Part shown: positions 1-64,000 of the stretch, piece by piece
How positions within the stretch are numbered: the first letter of the stretch is position 1
Layout: the number at the start of each line of letters is the position of its first letter
Source of the DNA: an uncultured Lachnospiraceae bacterium
GTDB taxonomy: Bacteria; Bacillota; Clostridia; Lachnospirales; Lachnospiraceae
Length of the DNA stretch: 64,000 nt
Reading direction: 5' to 3'
Assembly (NCBI GenBank): GCA_900318375.1
Contig: ONKG01000006.1
Location: forward strand, 311-64,310
The notes under the pieces: generated by a model
Told to the model about the DNA's origin: nothing
Seen by the model: the letters and a program-made list of their open reading frames with translations, nothing else
Databases searched by the model: none
Translations under genes and position numbers: made by a program

Positions 1-1163
1 GCTGCAAGCTCCTCGATCTTGTCCAGTTCCTCGATCGTCGCATTGCCCTTGGTGATGTCGTCCAGCATCTGCAGGAGACGGTGCGTGCCGATACGGCAGG
101 GTGAACATTTGCCGCAGGACTCTTCGCAGATGAACTCCATGTAGAACTTGGCGATATCCACCATACAGGTGTCCTCATCCATGACGATCAGTCCGCCGGA
201 GCCCATCATGGATCCGATCTTGGCCAGGCTCTCATAGTCGATGGGTGTGTCGATGTGGACAGAAGGAATACATCCGCCGGAAGGGCCGCCTGTCTGGGCC
301 GCCTTGAACTTCTTGCCATTGGGGATGCCGCCGCCGATCTCCTCGATGATCTCGCGCAGGGTGGTGCCCATGGGGACTTCCACCAGGCCGACGTTTGTGA
401 TCTTGCCGCCGACCGCGAAGACCTTGGTGCCCTTGGAGGTCTCGGTGCCGATGGAGGAATACCAGTCAGCGCCCTTCAGAATGATCTGGGCTACGTTTGC
501 GTAGGTCTCAACGTTGTTGAGGATGGTAGGCTTCTGGAAGAGACCCTTGACTGCAGGGAAGGGAGGACGGGGACGAGGCTCGCCGCGCTTACCTTCGATG
601 GAGGTCATCAGAGCTGTCTCTTCGCCGCAGACAAAGGCGCCGGCGCCGAGGCGGATCTCAACGTCGAAGCAGAAATCTGTGCGGAAGATGTTGTCGCCGA
701 GCAGTCCGTATTCACGTGCCTGCTTGATCGCGATCTCAAGACGCTGGACCGCGATGGGATACTCTGCACGGACATAGACATAACCCTGGCTGGCGCCGAT
801 CGCATAACCTGCAATGGCCATAGCCTCGAGGACTGCGTGAGGGTCGCCTTCGAGGATGGAACGGTCCATGAATGCACCGGGGTCGCCTTCGTCAGCGTTG
901 CAGCAGACATACTTGATGTCGGACTTGGTGGCTTTACAGAAAGCCCATTTTCTGCCGGTCGGGAAGCCCGCGCCGCCGCGGCCGCGCAGTCCGGATGCCA
1001 GCATAGTGTCAATAACCTGGTCCTGGGTCATCTCGGTCAGGACCTTATGCAGAGCAAAATAACCGTCCAGAGCGATATACTCCTCAATGTTCTCGGGATC
1101 GATGACACCGCAGTTCTTGAGGGCGATACGCATCTGCTTGGCATAGAAATTGGTCTTGCTCAG
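1..1163 (-). CDS. NuoF/HydB-like NADH-binding flavoprotein subunit, core part (runs off the window; out of frame with its N-terminal domain)
   Basis: Manual translation from 1163: [30 protein letters not shown]...[17 protein letters not shown]...[15 protein letters not shown]...[13 protein letters not shown]...[12 protein letters not shown]. These are the NuoF FMN/NADH and Fe-S motifs. Not in the ORF track, presumably because it is open at the window edge. Confidence 0.9.
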
Positions 1164-1513
1164 ATGATGTGCTCGTCAATGATGCGCTTTGCGGCTTCGG
1201 GCGTCGTCTGGGAATAGAAGGCACCCTCGGGATAGACGATCACGATGGGGCCCAGCGCGCAGAGGCCGAAACATCCGGTCTTGACGACCAGGACGTCTTC
1301 GATATTGTTCTTCTTGAGCTCTTTCTCAAGCGCTTCAATGACCTTCAAGCTGCTGGAGGAGGTACATCCGGTACCGCCGCAGACGAGGATCTGTTTGCGG
1401 TAAGCAGTGTGCTTGGCCATCTCTTCAGCCTGGGAAGCCACGAGCTTACGGACCATGACCAGCTCCTGATTTTTTTGTTTGATTTCCGTGAGCCTGTTCA
1501 ATGTCATCGTCAT
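1160..1513 (-). CDS. N-terminal thioredoxin-like [2Fe-2S] domain of the NuoF/HydB-like subunit (ends prematurely at TGA 1162-1160)
   Basis: [11 protein letters not shown]...[20 protein letters not shown] is the typical N-terminal domain of clostridial HydB/HndC. Confidence 0.8.
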
Positions 1514-1516
1514 GGC

Positions 1517-2008
1517 TTACACCTCCTCATAATAGGAATCAATGATTTTCACCGCTGACTCCGGTGTGCACTTGCCGTAGACTTCTCCGTCGATTGTCAT
1601 GACGGGAGCCAGACCGCAGGCGCCGAGACACCGGCAGCTGTCAATGGAGAAGAAGCCGTCAGAGGTGCACTCCCCGGCTTTGATCCCGAGGCGTTCCTCA
1701 ATGGCGGCCAGGATCTTGTCAGCGCCCTTGACATAGCAGGCTGTACCGAGACATACGCTGACAGTGTGCTCGCCCTTGGGGGACAGGGTGAACTGCGAAT
1801 AGAATGTCGCAACTCCGAACACCTGGGAAAGCGGAACGCCCATCTCCTCGGCGATGATCGTCTGCACCTCTCTGGGCAGATACCCGTAGATTCCCTGTGC
1901 CTCCTGGAGTACAGGCATCATCGCTCCGGGCTGATCTTTGTGCTTTTTAATGAATTTCCGAAGCTCTCGTTCCTGTTTTGGCGTTCCCCGAAAAGCTACA
2001 TTAGCCAT
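1517..2008 (-). CDS. NuoE/HydC-like [2Fe-2S] subunit
   Basis: LQEAQGIYGYLP, VATFYSQF, VCLGTACYVKG, CLGACGLAPV motifs. Confidence 0.93.
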   Translation of the reverse strand: MANVAFRGTPKQERELRKFIKKHKDQPGAMMPVLQEAQGIYGYLPREVQTIIAEEMGVPLSQVFGVATFYSQFTLSPKGEHTVSVCLGTACYVKGADKILAAIEERLGIKAGECTSDGFFSIDSCRCLGACGLAPVMTIDGEVYGKCTPESAVKIIDSYYEEV

Positions 2009-2116
2009 CGATTACCATCTCCTTTCCAAAACAAATGAATGTAAGTTAGTTCTGCCGCCGCGCAGAAGCGCTCCGGCATTTCCGTAGGTATATTATAAAA
2101 AATTATATAATATTTA

Positions 2117-2134
2117 ATGTTATAATTATAACAG
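2117..2134. promoter_or_regulatory. Candidate Rex (NADH/NAD+ sensor) operator upstream of the nuoE/nuoF-like operon
   Basis: Palindrome aTGTTATAATTATAACAg resembles the clostridial Rex consensus TTGTTAA-N4-TTAACAA; context is a redox operon. Confidence 0.55.
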
Positions 2135-2349
2135 TTTTTTGTCTAATAACCGGTCCATATTTGAAAATATTTTCAAAAAATTTGTTCATTTTTGACAACA
2201 ATCAGGTTAAATATAGCTAACTGCATTGTGTATTTTGAACGTCCCCGTAACCGTTCGTACTTACCTTCATGAGCGGGCACCCGCGGACATGTATGAATAC
2301 TCCGGGAATTGCCGGCCGGGAATTGCCGTACACTTTGAAATGAAGCGGA

Positions 2350-2402
2350 TTGTCATCGCAGTCTTAAAATGCTATCATATAGATTAATCGTTCCGGTCAA
2401 TC
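2350..2402 (+). promoter_or_regulatory. SigA-like promoter with adjacent imperfect palindrome (probable TetR autoregulatory operator)
   Basis: TTGTCA-17nt-TATCAT followed by GATTAATCG-ttc-CGGTCAATC. Confidence 0.5.
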
Positions 2403-2493
2403 ATTGGCCGACGGCGGCCGGAACACACCGTCGAAAGAGTGTCTGCAAAAAGGAGTTCCGGATTCTCAGCGGATTCAGAAGGGAACACAGACC

Positions 2494-3138
2494 ATGAATG
2501 AACGTTTTTTTGACTTAAAAAAAGACCGGCAGGACCGGATCATCAACGGCGCGATGAGAATCTTTGCACAAAACGGTTACAGACACGCCAGCACGGATGA
2601 AATGGTTGCGGCCGCTTCTATCAGCAAGGGATTGCTCTTCCACTATTTCAAGAGCAAAAAAGGCAGCTGGGAATTTCTGTACGAATACTGCACCAGATAT
2701 ACATTGCTGGAGATGCGCGAGGCCGGGCGCCGGCGGGGCTGTGACTTCTTTGAAATGTATCGTCAGCTGGTCAGGGTCGACGCTGCCGTCCTTCGGAAAT
2801 ATCCCTATATGCCTCTCTTTCTGCGCCGCGCGGATGAAGAGCTATCCATGGATGATCCCAGGTTTAAACCCGTGATCCCCGATGGCCTTGAGAAAGCCGC
2901 TTCCTCCCACAGGCTGTCCCTGATCATGGAATCCGGAAGACCGCCCTTTCTCACAGAACAGGATGCGGACAGGATCTCGCAAATGCTGGAATATACACGT
3001 TACGGCCTGATGCAGGAACTCCTGGTACAGGTGTACAACGGCACATCTGCCCCCGCAGAGGCGGCGACGCCTTTCTACGAGCAGTACGCAGAACGGATTT
3101 CCGATTATCTGCAGACCCTGCGCAAGATGAATATCTGA
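2494..3138 (+). CDS. TetR/AcrR family transcriptional regulator
   Basis: N-terminal HTH (FAQNGYRHASTDEMVAAASISKGLLFHYFKSK); start moved to ATG 2494 (MNERFFDL). Confidence 0.9.
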   Translation: MNERFFDLKKDRQDRIINGAMRIFAQNGYRHASTDEMVAAASISKGLLFHYFKSKKGSWEFLYEYCTRYTLLEMREAGRRRGCDFFEMYRQLVRVDAAVLRKYPYMPLFLRRADEELSMDDPRFKPVIPDGLEKAASSHRLSLIMESGRPPFLTEQDADRISQMLEYTRYGLMQELLVQVYNGTSAPAEAATPFYEQYAERISDYLQTLRKMNI

Positions 3139-3177
3139 AACATACGCGGAATCTCCGCGGAATCTTCCGCAGAAATA

Positions 3178-3286
3178 AGGCAGAGGCGGCCCTGAAGCCC
3201 TCTGCCCTGCCGCAGGCTGCCGTCCGCCGTCAGACGAAAGATAGATACCTTACGGCAGCCCTGCGATAAAAAAAGGACCGGACACC
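3178..3286. repeat. Dispersed GC-rich intergenic element, copy 1 (others at about 21066-21172 and partial at about 53500-53555)
   Basis: Shared blocks GGCAGAGGCGGCCCTG, CTCTGCCCT, GCCGTC.GCCGTCAG.CGAAA, GCCCTGCGATAAAAAA. Confidence 0.7.
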
Positions 3287-3319
3287 GGAAAAATTGATTT
3301 TTCGGTGTCCGGTTTTTTA
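3268..3319. terminator. Bidirectional intrinsic terminator between the convergent TetR and MocR genes
   Basis: A-run, ACCGGACACCG...CGGTGTCCGGT stem, T-run. Confidence 0.8.
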
Positions 3320-3443
3320 TTGTGACACGGCCCGTGTAATGATATAGTCCGCCCTGCGGCATCCTGCGGCGGATACAGTTTCAGTCGGGGCAGGGTTCAG
3401 TCGGAGGCAGAGGGCGGCGGAGCCGCTCCGGCCTGTTTCGGGA

Positions 3444-5024
3444 TCACACGGACAGCAGAGCTTCCGCAAGTCTGCCTACCCCCTCGCGTATGGATGTCTC
3501 ATCGAGGGCGCCGAATCCCAAAAGGATCGTCGGCCGTCTCCTCCCTGTAAAATGCTGACCGGATCCCGGCAGAAGGTAGTCGGACAGTGCATAGACTGCT
3601 ACTCCCCGGGCGGCAGCCCGCTGAACCAGCTCATGTTCGATCTGTATGAATGACTGTCCTGTCACGCTTTGCCCGTCACTGGTATCTGTCATGCTCTTAG
3701 CCATGTCTTCCGCTGTCTCCGCAAGTGCTTCCAGGCCAAGATGCAGACCTGTTCCGGCTCCAAGGATGCGATAGCGGTCCTGCAGCGGACGAAGCTGCGC
3801 CAGCAGTTCATCGTGACGGGCCCGGTAAATACTGCGCATCCGGTTCAGATGGCGCTCGAAGTGACCGTTTTTCATAAAATCATTCAGGATGCGCTGGTCG
3901 ATCCTTGAGACCGTGGATGAGAAAAACCAGCACTTTTCGCGATAGCGGCCGACCAGGTCCTGCGGAAGGATCATATAGCTGATGCGGATGGCCGGCGCGA
4001 TGGCCTTGGAAAAAGTGCCGATATAAATGACTCTGCCTGCGCGGTCAAGAGACTGCAGAGCAGGGATGGGCTTTCCGCGGTAGCGGAATTCGGAATCATA
4101 GTCGTCCTCGATGATATATCGATCCGCAGCCTCCATGGCCCATCCCAGCAGAGAGGCCCTTCGTCCGACTGGCATAATGCAGCCGACGGGGAACTGATGG
4201 GCAGGCATGGCATAGACGAGATCAGCATCCGTCTGTGCCACAGACGCGGGCAGCATTCCGTCATCATCCATCCGCACCGGGCAGATCCTGTATCCGAAGG
4301 ATGAAAAAATCTGTGCAGCGCGCAGGTAGGAAGGGTTCTCCATCGCCACTTTTCTGCCCTCTCCGAGAATATGGCGCAGCAGTATGAGAAGATAATCATT
4401 TCCCGCGCCCACTATAACCTGCTCCGGTGTACAGCGCACACCTCTGGAAAAGTGCAGGTATCGCGCGATCGTTGTGCGCAGCGACAGATCTCCTCCGGGC
4501 TCACTGTGGGAAAACATCTCGGAGTTGGCATCCACCATGACCTCGCGCATGATCTTTTTCCATGTGCTGTAGGGGAAGGCGGACATCTCTGTGTGCCGAA
4601 GGGAAAAATCGATCAGACTGCTGTTCAGGTAACTCTGCTTTCCAAGATGGGACAGTACAGAGACGGACTGATCCTTTTTCTTTTCAGATCCCTTTTCCCG
4701 GCCGGCCGCATTCTCTTTTTCCCTGAAAGAATAAAAGGGATCCTCGTCCTCAAAATGCAGCTCTGCCAGGTTTTCCACTTCACTGACATAGTAGCCGCTG
4801 TTTTTTTTCGAGTGGATATAGCCCTCCGAGAGGAGCTGGCTGTAGGCGAGTTCTGCCGTACTGCGGGCTATGTGCAGGTCCGCCGACATAGCGCGCGTGG
4901 AAGGGATGCGCTCACCTGGCTCGAGCGCGCCGCTGCGGATCTCGCCGCGGATATATTCGTAAATCTGCCTGTAAAGAGGCCTCTTATCCTCCGAATTCAG
5001 GCGCACGCTCAATTCCTGTGCCAT
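3444..5024 (-). CDS. MocR/GabR family regulator (GntR HTH plus PLP-dependent aminotransferase-like domain)
   Basis: PLYRQIYEYIR...PSTR HTH; IIEDDYDSEFRY; GTFSKAIAPAIRISY. Confidence 0.93.
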   Translation of the reverse strand: MAQELSVRLNSEDKRPLYRQIYEYIRGEIRSGALEPGERIPSTRAMSADLHIARSTAELAYSQLLSEGYIHSKKNSGYYVSEVENLAELHFEDEDPFYSFREKENAAGREKGSEKKKDQSVSVLSHLGKQSYLNSSLIDFSLRHTEMSAFPYSTWKKIMREVMVDANSEMFSHSEPGGDLSLRTTIARYLHFSRGVRCTPEQVIVGAGNDYLLILLRHILGEGRKVAMENPSYLRAAQIFSSFGYRICPVRMDDDGMLPASVAQTDADLVYAMPAHQFPVGCIMPVGRRASLLGWAMEAADRYIIEDDYDSEFRYRGKPIPALQSLDRAGRVIYIGTFSKAIAPAIRISYMILPQDLVGRYREKCWFFSSTVSRIDQRILNDFMKNGHFERHLNRMRSIYRARHDELLAQLRPLQDRYRILGAGTGLHLGLEALAETAEDMAKSMTDTSDGQSVTGQSFIQIEHELVQRAAARGVAVYALSDYLLPGSGQHFTGRRRPTILLGFGALDETSIREGVGRLAEALLSV

Positions 5025-5148
5025 GTCTGTCTCTCCTTATAAAACAAAAATCCCCAAAGGTTCCCTGCCGGTATCATGCAGTCCTTTAAGACGAGGGGCA
5101 GATAACCGGTGCTGTTCAATCATCTATGCCGGCAGGCAGATTTCCGGT

Positions 5149-5288
5149 CCCATGTGCACATTGATGCCGCCTGCAGATCACCGCCCCCATGTTCCCATTG
5201 ATGCCGCCTGCATATTACCGCCCCATGTGCACATTGATGCCGCCTGCATATTACCGCCCCATGTGCACATTGATGCCGCCTGCAGATA
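5149..5288. repeat. Tandem repeat, about 36-bp unit x4
   Basis: Unit CCCATGTGCACATTGATGCCGCCTGCA(T/G)AT(T/C)ACCGC repeated head to tail with no spacers. Confidence 0.9.
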
Positions 5289-5417
5289 GCAAGAGTGCCA
5301 GAGATCTCTCAAAATCTCTGGCACATCTGCTGCATCTCACAGACCTGCAGCTGTTCAGGGTTCTTTACTCAGCTTTTTCGTCCGTGAACGGCGGACGCTG
5401 CCGAACAGCTGGAAAAA

Positions 5418-7118
5418 TTATTTTTTGGGAAGCTTGAAGGAGCTCTTCAGGCCCACGATCCGGTTGAATACAGGAGCGCCTTCAGCGGAATCCTTGTAAT
5501 CGACACAAAAGTAGCCGTTGCGGACGAACTGGAAGCGTTCGAAAGGCTTCGCGTCCTTGAGTTCAGGCTCGACGAGAGCGTCACAGACGGTCAGGGAGTT
5601 CGGATTGAGGTTGAGCTCACCGTTCTCATCGTAGACACCCTTTTCCTCATCGACGATATTCTCGTAGAGCCGGGCGGTAACTTTGACTGCGGAGTCTGCA
5701 TGGACCCAGTGGATCGTACCCTTGACCTTGCGGCCGGTGAAGCCGCTGCCGCTCTTTGTCTCGGGGTCATAGGTCACATGTACCGCAGTGATATTGCCGT
5801 TTTCATCCTTGTCAAAGCCGACGCACTTGACAAAATAGGCGTACATGAGGCGCACTTCGTTGCCGGGGAAGAGTCGATAATACTTTTTCGGAGGCTCTTC
5901 CATGAAGTCGTCGCGTTCGATCCAGAGTTCACGTCCGAAAGGAATCTGACGCTTGCCCAGATCGGGGTTCTCCAGATTGTTGTCTGCCTCGAGCATCTCG
6001 ACCTGATCCTCGGGATAGTTGTCGATGATGAGTTTGAGCGGATGGAGTACAGCCAGCATGCGCTTGCAGCCGGGCTTGAGGTCCTCGCGGATGCAGTATT
6101 CGAGTGCTGCGTAGTCCGCGGAGCTGTTGCTCTTGGAGATACCGCACAGGTCGACGAAGCGCCTGATGGAAGCAGGTGTGTAGCCTCTGCGGCGCAGACC
6201 CGAAATAGAGACCAGACGGGGATCATCCCAGCCGTCCACTATGTTCTGCTCAACAAGCTTCTTGATATAGCGTTTGCCCGTGACCTGGTTGGTCAGATAC
6301 ATTTTTGCAAACTCAATCTGTCTGGGAGGGTGGGGATACTCGGCTTCCCGTACGACCCAGTCGTAGAGGGGACGGTGATCCTCAAACTCAAGTGTGCAGA
6401 GAGAGTGGGTAATGCCTTCGATCGCGTCCTCGATGGGATGCGCAAAATCATACATGGGATAGATGCACCATTTGTCGCCGGTATTGTGATGAGACATATG
6501 GGCCACGCGGTAGATGATCGGATCGCGCATATTGATATTGGGGCTGGCCATATCGATCTTCGCGCGGAGGGTCTTCTCGCCGTCGGCAAATTCACCTGCG
6601 CGCATGCGCTCGAAGAGATCAAGGTTCTCCTCGATACTGCGCTCACGGTTGGGATCGTTTTTGCCGGGCTCGGTCAGAGTGCCGCGATATTCGCGCATCT
6701 CTTCCGCCGAGAGGTCGGAAACATAGGCCTTACCCTTTTTGATGAGCTTGACGGCGACATCGTACATCTGCTGGAAATAGTCAGAGGCATAGAAGAGTCT
6801 GTCTTCGTAATCGGCACCCAGCCACTGTACGTCCGCCTTGATGGACTCGACGAACTCAATCTTTTCCTTGGTGGGATTGGTGTCGTCAAAGCGGAGATTA
6901 AACTTTCCTCCGTACTCCTGCGCCATACCGTAGTTGAGAAGAATGCTCTTGGCATGTCCAATGTGGAGATAGCCGTTGGGCTCGGGAGGAAAACGGGTAT
7001 GTACGACATCATACACGCCGTCCTTCAAATCCTTGTCAATCTCCTGTTCGATGAAATGACGGCTTACCTTTTCCTCTTCGGGTGCAGCTGCATTCATTTC
7101 CGCGGTCTTATCACTCAT
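5418..7118 (-). CDS. glnS: Glutamine--tRNA ligase
   Basis: [48 protein letters not shown]. Confidence 0.97.
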
Positions 7119-7219
7119 GCTGTCTGTTGTCTCCTTCCATGTTATTGTCAGTCCGGCAGAAAAACTGCCGGATCATTGCGGGATCAAACGGGTCTCCGTG
7201 AACGTCTTTTGATCCACCG

Positions 7220-7294
7220 TGAGTCACCGGGGACGGTTCTGATTGACTCATTTTCAGCGAAAATGAGTCGATCAGAACCGTCCCTTGTGACTCA
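7220..7294. repeat. Long near-perfect inverted repeat (REP-like palindrome)
   Basis: TGAGTCAC-cg-GGGACGGTTCTGATTGACTCATTTT-cagcg-AAAATGAGTCGATCAGAACCGTCCC-tt-GTGACTCA. Confidence 0.85.
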
Positions 7295-7309
7295 TTTCCG
7301 AATTATGTT

Positions 7310-8629
7310 TTATAGCTGGGTGAGGACAAAAATGTCGTAGATCGCCTGGAGGGCAGTCTCGAAGTCTTTGTTCTCGACGCCGATGATGATGTTGAGCTCG
7401 GAGGAGCCCTGGTCGATCATTCGGACATTGACATGGGCGTGGGCGAGGGCAGAGAAGATACGTCCGGCAGTTCCGCGCATGGACTTCATGCCGCGGCCCA
7501 CGACTGCGATCAGGGCGAGGTCGGATTCAATCTCGATGGCATCGGGCTTGGCCAGACGGTGGATGGCGGAGACGACTTTCTGCTCTTTCTCAATAAATTC
7601 GTCCTCGTGGACGACGATGGTCATGGTGTCAATACCCGAAGGCATATGCTCGAAGGAAATATTGTTATCTTCGAATGCCTGCAGGACCTTTCTTCCAAAG
7701 CCGATCTCGGAATTCATCATGTCCTTGGTAATAAGGACGGCGCAGAAATCCTTCCTGCCCGCAATACCGGTGATGACGTAGCCTGATTTCTGAGCTGTAC
7801 TTTCCACGATCCAGGTACCTTCATCCTGAGGCCTGTTGGTATTTCTGATATTGATCGGGATGCCCTGGCGGCGCACAGGGAAGATCGACTCTTCGTGGAG
7901 AACCGATGCCCCCATGTAGGAGAGCTCACGCAGCTCACGATAGGTAATGGTCTCGATCCTTGCGGGGTTCTTGATAATGCGGGGATCCGCTACAAGGAAG
8001 CCGGAGACATCAGTCCAGTTCTCATAGACGTCCGCATGGCAGGCCCCGGCCACGATGGATCCTGTGATGTCAGAACCTCCGCGGGAGAAAGCCTTGACTT
8101 TGCCGTCATGGCTGCAGCCGTAGAAGCCGGGAATGACAGCATATTCCTCTCCTTTAAGACGCTTTTCGACAGCGCGCATGGTCCTGCGGTCATCAAGCAT
8201 CCCCTCTTCGTCAAAAAAGATCATCTCGAAGGGATCCACAAAGGCAAATCCCAGACATTCAGCCATGATGCGTCCGTTCAGGTGCTCGCCGCGGGATGCC
8301 GCGTAGTCGGCGTCAGGATCTTCCTTCATCCTCTTCTCGATCTCGTCAAACTGTTCATCCAGGGAGAAGTCCTTAAGTCCCAGACCTTCAATAATCTCCT
8401 CATAGCGGCTCTTGATCTCATCAAAAGTCTCGTGGAAATCCTCTCCTCTCGCTGCCTCTCCCTCCATCTTGTAGAGAAGGTCGGTCACCTTGGTGTCGCC
8501 GGGGAAACGCTTTCCGGGAGCTGAAGGGATCACATATCTTCTGGTTTTATCCTTGTTGATGATATCGACAACCTTTTTAAACTGTTCTGCATTGGCGAGA
8601 GAACTCCCGCCAAATTTTACTACTTTCAT
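7310..8629 (-). CDS. lysC: Aspartate kinase
   Basis: VVKFGGSSLA, SAPGKR, FSRGGSDITG, YENWTDVSG, two C-terminal ACT domains. Confidence 0.93.
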   Translation of the reverse strand: MKVVKFGGSSLANAEQFKKVVDIINKDKTRRYVIPSAPGKRFPGDTKVTDLLYKMEGEAARGEDFHETFDEIKSRYEEIIEGLGLKDFSLDEQFDEIEKRMKEDPDADYAASRGEHLNGRIMAECLGFAFVDPFEMIFFDEEGMLDDRRTMRAVEKRLKGEEYAVIPGFYGCSHDGKVKAFSRGGSDITGSIVAGACHADVYENWTDVSGFLVADPRIIKNPARIETITYRELRELSYMGASVLHEESIFPVRRQGIPINIRNTNRPQDEGTWIVESTAQKSGYVITGIAGRKDFCAVLITKDMMNSEIGFGRKVLQAFEDNNISFEHMPSGIDTMTIVVHEDEFIEKEQKVVSAIHRLAKPDAIEIESDLALIAVVGRGMKSMRGTAGRIFSALAHAHVNVRMIDQGSSELNIIIGVENKDFETALQAIYDIFVLTQL

Positions 8630-8717
8630 CTTCGTAACCTCAGTATCTCTTTTCTTTATGCAGATCAGCCGCGGGCGAAGCAGGATTCCGCCGCCGGGTC
8701 AGCTGACCTATCAACGC

Positions 8718-8905
8718 AGAAAAGCCTTTTCCATGCATGGAAAAAAGGCTTTCCTGTCTCTTCCGATCATGCCGCTCGCCAGAGCGGCAGCACGAGGAGA
8801 AATTCGCGGAGACGATTTCTCGCTGACATCAGGGGGTTTGTGCTCCGGCACAAACATCCGGAGTGAAAAAACTTGTATCGGCAAGATTTTTCACTCTATA
8901 TACTC
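8718..8905 (-). ncRNA. Structured 5' leader or sRNA upstream of aspartate kinase (four hairpins plus terminator-like stem); family not recognised
   Basis: Hairpins at 8861-8896, 8836-8855, 8797-8821 and 8770-8789; terminator-like stem 8718-8754; immediately downstream of a near-consensus promoter. Confidence 0.55.
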
Positions 8906-8911
8906 TAACCA

Positions 8912-8940
8912 TTTATATATCAGAAACCCTGAAGTGTCAA
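8912..8940 (-). promoter_or_regulatory. SigA promoter for the leader/aspartokinase transcript
   Basis: Minus strand TTGACA-17nt-TATAAA. Confidence 0.75.
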
Positions 8941-9004
8941 ATGAATCTCACGCGAAAAAAACCTGTTAACGTACAGGGGGCTGCAATACACGCCCTGTCC
9001 CGGA

Positions 9005-10225
9005 TCAGTCCTCAAGCAGGCGGATCACCTGGCGCACTTCGGACAGCTGCGCTGCGCAGTCTTCAAAAGAGGATTCTTTCATGCTGCCTGTCGTAAAAGC
9101 AGCCTCGTCAGCAGGTGCGGAATCCATGGAGACCTCTTCAAACCCCCTGAAGAGACCGGAGGCTTTTTCCAGCTCAGTCCTGGGAATACGCACAAAGAAA
9201 CGGCTGGAGTTGAGGGCAGGATCGGACAGTTCCATTGTTTCATCGGACCAGCGGATCGGAATGGTCGCTCCGATGTTCAGCGCGCAGTCAAGCATGTCGG
9301 AGACCACTGCGCTGGCTGTCGGGAACTTGCCTGCTCCTCGTCCGTAGAACATGAGATTGTCTACAAGGTTGCCGTGAACATAGACTGCATTGAAGACATC
9401 TTCGACGCCGTGAAGCGGGTGGGACGCGGGAACCATATAAGGAGCAGTCCGGACATAGAAGGTGCCGGTCTGCCAGTCGCGTTCACTGACACCCAGAAGC
9501 TTGATGGCCCTGCCCATACTGCGGGCATAGGCGACGTCCAGCATGGAGATTTTGCTGATGCCTTCACAGGGTATGTCCTCATAACGGACGGTCTTGCCGC
9601 ACATAAGGGAGGAAAGGATGGCGATCTTGCGGCAGGCATCATGTCCTTCGATATCCGCCTCGGGATTACGCTCGGCATAGCCTCTGTCCTGAGCCTGTTT
9701 GAGAACATCTTCGAAGGAAATATCCTCCTGCTCCATCCTGGTCATCATGTAGTTTGTTGTACCATTGAGGATACCGATGATCTTCGTGATATACTCCGGA
9801 GCGAGCGAGGTATTCATGGGGCGGATGATCGGAATACCGCCGCCGACACTGGCTTCAAAGAGATAGCTGCAGTTGTTCTCATCCGCAATCCTCAAAAGCT
9901 CGGGGCCGTGGGCCGCGACCAGTTCCTTGTTGGATGTGCAGACACTGATCCCTCTCTCGAGGGCCTTCCTGGTGAAGGTAAAGGCGGGTTCCTTGCCTCC
10001 CATGGTCTCGCAGATCACACGGATCTCGGGATCATCGAGGATAATATTGAAATCATGTACTACTCTGTCTGCATAGGGACTGTCGGGAAACTCGCGCAGA
10101 TCAAGAATATAACTAACCTCCACTCCTTCGGGAACTCTTCTCTTCACCGAGTTACGGTTAATGTCAAAAAGCTCTACGACTCCGCTGCCGACTGTTCCAA
10201 ATCCCAACACTGCAACTTTTATCAT
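9005..10225 (-). CDS. hom: Homoserine dehydrogenase
   Basis: GFGTVGSG, TSNKE, FEASVGGGIP, GILNGTTNY, GRGAGKFPTASAV. Confidence 0.95.
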   Translation of the reverse strand: MIKVAVLGFGTVGSGVVELFDINRNSVKRRVPEGVEVSYILDLREFPDSPYADRVVHDFNIILDDPEIRVICETMGGKEPAFTFTRKALERGISVCTSNKELVAAHGPELLRIADENNCSYLFEASVGGGIPIIRPMNTSLAPEYITKIIGILNGTTNYMMTRMEQEDISFEDVLKQAQDRGYAERNPEADIEGHDACRKIAILSSLMCGKTVRYEDIPCEGISKISMLDVAYARSMGRAIKLLGVSERDWQTGTFYVRTAPYMVPASHPLHGVEDVFNAVYVHGNLVDNLMFYGRGAGKFPTASAVVSDMLDCALNIGATIPIRWSDETMELSDPALNSSRFFVRIPRTELEKASGLFRGFEEVSMDSAPADEAAFTTGSMKESSFEDCAAQLSEVRQVIRLLED

Positions 10226-10316
10226 CTCGTTAATCCATTCCTTTCCATTTTGATACGAGTGTATATTCTGAAAAATAGTACCTGTCCTTATGAACAGGGT
10301 TGTTTTCTAATTTAAC

Positions 10317-10413
10317 CGGTAATACGACTGTATTCCCCGACTGTTTCTTCAGTAATGCGCCTGTATTTCCCCGGCTGCTTTTTCAGGTAATGCAGCTGTA
10401 TCCCGGACTTCTT
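10317..10413. repeat. Degenerate tandem repeat, about 34-bp unit x3
   Basis: GTAAT.C..CTGTAT..CCC(G/C)G.CT..TT.TT recurs three times. Confidence 0.65.
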
Positions 10414-10436
10414 CTGCCGGAAAAACGCCGGTCTAT

Positions 10437-10874
10437 CTATCTTCCTGTCACGCGGACGCGCCGGATCCCGTCTCTTTCCGCGATCTTCTCGATGATCGTA
10501 TTGACGCTGTTGGCATTTTCAAGCATCTGCATGCTGATACTGACAACCGCGACGCCGTCCACGGGAATCGCCTGGTGGATCGTCAGGATATTTGCCCCGC
10601 ACTGCGCGATCGTCTGGAGCAGGTCTGATAAAACTCCCGCCCTGTCACTGACTTCACAAACGATCGTCAGCATGGATCCTGTGAGGTTATTGTGAAACTC
10701 CTCAACAGAATCCTTGAATTTGTAATAAGAGCTTCGCCCGATCCCGACCATCTCGGCAGCCTCGTTGACTGTCCTGGCTTCTCCGGAAGAAAGAAGTCTG
10801 TTGGCTTCCGCCACTTTTTTGAGCACAGGCGGCATAGCTGATTCATGCACTATATAAAAAGTAGAGCCCTCCAT
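10437..10874 (-). CDS. ACT-domain DNA-binding protein (UPF0735/PheB/ThrR-like regulator)
   Basis: HTH VNEAAEMVGIGRSSYYKFKD plus ACT domain DRAGVLS...ANILTIHQAIP; directly upstream of hom. Confidence 0.85.
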   Translation of the reverse strand: MEGSTFYIVHESAMPPVLKKVAEANRLLSSGEARTVNEAAEMVGIGRSSYYKFKDSVEEFHNNLTGSMLTIVCEVSDRAGVLSDLLQTIAQCGANILTIHQAIPVDGVAVVSISMQMLENANSVNTIIEKIAERDGIRRVRVTGR

Positions 10875-10890
10875 AATAATCTCCTTCGCA

Positions 10891-10907
10891 GTCCGTCTGA
10901 CACGGAC
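10891..10907. promoter_or_regulatory. Palindrome upstream of the ACT regulator (possible autoregulatory operator)
   Basis: GTCCGT-ctgac-ACGGAC just upstream of the RBS. Confidence 0.4.
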
Positions 10908-11002
10908 ATTTGTGCGTGCACGATGGATATCTTACCACGCATAGAGCTGTTTTGCAAGCATTAACAGCTTTCGATCGGAGAGCACTTCTATTGGCGCTTA
11001 CA

Positions 11003-13678
11003 TTAATGCCGCCGCATCCGGATGCCGAAAAGGAGCAGTGCGGCAGCTGTCAGCGCGGAGATGACCGAGGCAGGCACCAATCCCTGCGGCAGGTAGGTCA
11101 CAGTGATCTCATGCGTGCCCTCGGGAACGTATATGGCAGTCAGACCGAAGTCTGCACATTCCACTTCCGCGGGCTCTCCGTCAACCCTGGCCGAAAAGCC
11201 TCTGTCATAGGGAATTGAGAAAAGGAGAAGATTGTCTCTTTCCATCTCTGCCGTGGCGTGGTATCCGTTTTTATCAAAGGCAAACTCTGTACAGGCAGAA
11301 GCGGCGCGGTCAGCGCAGTGAACATAGAATTCTTCGTAGGGCATCTCTTCCGTATACAATTCTGTGTCCTCTTCCATCAAATGACCGTATTTAGCTGCCA
11401 TCTCCTCCGAAAGAACAATGTTTTTGACCAGCACCCGGTCGGACACAGGACCATTGGTGAGAGCATCGTAGTTCTCTTCGGTCATATAGCTGTCAAACGA
11501 GAAGCCCATCGGGATATAATTTTCCGTTTCATGGACATTGTAACCGTTCATGTCATTGATCAGGGAATATCCTTCGATACCGCCCTGGTCCGTATAGCTC
11601 TTGTCCGGTTTGACAAGTGTATTCTCAATATAGTAGCGCACAGACATGACGGCGCGCGCGCCGATCCGCTCATAGGGGAGCGTCGACTCTACGGTACGGA
11701 TCATTCCGATGCCGCGGTACCAGGTGAAGATCATGGGGTGCACGGTACTCTCGAAACAGTGCATAGTCGGATATCTCCAGACCATCTCATAGTTTGTCGA
11801 AGTGCTGTCTGTCTCCACGCGGGAAAAAGGCGCATCGACCCCGGGGACAGGACCGGTCAGAGGCGCTGTCCGCACATCTGACGATACATCCGCCGCAGGC
11901 TCCTGCGCACTGTCCGGATCGGATTCTGTCAGGGGATAAGGGGCCAGCACCGGACGCTCAGTGAGCAGCTGACGCTTCCACTTTTCAAAGCCGGTATAAG
12001 AAATAAGTGAACTGCCGTTATCCAGGACCGCTATGGTCGAGGTGATGCAGCACACCGCCGTGAGCAGCAGACAGATCGTTCCAGGGATCCGCCTCCTGTC
12101 AAGGCGCAGACGTCTGGAAGCTTCCCCTTTTGCAGTGTCATCAGAGCCTGTCAGGTCTCCGCCTGTATTCCCGCTGTCCCTGCTGTCTTCGCTGTCTCTG
12201 CTGTCTTCGCTGTCTCTGCTGTCTTCGCTGTCTCTGCTGTCCTTTCTGACCTTGTCCGGGAAGAGACTTCCGAAGCGCCTCTTGAGGAAAAGAACGACCA
12301 GCAGTACAGCCGAACTGAACAGAGTGGCTTCGATTTCTCTTGTCAGAAGCTGTCTGTTGTCACAGATTTTTGTAAAGTACCACTTTCCGTTCTCCTGCAC
12401 CGGAAGAAAGCAGAACAGGATAAAGAGGACTGTGCATGTCAGCGAAAGCAAAGTGCCCCGTGTGAATGCCGCTTTGTCATTTTCTTCGACTACTTCTGCT
12501 GTCATACAGGCACATAGAAGAATCGGCATGTAAAACCATCTGGTGTAAAAATTCGAATTAAAGGCAGAAAAGGATGCGTTCAGGACCGGAATGAAGGCCA
12601 TTACAGCCAGGGCAGTCAGGAGCGATTTCTTCCAGCTCTTGCGGCGCAGCATCCAGAAGGCGAAGACGCCCGCCATGGCAAAACAGGGCAGGCAGAATGC
12701 GAGGGACCCGTTTCTGATATGGTCATTGGTAAACAGGGTGCCGCGGGCGATCAGGTCCGGTACCATAAAGAAGGATTTCAGGATCGCCAGAGGTGTTGTC
12801 GCATCCGGATAGGCAAGAAGATCATAACCGTTGATCACCTTGCCGACACGGGTATTGCCGACGACCCCGCCGAGGGACTGCACGAGGAAAAAGGATGACA
12901 AAAGAAGGCCTGCCATACCTGCGCCCAGGATCCGCAGGACCTCGGTGACCATGGACATGAAGCCGTCCCCCCCTGCGCGCCGGATCCCCCACCTGGTCAG
13001 ATAATACAGAACAAGGAAGATCACCTGTCCGACAAAGAAATAGTAGTTGATCACGGACATGAGGGCTGTCATCAATGTGAATCCCAGAAGATCTATTACC
13101 GCAGTCTTTCTTTTTCCCTCGCAGCGGCAGACGGTGATCTCCCGGCTGCCGGTCACAAACCGGTCAAAGGCCAGAAGGTAGAGGGGAAAGAACGCGGTGA
13201 CATCATGAAAATGCTGAAAGACGATGTTGCACGCCTGAAAACCGGAGAAAGCATATAAAAAAGAACCCAGTACAGCCGCCTTGTCCGAGCGGGTCTGGGT
13301 GCGGATCCAGGCGCAGGATGTCGCAGCTGCCGTTCCGTATTTCAAGGCCATCAGAAAGGGAGGCATATAGGGAAGCCAGCTCTCCGGAAAAGGAATCGTC
13401 AGCCAGAAAAAAGGACTGCCCCACAGATAGAAAGCGAAAACGCCTGTCATATTGCCGCCGAGATCCACCAGCGGGTTCCAGAAAAATCTCCCCTCTCGCA
13501 CCGCCCTGTGCGCAAAAATAAGAAAGGGAACCTGCTGGACATTGTAATCGCCGTAATAAAAGAACAGACCCTTTCGGTAAATTAAAAAAGGAAGGACTGC
13601 AAGAAGATAAACCAGCACCCCTCCTATAAATACTTTATATGGTAATATTTTGTTTTTGCCGTTATCCGAAATTTTCAT
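11003..13678 (-). CDS. YfhO family multi-pass membrane protein (putative GT-C glycosyltransferase)
   Basis: YYGDYNVQQVPF, FYLWGSPFFW, many TM helices, C-terminal LFSIPYDRGFSARVDG. Confidence 0.85.
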   Translation of the reverse strand: MKISDNGKNKILPYKVFIGGVLVYLLAVLPFLIYRKGLFFYYGDYNVQQVPFLIFAHRAVREGRFFWNPLVDLGGNMTGVFAFYLWGSPFFWLTIPFPESWLPYMPPFLMALKYGTAAATSCAWIRTQTRSDKAAVLGSFLYAFSGFQACNIVFQHFHDVTAFFPLYLLAFDRFVTGSREITVCRCEGKRKTAVIDLLGFTLMTALMSVINYYFFVGQVIFLVLYYLTRWGIRRAGGDGFMSMVTEVLRILGAGMAGLLLSSFFLVQSLGGVVGNTRVGKVINGYDLLAYPDATTPLAILKSFFMVPDLIARGTLFTNDHIRNGSLAFCLPCFAMAGVFAFWMLRRKSWKKSLLTALAVMAFIPVLNASFSAFNSNFYTRWFYMPILLCACMTAEVVEENDKAAFTRGTLLSLTCTVLFILFCFLPVQENGKWYFTKICDNRQLLTREIEATLFSSAVLLVVLFLKRRFGSLFPDKVRKDSRDSEDSRDSEDSRDSEDSRDSGNTGGDLTGSDDTAKGEASRRLRLDRRRIPGTICLLLTAVCCITSTIAVLDNGSSLISYTGFEKWKRQLLTERPVLAPYPLTESDPDSAQEPAADVSSDVRTAPLTGPVPGVDAPFSRVETDSTSTNYEMVWRYPTMHCFESTVHPMIFTWYRGIGMIRTVESTLPYERIGARAVMSVRYYIENTLVKPDKSYTDQGGIEGYSLINDMNGYNVHETENYIPMGFSFDSYMTEENYDALTNGPVSDRVLVKNIVLSEEMAAKYGHLMEEDTELYTEEMPYEEFYVHCADRAASACTEFAFDKNGYHATAEMERDNLLLFSIPYDRGFSARVDGEPAEVECADFGLTAIYVPEGTHEITVTYLPQGLVPASVISALTAAALLLFGIRMRRH
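12173..12242. repeat. In-frame 18-bp tandem repeat encoding (DSRDSE)n inside YfhO
   Basis: GCTGTCTTC-GCTGTCTCT units; protein KDSRDSEDSRDSEDSRDSEDSRDSG. Confidence 0.9.
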
Positions 13679-13683
13679 ATTTC

Positions 13684-13992
13684 TTAGTTGTTCGTATTCT
13701 CATTGTAGGACTTCATTCTGGAAAAAACCATGGTATAACCGTCATTTCCATAATTGAGAGACCGGTTCACACGGCTGATTGTCGCCGTGGACGCACCGGT
13801 CTTCTCGGCAATCTTGAGATATGTATCTTTCTTTTTGAGCATAGAGGCAACCTCAAACCTCTGCGATAAAGACAGCAGTTCATTTACCGTACAAAGATCC
13901 TCAAAAAACTCAAAGCACTCTTCTTCATTTTCCAAGGTCAGGATAGCCTCGAAAAGGTGACTGACTGCATCTGTTCTGATTTTTTTGTTCAT
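13684..13992 (-). CDS. YerC/YecD TrpR-like regulator (HisR-like)
   Basis: LFEAIL...FFEDLCTVNELLSLSQRFEVA...TGASTATISRVNRSL; start moved to ATG 13992. Confidence 0.9.
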   Translation of the reverse strand: MNKKIRTDAVSHLFEAILTLENEEECFEFFEDLCTVNELLSLSQRFEVASMLKKKDTYLKIAEKTGASTATISRVNRSLNYGNDGYTMVFSRMKSYNENTNN

Positions 13993-14120
13993 GAATACCC
14001 CCACAAGAGAAAACAGCTGCTTATAGTTTTTTACCAGACTTTTTCTTTCTTTCAACCACGCCGCCGGACAGCGAGGCAGCGCCCTTAACCGCTGCATTTG
14101 CGGTCTGCAACCTATTTTAA

Positions 14121-14140
14121 CATTTTACAACGGTGAAGTA
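14121..14140. promoter_or_regulatory. Candidate HisR/YerC-type operator
   Basis: CATTTTA-CAACGG-TGAAGTA resembles the YACTTTA-N6-TAAAGTR palindrome as I recall it for Firmicutes HisR; lies upstream of the yerC-like gene. Confidence 0.45.
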
Positions 14141-14345
14141 AAGAAGTAGGTTCATCTTATCAAAAATATTAGTACATTGGCAAATAAATGTCCAAACATG
14201 TGATTCTATGCATCCCAATAAAATTCTGCTTTACTTTTGTTTACACTTGTGTTATGTTGGATTCGTTACACAAAATGGTGTTATACTCTTCATCTTTTGT
14301 GCAATAAATACAGCGATTCTAGTTTTGTTTTTGGAGGTGCCAGCA

Positions 14346-14546
14346 ATGAGCAAAGGAACTGTCAAGTGGTTTAACAACCAAAAGGGGTTTGGATTTATTT
14401 CCGATTCTGAAGGAAATGATGTCTTCGTACATTTCAGCGGAATCAATCAGGAAGGTTTCAAATCCCTTGAAGAGGGTGAGGCTGTTGAGTATGATGTCGT
14501 ACAGGGTCAGAAGGGTCCTCAGGCAGTCAACGTTACCAAGCTTTGA
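14346..14546 (+). CDS. Cold-shock protein (CspA family)
   Basis: [29 protein letters not shown]; RBS GGAGG before ATG 14346. Confidence 0.96.
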
Positions 14547-14637
14547 TGAAAACCACTTGATTACCACATAAGAGGGATTACGGTCTGTCACCAAAGCGGC
14601 AGACACCCGCAAAAAGATCATTTTATCGACATGGAAT

Positions 14638-14685
14638 AAGGGGCTGTTGCATCTGCTTAAAAATAAGCAGATGCAACAGCCCCTT
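14638..14685. terminator. Strong hairpin between the convergent csp and hisA genes
   Basis: AAGGGGCTGTTGCATCTGCTTA-aaaa-TAAGCAGATGCAACAGCCCCTT perfect stem. Confidence 0.8.
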
Positions 14686-14709
14686 CATTTTACCAATAAT
14701 CAGAAATAC

Positions 14710-15552
14710 TTAAAAGGATGCCGCCTCAGAAGCAAGCATATCCAGATCAAGGCTTCCGCCGAAGATCTGCAGAGCACTGCCGACGGTGACATCCAGACGT
14801 CCCCCGGAAAGGGAAGCGATGCGGGCAAGATCAGCCGCTTCGCGGACACCGCCCGCGTACGTGACAGGAAATCCGGTGGTCCTGCAGAAGGTGCCGAGAA
14901 TACCGACCAGTTCCTCCTGGATCCCTCCCCTCTTTCCTTCGACATCCGCCGCGTGAATAAGGAATTCATCGCAGTGGTTTTTCAGCGCGAGCAGGTTTTC
15001 CTGAGTGATGATCCATCGGGTAAATTTCTGCCATCTGTCTGTGACAACAGCATAACAGCCTGTTCCGGGCTTATCCGGTGTATTTGTCTGATCCCCGCCG
15101 TCCTGTGACCCGGATAGTTTCCGACAGCTGAGGTCCAGTACCAGCCGGTCGGTCCCGACAGCCCTTTTCATTTTATCCAGGCGTTCCTCGTCTAGGGCTC
15201 CCTCACGAAAAACATAAGAGGTCACAATGACGTGAGAAGCACCTGCATCCAGATACTGCGCGGCATTTTCCGGGGTGATTCCTCCGCCGATCTGCATACC
15301 TCCGGGATAGGCGGCAAGGGCGGAAAGCGCCTGGTCACGGTCTGCTTCATAGGCCTCCGGATCTGCCGAGGCACTGTCAAGCAGGATGATATGACCTCCG
15401 GAAAGACCTCTTTCACGGTAAAACGAGGCATAATATGCGGCATCCCGGTCTGAAACAAAGTTCTCCTCAACGGCCTGTCCCTCCCGGATCGAACCACCGA
15501 CGATCTGTTTGACACACCCTCCGTGAATATCGATACAGGGACGTAATCTCAT
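14710..15552 (-). CDS. hisA: ProFAR isomerase, His6/eukaryote-like type
   Basis: RPCIDIHGGCVKQIVGG, GGHIILL, QIGGGIT, LVLDLSCR, EFLIHAADVEG, TVGSALQIFGG. Confidence 0.88.
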   Translation of the reverse strand: MRLRPCIDIHGGCVKQIVGGSIREGQAVEENFVSDRDAAYYASFYRERGLSGGHIILLDSASADPEAYEADRDQALSALAAYPGGMQIGGGITPENAAQYLDAGASHVIVTSYVFREGALDEERLDKMKRAVGTDRLVLDLSCRKLSGSQDGGDQTNTPDKPGTGCYAVVTDRWQKFTRWIITQENLLALKNHCDEFLIHAADVEGKRGGIQEELVGILGTFCRTTGFPVTYAGGVREAADLARIASLSGGRLDVTVGSALQIFGGSLDLDMLASEAASF

Positions 15553-15571
15553 TCTTTTTCCTGCCTTTTCA

Positions 15572-15665
15572 AGTATTTACCTTCCAGTATTTACCCTCTT
15601 GTATTTATCTTCCAGTATTTACCTTCCAGTATTTACCCTCTGGTATTTACCTTCCGGTATTCACC
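15572..15665. repeat. Tandem repeat, about 14-bp unit x6-7
   Basis: GTATTTACCTTCCA and variants, head to tail. Confidence 0.85.
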
Positions 15666-15670
15666 GGCTC

Positions 15671-16426
15671 TTATGCCAGAACGTCATGCATCGTGTAGAG
15701 GCGGGCGGGTTTTCCGGCCAGATATTTTGCCGCCTCAACAGCGCCCTTGCCGAACACGGCACGGCTGTAGGCTCTGTGGGAGAAAGTGATGACTTCATCC
15801 TCTCCCGCAAAGATCACATCGTGATCCCCGACTATGGTGCCGCCGCGGACTGCGGAGATGCCGATCTCTTTTTCACGCCGTTTTTCGCGTCTGGTGCTGC
15901 GGTCATAAACATATTCATAGGCACCGTCCATGGCATCGTTGACACTGTCAGCCAGGGCAATCGCCGTTCCGCTGGGAGCATCCAGCTTCTGGTTGTGATG
16001 CTTTTCAACGATCTCGATATCGAAGCCGGCCGCAGCGAGTTTGGGGGCAGCCTCCGCCAGAAGAGTCTGGAGAAGGTTGATGCCGAGAGACATGTTGGCG
16101 CTCTTGAGAACAGCCACCTTTTCCGCAGTCTGTTTCATAAGCGCAGTCTGTTCTTGGGAAAGACCTGTGGTGCAGACCACAACCGGAATCGCACGGGAAG
16201 CACTGTAGGCAAAGAGGCCTTCCATGGCAGCCGCAGTGGAAAAATCAATGATAACGTCCGCCTCTTCCGAGCAGGCATCCAGGGATTCATATACGGGAAA
16301 ATCCGCATAAGCGCTTCCGAAAGCGTCGATTCCCGCAACAATTTCAATGCCTGCATCTCTGGAAACGATGTCTGCGATCATATGTCCCATGCGCCCGCAG
16401 GCGCCGTGAAGTATTGCCTTAACCAT
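15671..16426 (-). CDS. dapB: 4-hydroxy-tetrahydrodipicolinate reductase
   Basis: GACGRMG, IIDFS, TTG, NMSLGIN, EKHHNQKLDAPSGTA. Confidence 0.96.
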   Translation of the reverse strand: MVKAILHGACGRMGHMIADIVSRDAGIEIVAGIDAFGSAYADFPVYESLDACSEEADVIIDFSTAAAMEGLFAYSASRAIPVVVCTTGLSQEQTALMKQTAEKVAVLKSANMSLGINLLQTLLAEAAPKLAAAGFDIEIVEKHHNQKLDAPSGTAIALADSVNDAMDGAYEYVYDRSTRREKRREKEIGISAVRGGTIVGDHDVIFAGEDEVITFSHRAYSRAVFGKGAVEAAKYLAGKPARLYTMHDVLA

Positions 16427-16521
16427 CTGTATCTCCTTCGCTGTTCATTGCTGTTTCTGACCATATCTTCTGCTGTCCGCAGTTGTTGATTCAGCCGGGA
16501 ATTAATTATTCCGGGAATATA

Positions 16522-17415
16522 TTATTTCAGAATTCCGAAATTGCGCATAGCTGCCTCGAGCTTCTTCGCGTGATCCTCTTCCATCTCGGTAAGGGGCATG
16601 CGCAGGGGGCCTGCATTGAAGCCCATCAGGTTGACAGCCTTCTTGACGGGGATAGGGTTGACTTCGCTGAAGAGATTCTCGCAGAGATCAAGTGTGTCTT
16701 TCTGGATCTGGGCAGCACCCTTGACATCGCCGTTGAGCATCTTGTCACACATGTCGTGGACTGCTTTGGGAGCGACGTTGGAGACAACGGAAATGACACC
16801 GAGTCCGCCCATGGACATAAGCGGAACGACCTGGTCGTCATTGCCGGAATACAAGTCGATATTGCCGTCGGTCAGAGTCATGAGTTTGACGATCTGGCTG
16901 ATGTTGCCGCTTGCTTCCTTGATACCGACGATGTTGGGAACTTCCTTTACAAGCTGTGCCACAGTCTCAGGATTGATGTTTCCGCCGGTACGGCTGGGAA
17001 CGTTATAGAGGATGACCGGGCAGCCGTCAGAAGCTTCCGCAACCATCTTGAAGTGCTTGACAAGGCCCTTCTGTGTGCCCTTATTGTAATAAGGATGGAT
17101 GACCAGAAGGCCGTCGGCACCATAAGCCGCGAGCTCTTTGGAGAGGTTCATGGCTGTCTGTGTGCAGTTGGAACCGCTGCCGGCGATGACGGGAACGCGC
17201 TTCTTTGTGTAGTCGATGCAGAATTTGCATACGTCCAGATGCTCCTGCTCAGTCATGGTCGCAGCCTCTCCTGTGGAGCCGCAGACGATGATGGCATCCG
17301 TGCCGTTGTCGATCTGGAAGTCAATCAGTTCCGCAAATGCGTCATAATTGACAGAGAAGTCATCCTCTTTGAAAGGGGTGATGATGGCAACTCCTGCTTT
17401 TGTAAAAATAGACAT
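16522..17415 (-). CDS. dapA: 4-hydroxy-tetrahydrodipicolinate synthase
   Basis: GSTGE, PYYNK, LYNVPSRTG, GIKEASG, EVNPIPVK. Confidence 0.96.
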   Translation of the reverse strand: MSIFTKAGVAIITPFKEDDFSVNYDAFAELIDFQIDNGTDAIIVCGSTGEAATMTEQEHLDVCKFCIDYTKKRVPVIAGSGSNCTQTAMNLSKELAAYGADGLLVIHPYYNKGTQKGLVKHFKMVAEASDGCPVILYNVPSRTGGNINPETVAQLVKEVPNIVGIKEASGNISQIVKLMTLTDGNIDLYSGNDDQVVPLMSMGGLGVISVVSNVAPKAVHDMCDKMLNGDVKGAAQIQKDTLDLCENLFSEVNPIPVKKAVNLMGFNAGPLRMPLTEMEEDHAKKLEAAMRNFGILK

Positions 17416-17457
17416 TTTTTCCCTCCGTATAGGTGCCGTTCACCGGCTTTTCTCTGT

Positions 17458-17955
17458 TTATTCGTATCTTTTGAAACGGACAGTGCTGATCTGAGAGATC
17501 TCATCCACAAAAGTGCAGAGTTCTCCGCTCAAAACACGGCCTGTGAAAATAACCTGCGTCTCACCGCGATGGCTCACAAGGTCGCGGAGTTCCTCGACTG
17601 TGATGATCTGGTTGTCGATCACGCCAAGGACTTCATCCAGAATAAGGAGATCGCACTCTCCTGTCGCAAGCACTTTTCTGGCAAAGCCGAGACTGTTCCG
17701 GATACACGAAACATCGTCTTCGCGCTGCTCTGTGGAGCGGTTATCATAATCCAGCTCAGATTTTTCAAAACGAAAAATTTTGATATCCGGCTCCATTCTT
17801 TTGCAGAAGATGGATTCTGCAAGTCCTCTGCCTTTCAGAAACTGAATGATGACAGCAGTTTTTCCGTCTGCCGCAGCGTCCAGAGCCATACCGAGCGCTG
17901 CCGCCGTCTTGCCCCTTCCGTCTCCGGAAAAGACGGTAATCTTTCCTTTCTCCAT
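17458..17955 (-). CDS. Cob(I)yrinic acid a,c-diamide adenosyltransferase (CobO/BtuR family)
   Basis: GDGRGKTAAALG, IIQFLKG, LLILDE, IFTGR. Confidence 0.85.
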   Translation of the reverse strand: MEKGKITVFSGDGRGKTAAALGMALDAAADGKTAVIIQFLKGRGLAESIFCKRMEPDIKIFRFEKSELDYDNRSTEQREDDVSCIRNSLGFARKVLATGECDLLILDEVLGVIDNQIITVEELRDLVSHRGETQVIFTGRVLSGELCTFVDEISQISTVRFKRYE

Positions 17956-18122
17956 TCGAATACCTCATGGCAGGGGCATCACAGCCGCCTGCAGATCATT
18001 ATCATTTCTACTTCTTCCATGAGCTGTCTTCCTGAAGCATTATCAGTGTTCCAATAGTACAGCGATGTATTAACGCTTTAGAGTAACATAACACGTTTGG
18101 TCTGAATTGTAAATAAAGCCGG

Positions 18123-18352
18123 CTCATGCAGGCATGGCATTTGCGGCCGCTTTCCTCGCTGTTTCTTTTTTGTGATAAAACTTCGTGTGTCTTCGAGCTT
18201 CAGCTCTCTCGACACACTGCATACATTCGCATTCCCGTTCCCTTTTACGCTTTGGCGCATAAAGGGAACTCCATGCTCATGTATGACGCTCGTCAAATGT
18301 CCGCAAATGCTCATGCCCGCATGGCATTTGCGGCCGCTTTCCTCGCTGTTTT
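18123..18352. repeat. About 42-bp direct repeats flanking a roughly 145-bp hairpin-rich segment
   Basis: CTCATGC..GCATGGCATTTGCGGCCGCTTTCCTCGCTGTTT at about 18123-18164 and 18310-18351. Confidence 0.85.
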
Positions 18353-18353
18353 A

Positions 18354-20144
18354 TCACATCCTTGCGGGGGCTGAGAAGCCCAGGACGTTGATGCAGCAGG
18401 AAAGAACGCGTTCTGTCAGGTGCAGAAGCGCGATCCAGGACTCTTTCTGTTCCCGGTCCTCTTCAGTGAGGATCCTGGTGGAATGGTAGAAGGAGTTGAA
18501 ATCGTTGGAAAGCTGGTAAATGTATGCGCAGATTCTGTGGGGAGCACAGTCTGCGAAGGCGCCTTCCATCATGGCATTGAAACCTGCGATATCCATCATG
18601 AGTTTCTTTTCCACGGCGCCGGCAGGCTCGCCTGCTGTGAGCAGAGCGGGATCTTTGGCACCCGGCTCTTCTGCGTAGCGCTGCAGGATGGAGCGCATGC
18701 GGACGATCGTGTACAGGATATAAGGGCCGGTATCTCCTTCGAAGGAGGTAAATTTTTCAATGTCAAAAATATAGTCCTTTGAGGCCTGGTTGGACAGGTC
18801 GCCGTATTTGAGGGCTGCAAGTGCCACCTGGCGGGAAGTCTTTTCGGCTTCGTCGGCAGGGATATCGGGGTTGGTGCTGATCTTGGAGAGCATCTCGGCG
18901 TCGATGTCGGAGATGAGGGTCTCCAGGCGCATGACACCTCCCTCACGGGTCTTGAAGGGCCTGCCGTCCTTGCCGTTCATGGTGCCGAAACCGATGTGGA
19001 TCAGCTCTGTGTCAGGACCGATGAGACCGGCTTTCCGGGCCGCGCGGAAGACCTGCGTGAAGTGCAGTTCCTGGCGCTTGTCGGTAATATAGATGATCTT
19101 ATCAGGATTGTATTTTTCAACACGCTCCTTGATGGTCGCCAGGTCGGTCGTCGTATAGAGAGAGGCGCCGTCGGACTTGAGTACGATGCAGGGAGGGATC
19201 TCCTTGGAGTCGGTCTCTTCCGCGACATCGATGACCAGCGCGCCCTGGCTCTCGTAGGCATAGCCGCCCTTTTTCATATCCTCGACCATGCCGGGGATCA
19301 CGGGGTGTACACTGGCTTCACCGTTCCAGAGGTCAAAGGAGACATCGAGATTTTCATAGTTGCGCTTCATATCGGCGACAGAAACCCCTACGATTTTCTG
19401 CCAGAGGGCGTAGAGACCGCGCTCTCCGTCCTGCAGGCGGCGGGTATTGTCCATTGCCTCTGCATAATAAGCGGGATCCTTTTTGGATTTGGCACTGGCA
19501 AAGGGATAGATCTCTTCAAGCTCAGAAACAGTAAAAGGAGCTTCCCCGGGATAATCGCCTGCATATTCCGGATCAAAATAAGGCAATTCGGGCATTCGCT
19601 TTTTGAGCTCCGTGATCACCAGGCCCATCTGCAGACCCCAGTCGCCCAGGTGGATATCGCCGATGACATCCTCGCCGTGAAAACGGGCGATCCTTTTGAC
19701 TGCCTCGCCGATGACCGCGCTTCTGAGATGTCCCACATGCAGAGGCTTGGCCACATTGGGGCCGCCATAGTCGATGATAATCTTCGAGGCTTTTTCCGGA
19801 AGAGGCATGCCAAGACGGTCATCCCCGCTCATCTGCTGCAGATAGGACTGCAGAAAGCTATCCCTCACATCCAGGTTCAGGAAACCCGGCTTTACAACTT
19901 CAGCCCTGGAGAAGACTGCAGACCCTGTGCCGTCATTTTTTGCGGAAAGTGCCTTTACCACATCATCCGCAATCATGAAGGGAGCTTTGCGGTAGCGCTT
20001 TGCACCTGCCATAGCACCGTTGCACTGATATTCGCAGAGGTCGGGGCGGTTCGATACCGTAACCCTGCCCAATGCACTGTCATATCCCGCCGCCTCAAAG
20101 GCGGATTCCATCTCTTTTGAAATCAGATTCAGAAACTGCTCCAA
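18354..20144 (-). CDS. argS: Arginine--tRNA ligase
   Basis: DYGGPNVAKPLHVGHLRS, HLGDWG, FKTREG, FEGDTGPYILY, C-terminal PARM; TTG start. Confidence 0.96.
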   Translation of the reverse strand: MEQFLNLISKEMESAFEAAGYDSALGRVTVSNRPDLCEYQCNGAMAGAKRYRKAPFMIADDVVKALSAKNDGTGSAVFSRAEVVKPGFLNLDVRDSFLQSYLQQMSGDDRLGMPLPEKASKIIIDYGGPNVAKPLHVGHLRSAVIGEAVKRIARFHGEDVIGDIHLGDWGLQMGLVITELKKRMPELPYFDPEYAGDYPGEAPFTVSELEEIYPFASAKSKKDPAYYAEAMDNTRRLQDGERGLYALWQKIVGVSVADMKRNYENLDVSFDLWNGEASVHPVIPGMVEDMKKGGYAYESQGALVIDVAEETDSKEIPPCIVLKSDGASLYTTTDLATIKERVEKYNPDKIIYITDKRQELHFTQVFRAARKAGLIGPDTELIHIGFGTMNGKDGRPFKTREGGVMRLETLISDIDAEMLSKISTNPDIPADEAEKTSRQVALAALKYGDLSNQASKDYIFDIEKFTSFEGDTGPYILYTIVRMRSILQRYAEEPGAKDPALLTAGEPAGAVEKKLMMDIAGFNAMMEGAFADCAPHRICAYIYQLSNDFNSFYHSTRILTEEDREQKESWIALLHLTERVLSCCINVLGFSAPARM

Positions 20145-20262
20145 TTTTTCCCCTTTCTGTCAGTCGAATCAGCGGCCGCTCTCAAAGCAGCTGCCGGAAG
20201 AAAGTTTTCTGTTTTTTACGTCAATTTCACAATCATTGCAAAATCCTTGGATTTTGTCAAGG

Positions 20263-20949
20263 TTATTCGGGGGAAACGCCGCCCCGGCCCTGTGAAAACA
20301 CACAGCCGCAGTAATTCTGGCGGTAGAGTCCGAAATCCCCGGAGAGCTCGATCGACCGCTTGTAGCCGTCCTTTTTCTTAAAATCGGAGGGAAGCCAGGT
20401 CACGCCGTATTCTTCCGCCATACGCAGCCCGATGGCATTGAGACGCTGCGCATCCTTGAGCGGGCTGATCGTGAGCGTGGTGGTAAAATAGTCAAATCCG
20501 CCTGCCGCGGCTTCTTCCGCTGTCCTGCGAAGACGTATCTCAAAACATACGGTGCACCTCTCTCCGCCCTCGGGACAATCCTCAAGTCCCTCGACGGCGC
20601 CAAACCATCTGTCCGGATCATAGGGTGCCTCCAGAATATCGATCTTCTTAGCCCGGGAAGTCGAGTGCATCCCCGCAAAGTCCTGCTCTTCCACCTGCCG
20701 GTTATAAGCCGCGATCAGCCTCTTTTCCTCTGCCAGCCGCTTCTCATACTCCTCTGAGACTGTAATATTGGGATTGTAATAAAAAACAGTCAGCGCAAAG
20801 TGCTCCCGGAGATATTCCATACAGTGGCTTGAGCAGGGCGCGCAGCAGCTGTGCAGCAGAAGGCGGGGCGCAGCTTTCCCGTCCTGCTCCCTTTCGATCC
20901 TGTCAATGATATTCTGCGTCTGTCTGCTGTAATTGATCTTGTTTTCCAC
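20263..20949 (-). CDS. queH: Epoxyqueuosine reductase QueH (DUF208)
   Basis: LLLHSCCAPCS, YYNPNI, EGGERCTVCF, TTTLTISP, YRQNYCGCVFS. Confidence 0.92.
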   Translation of the reverse strand: MENKINYSRQTQNIIDRIEREQDGKAAPRLLLHSCCAPCSSHCMEYLREHFALTVFYYNPNITVSEEYEKRLAEEKRLIAAYNRQVEEQDFAGMHSTSRAKKIDILEAPYDPDRWFGAVEGLEDCPEGGERCTVCFEIRLRRTAEEAAAGGFDYFTTTLTISPLKDAQRLNAIGLRMAEEYGVTWLPSDFKKKDGYKRSIELSGDFGLYRQNYCGCVFSQGRGGVSPE

Positions 20950-21065
20950 TTATCTTTTCACCTCTGTGATGAGTCCTTACACGCATGTCCGCACACCGGA
21001 ACATACCTTTTTCGAGCCAAGCGGATTCGGGTCTGACGCAATAAGCCCTGTCTCCTTTTAGACCA

Positions 21066-21172
21066 GGGCAGAGGCGGCCCTGCCCCCTCTGCCCCTCTGC
21101 CCTCCCGCCGGCAGCCGTCGGCCGTCAGGCGAAAAAAGCCTTGCAGCGGCCCTGCGATAAAAAAGCCGGGAC
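21066..21172. repeat. Dispersed GC-rich intergenic element, copy 2
   Basis: Aligns by eye with 3178-3286 in the same orientation. Confidence 0.7.
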
Positions 21173-21307
21173 AATGCACGGCACTGCCTCAGCTTTTTTA
21201 TATACCTGTTTTATTGGGGCTGCTGTTCAGCCGCCCTGCTTTCGAACAGAGGTCATCCATCTGTCGTTTCAATTCTCTGCCGGACGCAGTTTCTTAAACG
21301 CAGTTTC

Positions 21308-24300
21308 TTATTTGAAGTACTTCACGCCGGCCTCGAAGAGACGCATGTTCTGGTCGCCCTCGATGTTAAGGTTGATGAAGCGGCCGCTGCGCTCGCAGTG
21401 GACCATCTTGCCGAAGACACGGCCGTCGGGGGATGTGATACCCTCGATCGCGGCGTAGGAGCCGTTGATGTTCCACTCTTCATCCATGGAGACATTGCCG
21501 TCCGGATCGCAGTAACGGGTCGCGATCTGACCGTTTTCCTCCAGTTTTCTGATCCACTCGGCCGGGGCGACGAAACGTCCCTCACCGTGGGAAGCGGGAT
21601 TCACATAGACACCGCCGGGCTCCGCGAGCGCGAGCCAGGGGCTCTTGTTGGAAGTCACCTTGGTGTAAGCCATTTTGGAGATATGGCGGCCGATAGTATT
21701 GTAAGTCAGGGTCGGGGACTGCTCGTCCTGTCCGGTGATCTTTCCCTGAGGGACCAGGCCGAGCTTGATCAGAGCCTGGAAACCGTTGCAGATACCCAGC
21801 GCAAGACCGTCGCGCCTGTCCAGAAGGTCGGTGACCGCCTCCTCGATGACCGCGTTGCGGAAGGCTGTCGCGAAGAACTTGGCACTGCCGTCCGGCTCAT
21901 CGCCCGCGGAGAATCCGCCGGGGAACATGATGATCTGTGCCTGCGCGATCGCTTCGGCAAAGGCGGCCGCGGAATCACGGATGTTCTCGGGTGTCATATT
22001 GGTAAAGACGCGGGTAATGGTCCTGGCGCCCGCCGCGGTAAAGGCGGCTGCTGTATCGTATTCGCAGTTTGTACCGGGGAAGACCGGGATAAAGACGGTC
22101 GGCTGGCCGATCTTATGTGTGCAGACAGCAATCTGTCCGCCGGTATAGATCGGTGCCGCAACAGGCGAGGTATCCTTTTCGGCCTTTGTGGGGAAGACTT
22201 TCTCCAGCGGCTTCTTCCATGCGGCAAGCATCTCGTCCACGGAGATCTTTTCACTGCCGAAGGAAAAGACGGCATTGTCTTTCTCAGTCACTGTTCCGAT
22301 GACCCGCCAGTCAAATTCCTCCACATCGGAGAGAGAATCCAGGTCGTCGGGAGACATCTCTACCAGAATATCTCCCATGGCGTTTTTGTATAGCTCTTTC
22401 AGACGGAGCTTCTCGACGAAAGTAACACCGTAACCGTTGCCGAAAGCCATCTTGGCAGCTGCCGGCAGGATGCCGTAGCAGTCAAGGGCATAGGCTGCAC
22501 AGATCTTTCCTTCACGCATCAGAGTCGTGACAAGATCATACATCTTCATGACATCGTCGTAGACCGGGATGTCAAACTCATCTTTCTCGATCCGGAGCTG
22601 GACGAGGACATCTCCCGCCCTCTTGAGCTCGGGAGTCACGATATCCTGCGCCTTGGCAACGTCGACCGCAAAGGAGACAAGGGTAGGCGGAACATCGATG
22701 TCGAGACCTTCCTCCCGGAAGGTTCCGGACATGGAATCCTTGCCGCCGATACTGGCAAGGCCATAGCCGATCTGCGCGTCATAAGCGCCCAGCAGGGCGG
22801 ACAGAGGCTGGCTCCATCTCTCGGGCTCCTGCGACATGCGGCCGAAATACTCCTGGAAGGTGAAGTGAAGCTTTCTGTAGTCTCCGCCCTCTGCCACGAT
22901 CCTGGACATGGACTCGGTGACAGCGTAGATCGCGCCGTGATACGGGCTCCAGGAAGACAGATAGGGATCGAAACCATAACTCATCATGGAGACTGTATCT
23001 GTAGTGCCGCCGAGAACAGGCAGGCGGGCAGTCATTGCCTGGGTAGGAGTCAGCTGATAACGGCCTCCATACGGCATTGTGACTGTTGCTGCCCCGATAC
23101 TGGCGTCAAACATCTCGACGAGGCCCTTCTGGGAGCAGACATTGAGGTCTGAGACCGAAGCCTTCACAGTGTCGGCAAAGGAAGGTGTCTCCTGCTTCAG
23201 GGCTTCCGCGACCTTGCCGGAAGCGATTTTTTTGAAATAGTTGTCCTGTTCGGAGGGCATCAGGACCTTTACATCGGTCTCCTGGTGCGCGCCGTTGGTA
23301 TCAAGGAAGGAACGGGCAATATCGACAATGGCCTTTCCTCTCCATTTAAGAACAAGCCTGGGCTCCTCTGTTACACGGGCAAGTGGGGTCGCCTCCAGAT
23401 TCTCCTGGGCAGCATACTTGAGGAACTCGTCCTGATCTTGGGGCGCGACGACAACAGCCATGCGCTCCTGGGATTCGGAAATGGCGAGCTCTGTGCCGTC
23501 GAGGCCTTCATATTTCTTCGGGACCAGATCAAGGTTGACCTCAAGACCGTCGGCGAGCTCTCCGATCGCAACGGAGACTCCGCCCGCGCCGAAGTCATTG
23601 CACTTTTTGATGAGGCGGGAAACCTCGGGACGGCGGAAAAGACGCTGAAGCTTACGCTCTGTGGGAGCATTGCCCTTCTGCACTTCCGCGCCGCAGGTAG
23701 TCAGAGACTCCTGGGTGTGGGCCTTGGAGGATCCCGTAGCGCCGCCGATGCCGTCGCGTCCGGTGCGTCCGCCCAGCAGGATGATGACATCGCCGGGGTC
23801 GGAATTGAGACGCTGCACATTCTCACGCGCAGCAGCGCCCATGACCGCGCCGATCTCCATGCGCTTGGCAAGATAACCGGGATGATATATTTCGGAGACA
23901 TGACCGGTGGCAAGACCGATCTGGTTGCCGTAGCTCGAATATCCGTCCGCAGCGCCGATGACCAGCTTTTTCTGGGGAAGCTTGCCGCGGATGGTCTGTG
24001 ACACGGGAACGGTGGGATCTGCAGCACCGGTCACGCGCATAGCCTGATAGACATAGCCGCGTCCGGAGAGAGGATCACGGATCGCGCCGCCCAGACAGGT
24101 CGCCGCGCCGCCGAAAGGCTCGATCTCAGTGGGATGGTTATGGGTCTCGTTTTTAAAGAAAACCAGCCACTCCTCGGTCTCGGGGCCCCTGCCGTAGTCC
24201 ACTTCGATCGGGACCACGATCGAGCAGGCGTTGTTTTCATCGGACACTTCCATGTCGGTGAGCTTTCCGTCTGCCTTGAGCTTCTTCATGCCCATAATGG

Positions 24301-25135
24301 CCAGATCCATCAGACAGACAGGCTTGTCGCTGCGGCCGGCATACAGCTCACCGCGGGTATCGGAATAGCTCTGCCAGGTTGTCTCGATGGGTGTGCGGAA
24401 ATAGCCGTCTTCAAACTCAATATTTTTGAGTTCTGTGGAGAAAGTGGTGTGACGGCAGTGATCCGACCAATAGGTGTCCAGCACCCGGATCTCGGTGATG
24501 GTGGGATCGCGGTGCTCTGTGTCACGGAAATAGGTCTGGATAAACCGGAAATCCGCCCAGGTCATGGCAAGGCCGAGAGAGGAATACAGCTCCTGCAATG
24601 CGGCAGGGTCCATGCCGGTAAAGCCGTCAAAGACCTGCACATCATCGGGTTCAGGATATTCCGTGTGAAGAGTCGCGGGCTTGTCCATACCGGTCTCGCG
24701 GGAATCCACAGGGTTGATGCAGTAGGCTTTGACACTGTCCACATCCTCTTTTGTGAGGTCTCCGGTCAGCAGGTAGGTGACCGCAGTGCGCACCACGGGC
24801 TTCTCTTCTTCATTGAGGAACTGCAGGCACTGCTCAGCGCTGTCCGCGCGCTGGTCAAACTGACCCGGCAGGGCCTCGACGGAAAACACGCTCGTCCCCT
24901 CGGGAATCTCAATCGTTTCTTTATATAACACATCCACGGGCGGCTCGGAAAAAACAGTGCGGCATCCCTTCTCAAAGGTCTCATCCGAGATGTTCTCTAC
25001 ATCATACCGGATCAGGATGCGGACTCCCCTGATTTTCTCGATTCCTAAAAAGCCTTCAATGTCCTCCTTCAACTGCCTTGCCGCGACGGCAAATGGCTCT
25101 TTCTTTTCGACGTATACGCGTCTGACACCGCTCAT
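21308..25135 (-). CDS. purL: Phosphoribosylformylglycinamidine synthase (fused synthetase plus glutaminase)
   Basis: DTYWSDHCRH, KNETHNHPTEIEPFGGA, FPGTNCE, GICNGFQ, SHGEGRF; start moved to ATG 25135 (MSGVRRVYVEK). Confidence 0.96.
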   Translation of the reverse strand: MSGVRRVYVEKKEPFAVAARQLKEDIEGFLGIEKIRGVRILIRYDVENISDETFEKGCRTVFSEPPVDVLYKETIEIPEGTSVFSVEALPGQFDQRADSAEQCLQFLNEEEKPVVRTAVTYLLTGDLTKEDVDSVKAYCINPVDSRETGMDKPATLHTEYPEPDDVQVFDGFTGMDPAALQELYSSLGLAMTWADFRFIQTYFRDTEHRDPTITEIRVLDTYWSDHCRHTTFSTELKNIEFEDGYFRTPIETTWQSYSDTRGELYAGRSDKPVCLMDLAIMGMKKLKADGKLTDMEVSDENNACSIVVPIEVDYGRGPETEEWLVFFKNETHNHPTEIEPFGGAATCLGGAIRDPLSGRGYVYQAMRVTGAADPTVPVSQTIRGKLPQKKLVIGAADGYSSYGNQIGLATGHVSEIYHPGYLAKRMEIGAVMGAAARENVQRLNSDPGDVIILLGGRTGRDGIGGATGSSKAHTQESLTTCGAEVQKGNAPTERKLQRLFRRPEVSRLIKKCNDFGAGGVSVAIGELADGLEVNLDLVPKKYEGLDGTELAISESQERMAVVVAPQDQDEFLKYAAQENLEATPLARVTEEPRLVLKWRGKAIVDIARSFLDTNGAHQETDVKVLMPSEQDNYFKKIASGKVAEALKQETPSFADTVKASVSDLNVCSQKGLVEMFDASIGAATVTMPYGGRYQLTPTQAMTARLPVLGGTTDTVSMMSYGFDPYLSSWSPYHGAIYAVTESMSRIVAEGGDYRKLHFTFQEYFGRMSQEPERWSQPLSALLGAYDAQIGYGLASIGGKDSMSGTFREEGLDIDVPPTLVSFAVDVAKAQDIVTPELKRAGDVLVQLRIEKDEFDIPVYDDVMKMYDLVTTLMREGKICAAYALDCYGILPAAAKMAFGNGYGVTFVEKLRLKELYKNAMGDILVEMSPDDLDSLSDVEEFDWRVIGTVTEKDNAVFSFGSEKISVDEMLAAWKKPLEKVFPTKAEKDTSPVAAPIYTGGQIAVCTHKIGQPTVFIPVFPGTNCEYDTAAAFTAAGARTITRVFTNMTPENIRDSAAAFAEAIAQAQIIMFPGGFSAGDEPDGSAKFFATAFRNAVIEEAVTDLLDRRDGLALGICNGFQALIKLGLVPQGKITGQDEQSPTLTYNTIGRHISKMAYTKVTSNKSPWLALAEPGGVYVNPASHGEGRFVAPAEWIRKLEENGQIATRYCDPDGNVSMDEEWNINGSYAAIEGITSPDGRVFGKMVHCERSGRFINLNIEGDQNMRLFEAGVKYFK

Positions 25136-25926
25136 TCTTCTCTCTCTTTCCGGAGCACTGCATGCGGTCAGGAACGCCAGGCGGACTGCGTGACTTTCAT
25201 ATGTCTTTCGGCAGTTCTCTGTTTGAAGAAACGTTCCGGATGGTTTGTGCTGCTCCGTCACAAACCCTGGATTGAAAGAGCCGCCTGCCGGGGCTCTTTC
25301 CGGGTGCATATTTCCCGTTTTCGCGGGAATCTTTCCGCTTCCTTTATTGCTGCTTCTGTTTTGTTTGTATGATCCCTGAAAAAATGAACGAATCTTCCGA
25401 TAAACGGAACGTCATAAATCATTCATTTCCGTCACATTATAGCATAGGTTTTAAAAAAGTACAGAAATGTTCCCGCTTTACATGTTAAAATATTGTAAAA
25501 GCTCCCGGGACAGTAGACAACCTATAGAAATTCCGGAGGCTTTTTGTGCTTTATGAGCGGAAAGGCGGCGCAAAGCAGCTTTGGCTCAAGTTCTGAACGG
25601 GTCAAATCTGAAAGCCCTTTTTGCAGACATAAAGCCTGTCACTTATCCACCGCACCTGGTGAGCTGTCTGTCCGGCCGGATTGGGGCGGCAGGACAAAGC
25701 CGGCCGCGTGCACATTCTGTACTGTTTCCTTGCATGCACTTTCATTCATTTTGTCTGTTGGGTGATGGAATGACAGAAAGCACATGCAAAACGTATCATT
25801 GACACTGCACTGCAGCAGGTCTCTTTGTCTAATGGGTGGGACAAATCCGACCATATGCTTATGCAGCAGAAAGTGTGACGCAAAGATCGCGGCACACACC
25901 ACAGAAAAAGAAAGGAAGGTAATGGG

Positions 25927-27912
25927 TTGAGCGCACTTACTATCATCGCACCCGTTTTCGGAGTGCTGGCACTTTTGTTCGCATTCTACCTCGTAAGTAA
26001 GGTCAAACGCCAGGATGAAGGCACCGACCGCATGAGGGAAATCGCAGCATTCATCCATGAAGGGGCACGTGCATTCCTTATGGCTGAATACAAAATTCTC
26101 GTTTTCTTTGTAGTCATTTTATTCGTCCTGATCGGCCTGGGCATCAGCTGGCTGACAGCCTACAGCTTCCTGATCGGTGCGGTCTTTTCCACAGCAGCCG
26201 GTTTCATCGGCATGAATGTGGCGACAAGGGCAAATGTCCGCACTGCCGCCGCAGCCAAGGACCGCGGCATGAACGCCGCCCTCTCCGTCGCCTTCTCCGG
26301 CGGCGCAGTCATGGGCATGAGTGTCGTCGGTTTCGGCCTGGTCGGCGCGGGTATGATCTATTTCGTCACCGGAAATCCCGATATTCTCTCCGGATTCTCC
26401 CTGGGAGCTTCCTCGATCGCGCTGTTCGCGCGTGTCGGCGGCGGTATCTACACCAAGGCTGCCGACGTCGGTGCCGACCTTGTCGGTAAAGTCGAGGCAG
26501 GTATTCCCGAGGATGACCCCCGTAATCCCGCTGTTATCGCCGACAACGTCGGTGACAACGTCGGTGATGTCGCAGGCATGGGCGCGGACCTCTTTGAATC
26601 CTATGTGGGCTCCATCGTGTCTGCCATCACTCTGGGTGTCGTCTACCATGAATTGAACGGAGCAATTTTCCCCCTGCTCATCGCGGCACTTGGAATCGCC
26701 GCTTCCATTCTGGGATGCTTCTTCGTCAAGGGCGATGAAAATTCCAACCCTCACAAGGCACTGAAGGCCGGCAGCTATTCCGCCGCCGTCATCGTGGTCA
26801 TCGGCTCCCTTGCAATGAGTCTGTATTTCTTCCATTCCATCCGCGAAGCTTTTGCCATCATCTTCGGACTTGTGGTCGGCCTCATCATCGGTATCGTGAC
26901 CGAAATCTACACCTCCGGTGACTACCGCTTCGTCAAAAAGATCGCGCAGCAGTCCGAGACCGGCCCCGCGACCACCGTCATCAGCGGTATCGCAGTCGGT
27001 ATGCAGTCCACAGCCATTCCGATCGTACTGATCTGCATCGGCATCATCGGCGCATATCTCTCCTGCCGGCTCTACGGCATCGCCCTTGCAGCGGTCGGCA
27101 TGCTCTCCACAACAGGCATCACGGTCGCGGTCGACGCCTACGGCCCCATCGCCGACAACGCCGGCGGTATCGCGGAAATGTCGCATCTGCCCTCCCGTGT
27201 CCGCAAGATCACTGATCGTCTGGACGCTGTAGGCAACACGACCGCAGCAATGGGCAAGGGCTTCGCCATCGGTTCCGCAGCCCTCACGGCTCTGGCCCTG
27301 TTCGTCTCCTACGCGCAGTCGGTCAAGCTCTTTGAGAGCGGCATCAACCTGCTCGATTACAAGGTCATCGTAGGCCTCTTCCTGGGCGGCATGCTGCCCT
27401 TCCTCTTCTCTGCTCTGACCATGGACTCTGTCTCCAAGGCAGCCTACAAGATGATCGAGGAAGTCCGCCGCCAGTTCCGCTCCATCCCCGGCATCCTTGA
27501 AGGAACCGGAAAACCTGATTATACGTCCTGTGTGGCAATCTCCACGCAGGCGGCTCTTCACGAGATGCTGGTTCCCGGCGTTATGGCGGTTGTCTGCCCT
27601 CTGCTGGTCGGCATCGTTCTGGGCCCCACAGCCCTGGGCGGCCTGCTCGCAGGAGCACTCATCACCGGCGTCATGCTTGCCATCTTCATGTCCAACTCGG
27701 GCGGCGCCTGGGATAACGCCAAAAAGTACGTCGAAGAAGGTCATAACGGCGGCAAGGGCAGTGAAACACACCATGCAACAGTCGTCGGCGACACCGTGGG
27801 TGACCCCTTCAAGGATACATCCGGTCCCTCCATCAATATCCTGATCAAACTCATGACAGTTGTCGCGCTTGTATTCGCGCCTGTATTTCTGAAAATCGGC
27901 GGTCTGTTCTAA
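25927..27912 (+). CDS. hppA: Membrane-bound ion-translocating pyrophosphatase, K+-dependent type (likely Na+-pumping)
   Basis: [39 protein letters not shown]; GNTTAA (Ala, not Lys) marks K+ dependence. Confidence 0.93.
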
Positions 27913-28062
27913 GGACAAGGGAAACTGCTCATTCCATGTGTTATAATAAATATCGGCAGCGGGATCCTGTATTTTCCGCATGTTTGCGGCTGCATTTTCA
28001 GGCATTCGCATCTGCATGATCCCGCGCCCGTTTACACCGCTCAGAGAAAAGGAGATCCTATC

Positions 28063-29055
28063 ATGCAAAACAATATGGAATTGATTCCCGAGTTCCAGAC
28101 TCTCGTTGACAAGGCAAAAGAGCGCAATGCCGGCAAGCCCATGCGCATGGCTATTGCCGGAGCAGACGCAGAGAACATCCTGCAGGGCGCCTTTATGGCG
28201 CAGGAGGCGGGATTCGCAGAACCCATCCTGATCGGAAATTACAAGAAAATCAATCAGACGCTGGAAAAGCTCGGTCTGACGGACCGCAAGTTTGACATTC
28301 AGCCGGTCAGCAATGACACGAACGTCGTACAGTACGCCATCGAGATGATCCAGGCAGGCAGCGCCGACGCCCTCATGCGCGGCAATACCCAGACCCGTGA
28401 CTTCCTGATGCCCGTTCTCAACAAGGTCAACCACCTGATCCGCCCGGACAGACTCCTGACTCATATCGTTATGATCAAGATCCCGACCTACCACAAGATG
28501 CTGGCCATCTCCGATGTCACTCTGCTGGTCAATCCCTCCATTGAGGAGCGCAAAAAGGTCATCGTAAACATGGTCGACGCTCTGCATGTCTTCGGTGTCA
28601 AAAATCCCAATATCGGCCTGCTCTCCCTCATCGAGAAACCCGCTTTCCACATGAAGGACACTGTCGAAGCACAGACCATTCTCATCGACCATCAGGATGA
28701 GCCCATCGCCGACTGCAACCTGGTGGGACCGATCACCTGGGATCTGATGCTCAACAAGGAGGCTGCCCGCCTCAAAGGCTATGACAATCCCGCCTGCGGC
28801 GAGTTTGACGGTGTTGTCGTCACCAATCTCATGACCGGCAACCTGATCGTCAAGGTTCTGGACACCAGCTGCGGTGCCTACAACTGCGGTATCCTCATCG
28901 GCGCCAATATCCCCGTCGCCATCACCGGCCGCAGCGAATCTGCCAAAGAAGCCTTCCTCTCCGTGGCGGCCTGCGCAGCTATGAACGCCTCCCCCAGACA
29001 TAAGATTTACTTCGGAGAGGATCATATTCAGGGCGGAATCGGCCTGGACCATTGA
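28063..29055 (+). CDS. Phosphate acyltransferase (Ptb/Pta family), divergent
   Basis: MAIAGA, PILIG, ADALMRG, VGPITWD, GNLIVK, GANIPVAITGRSES. Confidence 0.75.
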   Translation: MQNNMELIPEFQTLVDKAKERNAGKPMRMAIAGADAENILQGAFMAQEAGFAEPILIGNYKKINQTLEKLGLTDRKFDIQPVSNDTNVVQYAIEMIQAGSADALMRGNTQTRDFLMPVLNKVNHLIRPDRLLTHIVMIKIPTYHKMLAISDVTLLVNPSIEERKKVIVNMVDALHVFGVKNPNIGLLSLIEKPAFHMKDTVEAQTILIDHQDEPIADCNLVGPITWDLMLNKEAARLKGYDNPACGEFDGVVVTNLMTGNLIVKVLDTSCGAYNCGILIGANIPVAITGRSESAKEAFLSVAACAAMNASPRHKIYFGEDHIQGGIGLDH

Positions 29056-29154
29056 TGTTCCGCTGAAAAACCCCATGTTCCGCTCAAAAACTCTTCGAAG
29101 AGGATTTGTTCCCTCGAAAGTGTGTCGTAAAATCTGCTGCAGAACATGCAGCAG

Positions 29155-29194
29155 AAAAAGAACCTGCAGGCTGAAAAGCCGCAGGTTCTTTTTT
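29155..29194. terminator. Bidirectional intrinsic terminator
   Basis: AAAAAGAACCTGC-a-GGC...GCC-GCAGGTTCTTTTTT between convergent genes. Confidence 0.8.
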
Positions 29195-29210
29195 ATTCCA
29201 TTCTTTCCTT

Positions 29211-30668
29211 TTATTCCGCGCCCTCGTGTTTGAGAACGACAGATACCGTCTTGAGAAGAATCTGGAAATCCAGTTCCGGACTCCAGTTCTGTATATATTC
29301 GCGGTCGAGGCGTACGACTTCTTCGAAATCGGTGATCTCGCTGCGGCCGCTGATCTGCCAGAGGCCCGTTATGCCCGGCTTGATACTCATGCGCACGCGA
29401 TGGTGGAGATCATATTTTTCCCACTCGTCCAGAGTCGGGGGACGTGTGCCTACAAGGCTCATCTCACCCTTGAGGACATTCCAGAACTGAGGGAATTCGT
29501 CCAGGGATGTGCGGCGGATGAAATTGCCGATCCCTTTGGGCTTTCCGTTCTTGTCCTTTTTCTCACTGCCGATGATACGGGGATCGTCGTCCATCTTGAA
29601 CATCATGCCGTCCTGGACCTTGTTCTGGGCCATGAGGGCTTTCTTGCGCTCCTCCGCGTCCATGTACATGCTCCGGAACTTATACATTTTGAACTGCTTT
29701 CCGTTCTTGCCGATTCTCTTCTGCGTAAAGAAGATCGGTCCCGGGGATTTGATGTAGATCATCGGAGCGATAAAGATAAAGATGATTCCGGTGAGGATAC
29801 ATCCGACAATACCGCCGGCTATATCCATGCAGCGCTTGAAAGCCAGCTCCCGGATCGATACGATGCGCAGGCTGTTGGTCAGCACCTTGTAGTTGCCGAT
29901 CTTCTCGACTTCCTGTGTCCCCATGCGGCTGTCGTTGAGGGCGGAGATGCAGTAATGCACCGTGATACCCATATTGAGGAGGTTATCCACCATATCCACG
30001 GGATAGGGCAGGTTGTCGGGCTGATACAAAAAGACCTCGTCCACCCAGTGCCGTCCGATATAAAAGAGGATGTTCTCTCCTCTTCCCAGGACCGGAATCC
30101 CGTTCAGATCCTTTTCGTCGGCGGAAGCCTGATCCATCAGGATGATTCCCGAGATGAAATAGTCGTGAAAAGAGTTATCGGAAAGGTTCTGGATCACCTC
30201 GTCCATCAGATGGCTGGAGGTGATCACCATGAGCGATCTCTGTCCCTTTTTGTCCTTGCGGGTACCCAGGACCCTCTTTTTATTTGCCATACGGACAAAG
30301 AAGGAAACAAAGAAAAACATCACTGCGGTCAGACCTGTCAGCAGTCGCGAGATCATGTAGATCTGGTGGACCGAAAACAGATAGACCAGGTTCAGCAGCT
30401 CAACCGTGGCGATATAGCGGAAAGTGCAGACCAGCTCTGTCCATGTACTTCGCCGGAGCACATTTTTGTAACTCTCGGAAAAAAGAACGACGATCAGCTG
30501 GCAGAACAGATAAACGATACCCTGATAGCGGTACAAGACGATTCTGTAGGGATTGGAAATTCCTCGCAGGATGCAGTAGCTCGCCACATAACACAGCTGA
30601 AATACAATCAGATCCAGGACCATGAAATCAAAATGTTTCAGCCATCCTGTTTTTTCTTTTTTATACAT
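29211..30668 (-). CDS. Polyprenyl glycosylphosphotransferase (WcaJ/CpsE-like sugar transferase)
   Basis: KRCMDI, FKMYKFRSM, RRTSLDEFPQFWNVLKGEMSLVGTRP, KPGITGLWQ. Confidence 0.93.
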   Translation of the reverse strand: MYKKEKTGWLKHFDFMVLDLIVFQLCYVASYCILRGISNPYRIVLYRYQGIVYLFCQLIVVLFSESYKNVLRRSTWTELVCTFRYIATVELLNLVYLFSVHQIYMISRLLTGLTAVMFFFVSFFVRMANKKRVLGTRKDKKGQRSLMVITSSHLMDEVIQNLSDNSFHDYFISGIILMDQASADEKDLNGIPVLGRGENILFYIGRHWVDEVFLYQPDNLPYPVDMVDNLLNMGITVHYCISALNDSRMGTQEVEKIGNYKVLTNSLRIVSIRELAFKRCMDIAGGIVGCILTGIIFIFIAPMIYIKSPGPIFFTQKRIGKNGKQFKMYKFRSMYMDAEERKKALMAQNKVQDGMMFKMDDDPRIIGSEKKDKNGKPKGIGNFIRRTSLDEFPQFWNVLKGEMSLVGTRPPTLDEWEKYDLHHRVRMSIKPGITGLWQISGRSEITDFEEVVRLDREYIQNWSPELDFQILLKTVSVVLKHEGAE

Positions 30669-30788
30669 ACGAAGACTCCCTGGCGGAGGATTGAGATTTC
30701 CGAAAATGATTTACATCTGTGATCATGTACTTCTGTTCACAAAATGTACTTCTGTTCATGTTCACAAAATGTTTGAAACCCTTTCGGA

Positions 30789-32627
30789 TTATTCCACCGT
30801 CACGCTCTTTGCAAGGTTTCTGGGCTTATCGACATCCAGTCCCTTGGCGACACTGATATAGTAGGCCATAAGCTGAAGCGGGATGATCGCCAGACTGTTA
30901 GCAAAGTGAGGATCTGTACGGGGTACATATACGGTGAAATTCGCAGTATCTTCGACACTGTAGTTTCCGTAAGAGGTAAGACCCATGAGGTAAGCGCCGC
31001 GGCTCTTGACTTCGACCATGTTGCTGATGGTCTTCTCGAAGAGATCGGGCTGTGTGAGGGAGCCGACCACGAGGGTTCCGTCCTCGATCAGGCTGATGGT
31101 TCCGTGCTTGAGTTCGCCGGCCGCATAGGCCTCGGAATGTACGTAGCTGATCTCCTTCATCTTCAGACTGCCCTCGAGGCAGATGGCATAGTCTACGCCG
31201 CGGCCGATGAAGAAGACATCGTGGGCATTGGAGAACTTGGATGCAAACCACTGGATCCTCTCCTGTTCCTCCAAAAGACCTTCGATCTGTCTGGGAAGCT
31301 TCTGGATGTCGGCAATGAACTTCTGATACTGGTCCTCGTCGATATTGCCGCGCACTCTTCCGAGCTCAATACCGAGCAGGTAACCTGCCACCAGCTGGGT
31401 GGAATAGGCCTTGGTCGTAGCGACGGCGATCTCGGGTCCTGCCAGGGTATAGAGGACATTATCAGCCTCTCTGGCGATCGAAGAACCGATGACGTTGACG
31501 ATGCCCAGGGTCTTGGCACCCAGTTCCTTGGCTTCGCGCAGGGCGGCCAGGGAGTCCGCTGTCTCGCCGGACTGGCTGATGACGATAACCAGTGTATTAT
31601 CGCTCAGTATCGGCTTTCTATAGCGGAATTCGCTTCCCAGCTCCACGCGGACGGGAATGCGGGTGAGATCCTCGATCACATACTGCAGGGTAATGCCGAC
31701 GTGGTAGGCGCTGCCGCAGGCGACGATATTAATATCGCGGAGATTGCGGATCTCCTCTTCGGTCAGGGAGATTCCCTCCAGGCTGACCTTTCCGTCCTTG
31801 ATGATGGCATTGATGGTATCCTGTACAGCCTTGGGCTGCTCATGGATCTCCTTCATCATGAAGTGCTCGAATCCGCCCTTCTCGGCGGCTTCCGCATCCC
31901 ACTTGATCTCGGTCAGTTCCTTCTGGATCTCTTCCTGGTCCAGATTGTAGAACTTTGCGCATCCCGCGCCGAGTCTGCCAATCTCGTTGTTGCCGATATA
32001 ATAGACATTTCTGGTGTAGCGCAGGATTGCGGGAACATCGGAGGCAATATAGGTCTCGCCTTCCTCGACGCCGATGATCATGGGGCTGTCCTTGCGGGCG
32101 ACAAAGATCTCGTCGGGATACTCTTTGAACATGATGGCCAGAGCGTAGGAGCCGCGGACGCGGACCATGGTGCGCACGATCGCATCAATGGGACCCATGT
32201 TGTATTTTTTCAGATAATAGTCGACCATCTTGATCGCAACTTCGGTATCTGTCTCTGAATGGAAAGAATAACCCTTGCGGACCAGCTTTTCGCGAAGTTC
32301 TTTATAATTGTCAATAATTCCGTTGTGAACACCGATAATGGAACGGTCATCGGTGCAATGCGGGTGCGCATTGTCCTCGGAGGGCTCACCGTGGGTAGCC
32401 CAGCGGGTGTGTCCGATACCGCATGATCCGATCATGGTCTCGCCGTTGTTGGTCTTTTCGGACAAAATCTTCAGACGTCCTTTTGCCTTGACGATCTCGG
32501 GTTCGGCACTGCCGTCCCGGACGGCAAGCCCTGCAGAATCATATCCTCTGTATTCCAGCTTTGAAAGACCGTCCAGAAGGATCGGAGCAGCCTGCTGTTT
32601 TCCAATATATCCGACAATTCCACACAT
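30789..32627 (-). CDS. glmS: Glutamine--fructose-6-phosphate transaminase
   Basis: MCGIVG, LEYRGYDSAG, GHTRWATHG, SQSGETAD, DKPRNLAKSVTVE. Confidence 0.98.
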   Translation of the reverse strand: MCGIVGYIGKQQAAPILLDGLSKLEYRGYDSAGLAVRDGSAEPEIVKAKGRLKILSEKTNNGETMIGSCGIGHTRWATHGEPSEDNAHPHCTDDRSIIGVHNGIIDNYKELREKLVRKGYSFHSETDTEVAIKMVDYYLKKYNMGPIDAIVRTMVRVRGSYALAIMFKEYPDEIFVARKDSPMIIGVEEGETYIASDVPAILRYTRNVYYIGNNEIGRLGAGCAKFYNLDQEEIQKELTEIKWDAEAAEKGGFEHFMMKEIHEQPKAVQDTINAIIKDGKVSLEGISLTEEEIRNLRDINIVACGSAYHVGITLQYVIEDLTRIPVRVELGSEFRYRKPILSDNTLVIVISQSGETADSLAALREAKELGAKTLGIVNVIGSSIAREADNVLYTLAGPEIAVATTKAYSTQLVAGYLLGIELGRVRGNIDEDQYQKFIADIQKLPRQIEGLLEEQERIQWFASKFSNAHDVFFIGRGVDYAICLEGSLKMKEISYVHSEAYAAGELKHGTISLIEDGTLVVGSLTQPDLFEKTISNMVEVKSRGAYLMGLTSYGNYSVEDTANFTVYVPRTDPHFANSLAIIPLQLMAYYISVAKGLDVDKPRNLAKSVTVE

Positions 32628-32681
32628 ATATTTCTTCTCCTATCACATAAAACTAGAATGAGCAGATCCGTACGTCATAAC

Positions 32682-33713
32682 TCAGCTGAAACTGAAAATA
32701 CGCTGGGCAAGAAGGTATAAGGCGACCACAGCCCTGCGGGGAAGATGTCTGTTGACATTCATGGCCCTGCCGAGTATACGCCTGCGCATCTTTTTCCAGA
32801 GCGCTTCATCCCTGTTCCGCAGATATTCCCAGGTCTCATCGCGCAGCTGCAGATGCTCCGGAGCCCCCGAGCGCAGGCACAGCACCGAGGTGACCGTGGT
32901 GATGATCTCCAGGTAGTTGAACATATACTGCCTTAAAGTTTTGCGGTCTCCGATCATCTCCTGACAAGCCGGGTCAGTGAAATGGTCGATCATGATGCGG
33001 TTGACACGGGCCTGCTGGTCCAGTCTCCTGATCATGACGTCCTCGTGGACCGACTGATCCTCACGGCCGATGAAATAGTAATAGAAATTGACATCCAGAT
33101 AGTACATCCGCTCTACGTAGGGCAGCGGATTGAAAACGTAGATGTTATCGACGTAGAAAGTGTGCTCCGGGAGCTTCAGTCCGCTGTCGCGCAGCATCTG
33201 CGTGCGGAAGATCACCGAGTGCATCAGGATGTATTTTCCGACAGGGAAGCGATTTGCCTCGTCCCAGGAAAAAACACGTCCTGCGGGCAGGCAGCGTCTG
33301 TATTCCATGACACTGTGCCGGTTCTGGTCTTCCTTGTTGTAGACGAAATTGCTGATGAGCATATCCAGAGCGGGCTCATCACCGGAAAAACGGCGGAGAA
33401 CATCGAGGATACTCTTGTAGGCGCTGGCGCGCACCTTGTCGTCACTGTCGACGACTTTAAAATACAGGCCCGCCGCGTTTTCAAGTCCTGTATTGACCGC
33501 TCCTCCGTGTCCTTTGTTGGGCTGATGGATTGCCCGGATGATCCCCGGGTGCTCCGCCTCGAGGCGGTCGGCGATCTTCGCAGTCCCGTCACTGGAACCG
33601 TCATCTACGATCAGAATCTCCACTTCCTCTCCTCCGACGAGAAGCGAGCGGATACAGTTCTCCATATATCCTTCGGAATTATAGCAGGGAACGGCAATTG
33701 ATAACAGTTTCAT
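32682..33713 (-). CDS. Glycosyltransferase family 2
   Basis: LSIAVPCYNS, IVDDGSSD, NKGHGGAVN, VVDSDD; start moved to ATG 33713 after GGAGG. Confidence 0.92.
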   Translation of the reverse strand: MKLLSIAVPCYNSEGYMENCIRSLLVGGEEVEILIVDDGSSDGTAKIADRLEAEHPGIIRAIHQPNKGHGGAVNTGLENAAGLYFKVVDSDDKVRASAYKSILDVLRRFSGDEPALDMLISNFVYNKEDQNRHSVMEYRRCLPAGRVFSWDEANRFPVGKYILMHSVIFRTQMLRDSGLKLPEHTFYVDNIYVFNPLPYVERMYYLDVNFYYYFIGREDQSVHEDVMIRRLDQQARVNRIMIDHFTDPACQEMIGDRKTLRQYMFNYLEIITTVTSVLCLRSGAPEHLQLRDETWEYLRNRDEALWKKMRRRILGRAMNVNRHLPRRAVVALYLLAQRIFSFS

Positions 33714-33899
33714 TATATAAGTAAGCCTCCTGTGTAAGGCAGTGGGCTGCTGTACTGACCCGCCGGAAACATGAGGGGGTATGCGCAGTGACAGCAATGT
33801 TGTTTACTGAACTCTGTGATGTTTTACCTGAACACAGATAGAATATTTTACCACAAAACAATCGTCTTGTACCATATTCAGAAAAATTTCATACACAAT

Positions 33900-34091
33900 C
33901 GCAAAACGGAAAGCATGCCGGCAGTTGAAACCGCAAAGCAGAAAGCAGACCGGCAGCAGAAAGCGCAAAGCGAAAAGCAGGCCGGCAGCAGAAACCGCAA
34001 AGCGGAAAAGCAGGCCGGCAGCAGAAACCGCAAAGCGGAAAGCAGGCCGGCAGCAGAAACCGCAGAACAGAAAGCAGGTCGGTAACCGCAG
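33900..34091. repeat. Tandem repeat, about 32-bp unit x5-6
   Basis: CGCAAAGCGGAAAGCAGGCCGGCAGCAGAAAC with small variations; no spacers. Confidence 0.9.
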
Positions 34092-34101
34092 ATCATATCT
34101 C

Positions 34102-35166
34102 TCAAACCGGAAAAAACGAAGAATAGGCGCTGGGCAGGGCATATTTTTCCTGCAGGTCGCGGATCGGCGCTGTAAAGCATCTCCCGCGGGGGGCATCAGC
34201 CCCGGAAAAACTGCCAATCCTGATCTCATAGCCGTGCATATGCCACTCTTTGTGGGTGAAAATATGCCTTGCATGGGGGAGAGAGCGGATGTGAAGCGGA
34301 TCACAGCCGTACTCCCTGGCCTTTCGGACAGCTTCTTCCTCACTGAGCCACCCGCTCTCATTTGGAAACTCGTACAGGCCTGCCAGAAGGCCTCTGTCAG
34401 GCCGTCTGCGCAGCAGGATCCTGTCGTCATCGCGGATGACGAGAATTGTGCGCTTTTCGATCCCGCGCGCCTTTTTTGCCGGCATGACAGGCAGCTGCGC
34501 CGCCCTGTCCACGGCTGCGGCGCGGCAGTACTGACGCAGGGGGCATTCCCCGCAGGCAGGGGCACCGCCGGGTGTGCAGATCCCCGCCCCCAGGTCCATC
34601 AGTGCCTGGTTGAAATCGCCCGCAGAGTCCGCGGGCATCTGCTCCAGAAAAAAGGCTCCCGCCGCTGCAGCGGCAGCAGGTGTCCTGATCTCCTCCGCAT
34701 AGAGGGTGAGTCTTGCGAACACCCGCAGCAGGTTCCCGTCAATGGCAGGGATCCTCTCCCCGAAGGCGATCGAGGCAATCGCCGCGGCGGTATAGGGCCC
34801 GATGCCGGGAAGTTTTTTCAGCTCTTTTGCGCTTTTGGGCATTTCCCCTTTATATTCATTCACAAGAATACGGGCAGCCTTCTGCAGGTTTCTCGCCCTG
34901 CTGTAATAGCCAAGTCCCTCCCACAGCTTCAGGCAGGTGTCTTCATCCGCCTCTGCCAGGGCGCAAAGATCCGGGAACCGCTCCAGGAAACGGGCATAAT
35001 ATCCCTTTACTGCTTCGACACGGGTCTGCTGCAGCATGATCTCGGAGATCCAGACATGGTAAGCGGAAGGATCGTCCCGCCAGGGCAGGCTGCGGCGGTT
35101 CTCCCTGTACCATGCAAGGAGCGGTCCGCTGATCCCCGGAAGGCTGTTTTTTTCTTTTATCTCCAC
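34102..35166 (-). CDS. mutY: A/G-specific adenine glycosylase
   Basis: LPWR, WISEIMLQQT, WEGLGYYSRARNL, LPGIGPYTA, C-x6-C-x2-C-x5-C Fe-S motif. Confidence 0.95.
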   Translation of the reverse strand: MEIKEKNSLPGISGPLLAWYRENRRSLPWRDDPSAYHVWISEIMLQQTRVEAVKGYYARFLERFPDLCALAEADEDTCLKLWEGLGYYSRARNLQKAARILVNEYKGEMPKSAKELKKLPGIGPYTAAAIASIAFGERIPAIDGNLLRVFARLTLYAEEIRTPAAAAAAGAFFLEQMPADSAGDFNQALMDLGAGICTPGGAPACGECPLRQYCRAAAVDRAAQLPVMPAKKARGIEKRTILVIRDDDRILLRRRPDRGLLAGLYEFPNESGWLSEEEAVRKAREYGCDPLHIRSLPHARHIFTHKEWHMHGYEIRIGSFSGADAPRGRCFTAPIRDLQEKYALPSAYSSFFPV

Positions 35167-35341
35167 AATGAAATCTCCTTCCCCGGGATTTTTGGAGGTG
35201 ATCCGGCTTGCCGCCGCACAGCACTGACCGCATCATTGCCGGCCGGAAACGAAAGCGGCGCCCACAGAGAAAGGTGCCTGCCCGGTGTTTACCGGGAAGG
35301 CACCTTCCTGCAGAATTACTTCTGAACAATTCTTTCATTGA

Positions 35342-36688
35342 TCAGACCAGGTGGCCCTTGTCTTTGATGACATCGATGACAGAATCCACGAGTTTCTCGC
35401 AGGTATCATCGGAGCCTGCCTCGACCATGACGCGGATGACGGGCTCGGTACCGCTCTCGCGGACCAGGATGCGTCCATCGTCTCCGAGATCCTCGGCAAC
35501 TTTCTGAACCTGTGCCTGGACATCGGGATCATTCTGTGCGTCGGGTTTGGACTTGACGCGGACATTCTTGAGCACCTGGGGATAGAATACGACAGGTGCC
35601 GCAAGCTCACTCAGGGGTTTGTCCTTGGCCAGCATGACTTCCATCATCTTGAGGGAGGTCAGAATGCCGTCGCCGGTGGTTGCGTACTTGGTGAAAATGA
35701 TATGGCCGCTCTGCTCGCCGCCGATGCGGTGGCCGTTCTGAACCATATTTTCATAGACATATTTGTCACCGACTTTGGTCTTCTCATAGTCGATCCCGAC
35801 CTTGTCAAGTGCCTTGTAGAGTCCGAAATTGCTCATGACGGTGGTCACGACAGTATTGTTGATCAGTTTGTCGCGCTCCTTCATGTACAGGCCGTAGATA
35901 TAGAGGATGTGGTCGCCGGTGACGACGTTGCCCTTTTCGTCTACGCAGAGGCAGCGGTCAGCGTCTCCGTCGTAGGCAAAGCCGACATCGAGGCCGTTGT
36001 CCACAACAAACTTCTGCAGATGTTCGATATGGGTGCTGCCGCAGTCCGTGTTGATATTGTAGCCGTCAGGCTCCGCGTTCATCACATAGGTCTTGGCGCC
36101 GAGAGCATCGAAAACGCCCTTTGCGATCGACCAGGCAGCGCCGTTGGCGACGTCCAGTCCCACACGCTTGTTCTTGAAGCTGAACTTGGACATGGAGATG
36201 AGATATCCGATGTAGCGGTTGCGGCCGGCGACATAGTCGACGGTGCGGCCGATATCGTGACCGCTGGCGACAGGAATCTCGATCTTGCCGTCGATATAAT
36301 CCTCGACCTGGAGGATGGTCTCCTCATCCATCTTCTCGCCATTGGTGTTGAGAAGCTTGATCCCGTTGTCGTAGTAGGGATTGTGGGAGGCGGAAATCAT
36401 GATTCCGCAGTCAAAATCATCGACACGGGTAATATAGGCGACGGAAGGAGTTGTCGTCACGTGCATGATGTAGGCATCAGCACCGGAAGCCATCAGGCCG
36501 GTGCAGAGCGCATACTCAAACATGTAGCTGCTGCGCCTGGTGTCCTTGCCGATGACGACCTTTGCCTTCTTGCCGACACGAGCTCCGTAATACCAGCCCA
36601 GAAAACGGCCGATCTGAATCGCGTGCTCAAATGTAAGTACTTTATTGGCTTCGCCGCGGAAGCCGTCTGTTCCGAAATATTTGCCCAT
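35342..36688 (-). CDS. glmM: Phosphoglucosamine mutase
   Basis: YFGTDGFRG, ISASHNP, DGDADR, GGEQSGH, RESGTEPVIRVMVE. Confidence 0.96.
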   Translation of the reverse strand: MGKYFGTDGFRGEANKVLTFEHAIQIGRFLGWYYGARVGKKAKVVIGKDTRRSSYMFEYALCTGLMASGADAYIMHVTTTPSVAYITRVDDFDCGIMISASHNPYYDNGIKLLNTNGEKMDEETILQVEDYIDGKIEIPVASGHDIGRTVDYVAGRNRYIGYLISMSKFSFKNKRVGLDVANGAAWSIAKGVFDALGAKTYVMNAEPDGYNINTDCGSTHIEHLQKFVVDNGLDVGFAYDGDADRCLCVDEKGNVVTGDHILYIYGLYMKERDKLINNTVVTTVMSNFGLYKALDKVGIDYEKTKVGDKYVYENMVQNGHRIGGEQSGHIIFTKYATTGDGILTSLKMMEVMLAKDKPLSELAAPVVFYPQVLKNVRVKSKPDAQNDPDVQAQVQKVAEDLGDDGRILVRESGTEPVIRVMVEAGSDDTCEKLVDSVIDVIKDKGHLV

Positions 36689-36728
36689 TTATACCTCCTG
36701 ACAATACGTAAACACGCATAGTCGCGGA

Positions 36729-37517
36729 TTACAGCCTCTGGCTCTTCTCGATATCCAGGAAATACTTGTAGGTGTCGACCTTCAGCTCGCCGCAGGCAGG
36801 CTCGTCGCAGGCGATGATCGCGTTTTTGTGCATCTGCAGAGCGCTGCAGGTGACCTTCGCGCTGACGGGTCCCTCAACAGTTGCAGCCAGAGCTGCAGCC
36901 TTGTTGTGGCCGTTGATGACAAGCAGGACTTCCTTTGCATCCGTGACAGTCTCGACGCCGACAGACAGAGCCTTCTCGGGAGTCTTGTCCACATCGTTGT
37001 CAAAGAAACGGGAATTGACAATGCGGGTATCTGTTGTCAGAACGCGGACGCCGGTCCTGGATGTCAGAGAAGTATAAGGCTCATTGAAGGCGATGTGGCC
37101 GTCCTGGCCGATGCCGCCCAGGAAGAGGTCGATGCCGCCGATGGCTGCGATCTTTGCCTCATACTGCGCGCACTCTTCTTCGGGATCTTCGCACATGCCG
37201 TTGAGGATGTTGACGTTCTCGGCGGGGATATCGACATGATCGAACAGATAGTAGTGCATGAAATACCAGTAGCTCTGATCGTGTTCGCGGGGCAGTCCCA
37301 GATACTCATCCATGTTGAAGGTCACGACGTTCTTGAAAGAAAGCTCGCCGGCTTTGTACATTTTAACAAGCTCATTATAAACACCGATGGGAGAAGATCC
37401 GGTTGCAAGACCGAGTACGAAAGGCCTTTCCTCCTTATGGGCTTTGATCTTGGATGCGATATACTCCGCTGCCCATTTACTCATCTTATCATAATTTTCC
37501 TGGATTACGACTCTCAT
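36729..37517 (-). CDS. nagB: Glucosamine-6-phosphate deaminase
   Basis: FVLGLATGSSP, TFNMDEY, GIGQDGHIAFNEP, SALQMH; catalytic residues look intact. Confidence 0.95.
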   Translation of the reverse strand: MRVVIQENYDKMSKWAAEYIASKIKAHKEERPFVLGLATGSSPIGVYNELVKMYKAGELSFKNVVTFNMDEYLGLPREHDQSYWYFMHYYLFDHVDIPAENVNILNGMCEDPEEECAQYEAKIAAIGGIDLFLGGIGQDGHIAFNEPYTSLTSRTGVRVLTTDTRIVNSRFFDNDVDKTPEKALSVGVETVTDAKEVLLVINGHNKAAALAATVEGPVSAKVTCSALQMHKNAIIACDEPACGELKVDTYKYFLDIEKSQRL

Positions 37518-37567
37518 GTTAATCTCCTTTTATTGTCTTCATAAATAATTCTGAATTGTCTGTATCT

Positions 37568-37712
37568 TCAGTGTGTCGGGAGAGGTTTTGTTACAGTTTT
37601 GATTCTGCTTTTTGTCCTCTCTCTGACGGCCCGCACTACAGCCGTGGCAGCATCCGCCGAATCTTTCGATCACTGCCAGACCTCGTCAGCCTGTCAAGGC
37701 CCTGGCGCTAAA
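37568..37712 (-). ncRNA. glmS ribozyme (GlcN6P-activated self-cleaving riboswitch)
   Basis: Minus strand: UAGCGCCAG-GGCC-uugaca-GGCU-GACGAGG-ucuGGCAG-UGAUCGAAAGAUUCGGCGGAUG-CUGCC-ACGGC...GCCGU...GAGAGG-ACAAAA...ACAAAA-CCUCUC. Contains the conserved AGCGCC, GACGAGG, AUCGA and UCGGCGGAUG core plus P3/P4. Predicted cleavage between 37709 (A-1) and 37708 (G+1). Confidence 0.92.
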
Positions 37713-37859
37713 AACTCCCTGTTTCCTCCTCCCGGAAGGGAATCTTTTTACTGAGCTGAATAACGTTATAATCGACATTTTATGCCCTTATTTCGTTATA
37801 TTCCACCTGATCATCCAGATGTACAGCTTATTAAATATATAGCAGTATCCTGAGATTTG

Positions 37860-38885
37860 TCAAGAACAGAGCCGGATGATGGTCATCTCGACCGCCAGTC
37901 CCGCATCCATCAGACCGCTCTTGTAGTCCTGGTCCGCCTGCAGACACAGCTGCAGGGAGCGGGTCAGGCGGCGGCCGTCGAGATTCCTGGCGATCGGCAG
38001 ATAATTCTTTTTGACGATCCAGGGGGAGAGACCGACACTCTTTGCGATCTCCGCTTCGGATTCTCTTGCCTCCTGGAGTTCCTTTACCTGCACCAGCCGG
38101 GAGAACTCCCTCTGCAAAAGGGTCAGGATGACCTGGGAAGGGGTCCGCAGACTGATCAGCTCCATATAGATTGCCAGTGCCTTGTCCTTCTGCCGGCGGG
38201 ACACCGCGCCGATCATCTCAAAGATACGGTCCTTGAGCCGGGGACTGCAGACAGCCTCGATGTCCGCGGCCGTCACGCTCTCCCTTCCCATACAGTAGGC
38301 GATGAGTTTCTCGGACTCGCTGACGATGTTCATCATGTCCTCACCCACTGTCTCCAGAAAGCGGTTCAGTGTCGGTCCGTCGATCATAAGGCCGGCTTTT
38401 TTGAACAGGCCCCCTGTCCATCGGCCCAGCATCTGGGGGGAAAGATCCTCGCAATTGAGCACAAAGCCGTTCTTCTGGATCGCCTTATAGAGCTTTTTCC
38501 GCTTGTCCGGACTCTCCTCCACAAATACCAGCGAAGCCGATTCCGGAATATCCGGAATAAAGGCCGCAAGCGCATCGGATTCCACACTTGCCTTCTTGGA
38601 AAAAAAGACAGAGTTCTCGAGCAGGATCACACGTCTGTCCGCGAAAAAGGGAAGAGTCTGGGCTTCGTCGATGACCTCTCTTGCCGTTACATCCATACCC
38701 GAATAGACAGAGACATTCATCTCATCCCCGTCTCCCAGAAGGGCTGCGCGCAGACGGTCACGATTCTGTATGCGCAGGTAGGCCTGCTCTCCGCACAGCA
38801 GATAGACCCTGTGGAAAACACCTTCCTTCAGTTCTTTATTGAACAGACTCTGCTGCTGAGCAAAATCATCCTTCTTTGCCGCCAT
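37860..38885 (-). CDS. holA: DNA polymerase III subunit delta
   Basis: VYLLCGEQAYL, AQTLPFFADRRVI, DKRKKLYK, ESEKLIAY, DQDYKSG. Confidence 0.92.
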   Translation of the reverse strand: MAAKKDDFAQQQSLFNKELKEGVFHRVYLLCGEQAYLRIQNRDRLRAALLGDGDEMNVSVYSGMDVTAREVIDEAQTLPFFADRRVILLENSVFFSKKASVESDALAAFIPDIPESASLVFVEESPDKRKKLYKAIQKNGFVLNCEDLSPQMLGRWTGGLFKKAGLMIDGPTLNRFLETVGEDMMNIVSESEKLIAYCMGRESVTAADIEAVCSPRLKDRIFEMIGAVSRRQKDKALAIYMELISLRTPSQVILTLLQREFSRLVQVKELQEARESEAEIAKSVGLSPWIVKKNYLPIARNLDGRRLTRSLQLCLQADQDYKSGLMDAGLAVEMTIIRLCS

Positions 38886-38886
38886 C

Positions 38887-41800
38887 TCATGTCTCCCCCG
38901 CGGGATACTCCTCTCCTGCAGCAGCTGACCCGCGTCTGCCGAACAGTCTCCTCTTTTTCGGTTTTTTGTCTTTTTTTGAAATGATCAGGTAGTAGGACGG
39001 CATCATGAGCAGGCACAGGATCGTGGAAGCCACAAGGCCGCCGATAATGACGAAGGCCATACTGGACATCATCTTGTTGTCGGAAAACCAGCCCAGAGGC
39101 ACCATGGCCAGGATCGTGGTCAGGGTAGTCATCAGGATCGGGCGCAGACGAATCTTGCCCGCTTCGACAAGGGCATCCTCCAGAGGCATGTGCTCCTTCT
39201 CCTGATTGACAGTGTCAACGAGGAGAATACCGTTGTTGACTGCGATTCCCATCAGCATGAGGAATCCCATCATAGAGACCATGTTCAGGCTGCTGCGTGT
39301 CACAAACAGCAGCAGGAAGGAACCGATCAGAGAGAAGGGAATGCAGGTCATGACCATCAGGGAGAAACGGGGCGATTCAAACTGCATGGCCATCACCAGG
39401 AAGACCAGGAAGATACCCGCCAGGATCGAATTGAAGATCGCGGTGAGATTCTCATCCTGCATATCCTGCATCATGGAACTGGAGAGCACTACGCCCTGAG
39501 GAAGTTCCATTTCAGCCATCGCCGCTGTGATGGCTCTCGTCACATCGCCTTTGGCGCCTTCTGCAGCTGTGGCGGAAACGGTGTTCTGAATCTGCCCGCC
39601 TGACTTCTGGATCATCTGCAGCTGCTGGTCATATTCCACCTCCGCGATATCCTGCAGGATGACCTGGTTGCCCATGGCGCCTGTGAGAGTCTTGCTCATG
39701 AGCTGGTTGATATCATCATATGCACCGTCGGCATAATTGAGGATAATATCATATTCGCTGCCGTTCAGTTCCATATGGGCGGCAGTGACACCGTTCATGG
39801 TCTGATAGAGATCCAGTGCGATCTGGGCGGGAGCAAGTCCGGCTGCCGCGGCTTTCTGCGGATCGACAACGATATGGCCGGCTGTCTGCATGGTGGCGGC
39901 ATCAGATTTGACATGGATGACACCGGGCGTAGCATACATCATGTTTTCAATCTGTTCACAAGCCTCCTCAAGGGCATTGACATCCTTGCCCTGGATGACC
40001 ACATCCACCGTATCCGATGAATAAGTGCCCGACATGGCGCTGCTGGAACCGCCCGTGGGAGCGACCGCTATATCCGCGCCGGCACTGTGTGAAAAGAACT
40101 CCGTATACTCATCTACTGCAGCCTCACTGCTTCTGCCGCATTTGTCCACCGCATAGGCAGTGACGACCGCCTGGTTTCCCGAAACGCTCAGGCTGTAATC
40201 TTCAAAATACGGATCATCCCGGACCATCTCCTCAATCGACGTCATCCTCTCGTCCATGACAGACAGCTGTGTGCCCGGCCTGAAATCGGCCGTGATCGTG
40301 ATACTGCCGTCATAGTCCGCGGGGATCAGTTCGAATGTCAGGGTAGAGGCAATGAAAAAAGACAGGATCAGGAGCACAACGCTGACAAAAAGGGTTGTCT
40401 TTTTTCTGAACAGAAGTTTTCTCAGAAGCCGGTCGTATCCGCCGCGGATCTTATCCAGGGCCGCATTGGCCAGACTGTTCGTTTTCTCGCGCGGTTTAAA
40501 CGTCACATATAAAAGAGGCACGATACACAGGGCGCTGATCAGGGAAGCGACCATCGCCACGACAATAATGACACCCAGCTGGGAGAACATCTGACCGGCC
40601 AGACCTTTGATCATGGTCATGGGAAGATAGACGACACAGGTGGTGATCGTAGAGGCCGTGATACTCATCATGACCGTACCCGCGCCCTTTACTGCCGCCT
40701 CCCGTATATCCGTTCCTTCCTTTGTCGCGCGGAAGCAGCTCTCGATGACAACAATAGAGTTGTCCACGATCATGCCGATGGCGATGACGAGCGCGCCGGC
40801 GGTAATGATATTGATATCAAAACCGATAATGTACATCAGGACCAGCGTCGCCAGGACCGAGATCGGCATGGAACTGCCGACGATCAGGGAGGCCCTGAGA
40901 TCTCTGAAGAAAATGAACAGAACCAGCATGGCGAAAACGACACCCAGGGCCAGCGTCTCCGCGACGGATTTGAGTGCCGAAACGATCTCCGCACCGGAAT
41001 CATACATCATGTCGTAAGTAACTCCGGCGTCCTGTTTTTCCAGCCTCTCGATAGCTTTGCGCACATTTGAGGCGACGCGCACCGTGGATGCGCTCTGTAC
41101 CTTGGAGACCTGGATACTGACATTTTCCTCTCCGTTGTAACGGCTGATCGAGGAGGGCTTTTTTACGTCCATGCTCACATCCGCAATGTCGGACAGACGG
41201 ATCTGAGCGCCCATGGAAGTCGAGATGGTGGTATTCTCAAGGTCATGCAGAGACAGAAAATCCGCACTGGTACTCAGGCTGATCTCCTGAGATCCCCCTT
41301 TGATACGGCCGGCAGGGACGTTGTAATCGGACGCGCCAATCTGCTGGGCGATCCCGGATATGTTGAGACCATACTGGCGCATGCTGTCCTCGTTGAGACG
41401 CACACGGACATAATTGCTGCGTCCTCCGGTCACTTCGACACGGGCGACATTGCTGACCGCTTCCAGGGCGGGAACGACTGTTTCGTCGATATAGGCCGAC
41501 ATATCCGAGGAGCCGTTTGACGTGGCAGAGATCATGACCGTCGGCACCTGGTTGACAGTCATTTCTATAATGGTCGGATCCTGACAGTCATCCGGCAGAC
41601 TGAGCATGTCCAGCGCGGCGGACAGGGATGTGTAGGCATCATTCATATTCTGGTCGTAGTCATAAGAGAGGGCGACCATACAGTAGTCATTGTAGGAATA
41701 GGATATGACATTGTCGACACCGCTGAGTGTCTCCGCGGAATCCTCGATTTTGCTCGTCACAAGCTCATCGATCGTCGTAGGGCTGGCGCCGGGATAGACG

Positions 41801-41946
41801 GTATAGATGATATACATGGGCAGATCGATGTCCGGGATCAGTTCCATATCAAAACCCGGTATGGAAAAAATACCGAATACAAATATTCCCAGGACGATCA
41901 GCGCTGTGGAGACCGGACGCTTTAAGACCAGTTTTGTCAGGTTCAT
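38887..41946 (-). CDS. RND efflux transporter permease (AcrB/SwrC-like)
   Basis: KRPVS, IGMIVDNSIVVIE, GIAVNNGILLVD, RLRPILMTTLTTI; start at ATG 41946. Confidence 0.93.
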   Translation of the reverse strand: MNLTKLVLKRPVSTALIVLGIFVFGIFSIPGFDMELIPDIDLPMYIIYTVYPGASPTTIDELVTSKIEDSAETLSGVDNVISYSYNDYCMVALSYDYDQNMNDAYTSLSAALDMLSLPDDCQDPTIIEMTVNQVPTVMISATSNGSSDMSAYIDETVVPALEAVSNVARVEVTGGRSNYVRVRLNEDSMRQYGLNISGIAQQIGASDYNVPAGRIKGGSQEISLSTSADFLSLHDLENTTISTSMGAQIRLSDIADVSMDVKKPSSISRYNGEENVSIQVSKVQSASTVRVASNVRKAIERLEKQDAGVTYDMMYDSGAEIVSALKSVAETLALGVVFAMLVLFIFFRDLRASLIVGSSMPISVLATLVLMYIIGFDINIITAGALVIAIGMIVDNSIVVIESCFRATKEGTDIREAAVKGAGTVMMSITASTITTCVVYLPMTMIKGLAGQMFSQLGVIIVVAMVASLISALCIVPLLYVTFKPREKTNSLANAALDKIRGGYDRLLRKLLFRKKTTLFVSVVLLILSFFIASTLTFELIPADYDGSITITADFRPGTQLSVMDERMTSIEEMVRDDPYFEDYSLSVSGNQAVVTAYAVDKCGRSSEAAVDEYTEFFSHSAGADIAVAPTGGSSSAMSGTYSSDTVDVVIQGKDVNALEEACEQIENMMYATPGVIHVKSDAATMQTAGHIVVDPQKAAAAGLAPAQIALDLYQTMNGVTAAHMELNGSEYDIILNYADGAYDDINQLMSKTLTGAMGNQVILQDIAEVEYDQQLQMIQKSGGQIQNTVSATAAEGAKGDVTRAITAAMAEMELPQGVVLSSSMMQDMQDENLTAIFNSILAGIFLVFLVMAMQFESPRFSLMVMTCIPFSLIGSFLLLFVTRSSLNMVSMMGFLMLMGIAVNNGILLVDTVNQEKEHMPLEDALVEAGKIRLRPILMTTLTTILAMVPLGWFSDNKMMSSMAFVIIGGLVASTILCLLMMPSYYLIISKKDKKPKKRRLFGRRGSAAAGEEYPAGET

Positions 41947-42055
41947 TAAATAGATTCCTTTCCTCGGCAGATTGTTTTCCCGCACCGGACTTCAGAGAAT
42001 CCGGTGCGGGTCCGCTTTTTTCATATCTTATACGTTATATATCGATCAGTCAGGT

Positions 42056-43777
42056 TTACTGGGCATCCGTCTGCGTATCCGGCTGTGTGCCGGTCTGAGG
42101 ATGAATGATCTCGATCGAGGCTCCGTCTTTGAGTCCTGCTCCCCATGTGGTGATGACCTGGTCTCCTTCGGACAGGCCTTCCAGGATTGTGATCATGTCA
42201 TTATTGTAAGCGCCTGCGATGACATCTCTGCGCACCGCCTTATCACTCTCCTCACCTTTTTCGGCAACGAAGACATAGGCCTGGTCGTCATCATAATAGA
42301 CAGCATCAAAAGGAATCAGAATCTGGTCTTTTACGGAATTTGTCACCAGAGAGAGACTCACACTGGTATTGGACAGCAGGCTCTTATCCGTCACTGTCGT
42401 GATCTGCGCCGTGATCTTGAAAAGTCCCTTCTGAGGGTCTGCCGCAGTCCCGATCAGGGAAACACTTCCCTTCACATCTCCTGAAGGCGTCTCCACCCGG
42501 ATCTCATCTCCCGGCTTGAGATAATCACGAACGTCTTCGGGAACATAGAAGGAAACCTCCATGGCTTCCTTGTCGGAAATCGTAAAAGCAGGATATCCCT
42601 GGGCGGAAATCTCATTTTCCGAGACATTCACGGACTCAATGACACCGTCGATCGGGGCTGTCACCGTGTAGAGGTCCTTCTGGTACTGGGCGGATTCCAC
42701 ACCTGTCTGGGCCGCCTTGATCTGCGCGTCATAGGCGCCTGTGCCGCCTGCGGCATCTGCCGCGTCCTCCGCGGCATCAATATTATCTTCGAGGGCATCG
42801 ATCTGAGCCTGGATCTGGTCGATCGCCCCCTCCAGCTGGCTGACAGAGCCGGCTGCAGTCGTATAGGCACTTGTCGCCGCCGAACTGGCTTCCGCCGCCT
42901 CATCCGCTTTATCCTTGAGGGTGTTGAGGCCGGCCTCTGTCAGATACTCAACTGTCAGCGGAATCTCGCTCAGTTGCTGAAGCAGAAGGGCCGCTGTCTG
43001 CTGCTTTTCGACTGCAGCCTGGTCTGCCGTGGCGACTTCCGCAGGAGCTGCTGACGCCGCAGGAGCCGTGGATCCGGCAGCAGCACTGTCCGCAGCTGTC
43101 GGAGGAGTGACCGTCGTCGCCGGGATCGGCATGGAAGCCGCTGTCAGTCCCGCTGTCGTCGCGCAGTCCGGGTTGGCTGACAGAAATGCCTGATATTGGA
43201 TATACAGCGTATTTGCGCTGTCATAGACGTTTTTTGCCGCAGTGCTTGCCGCAGCGGCCGCCTTCATAGCCTCTTCAAGACCGGAAAGGCCGGCCTGCAG
43301 CTGTTCAAGCTGTTCCTCGGAAGACTCCTTCTGGGCCTCCAGGATACTGATCTGACCCTCCATGGACGTCACGGAAGCCTCCGCCTGCTTCTTGGCGGCA
43401 CTGATCTGGTCTTCGGCTGCGTCTTTTCCTGCCTGCGCGCTGTTCACTGCGTCCTGGGCGCTCTGCAGCTGCAGGCTGGCTGCCTTATCATCGAACTGAC
43501 ACAGGACATCTCCCGCCTTGACCTTATCGCCGACCTGCACATTCACTTTTAATACTGTTCCTGACACCAGCGGGGTCACATCTACAGAATTATGGGGCGC
43601 CACAGTCCCTATATAGGTGCCTGTGATCTGCAGAGTGCCGCGGGTCGCAGCCTGTGTCTCGACACGGGTAAGCTGCAGTCCGCTCTCTTGGGTCTGCCTG
43701 CTGCAGCCCGCAAAGGATGCTGCGGCAACCAGTAATGTCATCATGGCGGCTGTCATACGCCTGCTCCAAATCCTCAT
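42056..43777 (-). CDS. RND adaptor (membrane fusion) lipoprotein with long Ala-rich coiled-coil insert
   Basis: Lipobox FAGC; VSGTVLKVNVQVGDKVKAGDVL; VTAPIDGVI; GLSEGDQVIT. Confidence 0.88.
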   Translation of the reverse strand: MRIWSRRMTAAMMTLLVAAASFAGCSRQTQESGLQLTRVETQAATRGTLQITGTYIGTVAPHNSVDVTPLVSGTVLKVNVQVGDKVKAGDVLCQFDDKAASLQLQSAQDAVNSAQAGKDAAEDQISAAKKQAEASVTSMEGQISILEAQKESSEEQLEQLQAGLSGLEEAMKAAAAASTAAKNVYDSANTLYIQYQAFLSANPDCATTAGLTAASMPIPATTVTPPTAADSAAAGSTAPAASAAPAEVATADQAAVEKQQTAALLLQQLSEIPLTVEYLTEAGLNTLKDKADEAAEASSAATSAYTTAAGSVSQLEGAIDQIQAQIDALEDNIDAAEDAADAAGGTGAYDAQIKAAQTGVESAQYQKDLYTVTAPIDGVIESVNVSENEISAQGYPAFTISDKEAMEVSFYVPEDVRDYLKPGDEIRVETPSGDVKGSVSLIGTAADPQKGLFKITAQITTVTDKSLLSNTSVSLSLVTNSVKDQILIPFDAVYYDDDQAYVFVAEKGEESDKAVRRDVIAGAYNNDMITILEGLSEGDQVITTWGAGLKDGASIEIIHPQTGTQPDTQTDAQ

Positions 43778-43792
43778 AATCTGTCTCCTTTA

Positions 43793-44299
43793 TCAGATTC
43801 TTTCGGAATCATTTCCGACCAGCTTGTCCAGCAGCCGGATCAGCTCCTCTTTTTCCCCTGTCTCAAGATTTACAAACAAGCCGTCAAGTACCTCTGTGAT
43901 CTGACCGAGCATATACTCCGCTCTTTCTCTTCCTTTTTCTGTCAGACAAAGTCTTTTTACCCTGCGGTCATCCGCATCGGGCTTTCTCTCCACATATCCG
44001 TCATCCACGAGTCTGCTGAGCATTTCCGAAATTGTGGACGGGCTCACCCTGATTTCATCCGCGATTTCTTTCTGTTTCAGACCGTCCTTGCTGCAAAGGA
44101 GGAAAGGGAGCACGACGTCCCGCTTGAGAACCCCTGCAGAGCTCAGCTTTTCCGTATCCGATGCCGGGTAACCGCCCTGTTCCGCAATGCCGGCATCCGC
44201 TCCTGAAAGAGTCTTCTGACAGGGAGCGTCCGCAACTCTCAGCATCCGGCCCACATGTCTGAACCTGTCTAAAATCTGCAGATTGATATCTTTATCCAT
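43793..44299 (-). CDS. MarR family transcriptional regulator
   Basis: QKEIADEIRVSPSTISEMLSRLVDDGYVERKPDADDRRVKRLCLTEKG; start at ATG 44299. Confidence 0.9.
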   Translation of the reverse strand: MDKDINLQILDRFRHVGRMLRVADAPCQKTLSGADAGIAEQGGYPASDTEKLSSAGVLKRDVVLPFLLCSKDGLKQKEIADEIRVSPSTISEMLSRLVDDGYVERKPDADDRRVKRLCLTEKGRERAEYMLGQITEVLDGLFVNLETGEKEELIRLLDKLVGNDSERI

Positions 44300-44380
44300 A
44301 AATTTCCTTCTCAAATCCCCTTCTCTTCCGGTCATCCGGAGTCTTTCATAATACAGAACCCGCTCCCGGCGCGGAAAACA

Positions 44381-44438
44381 AATTCGCAGCCGTATTGTTC
44401 GTTCCCGAATATTATACATTACCCCTGCTCTGTGTCAA
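44381..44438 (-). promoter_or_regulatory. Consensus SigA promoter of the marR-RND operon with overlapping palindromic operator(s)
   Basis: TTGACA(44438-44433)-16nt-TATAAT(44416-44411); TTCG-N4-CGAA palindrome within 44394-44413 and a degenerate copy at 44381-44394. Confidence 0.7.
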
Positions 44439-44476
44439 GAGAGCCGGGTACCGGTTCAGCCCTGTTAATTCCCGCT

Positions 44477-45694
44477 TTATTTCTGCGGCTCCTGCGTGAG
44501 GGGCGGACGGTCCTCGGCAACCCTCAGACCGGTCAGTCTCTCGATCTCCGAAGCATCAAAATGATTGGCATAATAGGATTCCATGCGGACCTTTTTGCCA
44601 TCGCGGATATAGTAATAGCCCTTCTGAAGCTTGCCCCTGGAGTCATTGTAGCCGCTCAGGTCATTGAAATCATAGGAGAATTCCAGTCTGCTGCCATCGG
44701 GCACTATGACAGAAAAATGCCAGGCATTTCCGCCGGGCTGATAACCCTCCCGGCGCAAAAGTTCATAGAGGGTGCCGAAACTGATTCCCAGATAGCGGGG
44801 ACTGCCGATCACACCTTCATAATATTCCTCTTCCGAGGGCTTGTACTGCACTGCTGCGGCTGTGCCTGTGCCCCCTGTATCGGCAGCTTCCGGGGGTCTT
44901 TTGTAGATGCGCACTGTTGTCTCTCCGTGCACAAGAGCATCGATCTCATCCTCGCCGAATTCCCCGAGCGCCTCCTCGAAACGGTAGTCCAGGGCACACA
45001 GCAGGTAATTTCTGCGCATCTCCCGGAGAGCATTTTCATCGACACTGCCCACATCACCTGTCGTGTCTCCCTCATCGATCTTATAGTCGACCGCTCCCCG
45101 AATGGGGTTATTATATTTCACTGTATAGGGAACCTTCAGTCCCGGATAACCGGCTTCCTCCAAGGCAGCCCTGACACTTCGCAGGTCCTCATAACAATTG
45201 TTCAGGCCCTGCAGGTCTGAAAAGCTGCATACCAGCTGGGCCTGTACAAGACCGGAGTTTTCTGTCTTTTTCAGAGACAGTCTGTTGTCCGGCGGAATCT
45301 TCTTTTTATCAAGCAGGAAAAAAAAGACAGAACTGTCATAATCGTCCAGCAGCTTGTTCTCCACCTCTTCAAGAGCCCAGTAATAATCATCGAGAATATG
45401 GAAGGTGATCCCGCTGTCCTCGTCGGTCACGGTCCACAGATGGTCCAGGTAGCCTTCTTCGTCCTCCATAATCTCCTCGTATTGTTCAGAAACAGTCAGG
45501 TTTTTCAGACCCGTGATTTTTCTGGCGTATGCCCTGATGTCATTGCGTGAGTATTTTTTTACGCATCCGCCAAGAAGGATCGCCGAAACAGCAAGGAGCA
45601 GCAGGATCAGAGCAGCTGCCCCGGTCTCTGCCGTCCTCTCTTTTATACTCTTCATCTGCTGATTTGTCCCTTCATCAAACACTTTCGCTTTCAC
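44477..45694 (-). CDS. Hypothetical lipoprotein
   Basis: Hydrophobic stretch ending LLGGC; GTG start overlaps the kinase stop (alternative ATG 45655); no family recognised. Confidence 0.75.
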   Translation of the reverse strand: MKAKVFDEGTNQQMKSIKERTAETGAAALILLLLAVSAILLGGCVKKYSRNDIRAYARKITGLKNLTVSEQYEEIMEDEEGYLDHLWTVTDEDSGITFHILDDYYWALEEVENKLLDDYDSSVFFFLLDKKKIPPDNRLSLKKTENSGLVQAQLVCSFSDLQGLNNCYEDLRSVRAALEEAGYPGLKVPYTVKYNNPIRGAVDYKIDEGDTTGDVGSVDENALREMRRNYLLCALDYRFEEALGEFGEDEIDALVHGETTVRIYKRPPEAADTGGTGTAAAVQYKPSEEEYYEGVIGSPRYLGISFGTLYELLRREGYQPGGNAWHFSVIVPDGSRLEFSYDFNDLSGYNDSRGKLQKGYYYIRDGKKVRMESYYANHFDASEIERLTGLRVAEDRPPLTQEPQK

Positions 45695-47016
45695 TCCAGA
45701 TACAGCATGGCAGAAACGCAGAACAGGTCTCCTCTGGTCTCAAACTGGATCACTCCGTTGTAGCGGTTGACAATTTCCTTGACAGACTCCGTCCCGATCC
45801 CGGCTCCGGAATGCTTCATTGAGTAGAAGCGGCCGCGGCGGTCCTTCTCGGGAACAGCTTCATAAGTGTTGTCAATTGCCAGCGCAAAAGTATTCCCGTC
45901 CACCTGTCCGCGCACGCTGATCTTCCGCGGCCCGGTCTTCTGTCTCTGGCAGGCCTCCACAGCATTTTCTATCAGATTACCGAAAAGAATGCTCAGATCC
46001 GTCTTTGCGATCTTCACATCTTCAGGAACCCCGATATTGACTTTGAATTCAATCTCCCCGCCTTCGGCAATTTCCGAAAAATAGGTCAGGATGCCATTGA
46101 CAGTCGTGTTGCTGCAGAAGTTCAGAGGGCCTTCCAGCTGATATTTCTCGCCGATCTCCATGAGGTAGCTGCGGAGGGCATCATAATTTTCCTCCTTCAC
46201 CATATTTTCCATAGTGAGAATATGGTGGCGGAGGTCATGCCTGCCCTGCCTTGCAAGGGCGATTCTCTGATTCAGTCCGTCATACTGCATAAGCTGCAGC
46301 GACAGCACATGATTTTCCTCCCGCAGCTTGCTATAGCTCTGATAATCCCTGATCATCCGCAGAATCAGATAATAGATCAGGAAGGCGCCGAAATTCACGA
46401 CAGAGAAAAAGAAGACGTTTTTAGGAGACATGGACCACTGCACCTGATTTCCGGATCCATAAAAATAATAGGACCAGATCAGATAAAAGATTACCGGCAC
46501 AAGCCAGCAGTACTGCCAGATGTAGACCGGCTGGATATCCTGTGTCAGATTTTTCTTCTCCCATCTGATAAAAAGGAATACCGGGATCAAAATGAATGGC
46601 GATACGATGAGAAGGCATAGGGATGCAGTCCACCGGTATTTTTCCATGGCCATTTCGGCAAACAGAAACCCTTCCAGGCATTTGGAGGCAGTGGTCAGCA
46701 TATACCCGACATTGACTGTCATGAAACAGAAAAACAGCATCTTGCCTGCCTGTACCTTGAAGGTGACCGCGTAGAGCGCCGCCATCAGAGCAAAGCATAG
46801 GATCTCTACAATAGCCATCTGTATCTCGGATTTGCTGAGATAGGCATTACACAGACTGAGAATCTGCCAGACTGCCAGGATCGCAATAAAGATCAGAAAT
46901 GTGATCTTTTTGGAGAATCGTCTGCTTTCGAGAAAAGGATAAAAGGCAAGCAGCAGCAGGGGGAGCGACCGGAGCAGATTATATGTAAATACTCCTGTAA
47001 AAGTGAAAGAATGCAT
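45691..47016 (-). CDS. Membrane sensor histidine kinase (GHKL, AgrC/HPK10-like)
   Basis: About 6 TM helices, RHDLRHH, FGNLIENAVEA, GAGIGTESV; start at ATG 47016. Confidence 0.9.
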   Translation of the reverse strand: MHSFTFTGVFTYNLLRSLPLLLLAFYPFLESRRFSKKITFLIFIAILAVWQILSLCNAYLSKSEIQMAIVEILCFALMAALYAVTFKVQAGKMLFFCFMTVNVGYMLTTASKCLEGFLFAEMAMEKYRWTASLCLLIVSPFILIPVFLFIRWEKKNLTQDIQPVYIWQYCWLVPVIFYLIWSYYFYGSGNQVQWSMSPKNVFFFSVVNFGAFLIYYLILRMIRDYQSYSKLREENHVLSLQLMQYDGLNQRIALARQGRHDLRHHILTMENMVKEENYDALRSYLMEIGEKYQLEGPLNFCSNTTVNGILTYFSEIAEGGEIEFKVNIGVPEDVKIAKTDLSILFGNLIENAVEACQRQKTGPRKISVRGQVDGNTFALAIDNTYEAVPEKDRRGRFYSMKHSGAGIGTESVKEIVNRYNGVIQFETRGDLFCVSAMLYLE

Positions 47017-47326
47017 GACTCTTCCTCGTTTTAACAACAAAAATGTACGTGTTTCTCAGTATACAGGGAAAACAGCCGATATTCAAGAAAGCAGGGGGCG
47101 CATGAGCGATCGGCAAACGATAAATGAACAAGGATTGCTGCCGTACATGACCTGTCGGGGACGTGTACGGCAATGCTGCAAAAAAATGCATCCGTCCCTT
47201 GTGAGAAAACTCACATTGGACAGATGCATTTGTCTTCAAAAACGGTACAGGTTTTCGGGCCGGCCCCGGTCATCTGTGCCGGCAGGTCCGCAAAGATCTG
47301 TGCTCCTGTTTCCCGGAACAGGGAGG

Positions 47327-48040
47327 TCACTGCCGGACACGCTGGAAAAGATACGCGGCATGTGCCTTTTTGATATCCGCCATTCTCCTGCGGCTGACCG
47401 GAACCTGATTGTCGTCCTCAAGAAAGATGGTATTATCATCAATCTTCTTCACATACTCAAGGTTTACAATAATCCCCTTCGTGCAGGGCACGAAAAAATC
47501 ATTTGAGCACAGAAGCGATTCCATACCCGCCTGCGATGCACGCACTTTTATGACCTTATGGCCTTTCAGATGCAGACCGATCTTGTGATTAAAATACTCG
47601 GAAAAAATAATATCGTGTAAAAGGCAGGTAGTGTGGTCCGGGAGTCTGATGATCCTCTGCTTCTCGTAACTGGCCAGGTCAATGAGCTTCATTGCCTTGA
47701 CAATATCCTCGTGGACATAAGGCTTGAGAAGATAATAATCAGCCCGCAGAGAGTAGCTCTCGGCAGCAAAATCGTTGCTTGTCGTGGCAAAAATCAGACG
47801 CACGGATTTATCCTGTCTGCGGATTTCAGCCGCAGTCTGAATCCCGTTGATTCCTTCCATATAGATATCGAGAAAAATCAGATCGTATTTTCCTCTTCTA
47901 AAATCCGCGAGAAATTCCTCTCCGCCTGAGAAGAGGTCGATTGCTTCCACGATGTATCCACGTTCCCGGAGAACTGAATCAAGTTCATGATACAGTGTTG
48001 TACGGTCGTAGCTACGGTCATCAATGATAGCAGCCCGCAT
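47327..48040 (-). CDS. LytTR family response regulator
   Basis: IIDD, IFLDIYM, YLLKP receiver; C-terminal KGIIVNL...VPVSRRR LytTR domain. Confidence 0.92.
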   Translation of the reverse strand: MRAAIIDDRSYDRTTLYHELDSVLRERGYIVEAIDLFSGGEEFLADFRRGKYDLIFLDIYMEGINGIQTAAEIRRQDKSVRLIFATTSNDFAAESYSLRADYYLLKPYVHEDIVKAMKLIDLASYEKQRIIRLPDHTTCLLHDIIFSEYFNHKIGLHLKGHKVIKVRASQAGMESLLCSNDFFVPCTKGIIVNLEYVKKIDDNTIFLEDDNQVPVSRRRMADIKKAHAAYLFQRVRQ

Positions 48041-48086
48041 ACGTGCAATCCCCTGTCGAAAACATAGTCAAAAGTTTTTGAAACGG

Positions 48087-49322
48087 TCAGCTGCTTTTGC
48101 GAAATGCAGCTTTTTCATCAGGCGAAACAGTCCTGATGTCGTATTTGATACTGATCCTCTGGCGGCCGACAATAAAATTCTTGCTGATGCGCTGCTGGAC
48201 AACCGCGCAGTCCTCCCTCGTCGTATTGACAAGGAGGATAAGACATTGTCCCTTGCCATAAGAACAGATTGTGTCTCCCCTCCGCACGCTGCAACATGCG
48301 CTCTCAATAAGACGCTCGCTCAGTCTGTCCAGAACGGTCCCTTCCTTCATAGGATTTCCCTTGCCGTCCAGGATCGTGCACAGCATCAGGCAGGAGGAAG
48401 TCCCCGTCCTGTCAATAAGCCGCCTGTTGGACCTGTAAATGCCCTGGAACACAGGATAAATACACAGGAAACCGCCCTCAGCCAGATCATCATTTCCTTC
48501 GAGATCATCCTGGATATCCTCAATCATGGAATGCTGATGAGAAATACCCTTGCCGAGATGTTCGAACCACTCGATGATCTTGCCGGAAGGATGAATGCCC
48601 AGCTCGTTCAGGTAATAGTTGACGGTGTGCTCATAGAGACGGGCAGCGTCATCGTACCTGCGCATGCGCACAAGTGCTTCCATGGTCAGAGACTCCCAGT
48701 CGGACAGAGGGGCAATGACAGAAGCATACTGTCCCAGTTCTCTCATGCGTTCATAATCCTGGTTCTCCCGGAGGATCTCGCTGGCCTTCTCCACACAATC
48801 GGCAAAAATCTGTTCATAGCGCATGCACTCGCGCACAGCCCAGACGTTATTGGTCTGCATGGGAAGGAACTCCCCGCCGTATTTATAACTTGCATTGAGG
48901 TAGCTCTCAAGACGCTTTACAGGATCCGCCTCTTTCCCCGCCTCGATATAGAGCTGTTCAAACTCGTAGGCGTCTTCCTTTACCTCGATCTCATCGGTCC
49001 AGTAAAACGCGTCCTTCTCGGAAATGATATAATTTACCTTGGGAAGGCCCGCCTTCTCAAGATACTTTTTCGCGTTATAAATAACGCTTCGAAGCGAGTG
49101 GTGCGCATTGTCAACTTCCCGGTCTCCGAAAAGAAGCTCTTCGAGACGATCGCGCGTCACACCCTTGTCCCTCGAATGAATCAGAATCTGAAGCAGGGCA
49201 TTATTCTGCGAAATGGACGATTTTGAAGAACCGGCAATGGTCTTTCCGTTGAAGCTCATAGAAAAACCGCCAAGCATCTTGACATACAGGATATCTTTCT
49301 GTTTTTCAGCAACAACCGCCAT
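48087..49322 (-). CDS. BTAD-domain (SARP-like) transcriptional regulator with GGDEF-like C-terminal fold
   Basis: VKMLGGFSM wHTH start, YGGEFLP..W, ELGIHPS; C-terminal VRRGDTICSYGKGQCLILL lacks an intact GGDEF motif. Confidence 0.78.
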   Translation of the reverse strand: MAVVAEKQKDILYVKMLGGFSMSFNGKTIAGSSKSSISQNNALLQILIHSRDKGVTRDRLEELLFGDREVDNAHHSLRSVIYNAKKYLEKAGLPKVNYIISEKDAFYWTDEIEVKEDAYEFEQLYIEAGKEADPVKRLESYLNASYKYGGEFLPMQTNNVWAVRECMRYEQIFADCVEKASEILRENQDYERMRELGQYASVIAPLSDWESLTMEALVRMRRYDDAARLYEHTVNYYLNELGIHPSGKIIEWFEHLGKGISHQHSMIEDIQDDLEGNDDLAEGGFLCIYPVFQGIYRSNRRLIDRTGTSSCLMLCTILDGKGNPMKEGTVLDRLSERLIESACCSVRRGDTICSYGKGQCLILLVNTTREDCAVVQQRISKNFIVGRQRISIKYDIRTVSPDEKAAFRKSS

Positions 49323-49653
49323 GATCCGTCCTCCTGTGTTGTAAAAGCCGCCTTTATTACTCCATTTTTACGTAATAATCTGCTGCCTCCATAAGCCCGG
49401 GCGTAAGCCCTGTACAGATCCCGTACAGAATGGCAGACGCCTTCTCCACATATTCACCAATATCATTATAAGCTGAAATATGCTGAAATATTATCCGTTT
49501 GAGTCGTTTTAAAACCGTTTGAGTCACAAATAGCGTCACAAGGCAATGAAATTTGTGTCAGTTTTTTGATTTTTTACAGCAGTACAGACCCGCCCGGAAG
49601 GCAGGCTGTACAGGGCGGATACCCTTGCGAAACCGCCGGTATTTGATTCCGGA

Positions 49654-52554
49654 TCAGTCAGCCGACTGAAGTGACGGCTCCTTTCTGCGGGCGCCGAGAC
49701 CGTCATAAGTATTGAACTCCACGCTGTCCGCAACCACAGAATGCTCATTGTCGTAGATCACAAAATTCAATCCTATACGCTGGACCGCATATTCAATATT
49801 GTTGATTTTCACCGAGCAGGTCAGATATCTTCCGGCACCTCCGCCGGCCCCGGAAAGACCGCCCTGACTGATGACGGAATACCGGACCCCGTCCGGCAGA
49901 GTCCCCGTGCAGCTCAGTTCCTTTTCACTGATCTCTTCACGCTTCTCTTGCCCCGGGATCAGGATGCAGTAGTAGCTCCAGCGATAGTGGCCCGGAAGCA
50001 CTTCCTCCAGCCCCAGTTCTGCCAGTTCTTTCTGCAGGTCCGAAGTGATCTCCCTGGTCGCGTCGTCGCGGACAGTCACAAATATGCTGTACTGGCGGTT
50101 TCTCTGCAGAAGGTCCAGATACTCATAAATATCGTCTGTGCGCAGAGTCAGGTCACCTGTCATGCGGCCGACCTCATACCGTCTCCCCGACTTTCCGTTT
50201 GCGTAAATATTGACATTGCAGGATTTCAGGTTGATACCCTTAAGCGAAAGATCCTCTGCACTTTCTCCCTCTTCTCCTGCCGCATCAGAGCCGCCCGGGA
50301 CAGCGTCCTCGCTCTCCTCGGCATATTCCGCGCCGTTCTCTTTAATAGCTTTCCGCTCTGCGTTTGAGTTTTCCTCCGCGTCTCCGTCTCCGGTTCCTTC
50401 TGTCATGATGTCTCCGTCTTGGGTTCCTTCTGTCACAAGGTCTCCGTCCCCGGTTTCTTCTGACACAAGGTCTCCGTCCCCGGTTCCTTCTGTCACAAGG
50501 TCTCCGGTTTCGTCTCCTTCTGACACAATATCTCCGGACCCGGCTCTATCTTCGGCAATATCTCCAGTTCCGTCTTCCACAAGGTCTTCGGATCCGGCAT
50601 CACCGGTCTCCTCGCCGGTCTCTTCGTCTGTTTCCTCCCTGTCCTCCTTTTCATCCTCATCTGTCCCGACAGATTCTCCGGGGAGCGCATATCCGGACAG
50701 AGCAGTCGTGTAGTAGTTCTTTTTCTCCTGGCTCATCTTCTGTTTGACCACTTTGTCCGGGTTGTCATTGTCCCAGGCTTCCACTTCCACGGAAGTGATC
50801 TTTTCATGAATATTCTTGAAATCATGGACAGCCAGCGACAGACTGCCGTTTTCTTCATCAAGTTCCGTGATCTCAATCTGCGCGGACGGAGCAAGGCCCT
50901 GTGCCCGCAGCAGGTCCTCATCATAGAGGTTGATATTGGCCAGTTTCTGCATGAAAGAGCTCTTCTTGCTCAGGAGACTGGAAAACTCCTCCATGCCATA
51001 GGTCTCAAAAAGTGTATCTTTTGTGCCGTACAGGTTGGTACCCAGGCCGAGACGGTCGCCTTCGATCGTGACGCCCATGGCTGCCAGTGTGGTCGGCAGA
51101 TTATCCAGCGTCGTGTATTCACGCACCCTGGATGGATCCGCGGGCTCACAGGCGGAATTGATATAGGCCGTATAGGTCCTGCGGTCATAGGAAGAAGGGA
51201 CATTGATACAGAAATCGCTGTCCATTGTCAGGTGATCGCCGCTCAGGACGATCGTCGTATTCTCATAGAAATCCTGCTCCTGGATCCAGCGGATGAACTG
51301 ATTCACCTGACGGCTGGAACAGGCAAAGGAATTTGCGTACTGATTGCCTTCAAAATCATCCCTGCACAGGCTGCAGCGATATCCATCCTCAAAATGCGTA
51401 TCGACAGTGAGCATGGAGAAATTGAAAGGCTCCTCCTGTTTTGAGAGCTCCAGTACCTTTTCCTTGGCATAGGAAAAGAGCTTTTCGTCCTCATATCCCC
51501 AGAAGACATAGTAATCCATGGGCAGCAGCCCCTGCTCGATCGCCCACTTATAGTCACAGATCTCATATTCTCCGTGCTCTGTCAGATAAAGTCTGCGCCC
51601 GCCGAATGTGGCGTCGGACCCCATCATAAAAGCCTGATTATATCCCTCTCCTTCCAGGATATCCCCGAGGGTCGTCACGCCGGAAAAGAAGGAATCCTGC
51701 GTATTCATCTTGTTGAAGGAGCCGCGGGCATCCGTAAACTCCTCCCCAAGGTCCATCTTGAGAGGAAGACCCGTGGACTGAGAAAAAATACCCGCCATGG
51801 TATAGGTGGATCCGGGCATGACATGCCCGCCGTTCAGCATCCCTGTATCACCGCTGAAATCATCGCCCTCCATGGCCAGTTCTGTAAGTTCCGGGATCAC
51901 ATTGTCCGGGAAAGCTCCCCCGCTCTGTTCATCCGAAAAAGTAATTTCCATGGATTCCAGATAGATATAGATCAGATTTCTCTTTTTTTCCGGGAAAGTG
52001 ATCGCCGTCTTCTGGGGATCGACGTAATTATCCTCGATAAAAGTGGAATCCTGCATCTGGTTTTTCACATAGTTGATCACATCAAGCTTGACAGTGCCCA
52101 CGACCAGAGTGATGACCAGCGCAAGCGAAGCACCGACAAGGGTTCGCTTTACAAAAAGACCGCGCGCTTTCGGTGCTTTCCTCGTGTGAACGATCATGGA
52201 AAAGATACACAGCATGATCAGTATGGAGGGAAGAATACATCTGGAGACATATTTTTCCATCATGCCGCCTCCGGTTCCCTCCAGAGGTGCCTGCAGGTGA
52301 TAGATGATCTCATCCATCTTCAGTCCTGCCCAGGTCGTAAAAGCCCAGAACTCACTGAAAAAAAGCACCGCGGAAATCGTGGCGGTCAGCACGGCAAGAC
52401 CTGCAAAAAACTTTGTCTGGGAACGCGGTCTTCTGCGGGTCTTCTTTTTCTTACTCTTTTTTACACTCTTTTCTTTTTCCCCGGTCTCCTGACTTACAGC
52501 TGCTTCCCCGGCTTCCCTGACTTCCTTATCTTTCTTTTCTTTTTTCTCCGGCAT
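49654..52554 (-). CDS. LTA synthase / sulfatase-family membrane protein with acidic repeat linker and extra C-terminal domain
   Basis: NLIYIYLESME, LTVDTH, LSGDHLTM; N-terminal TM helices; ATG 52554 has an AGGA RBS (alternative GTG 52581). Confidence 0.85.
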   Translation of the reverse strand: MPEKKEKKDKEVREAGEAAVSQETGEKEKSVKKSKKKKTRRRPRSQTKFFAGLAVLTATISAVLFFSEFWAFTTWAGLKMDEIIYHLQAPLEGTGGGMMEKYVSRCILPSILIMLCIFSMIVHTRKAPKARGLFVKRTLVGASLALVITLVVGTVKLDVINYVKNQMQDSTFIEDNYVDPQKTAITFPEKKRNLIYIYLESMEITFSDEQSGGAFPDNVIPELTELAMEGDDFSGDTGMLNGGHVMPGSTYTMAGIFSQSTGLPLKMDLGEEFTDARGSFNKMNTQDSFFSGVTTLGDILEGEGYNQAFMMGSDATFGGRRLYLTEHGEYEICDYKWAIEQGLLPMDYYVFWGYEDEKLFSYAKEKVLELSKQEEPFNFSMLTVDTHFEDGYRCSLCRDDFEGNQYANSFACSSRQVNQFIRWIQEQDFYENTTIVLSGDHLTMDSDFCINVPSSYDRRTYTAYINSACEPADPSRVREYTTLDNLPTTLAAMGVTIEGDRLGLGTNLYGTKDTLFETYGMEEFSSLLSKKSSFMQKLANINLYDEDLLRAQGLAPSAQIEITELDEENGSLSLAVHDFKNIHEKITSVEVEAWDNDNPDKVVKQKMSQEKKNYYTTALSGYALPGESVGTDEDEKEDREETDEETGEETGDAGSEDLVEDGTGDIAEDRAGSGDIVSEGDETGDLVTEGTGDGDLVSEETGDGDLVTEGTQDGDIMTEGTGDGDAEENSNAERKAIKENGAEYAEESEDAVPGGSDAAGEEGESAEDLSLKGINLKSCNVNIYANGKSGRRYEVGRMTGDLTLRTDDIYEYLDLLQRNRQYSIFVTVRDDATREITSDLQKELAELGLEEVLPGHYRWSYYCILIPGQEKREEISEKELSCTGTLPDGVRYSVISQGGLSGAGGGAGRYLTCSVKINNIEYAVQRIGLNFVIYDNEHSVVADSVEFNTYDGLGARRKEPSLQSAD
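50375..50600. repeat. In-frame 30-bp tandem repeat encoding (GDLVxEGTGD)n
   Basis: CTTCTG(T/A)CACAAGGTCTCCGTCCCCGGTT(C/T) units; about 7 degenerate 10-aa repeats. Confidence 0.85.
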
Positions 52555-52581
52555 CTCTTTTCCTTTGCGGCCGTATCCCAC

Positions 52582-52645
52582 GGCGTCTCAATATTACCGG
52601 CGCTCAATATTACCGGCGCTCAATATTACTGACTCAATTTTACTG
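52582..52645. repeat. Tandem repeat, 16-bp unit x3 plus a degenerate copy
   Basis: CTCAATATTACCGGCG repeated between the LTA gene start and the tRNA promoter. Confidence 0.85.
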
Positions 52646-52669
52646 ATGTCTGGGGACTTACATTTTCAC

Positions 52670-52697
52670 TTGCATTGTCTCATTTTTCTGATATAAT
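52670..52697 (+). promoter_or_regulatory. tRNA promoter
   Basis: TTGCAT-16nt-TATAAT with extended TGn. Confidence 0.7.
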
Positions 52698-52724
52698 ATT
52701 TTTTGTGCTCAGCACAATCCCTTT

Positions 52725-52795
52725 GCAGGTGTAGTTCATCGGTAGAATACCAGCTTCCCAAGCTGGGGAGACGGGTTCGATTCCCGCCACCTGCT
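52725..52795 (+). tRNA. tRNA-Gly (anticodon CCC), CCA not encoded
   Basis: Acceptor GCAGGTG/CACCTGC plus U discriminator; anticodon arm CCAGC-TTCCCAA-GCTGG; T loop GGTTCGATTCC. Confidence 0.93.
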
Positions 52796-52804
52796 TTTGC
52801 AGAC

Positions 52805-52841
52805 CGGCTGTTTTCCATAGACGGAAAACAGCCGTTTTTTT
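52805..52841 (+). terminator. Intrinsic terminator after tRNA-Gly
   Basis: CGGCTGTTTTCC-atagac-GGAAAACAGCCG-TTTTTTT. Confidence 0.85.
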
Positions 52842-52973
52842 GTCTAAAAGAGCCCAGCCGCGTCGATCGAACAGAGGAAATACGCAGCAATAACATCCGG
52901 GGCAGTAAGCAGCACATAGCTATAACTTTTCTGCTTATGGCTGTACTTATGTCTGTATAAGCAGTAACAGTGC

Positions 52974-53444
52974 TTATAATTTCAACTGTTCGCGGTACTC
53001 CCGCTCTGTCTCACGACGGATCGCCTTCTTGCGGAGATCATCCCGCTTGTCATATAATTTTTTGCCCCTTGCAAGACCGATCTCAACCTTGACCAGTCCC
53101 TTTTTGAAATAGACCTGAAGAGGCATTATGGTATAGCCCTTGGTCTGGACCTGACCCTGCAGGCGCAGAATCTCGCTCTTGTGCAGCAGAAGGCGGCGCC
53201 TCCTGAGCGGTTCGCGGTTGAATATATTGCCTTTTTCATAAGGGCTTATATTCATTCCCTCTATATAGGCTTCTCCGCCGCTCACAGTGACATAGGCCTC
53301 CTTGATGCTGCATTTTCCCATTCTGATCGACTTCACTTCCGTCCCGAAAAGTTCAATGCCGCACTCATATTTTTCTTCAATAAAATAATCGTGGTAGGCC
53401 TTTTTGTTGTTGGCCACCAGCTTATAGGATTTTTGATCTGCCAT
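52974..53444 (-). CDS. smpB: SsrA-binding protein
   Basis: NKKAYHDY, GTEVKSIR, LLLHKSEI, GKKLYDKR; start at ATG 53444. Confidence 0.96.
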   Translation of the reverse strand: MADQKSYKLVANNKKAYHDYFIEEKYECGIELFGTEVKSIRMGKCSIKEAYVTVSGGEAYIEGMNISPYEKGNIFNREPLRRRRLLLHKSEILRLQGQVQTKGYTIMPLQVYFKKGLVKVEIGLARGKKLYDKRDDLRKKAIRRETEREYREQLKL

Positions 53445-53778
53445 TTTGACGGCCTCCCCCGGGTATGCCCCGCTGTATAATAAGAAATAAAAACGGGGTA
53501 GAGACAGCCCTGCCGCCCTCTGCCCCCGGACCGGCCCGTGTCCGCCGTAAGGCGGCACATTTCATTACACCGGCCGTGTCATAATACAAACGGCACCCTC
53601 CCGGGTGCCGCATCAGTCACACAGTCTGAAACAGGGCTGCAGAGCCTGTACAATACTCTTTTCTCCTCAGACAGCCGACCGCCGTCCGCATGCCCGTTCC
53701 CATGCAGTCAGGCGCAGCACATTGATCCGGCAGATTCCTTCCGTCCGGAACAGTCCTGTGCAAATGCATGAGAAAAAA

Positions 53779-54021
53779 TCAGAACAGATGCATGTTGAGC
53801 AGAATAGCAAGCACAAAAAAGGCTACGACAAGGCCTGTTGTGAACTTGACGAGAAAGCCCTCCATGGTCCTTCCCTTGTTTTTGCCCCAGTAAGTATCGC
53901 TGTTGCCGCCGGCAATGGCGCCCAGTCCCTGAGATTTACCTTCCTGCATAAGGATGATGATCGTCATGATCACGCAGATGATAATCATGACCAGTGTCAG
54001 TATGACTCGTATAACGTTCAT
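53779..54021 (-). CDS. secG: Preprotein translocase subunit SecG
   Basis: Two TM helices, ILMQEGKSQGLGAIAGG...WGKNKGR. Confidence 0.92.
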   Translation of the reverse strand: MNVIRVILTLVMIIICVIMTIIILMQEGKSQGLGAIAGGNSDTYWGKNKGRTMEGFLVKFTTGLVVAFFVLAILLNMHLF

Positions 54022-54284
54022 TTGTATGTCCTTTCTCCACTGCCGCCGCTGTTTCGGTCCCTGTCGGGAGAACAGTGAATATCATTCCAGTGTCAAACAT
54101 TAGAATATTATCACACACCGGCTGCGCATGCAAGAAAATTTTCAATCTTTTCCTATCTTTTCACTTCAGTTCTTTTCAAGATTGGCCTTTTCGATACTAT
54201 TGCAGCCCTTACGGTCTTCCCGAAAAGCCGCGGGGTCTGCAGGCCAGTCTGGGATCACAGCTGTGTCCGTACGTGATACCGGGA

Positions 54285-55871
54285 TCAGTATTCACCGTAC
54301 CAGTTGTCCAGGATGATTTTTGCGATGGGAACCGCCCTGTCACTCCCGACTCCTCCGTTTTCAATGAGGACTGTGATGCACAGATCCGGCTCTCCTTCTT
54401 CTCCCTTGTCGGCGCCGACCGCAAATCCGGTGAACCAGGCATGGGAGTTTTCTTCGTCCTCATCCTCGCCGAATTCCGCCGTGCCGGTCTTGCCGAAAGC
54501 TGTATAGGCAGTGGTGCCGTTAAATTCACTGGCCGTTCCCCATACATCACTGCCGTTATCGGCATTATAGGTCACCCTGGTGACTCCGCGCATGAGTCTG
54601 CGGACATAATCCGCAGTTTCCTCATCCATGAGATCCGCAACTTCTGTCCCCTCATACTGACGCAGCAGCTTTCCCTCTGCATTGCAGACATTGTCGACCA
54701 GGTAGGGACGCATCAGTGTTCCCCTGTTGGCCACCGCCATGGTGATCATATTCATATGCAGAGGAGAGACCTCTGTTTTGCCCTGTCCGATCGCGACCTG
54801 CATCAGGTTGTGGGCGCTGATGTTGTCATCCTCCAGAAGCTGGGAACGGCTCACACTGCTGGGAAGGTCATAGGGAAGTTCTTCATTGAACATCAGTCTC
54901 TTCAAAGTCTTCCTGAACCTGGTCAGATCCAGGTCCTCCGAGACGATCTTTGCAAAGGCACTGTTGCAGGAATGGGCAAAGGCCTGCTCAAGATTCTGTT
55001 CGTGATGATGTTCATAATCAAAACAGTGGATACTGTCATCCCCGTTCTCATAGATGCCGTCCTCACAGTTGAAGGAGAAGGTCGTGAAACGGGAGGGGTC
55101 CTCCTGAAGAAACTCTATGGAATCCACGATCTTAAAGGTTGATCCGGGAGGATAAAGACCCTGTGTGACACGGTTGACAAGCACGGCATCACCGTCCTCC
55201 TGCTTTCTCAGTCCTTCCCACAAAATCGCGATTTCATTCGGATCATAATCCGGTTTGGACACCATCGCCAGGATCTTTCCCGTCGACGGTTCCGTGACGA
55301 TCACGGCGCCCCGGGAATCCCCGAGCGCGGAATACACGATCTCCTGCATCCTGACATTGAGGGTCGTCGTCACATCATTGCCCGGATACTTTCTCTCGCT
55401 CTTATCGCATTCAAGTTTGCTCTCAAACGGAATGTCGGAGTGAAGAAGTTCATATTTCATATATTCCTCGAGGCCGCTCCCGCCCAGGATCGAGTAACCG
55501 ACCACATGGCAGAACTCCTCACTATAGGGATAGAAACGATTGTTGTCTTCATCCGAATAAGCCAGCTCCTCCCCGTCCGCGGACAGGATCCGGCCTCTTT
55601 TGTTGTGCTCCTCTAAAAGGGCATCTCTTTTATTGTAGTCGTTGTCAAAGAGCTCCCGCCTGTTTTTGATCGCGTAGCTGCAGAAATAGGCTGACATCAC
55701 GGAAAAGAGCACGATAAACAGGACCGCCGTAAAGACGATCTGATGCCGCGCCTTTTTCCTGACGCTCTCCACAATGACTTCGTTTCCGCCGTCTGCGCCG
55801 GAGTGCTTCTTTGCGGAATCCGGAATCCGGATCCCTCCCTCTTCCGCAGACTGCATCCTCTTTTTCCACAT
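54285..55871 (-). CDS. Class B penicillin-binding transpeptidase (PbpA-like)
   Basis: PPGSTFK (SxxK), SCN (SxN), KTGTAE; paired with a SEDS gene. Confidence 0.92.
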   Translation of the reverse strand: MWKKRMQSAEEGGIRIPDSAKKHSGADGGNEVIVESVRKKARHQIVFTAVLFIVLFSVMSAYFCSYAIKNRRELFDNDYNKRDALLEEHNKRGRILSADGEELAYSDEDNNRFYPYSEEFCHVVGYSILGGSGLEEYMKYELLHSDIPFESKLECDKSERKYPGNDVTTTLNVRMQEIVYSALGDSRGAVIVTEPSTGKILAMVSKPDYDPNEIAILWEGLRKQEDGDAVLVNRVTQGLYPPGSTFKIVDSIEFLQEDPSRFTTFSFNCEDGIYENGDDSIHCFDYEHHHEQNLEQAFAHSCNSAFAKIVSEDLDLTRFRKTLKRLMFNEELPYDLPSSVSRSQLLEDDNISAHNLMQVAIGQGKTEVSPLHMNMITMAVANRGTLMRPYLVDNVCNAEGKLLRQYEGTEVADLMDEETADYVRRLMRGVTRVTYNADNGSDVWGTASEFNGTTAYTAFGKTGTAEFGEDEDEENSHAWFTGFAVGADKGEEGEPDLCITVLIENGGVGSDRAVPIAKIILDNWYGEY

Positions 55872-55892
55872 ATATCTCTCCTACACCTGATC

Positions 55893-57500
55893 TCAGCGCC
55901 TTCCGTCCAGATCCTGTCCCTGATAAAAGGCACCTGAGCCGGGCGATATGCCGCCGGACGGATAGTCGCCGCTGTCAAAGATTCCTTCTTCGGAAACACC
56001 GTTGACCGGAAAATTCTCAGGCAGCTCCACAGTACTGCCGGGAGCGCCCGCGTAATTGTCGGATCCGCCCCCGTATATTCCCGATCCCGGAACACCCGCG
56101 TAGCCGTCCGCGCCTGCTCCGAAATGTTCCTGATCATAGCGTTCTTTAAACCAGGCTGTGCGCTCATCATGCAGGATAAAGATCATCTCGATCAAGCCGA
56201 ACATGATCAGTGTGGAAAGCACAGAACTGCCGCCATAGCTGACAAGAGGCAGTGTCACACCTGTCAGAGGGATAAACTTGGTCTCTCCGCCGACAGTCAG
56301 GAAGGTCTGGAAAATATAGCAGACTGCCGCTCCGTAGGTAAAGAGCTGGAAGAAACGGTTGGAATAGCCCGCGGACAGTATGAGGATCCGCAAAAAGGTG
56401 TTGATGCACAGGAAGAGCAGGACCACTGCAAAGATCATTCCCATCTCCTCTGTGATCGCCGCAAAAATGAAATCCGATTCCACAAAGGGAATCTTGGTCG
56501 GCGCGCCCTGGGTGAGGCCTGCGCCCCAGAGACCGCCGTAGCTGATCGCGAACAGAGAGTGGGCGATCTGAAATCCCGAGCCGTCAATCACGGAGAAGGG
56601 ATCCTGCCAGATCTGGACACGGACACGGACGTGGTCAAAGAGAAGATAGCCGGCCAATGCCCCGATGATGCCGAGAGCCGCGCCGCCGGTGATTATTTTC
56701 CACTTCCCGGTCGCCAGGAACATCATCATCAGATAGACGGTAAAAAAGATCAGCGCGCTCCCCAGGTCTCTGGAAAGCACGAGGATTCCGACATGGGCGA
56801 TAGCCAGAATCGTGACAAAGCCCGTCTTGGGGGCCGATACTTCACCGCTCATCATGCCCGCCAGCATCATAATATAAAGTATTTTGACAAATTCCGAAGG
56901 CTGGAATGTAAATCCGGCGATGGTATAGGTGATCTGAGCGCCGTTGGTCGCCGCGCTCAGAAGAAGGACTCCTGCCAGGGCAGCAATTCCGACAGCTCCG
57001 AAAATAAAGCCCAGATGCCGCATGGCATCAAAAAAGCGGCGGAAAAACGGAATCGCCAGCATGAACATCATTCCGAAAGAGGCCATTACAAACTGCTTGA
57101 TCGGCTCACCGGGCCGGTACTCGAGCGAGTTCATGGATCCGTAGTAGGCAATCCTCGAAATGATGACAAAACCGATCGAGAGCAGCATACAGATGTTGTT
57201 GAAGAACATCATGTCCGCCATCTCGTGCACGATCCTGTACAGGACCATAAAGGAGATCATGAACAGGATCTCCATCGCGCACAAAAGAAACAGCGTCCTG
57301 GCCGCCGCTCCCTTCGCAAGCCAGGCAATCGTCATATTCGCATTGACCAGAAAGGCGACAAGCAGCAGGCGCTGGATGATCTCCACCGCGCGGCGCAGAC
57401 GTCCCTGATGCATAGGAAGTCCCAGATACGCCAAAAGCGTAAAAAGGGCCAGAATGCCTGTATTCACATATTTTGAAAGAGAAACCGCATATGCATTCAT
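55893..57500 (-). CDS. FtsW/RodA/SpoVE family SEDS protein
   Basis: FQPSEFVK, RDLGSA, SDFIFAAITEEMG, PLTGVTLPLVSYGGSS. Confidence 0.93.
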   Translation of the reverse strand: MNAYAVSLSKYVNTGILALFTLLAYLGLPMHQGRLRRAVEIIQRLLLVAFLVNANMTIAWLAKGAAARTLFLLCAMEILFMISFMVLYRIVHEMADMMFFNNICMLLSIGFVIISRIAYYGSMNSLEYRPGEPIKQFVMASFGMMFMLAIPFFRRFFDAMRHLGFIFGAVGIAALAGVLLLSAATNGAQITYTIAGFTFQPSEFVKILYIMMLAGMMSGEVSAPKTGFVTILAIAHVGILVLSRDLGSALIFFTVYLMMMFLATGKWKIITGGAALGIIGALAGYLLFDHVRVRVQIWQDPFSVIDGSGFQIAHSLFAISYGGLWGAGLTQGAPTKIPFVESDFIFAAITEEMGMIFAVVLLFLCINTFLRILILSAGYSNRFFQLFTYGAAVCYIFQTFLTVGGETKFIPLTGVTLPLVSYGGSSVLSTLIMFGLIEMIFILHDERTAWFKERYDQEHFGAGADGYAGVPGSGIYGGGSDNYAGAPGSTVELPENFPVNGVSEEGIFDSGDYPSGGISPGSGAFYQGQDLDGRR

Positions 57501-57532
57501 AAAAAAATCAATCTTCCGGTGTCTGTATTCTT

Positions 57533-60073
57533 CTAAATGGCACCGGTCTTATAATGTCCGTTGGTAAATTGTTCGAAAGGGGGAGACGCCTGACTTCGGG
57601 CTTCCGCCGCGCGGCCGCCCCGGGTCTTTTTTCCTGTATTCTTCCCCTTGTTTTTTCCTGTCGCCCCGGCGTTTTTCCTGCCGGAAGCACTGGCGGAAAG
57701 ATTTTCCCTGTTCTTTTCAGCGGTCATCCCGGAAAAATTCCGCGGATGATCAGCCGCTGTCTGCCCCGGGCTCTGCAGCGAGCCGAAGAAGCGGAGGATC
57801 TTCCCGGTCTGCTCTGCGTCCTCTGTCGTAAACATACACAGATGAACGGAAACCTCTCTGTAGAGGCCCCGCCCTGCTGCCTGATGAAGGGACAGGGGAA
57901 CTGCATTATAAATGGTATTAGCGCAGATTGTACAGCGGCACCGCACAGGAAGCTGCATTCCGCGGCGGTCCTCCAGATACCAGAAACCGTCTTTTTTACT
58001 GCAGAGGTTTTCTGTCTTGCGGACACAGCCCGCGCTCTCCATCATGGGGATCCTGCCATAGACAGGCAGAATCATTTTCTTCATGACCGCGTCCTGTCCC
58101 TCCGCGTCCTCTCTGCCTGCAGCCCGGACTGCCTCCAGGATTCCGGTCTGATTCAGCTCGAGCGGACATACGACCCTGCCGCAATTCCTTAACAGGATGG
58201 ACAGAGAACGGCCGTTCCAGCCATAGAGGGAGGCATCGGCTATGATCTCTCCCTCATATCCTGTCTGCAGGACCAGAGAGAGCTCCTCCAGCGTCCTCAC
58301 CAAGATCCCTGAATAGCCTTTTTCGGGCGCGCTTAAAATGTCCTGTCTGATCCTGTCTCTGTAATTGACGCGGAAAACAGGCGGAAGGGCACAGATATAT
58401 CGTATTTTTTCAGGTACAATTTTACCTGTTTTTTCCAATTGTACACCCGAGATGTTTCCCTTTTGTGTTTTCTTTGCGGAAAAAACACCTGCCGGGGGAT
58501 CAAAATCGCCGTCGATCAGGATACAGGAACAGCCGGTCCGGGCCGCCGCATCCATCTGCTCTTCTGTCGAGACAACTGCCCAGAGCTCCTGACGGTTCCC
58601 GCTGTCCTGGTCCTCTGATGTGCTGTGCGCCGGTTCCCGGGGCGCCGGATCCGTTTTCACGGCAGACGCAGCCTCTGCTTTCTGAACCCTGCGGGACCTG
58701 GCGGCGCGCAGGATTTCTTCCTGCAGCAGCGAAAGCGCCTGGCGGCGCAGGGTGTTGACAGCGCTCACGGGCAGGAATATATTGTCATCCGCCTCGATCT
58801 CAAGGTCGGAAAAGGTAAACATTGTGTCACCGGTCCTGGAAAGACGGGCAAGAAGGTCCTCCCTTGTCAGAGGTCTCCCTGCCGCTGTCTGCACGACGGC
58901 GCCTGCTGCCTCCGCAGCCGCCTCCTCCTGGCCGGATTGTCCGGAAAGCATGACAGAAAGCCTTGCGGGCTCCCCGATCCGGAAAACGGCTTTCCCCCTG
59001 ACGGTGCGCGCGGGCAGTCTGCCCAGGTATTTCCTGCGGATCTCCTCCTCCAGGACAGCGTCAGTGCCGGCATAGCCCGGTTTTCCGATCGTCACCAGAT
59101 TTCTGCCGTTTGCGGTATGGTAATACCCTGTTCCCAGGTCCGTCCGTATATACAGACTCCTGAGTTTCTCCAGGTCATCTTTCTCCACCTTCCAGGGAGT
59201 CGGTCTGCCGGCCTCCGACCAGGCATAAAAGCGATCGACGTATTTTCGGTAAATCGCGGTAACACCGGCTGCATAGACCGGTTTTTTCATCCGCCCCTCG
59301 ATCTTAAAAGAGTCGATCCCCGCGTCGATCAGCTCGGGCAGGATCGAAAGGACACACATGTCCTTCATGGAGAGAGGATACACTTCTTTCCTGCGGGCAT
59401 CCGGACCGGCAGGCTTTCTTTTTTCATCAAGGATCCGGTAGGGAAGGCGGCAGGTACCTGCACAGCGGCCCCTGTTTCCGCTCCTGCCTCCCAGAAAACT
59501 GGACATCAGGCATCTGCCCGAATAGGAGTAGCACATTGCCCCATGGACAAAGGCCTCGATTTCAACGGGCTCGGAGTACATGGCCGCGTCCTCCGCCCTC
59601 AGAGTCTCGATCTCTGAGAGAGAGAGCTCACGCGCGGGCACGACACGGCTCACGCCCAGATCCCGCAGCAGTCTCACTGCGTCCCGGCTTGTCACAGAGA
59701 GCTGTGTGCTTGCGTGAAGAGGCAGACCGGGACATGCCTCATAAAGGGCCGCCAGGACACCCAGATCCTGCACGATCACACCGTCCAGCCCTGCCTCATC
59801 CAGCTGTCTCACAAAGGAGACAAGCTCCTGCATCTCATCCTCGCGGGTCAGCACATTTGCTGTCAGATAGACCTTTCTGTCCAGGACATGAGCCTCACCG
59901 ATCGACCGGATGATATCTTCCGTGGAAAAATTGTCCGCGTAAGCCCGGGCGCCGAATCGTTCGCCGCCCAGATAGACAGCGTCGGCGCCGGCGCTGAAGG
60001 CCCCGATCAATGCGTCTCTGCTGCCTGCAGGCGCAAGGACTTCGACTTTATGCGGGTTCGGGTATGATGTCAT
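57533..60073 (-). CDS. U32 family protein (RlhA-like RNA hydroxylation protein with long C-terminal region)
   Basis: EVLAPAG, GADAVY, HASTQ, FVHGAMCYSYSGRC...NRGRCAGTCR, FKIEGRMK. Confidence 0.88.
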   Translation of the reverse strand: MTSYPNPHKVEVLAPAGSRDALIGAFSAGADAVYLGGERFGARAYADNFSTEDIIRSIGEAHVLDRKVYLTANVLTREDEMQELVSFVRQLDEAGLDGVIVQDLGVLAALYEACPGLPLHASTQLSVTSRDAVRLLRDLGVSRVVPARELSLSEIETLRAEDAAMYSEPVEIEAFVHGAMCYSYSGRCLMSSFLGGRSGNRGRCAGTCRLPYRILDEKRKPAGPDARRKEVYPLSMKDMCVLSILPELIDAGIDSFKIEGRMKKPVYAAGVTAIYRKYVDRFYAWSEAGRPTPWKVEKDDLEKLRSLYIRTDLGTGYYHTANGRNLVTIGKPGYAGTDAVLEEEIRRKYLGRLPARTVRGKAVFRIGEPARLSVMLSGQSGQEEAAAEAAGAVVQTAAGRPLTREDLLARLSRTGDTMFTFSDLEIEADDNIFLPVSAVNTLRRQALSLLQEEILRAARSRRVQKAEAASAVKTDPAPREPAHSTSEDQDSGNRQELWAVVSTEEQMDAAARTGCSCILIDGDFDPPAGVFSAKKTQKGNISGVQLEKTGKIVPEKIRYICALPPVFRVNYRDRIRQDILSAPEKGYSGILVRTLEELSLVLQTGYEGEIIADASLYGWNGRSLSILLRNCGRVVCPLELNQTGILEAVRAAGREDAEGQDAVMKKMILPVYGRIPMMESAGCVRKTENLCSKKDGFWYLEDRRGMQLPVRCRCTICANTIYNAVPLSLHQAAGRGLYREVSVHLCMFTTEDAEQTGKILRFFGSLQSPGQTAADHPRNFSGMTAEKNRENLSASASGRKNAGATGKNKGKNTGKKTRGGRAAEARSQASPPFEQFTNGHYKTGAI

Positions 60074-60078
60074 GAAAA

Positions 60079-60411
60079 TCACTCCTGACGATGGGAAGCT
60101 GCCTCCAGTTTCATCTGGGTGGCGACAAGTTCATGTTTCAGATCGGACAGATCCTGCTCCCTTTCCTCCAGGAGCTTCTGCATCTGACGGATTTCGCTGC
60201 GTGCCTTGAAATAGTCGTCGGCGAGATTGAGCTGCAGCAGGACATTGCGCATGTCAAAGGGGACATTCCGATAGTCCTCGTCACTGCGCAGCTGGGCGAT
60301 CTTACCGTTCAGATACGATGCCACCTCCTGCAGATACTCTTCACTCTCATTTCCGCTCAGTGTATAGGTTTTACCGCCGATGGTGACTTTCGTCGCGTTC
60401 TTGGAAGCCAT
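60079..60411 (-). CDS. zapA: Cell division protein ZapA
   Basis: VTIGGKTYTLSG.ESEEYLQEVASYLN, LNLADDYFK, coiled coil. Confidence 0.88.
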   Translation of the reverse strand: MASKNATKVTIGGKTYTLSGNESEEYLQEVASYLNGKIAQLRSDEDYRNVPFDMRNVLLQLNLADDYFKARSEIRQMQKLLEEREQDLSDLKHELVATQMKLEAASHRQE

Positions 60412-60562
60412 ATCACTTTCTCCTGTCTTTTATAATCTGTTTACGGGAGCTCCGGAGAGCTGTTGTCATAAAAAGCCGCCTTTTTCGGATGTTCCGTGGG
60501 ACTGTAGTCTGTGCGTCTTTGAGAGACCCCTTTACGGGAACTCTGAGAGGCCTTTTGTCTTA

Positions 60563-60690
60563 TGTAAAAGGCCTGTCACTTGTCTCTGTAAACAGGCTTT
60601 TCACTTATTTATGTAAAAATTTATGTAAAAACGTTTTCATTGTCTCTGTAAAAAGCCTTTCACTTGTCTGTGTAAAAAAGCCTTTCACCC
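60563..60690. repeat. Degenerate tandem repeat, about 24-bp unit x5
   Basis: TGTAAAAAGCCTTTCACTTGTCTC and variants immediately 3' of ruvB. Confidence 0.8.
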
Positions 60691-60695
60691 GGGAC

Positions 60696-61715
60696 TTAAT
60701 CCCGATCCGCCGGTGCGGCAAAGCCCATATGTTCATAGGCTCTGGAAGTCGCCATACGTCCGCGGGGCGTCCGGTTGATAAAGCCGTTCTGGAGCAGGTA
60801 GGGCTCGATAAGGTCCTCGATGGTACCTGCATCCTCTCCGATCGAGGCCGCAAGGGTATCGATGCCGGCCGGGCCGCCGCCGAATGTTTCGATCAGAGTC
60901 ATCAGAAAGCGCCGGTCCGCCCTGTCAAGGCCCATCTTGTCCACTTCCATGAGGTCAAGGGCGATGTTCGCCACCTCCCCGGTGATCACGCCGTCATAGC
61001 GCACCTGGGCAAAGTCACGGACTCTCTTGAGGATCCGGTTTGCCAGACGCGGCGTGCCGCGGCTCCTGCGGGCAAGCTCATAGGCTCCCTCTCCGGCAAT
61101 GGCGACATTGAGTTTTGCGGCAGAATTTTCGATTATGGCGGAAAGCTCCTCCGGCGTGTAGAATTCCAGCCTATGGATCTCCCCGAAACGGTCCCTGAGC
61201 GGCGCCGACAGAAGGCCGGCCCTTGTGGTCGCTCCCACCAGAGTAAACCTGGGGAGATTGAGCCGGATCGATTTGGCATCCGACCCCTTTCCGATCAGGA
61301 TATCGATGGCGAAATCCTCCATGGCGGGATAGAGGACCTCTTCCACCTGTTTGTTGAGACGGTGGATCTCATCAACAAACAGGATGTCACCCTCTCCGAG
61401 TCCATTGAGGACCGAAGCCATCTCACCCGGCTTCTCGATCGCAGGGCCCGAGGTCACGCGCATCTTCACACCCATCTCATTTGCTATAATACCCGCGATC
61501 GTCGTCTTTCCGAGTCCGGGAGGTCCGTAAAACAGTATATGATCGAGGGATTCCCCCCTCTGCTTTGCCGCCTGGATGGAAATTTTCAGGTTTTCCTTGA
61601 TCCTCTCCTGCCCGATATACTCTGAAAGGCTCCTTGGCCGGAGAGAATTCTCGATCCTGGAATCCTCGGATGTAAATCTGGTTTCAATTACTCTTTTGTC
61701 CATACCTGTGGCCAT
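60696..61715 (-). CDS. ruvB: Holliday junction branch migration helicase
   Basis: [31 protein letters not shown]. Confidence 0.97.
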
Positions 61716-61850
61716 GTTCTCCTGTTCACAAACATGTATGATTCAAGACCCGCCTGCTTCGTTCCCAAGGCGCGCCTGCAATGGTCCGATCCTCTCATTT
61801 GCGCCCACCCCTGCTGCAGCCGCACCGGCGGCCAGGCGCTGACCAGCTCT

Positions 61851-62495
61851 TTACAGATACCGCAGAGCTTCCTGAAGGATAGCGCCGGTATCTTCCTTCT
61901 GCGTGCATTTCCTGACGGCACGGGCAGCTTCGGCACGCATATAGCCAAGGGCCATCAGAGCTTCGACCGCATCTGAAGCGGGTGTGGATTCTCCTTCCGC
62001 CGAAGTCCCTGCCCCCTCGCCGCCGGAGAGTACTGCTCCGGCAGCCGCGCCGGCCCCGAACTGTGTTTCTCCGGATGGCGCGTATGCAGAGGAAATCTTG
62101 TCCCTCAGGTCGAGGATCAGCCTCTCCGCCGTCCTTTTGCCGATGCCGGGCGCCCGCGAGATCATCTTTGCGTCCCCGGACACAATGGCAAAACGCAGAT
62201 CATCCGCGGATAATACGGACAAAAGACTCAGGCCTCCCCTGGGACCTATCCCGCTGACAGTGATCAGCTGCCTGAACAGGGCCAGGTCGTCACGGGAGCG
62301 GAAACCATAGAGCGCGATCTGATCCTCCCTCAGATATGTATATGTATAGAGCTTTACTGCGTTTCCCGTCCCGACTGCCGAGAGGGCGCCGGCGGTCTCC
62401 GCTGAAATCTTCACCTCATATCCGACACCTCCGACATCGATGATGACCGTGTCCGTACCCAGATATTCGATGATTCCCGATAAAAATGCAATCAT
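61851..62495 (-). CDS. ruvA: Holliday junction DNA-binding protein
   Basis: MIAFLSG, GGVGYE, LYGF, VSGIGPR, PGIGKRTAERLILDLRDK, ALMALGY; start at ATG 62495. Confidence 0.96.
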   Translation of the reverse strand: MIAFLSGIIEYLGTDTVIIDVGGVGYEVKISAETAGALSAVGTGNAVKLYTYTYLREDQIALYGFRSRDDLALFRQLITVSGIGPRGGLSLLSVLSADDLRFAIVSGDAKMISRAPGIGKRTAERLILDLRDKISSAYAPSGETQFGAGAAAGAVLSGGEGAGTSAEGESTPASDAVEALMALGYMRAEAARAVRKCTQKEDTGAILQEALRYL

Positions 62496-62860
62496 AATCT
62501 GTATAACCAATCGTCTGCCTGAAGCCGGCAGCTTTCCATTTTAATGCTTTCCTTTTAAATACTGACAGAATAGTTTACCTGAAAAAGCGTCTTCATGCAA
62601 CAATTGTATGAAAAGGAAATTGTGAAATTGTATGAAAAAGAACTCACACAAGGTACTCCGCCGGGAAACAGCAGTCTCCAGTGAACAATTTCCTATACAC
62701 AATCTACTTTATATTATTCCATACTATTCCTGTGAAATACTATTCCCGTGAACAATCTCCTGCAGCAGTTTACAAGGCGGCACAAACGCCCTGAGATCAC
62801 ATTGCGGATGCCGCGCTGACCAGCGGCAGGTCGGAAAGATCATAAGAAAAAAATCATAAG

Positions 62861-62905
62861 AAAAAAATATCCCCCGCACAGATTTTTTAGGTCTGTGCGG
62901 GGGAT
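62861..62905 (-). terminator. Intrinsic terminator downstream of ilvC
   Basis: ATCCCCCGCACAGA/TCTGTGCGGGGGAT stem with T-run on the minus strand. Confidence 0.8.
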
Positions 62906-63032
62906 TTCGTTCTCGATCAATATCTAAAAGGCAGCGCCTTCATGCATGCCGCTTACGCCGGAAGGTTTTGGCGGCTCAAAAGCGGAAGCCCATAAGACAG
63001 CGCATTGCCGCGCGCTCTGTCCTTCAAAGGGA

Positions 63033-64000
<968 letters not shown>

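Follow-up and report, generated by a model that had tools for sequence, protein, structure and literature searches.

In the window analysed here (the whole stretch of 64,000 nucleotides, from an uncultured Lachnospiraceae bacterium), a glmS ribozyme is found in front of nagB and glmM and not at its usual location, the 5' UTR of glmS. It belongs to a structural subfamily that recurs in front of nagB in the genus, in other genomes and in metagenomes. The presence of this ribozyme before nagB and other genes for wall-precursor synthesis, seen in many rumen bacteria, suggests that NagB likely runs backwards, making wall amino sugar from ammonia. The operon would likely be switched off at high glucosamine-6-phosphate (GlcN6P), because NagB likely makes that sugar from Fru6P and rumen ammonium. 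The reading favoured here, with a probability of roughly 0.6, is that the ribozyme works as the OFF switch of an anabolic operon: NagB would use ammonium to aminate Fru6P, while the genome also keeps GlmS. The features of the locus are the following:

37834..37863, minus strand: candidate sigma70-type promoter, TTGACA-18-TATATT (11/12), a consensus match only, overlapping the holA stop
37710..37747, minus strand: 5' hairpin, here called P0, whose end directly precedes the cleavage-site A and whose apical part contains GGAGG (37729-37725)
37569..37720, minus strand: glmS ribozyme (RF00234), covariance-model match, predicted cleavage between 37709 and 37708
37593..37608, minus strand: variant P4.1 hairpin, whose 8-nt AAUCAAAA loop replaces the GNRA tetraloop (subfamily signature)
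36729..37517, minus strand: nagB, 262 aa, long (E. coli-like) type, from the TIGR00502 profile and residue alignment
35342..36688, minus strand: glmM, phosphoglucosamine mutase, 448 aa, TIGR01455 over the curated cut-off
35271..35306, minus strand: strong hairpin after glmM, -35.7 kcal/mol over 60 nt, with a weak U tract
34102..35166, minus strand: mutY (context, outside the module), over the curated cut-off
33845..33853, minus strand: extended -10 element TGGTAAAAT, kept in 12/13 syntenic genomes
32682..33713, minus strand: GT2 glycosyltransferase gene (context), family matches below cut-off
30789..32627, minus strand: glmS, intact, 612 aa, no ribozyme of its own, TIGR01135 over the curated cut-off

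The initial annotation had described a full-length glmS ribozyme about 50 nt before nagB, glmM 40 nt after nagB, and a glmS without ribozyme about 5 kb away behind a 54-nt spacer, with mutY and a GT2 gene in between. This description is borne out. The Rfam model search matches RF00234 over model positions 1-167 with 62.5 bits, well over the gathering score of 37; the spacers measure 51 nt (ribozyme to nagB), 40 nt (nagB to glmM) and 54 nt (GT2 to glmS), and glmS starts 4.9 kb downstream of the ribozyme and nagB. The window's own genome (G000, 82% complete) carries a single RF00234 copy, the one ahead of nagB-glmM. Read from the sequence, with the roles of individual ribozyme bases as they are generally understood, the predicted cleavage-site A/G lies at 37709/37708 and the cleavage-site and core motifs AGCGCC, GACGAGG and UCGGCGG are all present. 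Throughout the subfamily, these motifs are found in 66/66 (partly by selection), 65/66 and 66/66 ribozymes, respectively. The window-type ribozyme thus resembles that of the B. subtilis glmS 5' UTR by its full-length match, its cleavage site and core, its 5' UTR position and the presence of RNase J (5/5 genomes, one gene being split over two contigs). However, the canonical ribozyme leads glmS, which RegPrecise gives as the only regulated gene for 44 sites (PMC3766115, supplement 7), whereas the window-type leads nagB, an acetyltransferase gene or glmM.

The transcript led by the ribozyme likely ends at the hairpin 35271..35306, and the extended -10 at 33853-33845 is likely the promoter of a separate GT2-glmS unit, as previously proposed. 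Upstream of GT2, TGnTA(A/C/T)AAT is found in 12 of the 13 syntenic genomes, the thirteenth having Ns there. A single long transcript reaching glmS, which the initial annotation had listed among the findings that would contradict it, is unlikely in the window's genome because of this strong hairpin after glmM and this conserved promoter before GT2. Three RNA runs from two studies leave 37750-38091 and the part below 35242 uncovered, whereas a DNA-like run of unrecorded library continues there; this hints only weakly at the limits of the transcript. At the other end, the hexamers and spacing of the promoter candidate are also those of the top-scoring candidate upstream of loci L012, L025 and L097. 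RNA contig depth is higher over nagB-glmM than over holA, mutY and GT2-glmS; it is not used as support because contig depth cannot rank genes.

In canonical glmS ribozymes, a GNRA tetraloop on P4.1 docks on a long P1 and thereby provides an accessory contact. This feature is absent from the window's ribozyme, and the nagB-type ribozymes are a structural subfamily marked by a short P1, by an L4.1 that is not GNRA and by a 5' hairpin that covaries and carries GGAGG. Of 71 copies, 63 have the exact 8-nt L4.1 signature and 5 others have it almost exactly; it is found in 0/3 canonical copies and in 0/45 class-wide copies. Rfam scores of the subfamily range from about 40 to 75 bits versus mostly 75-120 for canonical copies, and ATCGAA is changed to GTCGAA in 7/66 ribozymes; covarying ribozyme stems are kept across families. 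The GGAGG of P0, which has a fixed position, is found in 58 of the 66 distinct leaders versus 14% in shuffles, and in only 1/45 canonical copies. The P0 pair -4 is C-G in 29 leaders and U-A in 26, with 59/64 paired versus a shuffle maximum of 51, the claim of a hairpin resting on this covariation count, uncorrected for kinship; the z-score of the hairpin is weak alone (median -1.3). A CsrA-type ANGGA site at GGAGG was considered and rejected, its A not being conserved (27/66). P0/GGAGG may possibly act as a Shine-Dalgarno-like 5' stabiliser: in B. subtilis, downstream mRNA is stabilised by an element of this kind that has no start codon (PMC5737220). A STAB-SD element is a Shine-Dalgarno-like 5' leader sequence without conserved start codon that binds 30S and blocks RNase J; here, GGAGG is mostly unpaired in predicted folds and no conserved start codon or leader peptide was seen after it by eye.

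The survey of ribozyme-nagB synteny reveals that the arrangement is recurrent, which rules out a one-off insertion, the other contradicting outcome that had been listed. Of the 30 ribozymes of the genus, 29 stand at the head of an operon that includes nagB. A metagenome scan seeded with the ribozyme gave 65 loci whose first gene could be identified: in 62 the ribozyme leads nagB (first in 42), a GlmU-like acetyltransferase gene or glmM, and in 3 it leads glmS; genes downstream of metagenome ribozymes always belong to the GlcN6P pathway. By comparison, 44/45 ordinary ribozymes of Clostridia, taken class-wide, lead glmS. Among 69 non-genus loci, glmM is present in 44, the acetyltransferase gene in 37, glmS in 7 and nagA in none; yvcK directly follows nagB in 3. 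Through many permutations of gene order, nagB is the constant partner, and in 8 of these 69 loci no other gene of the module follows the ribozyme. This company, with glmM, the acetyltransferase, sometimes yvcK and glmS but never nagA, argues for the anabolic reading.

According to this reading, GlcN6P would trigger cleavage at 37709/37708, which would strip the P0/GGAGG leader and expose the mRNA to RNase J. NagB would work near equilibrium and be pulled toward amination by GlmM, the GlmU-like acetyltransferase and a uridylyltransferase of UAP/NagU type (sometimes YvcK). Glutamine would be spared at ample ammonium, GlmS serving as a back-up. The presence of RNase J favours the OFF logic, and so do the loci where ribozymes of this subfamily stand immediately before glmS and the glmM-nagB-glmS operons that they head in 9 genus genomes. 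However, the thermodynamics of amination are marginal: by a rough estimate with a Keq of 0.22 M, equilibrium GlcN6P would be only about 0.02-0.2 mM at 1-2.5 mM Fru6P and 5-20 mM ammonium, and low ammonium would derepress a drain on the product of GlmS. Repression of glmM by its own substrate would also be odd. The earlier proposal that NagB runs anabolically is thus upheld in part: gene company and recurrence favour it, whereas the retention of glmS in most genomes, the usual status of this NagB as sole canonical NagB in genomes with nagA, and the Akkermansia NagB, which has a Km for ammonium of 41 mM and does not replace GlmS (PMC5902328), speak against it.

For the NagB protein itself, a homolog search returned only more members of its own clade. 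The window's NagB matches TIGR00502 with 367 bits (cut-off 236.9), keeps the catalytic residues and has Gly in place of the allosteric Arg158. The catalytic residues D72, D141, H143 and E148 are kept in 93/93 distinct sequences, and all 93 carry the allosteric-site changes R158G, K160R and S151T. The residue at the salt-bridge position K250 is D or G; Y121 and Y254 are mostly kept. Residues Y121, D141, E148, S151, R158, K160 and Y254 are those of the GlcNAc6P allosteric site, with K250 in a salt bridge (PMC4281351). A loss of allostery would not be diagnostic of anabolism because the catabolic NagB of Akkermansia and Bacillus also lack it. The clade shares its catalytic residues and its closest solved structures (7lqm, 1cd5) with the hexameric allosteric catabolic NagB of E. 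coli type (nagE-nagBACD). However, the latter is induced with nagA, whereas the window-type NagB stands behind a GlcN6P ribozyme without nagA neighbours.

NagB could instead be an ordinary or bidirectional salvage enzyme without net anabolic role, the ribozyme being inherited from an ancestral glmS operon and still repressing nagB, glmM and the acetyltransferase gene, which would be passengers under common regulation that adjust the amount of GlcN6P. Such an origin would fit the ribozyme-glmM-nagB-glmS operons of 9 genus genomes, and deamination is the favoured direction. Furthermore, the long NagB is the sole NagB over cut-off in 47/50 outside genomes and in every long-type genus genome, and nagA is matched in 84/86 genus genomes (none in 2/86), so that the long NagB may also have to catabolise. 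Coexistence with a second, catabolic NagB was considered as a sign of a division of labour but is not used as support, since second copies occur in only 3/50 outside genomes and not beside nagA. In the genus, a second NagB type (short) is the one found beside nagA. glmS is also retained, with a match in 44/50 outside genomes and in 29/31 long-NagB genus genomes. Against salvage, 36/37 ribozyme-bearing outside genomes have the ribozyme next to nagB and not next to glmS, these genomes having been selected because their locus lacks glmS, and nagB is the constant, sometimes the exclusive, partner. Moreover, if nagB were expressed most when GlcN6P is low, the pool would be drained. The presence of nagA does not imply catabolism either, because about 20 genus genomes have nagA without any NagB match (NagB being unmatched in 22/86). 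In the window's own genome, nagA is a stand-alone gene on contig C87, and neither NagE-type PTS nor GH20 was found in this 82% complete assembly; NagE is over cut-off in only 3 of the 86 genomes of the genus, each of them with the short type of NagB. The salvage explanation appears unlikely.

The absence of glmS is no more informative on the direction of NagB. Genome G024 (97% complete) has apparently lost glmS, which was considered as proof of an anabolic NagB and rejected as not diagnostic because G083, with the same local deletion, has relocated glmS and 10/55 other genus genomes also lack it (versus 2/31 with long NagB).

The ribozyme could also be an ON switch, cleavage stripping an inhibitory P0/GGAGG leader so that GlcN6P would induce the enzymes that consume it (NagB for disposal; GlmM, the acetyltransferase and YvcK for the wall). 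Indeed, the enzymes commonly encoded in the module all use up GlcN6P or compounds made from it when they work in their usual direction, which would make substrate induction homeostatic, and the subfamily has a conserved 5' element of its own. In addition, a terminator-like hairpin was seen by eye in 7 of 9 spacers between nagB and glmS. However, the spacer is only 12 nt in G023, and in G075 and the 3 metagenome loci where the ribozyme directly leads glmS, induction would create a positive feedback. RNase J is present, no uptake or nagA genes lie in the operon, and we know of no ON-type glmS ribozyme, which makes such a switch quite improbable. That the ribozyme is a relic or senses another ligand, leaving nagB outside GlcN6P control, would agree with the lower Rfam scores, the altered GNRA/P1 contact and the GTCGAA variants, but is very improbable given the conserved cleavage-site hexamer (in part an effect of how the set was selected) and GACGAGG core, the covarying stems and the constant GlcN6P-pathway genes downstream.

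Anabolic NagB-family enzymes have been proposed elsewhere. For example, the deaminase of Giardia lamblia and Entamoeba would make GlcN6P from Fru6P and ammonia, and Giardia NagB is not activated by GlcNAc6P (PMC4281351). These eukaryotes lack GlcN6P synthase, whereas here glmS is intact in the window and kept in most relatives, the organism is a bacterium, a ribozyme would exert the control and the direction is only proposed. In the same way, overexpression of nagB in E. coli suppresses a glmS mutation (PMC11822699, citing Vogler 1989), which shows that a NagB of bacterial origin is able to provide GlcN6P in the living cell; this is a laboratory state, whereas the present operon is natural and conserved. 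Split GlmU pathways, with a stand-alone acetyltransferase and NagU/UAP or GlmR/YvcK, are described in bioRxiv 10.64898/2026.06.23.733835, whose accessible part mentions neither NagB nor the ribozyme. Here likewise, bifunctional GlmU is found in 0/5 genomes and a UAP-like protein in 5/5, together with a GlmU-C-like protein whose partial, below-cut-off profile matches point to a putative acetyltransferase activity.

The glmS ribozyme is described as a regulator of one gene only; a large natural clade whose ribozyme would control genes other than glmS widens this ribozyme class, and its extra conserved RNA structure offers natural variants. Whether a bacterial NagB can be physiologically biosynthetic is a long-standing question, which this module makes directly testable. 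If the anabolic reading is true, bacteria would have here a natural way into peptidoglycan precursors that does not depend on glutamine, rumen ammonium would be assimilated by a route that has been overlooked, and metabolic models and annotations treating NagB as catabolic would need correcting in these taxa.

A broader scenario can be put forward tentatively, although it is rather doubtful as a whole. Rumen Clostridia and some unrelated rumen bacteria would have in common a module spread by horizontal transfer, whose ribozyme subfamily moved from glmS to NagB; NagB would be the main source of GlcN6P, incorporating ammonium directly into this wall sugar without glutamine or ATP, making GlmS possibly dispensable (G024), and P0/GGAGG would be a ribosome-binding stabiliser cut off by the ribozyme. 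The NagB tree, obtained by a quick method and with many open nodes, intersperses members of the genus with those of other families and with two sequences from Chloroflexota, which is a hint of horizontal spread. A scan of viral contigs for the ribozyme signature gave no match. The same scan of 401 genomes of the class gave 10 matches, namely 6 apparent chance matches and 4 real ribozymes including that of the window, one core having escaped the search pattern; the other three real ribozymes lead nagB or the acetyltransferase gene.

Two features on the minus strand lie at the head of the module in the window:
37863-37834, minus strand: TTGACA-18-TATATT site
37720-37569, minus strand: full-length glmS ribozyme (Rfam, 62.5 bits against a gathering score of 37)

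The initial annotation had placed a full-length glmS ribozyme before nagB-glmM, followed by mutY, a GT2 gene and a glmS devoid of ribozyme. The RF00234 covariance match and the gene order confirm this, with spacers of 51 nt (ribozyme to nagB), 40 nt (nagB to glmM) and 54 nt (GT2 gene to an intact glmS). The extended -10 that it had reported ahead of the GT2 gene also holds, being conserved, at differing distances from the start, in 12 of 13 syntenic genomes (the thirteenth has Ns there). No second copy of the ribozyme was found in the window's genome, which is 82% complete. A strong hairpin lies 3' of glmM, with a comparable fold at no more than 110 nt in nine of ten syntenic genomes. Rumen RNA contigs at least 97% alike (three runs, two studies) cover 35246 to the 37636-37749 bin and span the ribozyme-nagB junction, while a DNA-like run extends past both ends; this cover gives a weak hint that ribozyme-nagB-glmM is the transcription unit. 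Relatives and RNA runs assign this lineage to Lachnospiraceae-like Clostridia of the ruminant gut.

Polysaccharide synthesis is a possible role of the GT2-glmS unit, as an EPS polyprenyl glycosylphosphotransferase gene (29211-30668, minus strand) lies immediately 3' of glmS, here and in close relatives. Between mutY and the GT2 promoter, a GC-rich unit of 32 nt is repeated in tandem 5.7 times (33900-34082).

The synteny survey proposed in the initial annotation reveals a widespread arrangement. Among 86 genomes of the genus, 30 ribozymes were found (29 by Rfam, that of G082 by pattern search), and 29 of these 30 operons contain nagB. Directly after the ribozyme comes nagB in 17, glmM in 10, a gene for a putative GlmU-C-like acetyltransferase (AcT) in two and glmS in one. 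Besides the order of the window, ribozyme-nagB-AcT-glmM and ribozyme-AcT-glmM-nagB occur, and nine genomes carry ribozyme-glmM-nagB-glmS. G013, G026 and G079 retain holA-(mutY)-GT2-glmS but carry the ribozyme module at another place, so glmS and the module move independently of each other. Two loci, L241 (G024:C34:9000-13500) and L052 (G083:C22), cleanly lack glmS between the GT2 and EPS sugar transferase genes; no glmS was found in G024 (97% complete), but this was rejected as a sign of anabolic NagB because G083 has the same gap and a relocated glmS. GC-rich hairpins lie just before the glmS ribosome-binding site in nagB-glmS spacers too short for a promoter (L032, L034, L041, L043, L044, L045 and L049), and could attenuate glmS or protect it from 5'-to-3' decay.

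The long, E. coli-like NagB is encoded by 31 genomes of the genus, 29 of them with the ribozyme. It never co-occurs above cut-off with the short type, which often adjoins nagA, and 22 of the 86 genomes have no NagB match. NagA was found in 84 of 86, and a NagE-type PTS above cut-off in three, all of the short-NagB type. In ten genomes without long NagB, glmS was not found (G062, G028, G067, G074, G078, G001, G087, G089, G090 and G007; five are at least 92% complete); these are possible amino-sugar auxotrophs or assembly gaps.

Beyond the genus, at least 589 GTDB loci encode this NagB; the 80 best of them (77-98% identical) belong to records of Lachnospiraceae, Oscillospiraceae, Erysipelotrichaceae and Anaerolineaceae. 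Removal of 11 duplicates of genus genomes left 69 loci among these 80, with the ribozyme in 39 (40 counting L166), glmM in 44, AcT in 37, glmS in seven and nagA in none. Eight consist of ribozyme-nagB alone, and in 15 nagB has none of the module genes. In L112, L163 and L166, yvcK/GlmR lies immediately 3' of nagB, with AcT-glmM next in two; nagB-yvcK-AcT-glmM could hold the full route from Fru6P to UDP-GlcNAc in one operon, with neither glmS nor glmU. Split GlmU pathways (bioRxiv 10.64898/2026.06.23.733835) and GlmR as uridyltransferase (PMC10128056) have been described. Searching 50 of the 80 genomes, picked for lacking glmS in the nagB locus, gave a glmS match in 44, a second NagB above cut-off in three and a ribozyme in 37, at the nagB locus in 36; G156 has it at glmS, its nagB being without ribozyme. 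G137 has a second copy (G137:C125:22427-22592). Two Chloroflexota (Anaerolineaceae) loci, L115 and L116, carry glmM-nagB of this clade nested among Clostridia sequences, with no ribozyme detected.

To avoid seeding by nagB, metagenome contigs were scanned with the ribozyme's own signature, an 8-nt loop replacing the P4.1 GNRA tetraloop. Among 76 distinct loci (80 of at least 120 taken with flanks), the first gene is nagB in 42, AcT in 16, glmM in four and glmS in three; 11 have none (six incomplete, five without ribozyme core). For comparison, 150 genomes from across the class were searched and 54 carry a ribozyme; 50 of the 53 other than the window's genome were taken and the pattern located 45, of which 44 lead glmS and none bears the signature.

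Ribozymes of this subfamily have a short P1; of 71 copies inspected, 63 carry the exact 8-nt loop and five a near-exact one, and the three canonical ones lack it. A 5' hairpin, P0, abuts the cleavage-site A. In an alignment anchored on the 5' A-run, without use of pairing, position -4 is C-G in 29 leaders and U-A in 26, evidence of covariation, and is paired in 59 of 64 against a shuffle maximum of 51, a count that ignores kinship. Of 66 distinct leaders, 58 contain GGAGG, versus 14% in shuffles; it starts at -19 to -22 in 44, mostly unpaired in predicted folds, as against one of 45 canonical leaders, many of which have SD-like runs elsewhere. By eye (50 nt), strong SD-like runs precede the cleavage site in many canonical Clostridia glmS leaders (e.g., L250, L251, L254, L267, L272, L289, L293), a few being followed by tiny start-stop frames; such runs may stabilise 5' ends more generally. 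Downstream mRNA is stabilised in B. subtilis by a ribosome bound to an SD-like sequence, even without start codon (PMC5737220). Cleavage would remove the putative P0/GGAGG stabiliser and so deepen an OFF switch.

The solved structures closest to this NagB are E. coli-type. All 93 distinct sequences keep catalytic D72, D141, H143 and E148 and alter the allosteric site (R158 to G, K160 to R, S151 to T; roles from PMC4281351), and K250 is replaced by D or G. Bifunctional GlmU is absent from the five genomes checked, each of which encodes RNase J along with a UAP-like protein and a member of the glutamate-dehydrogenase family (PF00208). The window's genome encodes an AcT homologue (contig C122, 54% identical). 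A search for SIS-type NagB-II matched only GlmS itself.

The anatomy of the ribozyme-NagB arrangement is solid. We favour, at a probability of roughly 0.6 judged from sequence, an OFF switch on an anabolic NagB, as initially proposed. OFF is the default because the same subfamily directly leads glmS, where only repression is sensible, in G075 and three metagenome loci, and because RNase J is present. NagB is the most constant ribozyme target, at times the sole one, with anabolic neighbours; a GlcN6P-repressed catabolic NagB would be anti-homeostatic, so NagB is most simply read as a GlmS-like supplier and its anabolic role is likely. It would make GlcN6P from Fru6P and ammonium, GlmM and an acetyl-CoA-driven step pulling the reaction forward. 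Precedents are anabolic NagB in Giardia and Entamoeba (PMC4281351), reversible mammalian GNPDA (PMC10138107) and suppression of an E. coli glmS mutant by nagB overexpression (cited in PMC11822699). Against it, the Akkermansia NagB could not replace GlmS (PMC5902328), glmS is mostly kept and long NagB is usually a genome's only NagB. Repression of glmM by its own substrate also finds no explanation in this reading. The NagB reaction has a Keq of 0.22 M; from this value and the ammonium range of the rumen, the equilibrium GlcN6P pool computes to about 0.02-0.2 mM, and at low ammonium NagB would become a drain, a further point against.

That NagB is a passenger or salvage enzyme would suit the usual retention of glmS and its being mostly the sole NagB, yet the anti-homeostatic repression makes this rather improbable. 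An ON switch on a GlcN6P-consuming operon is less probable still, given RNase J and the subfamily members leading glmS. That the ribozyme is a relic is very improbable.

A glmS-ribozyme subfamily has been redeployed onto a NagB-centred amino-sugar operon, and this redeployment is real, widespread and apparently unpublished. Full-text literature searches, which did not extend to McCown 2011 and its supplements, found no paper describing a glmS ribozyme that leads nagB. According to the abstract of that study, only two of 463 ribozymes are reportedly outside glmS mRNAs; such exceptions may be listed in the supplements. RegPrecise gives glmS as the sole gene regulated at 44 glmS-ribozyme sites (PMC3766115).

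Elsewhere, the window carries a Clostridiales-1 RNA (RF01699, 88.5 bits; 18175-18354, minus strand) and a tRNA (52725-52795, plus strand).
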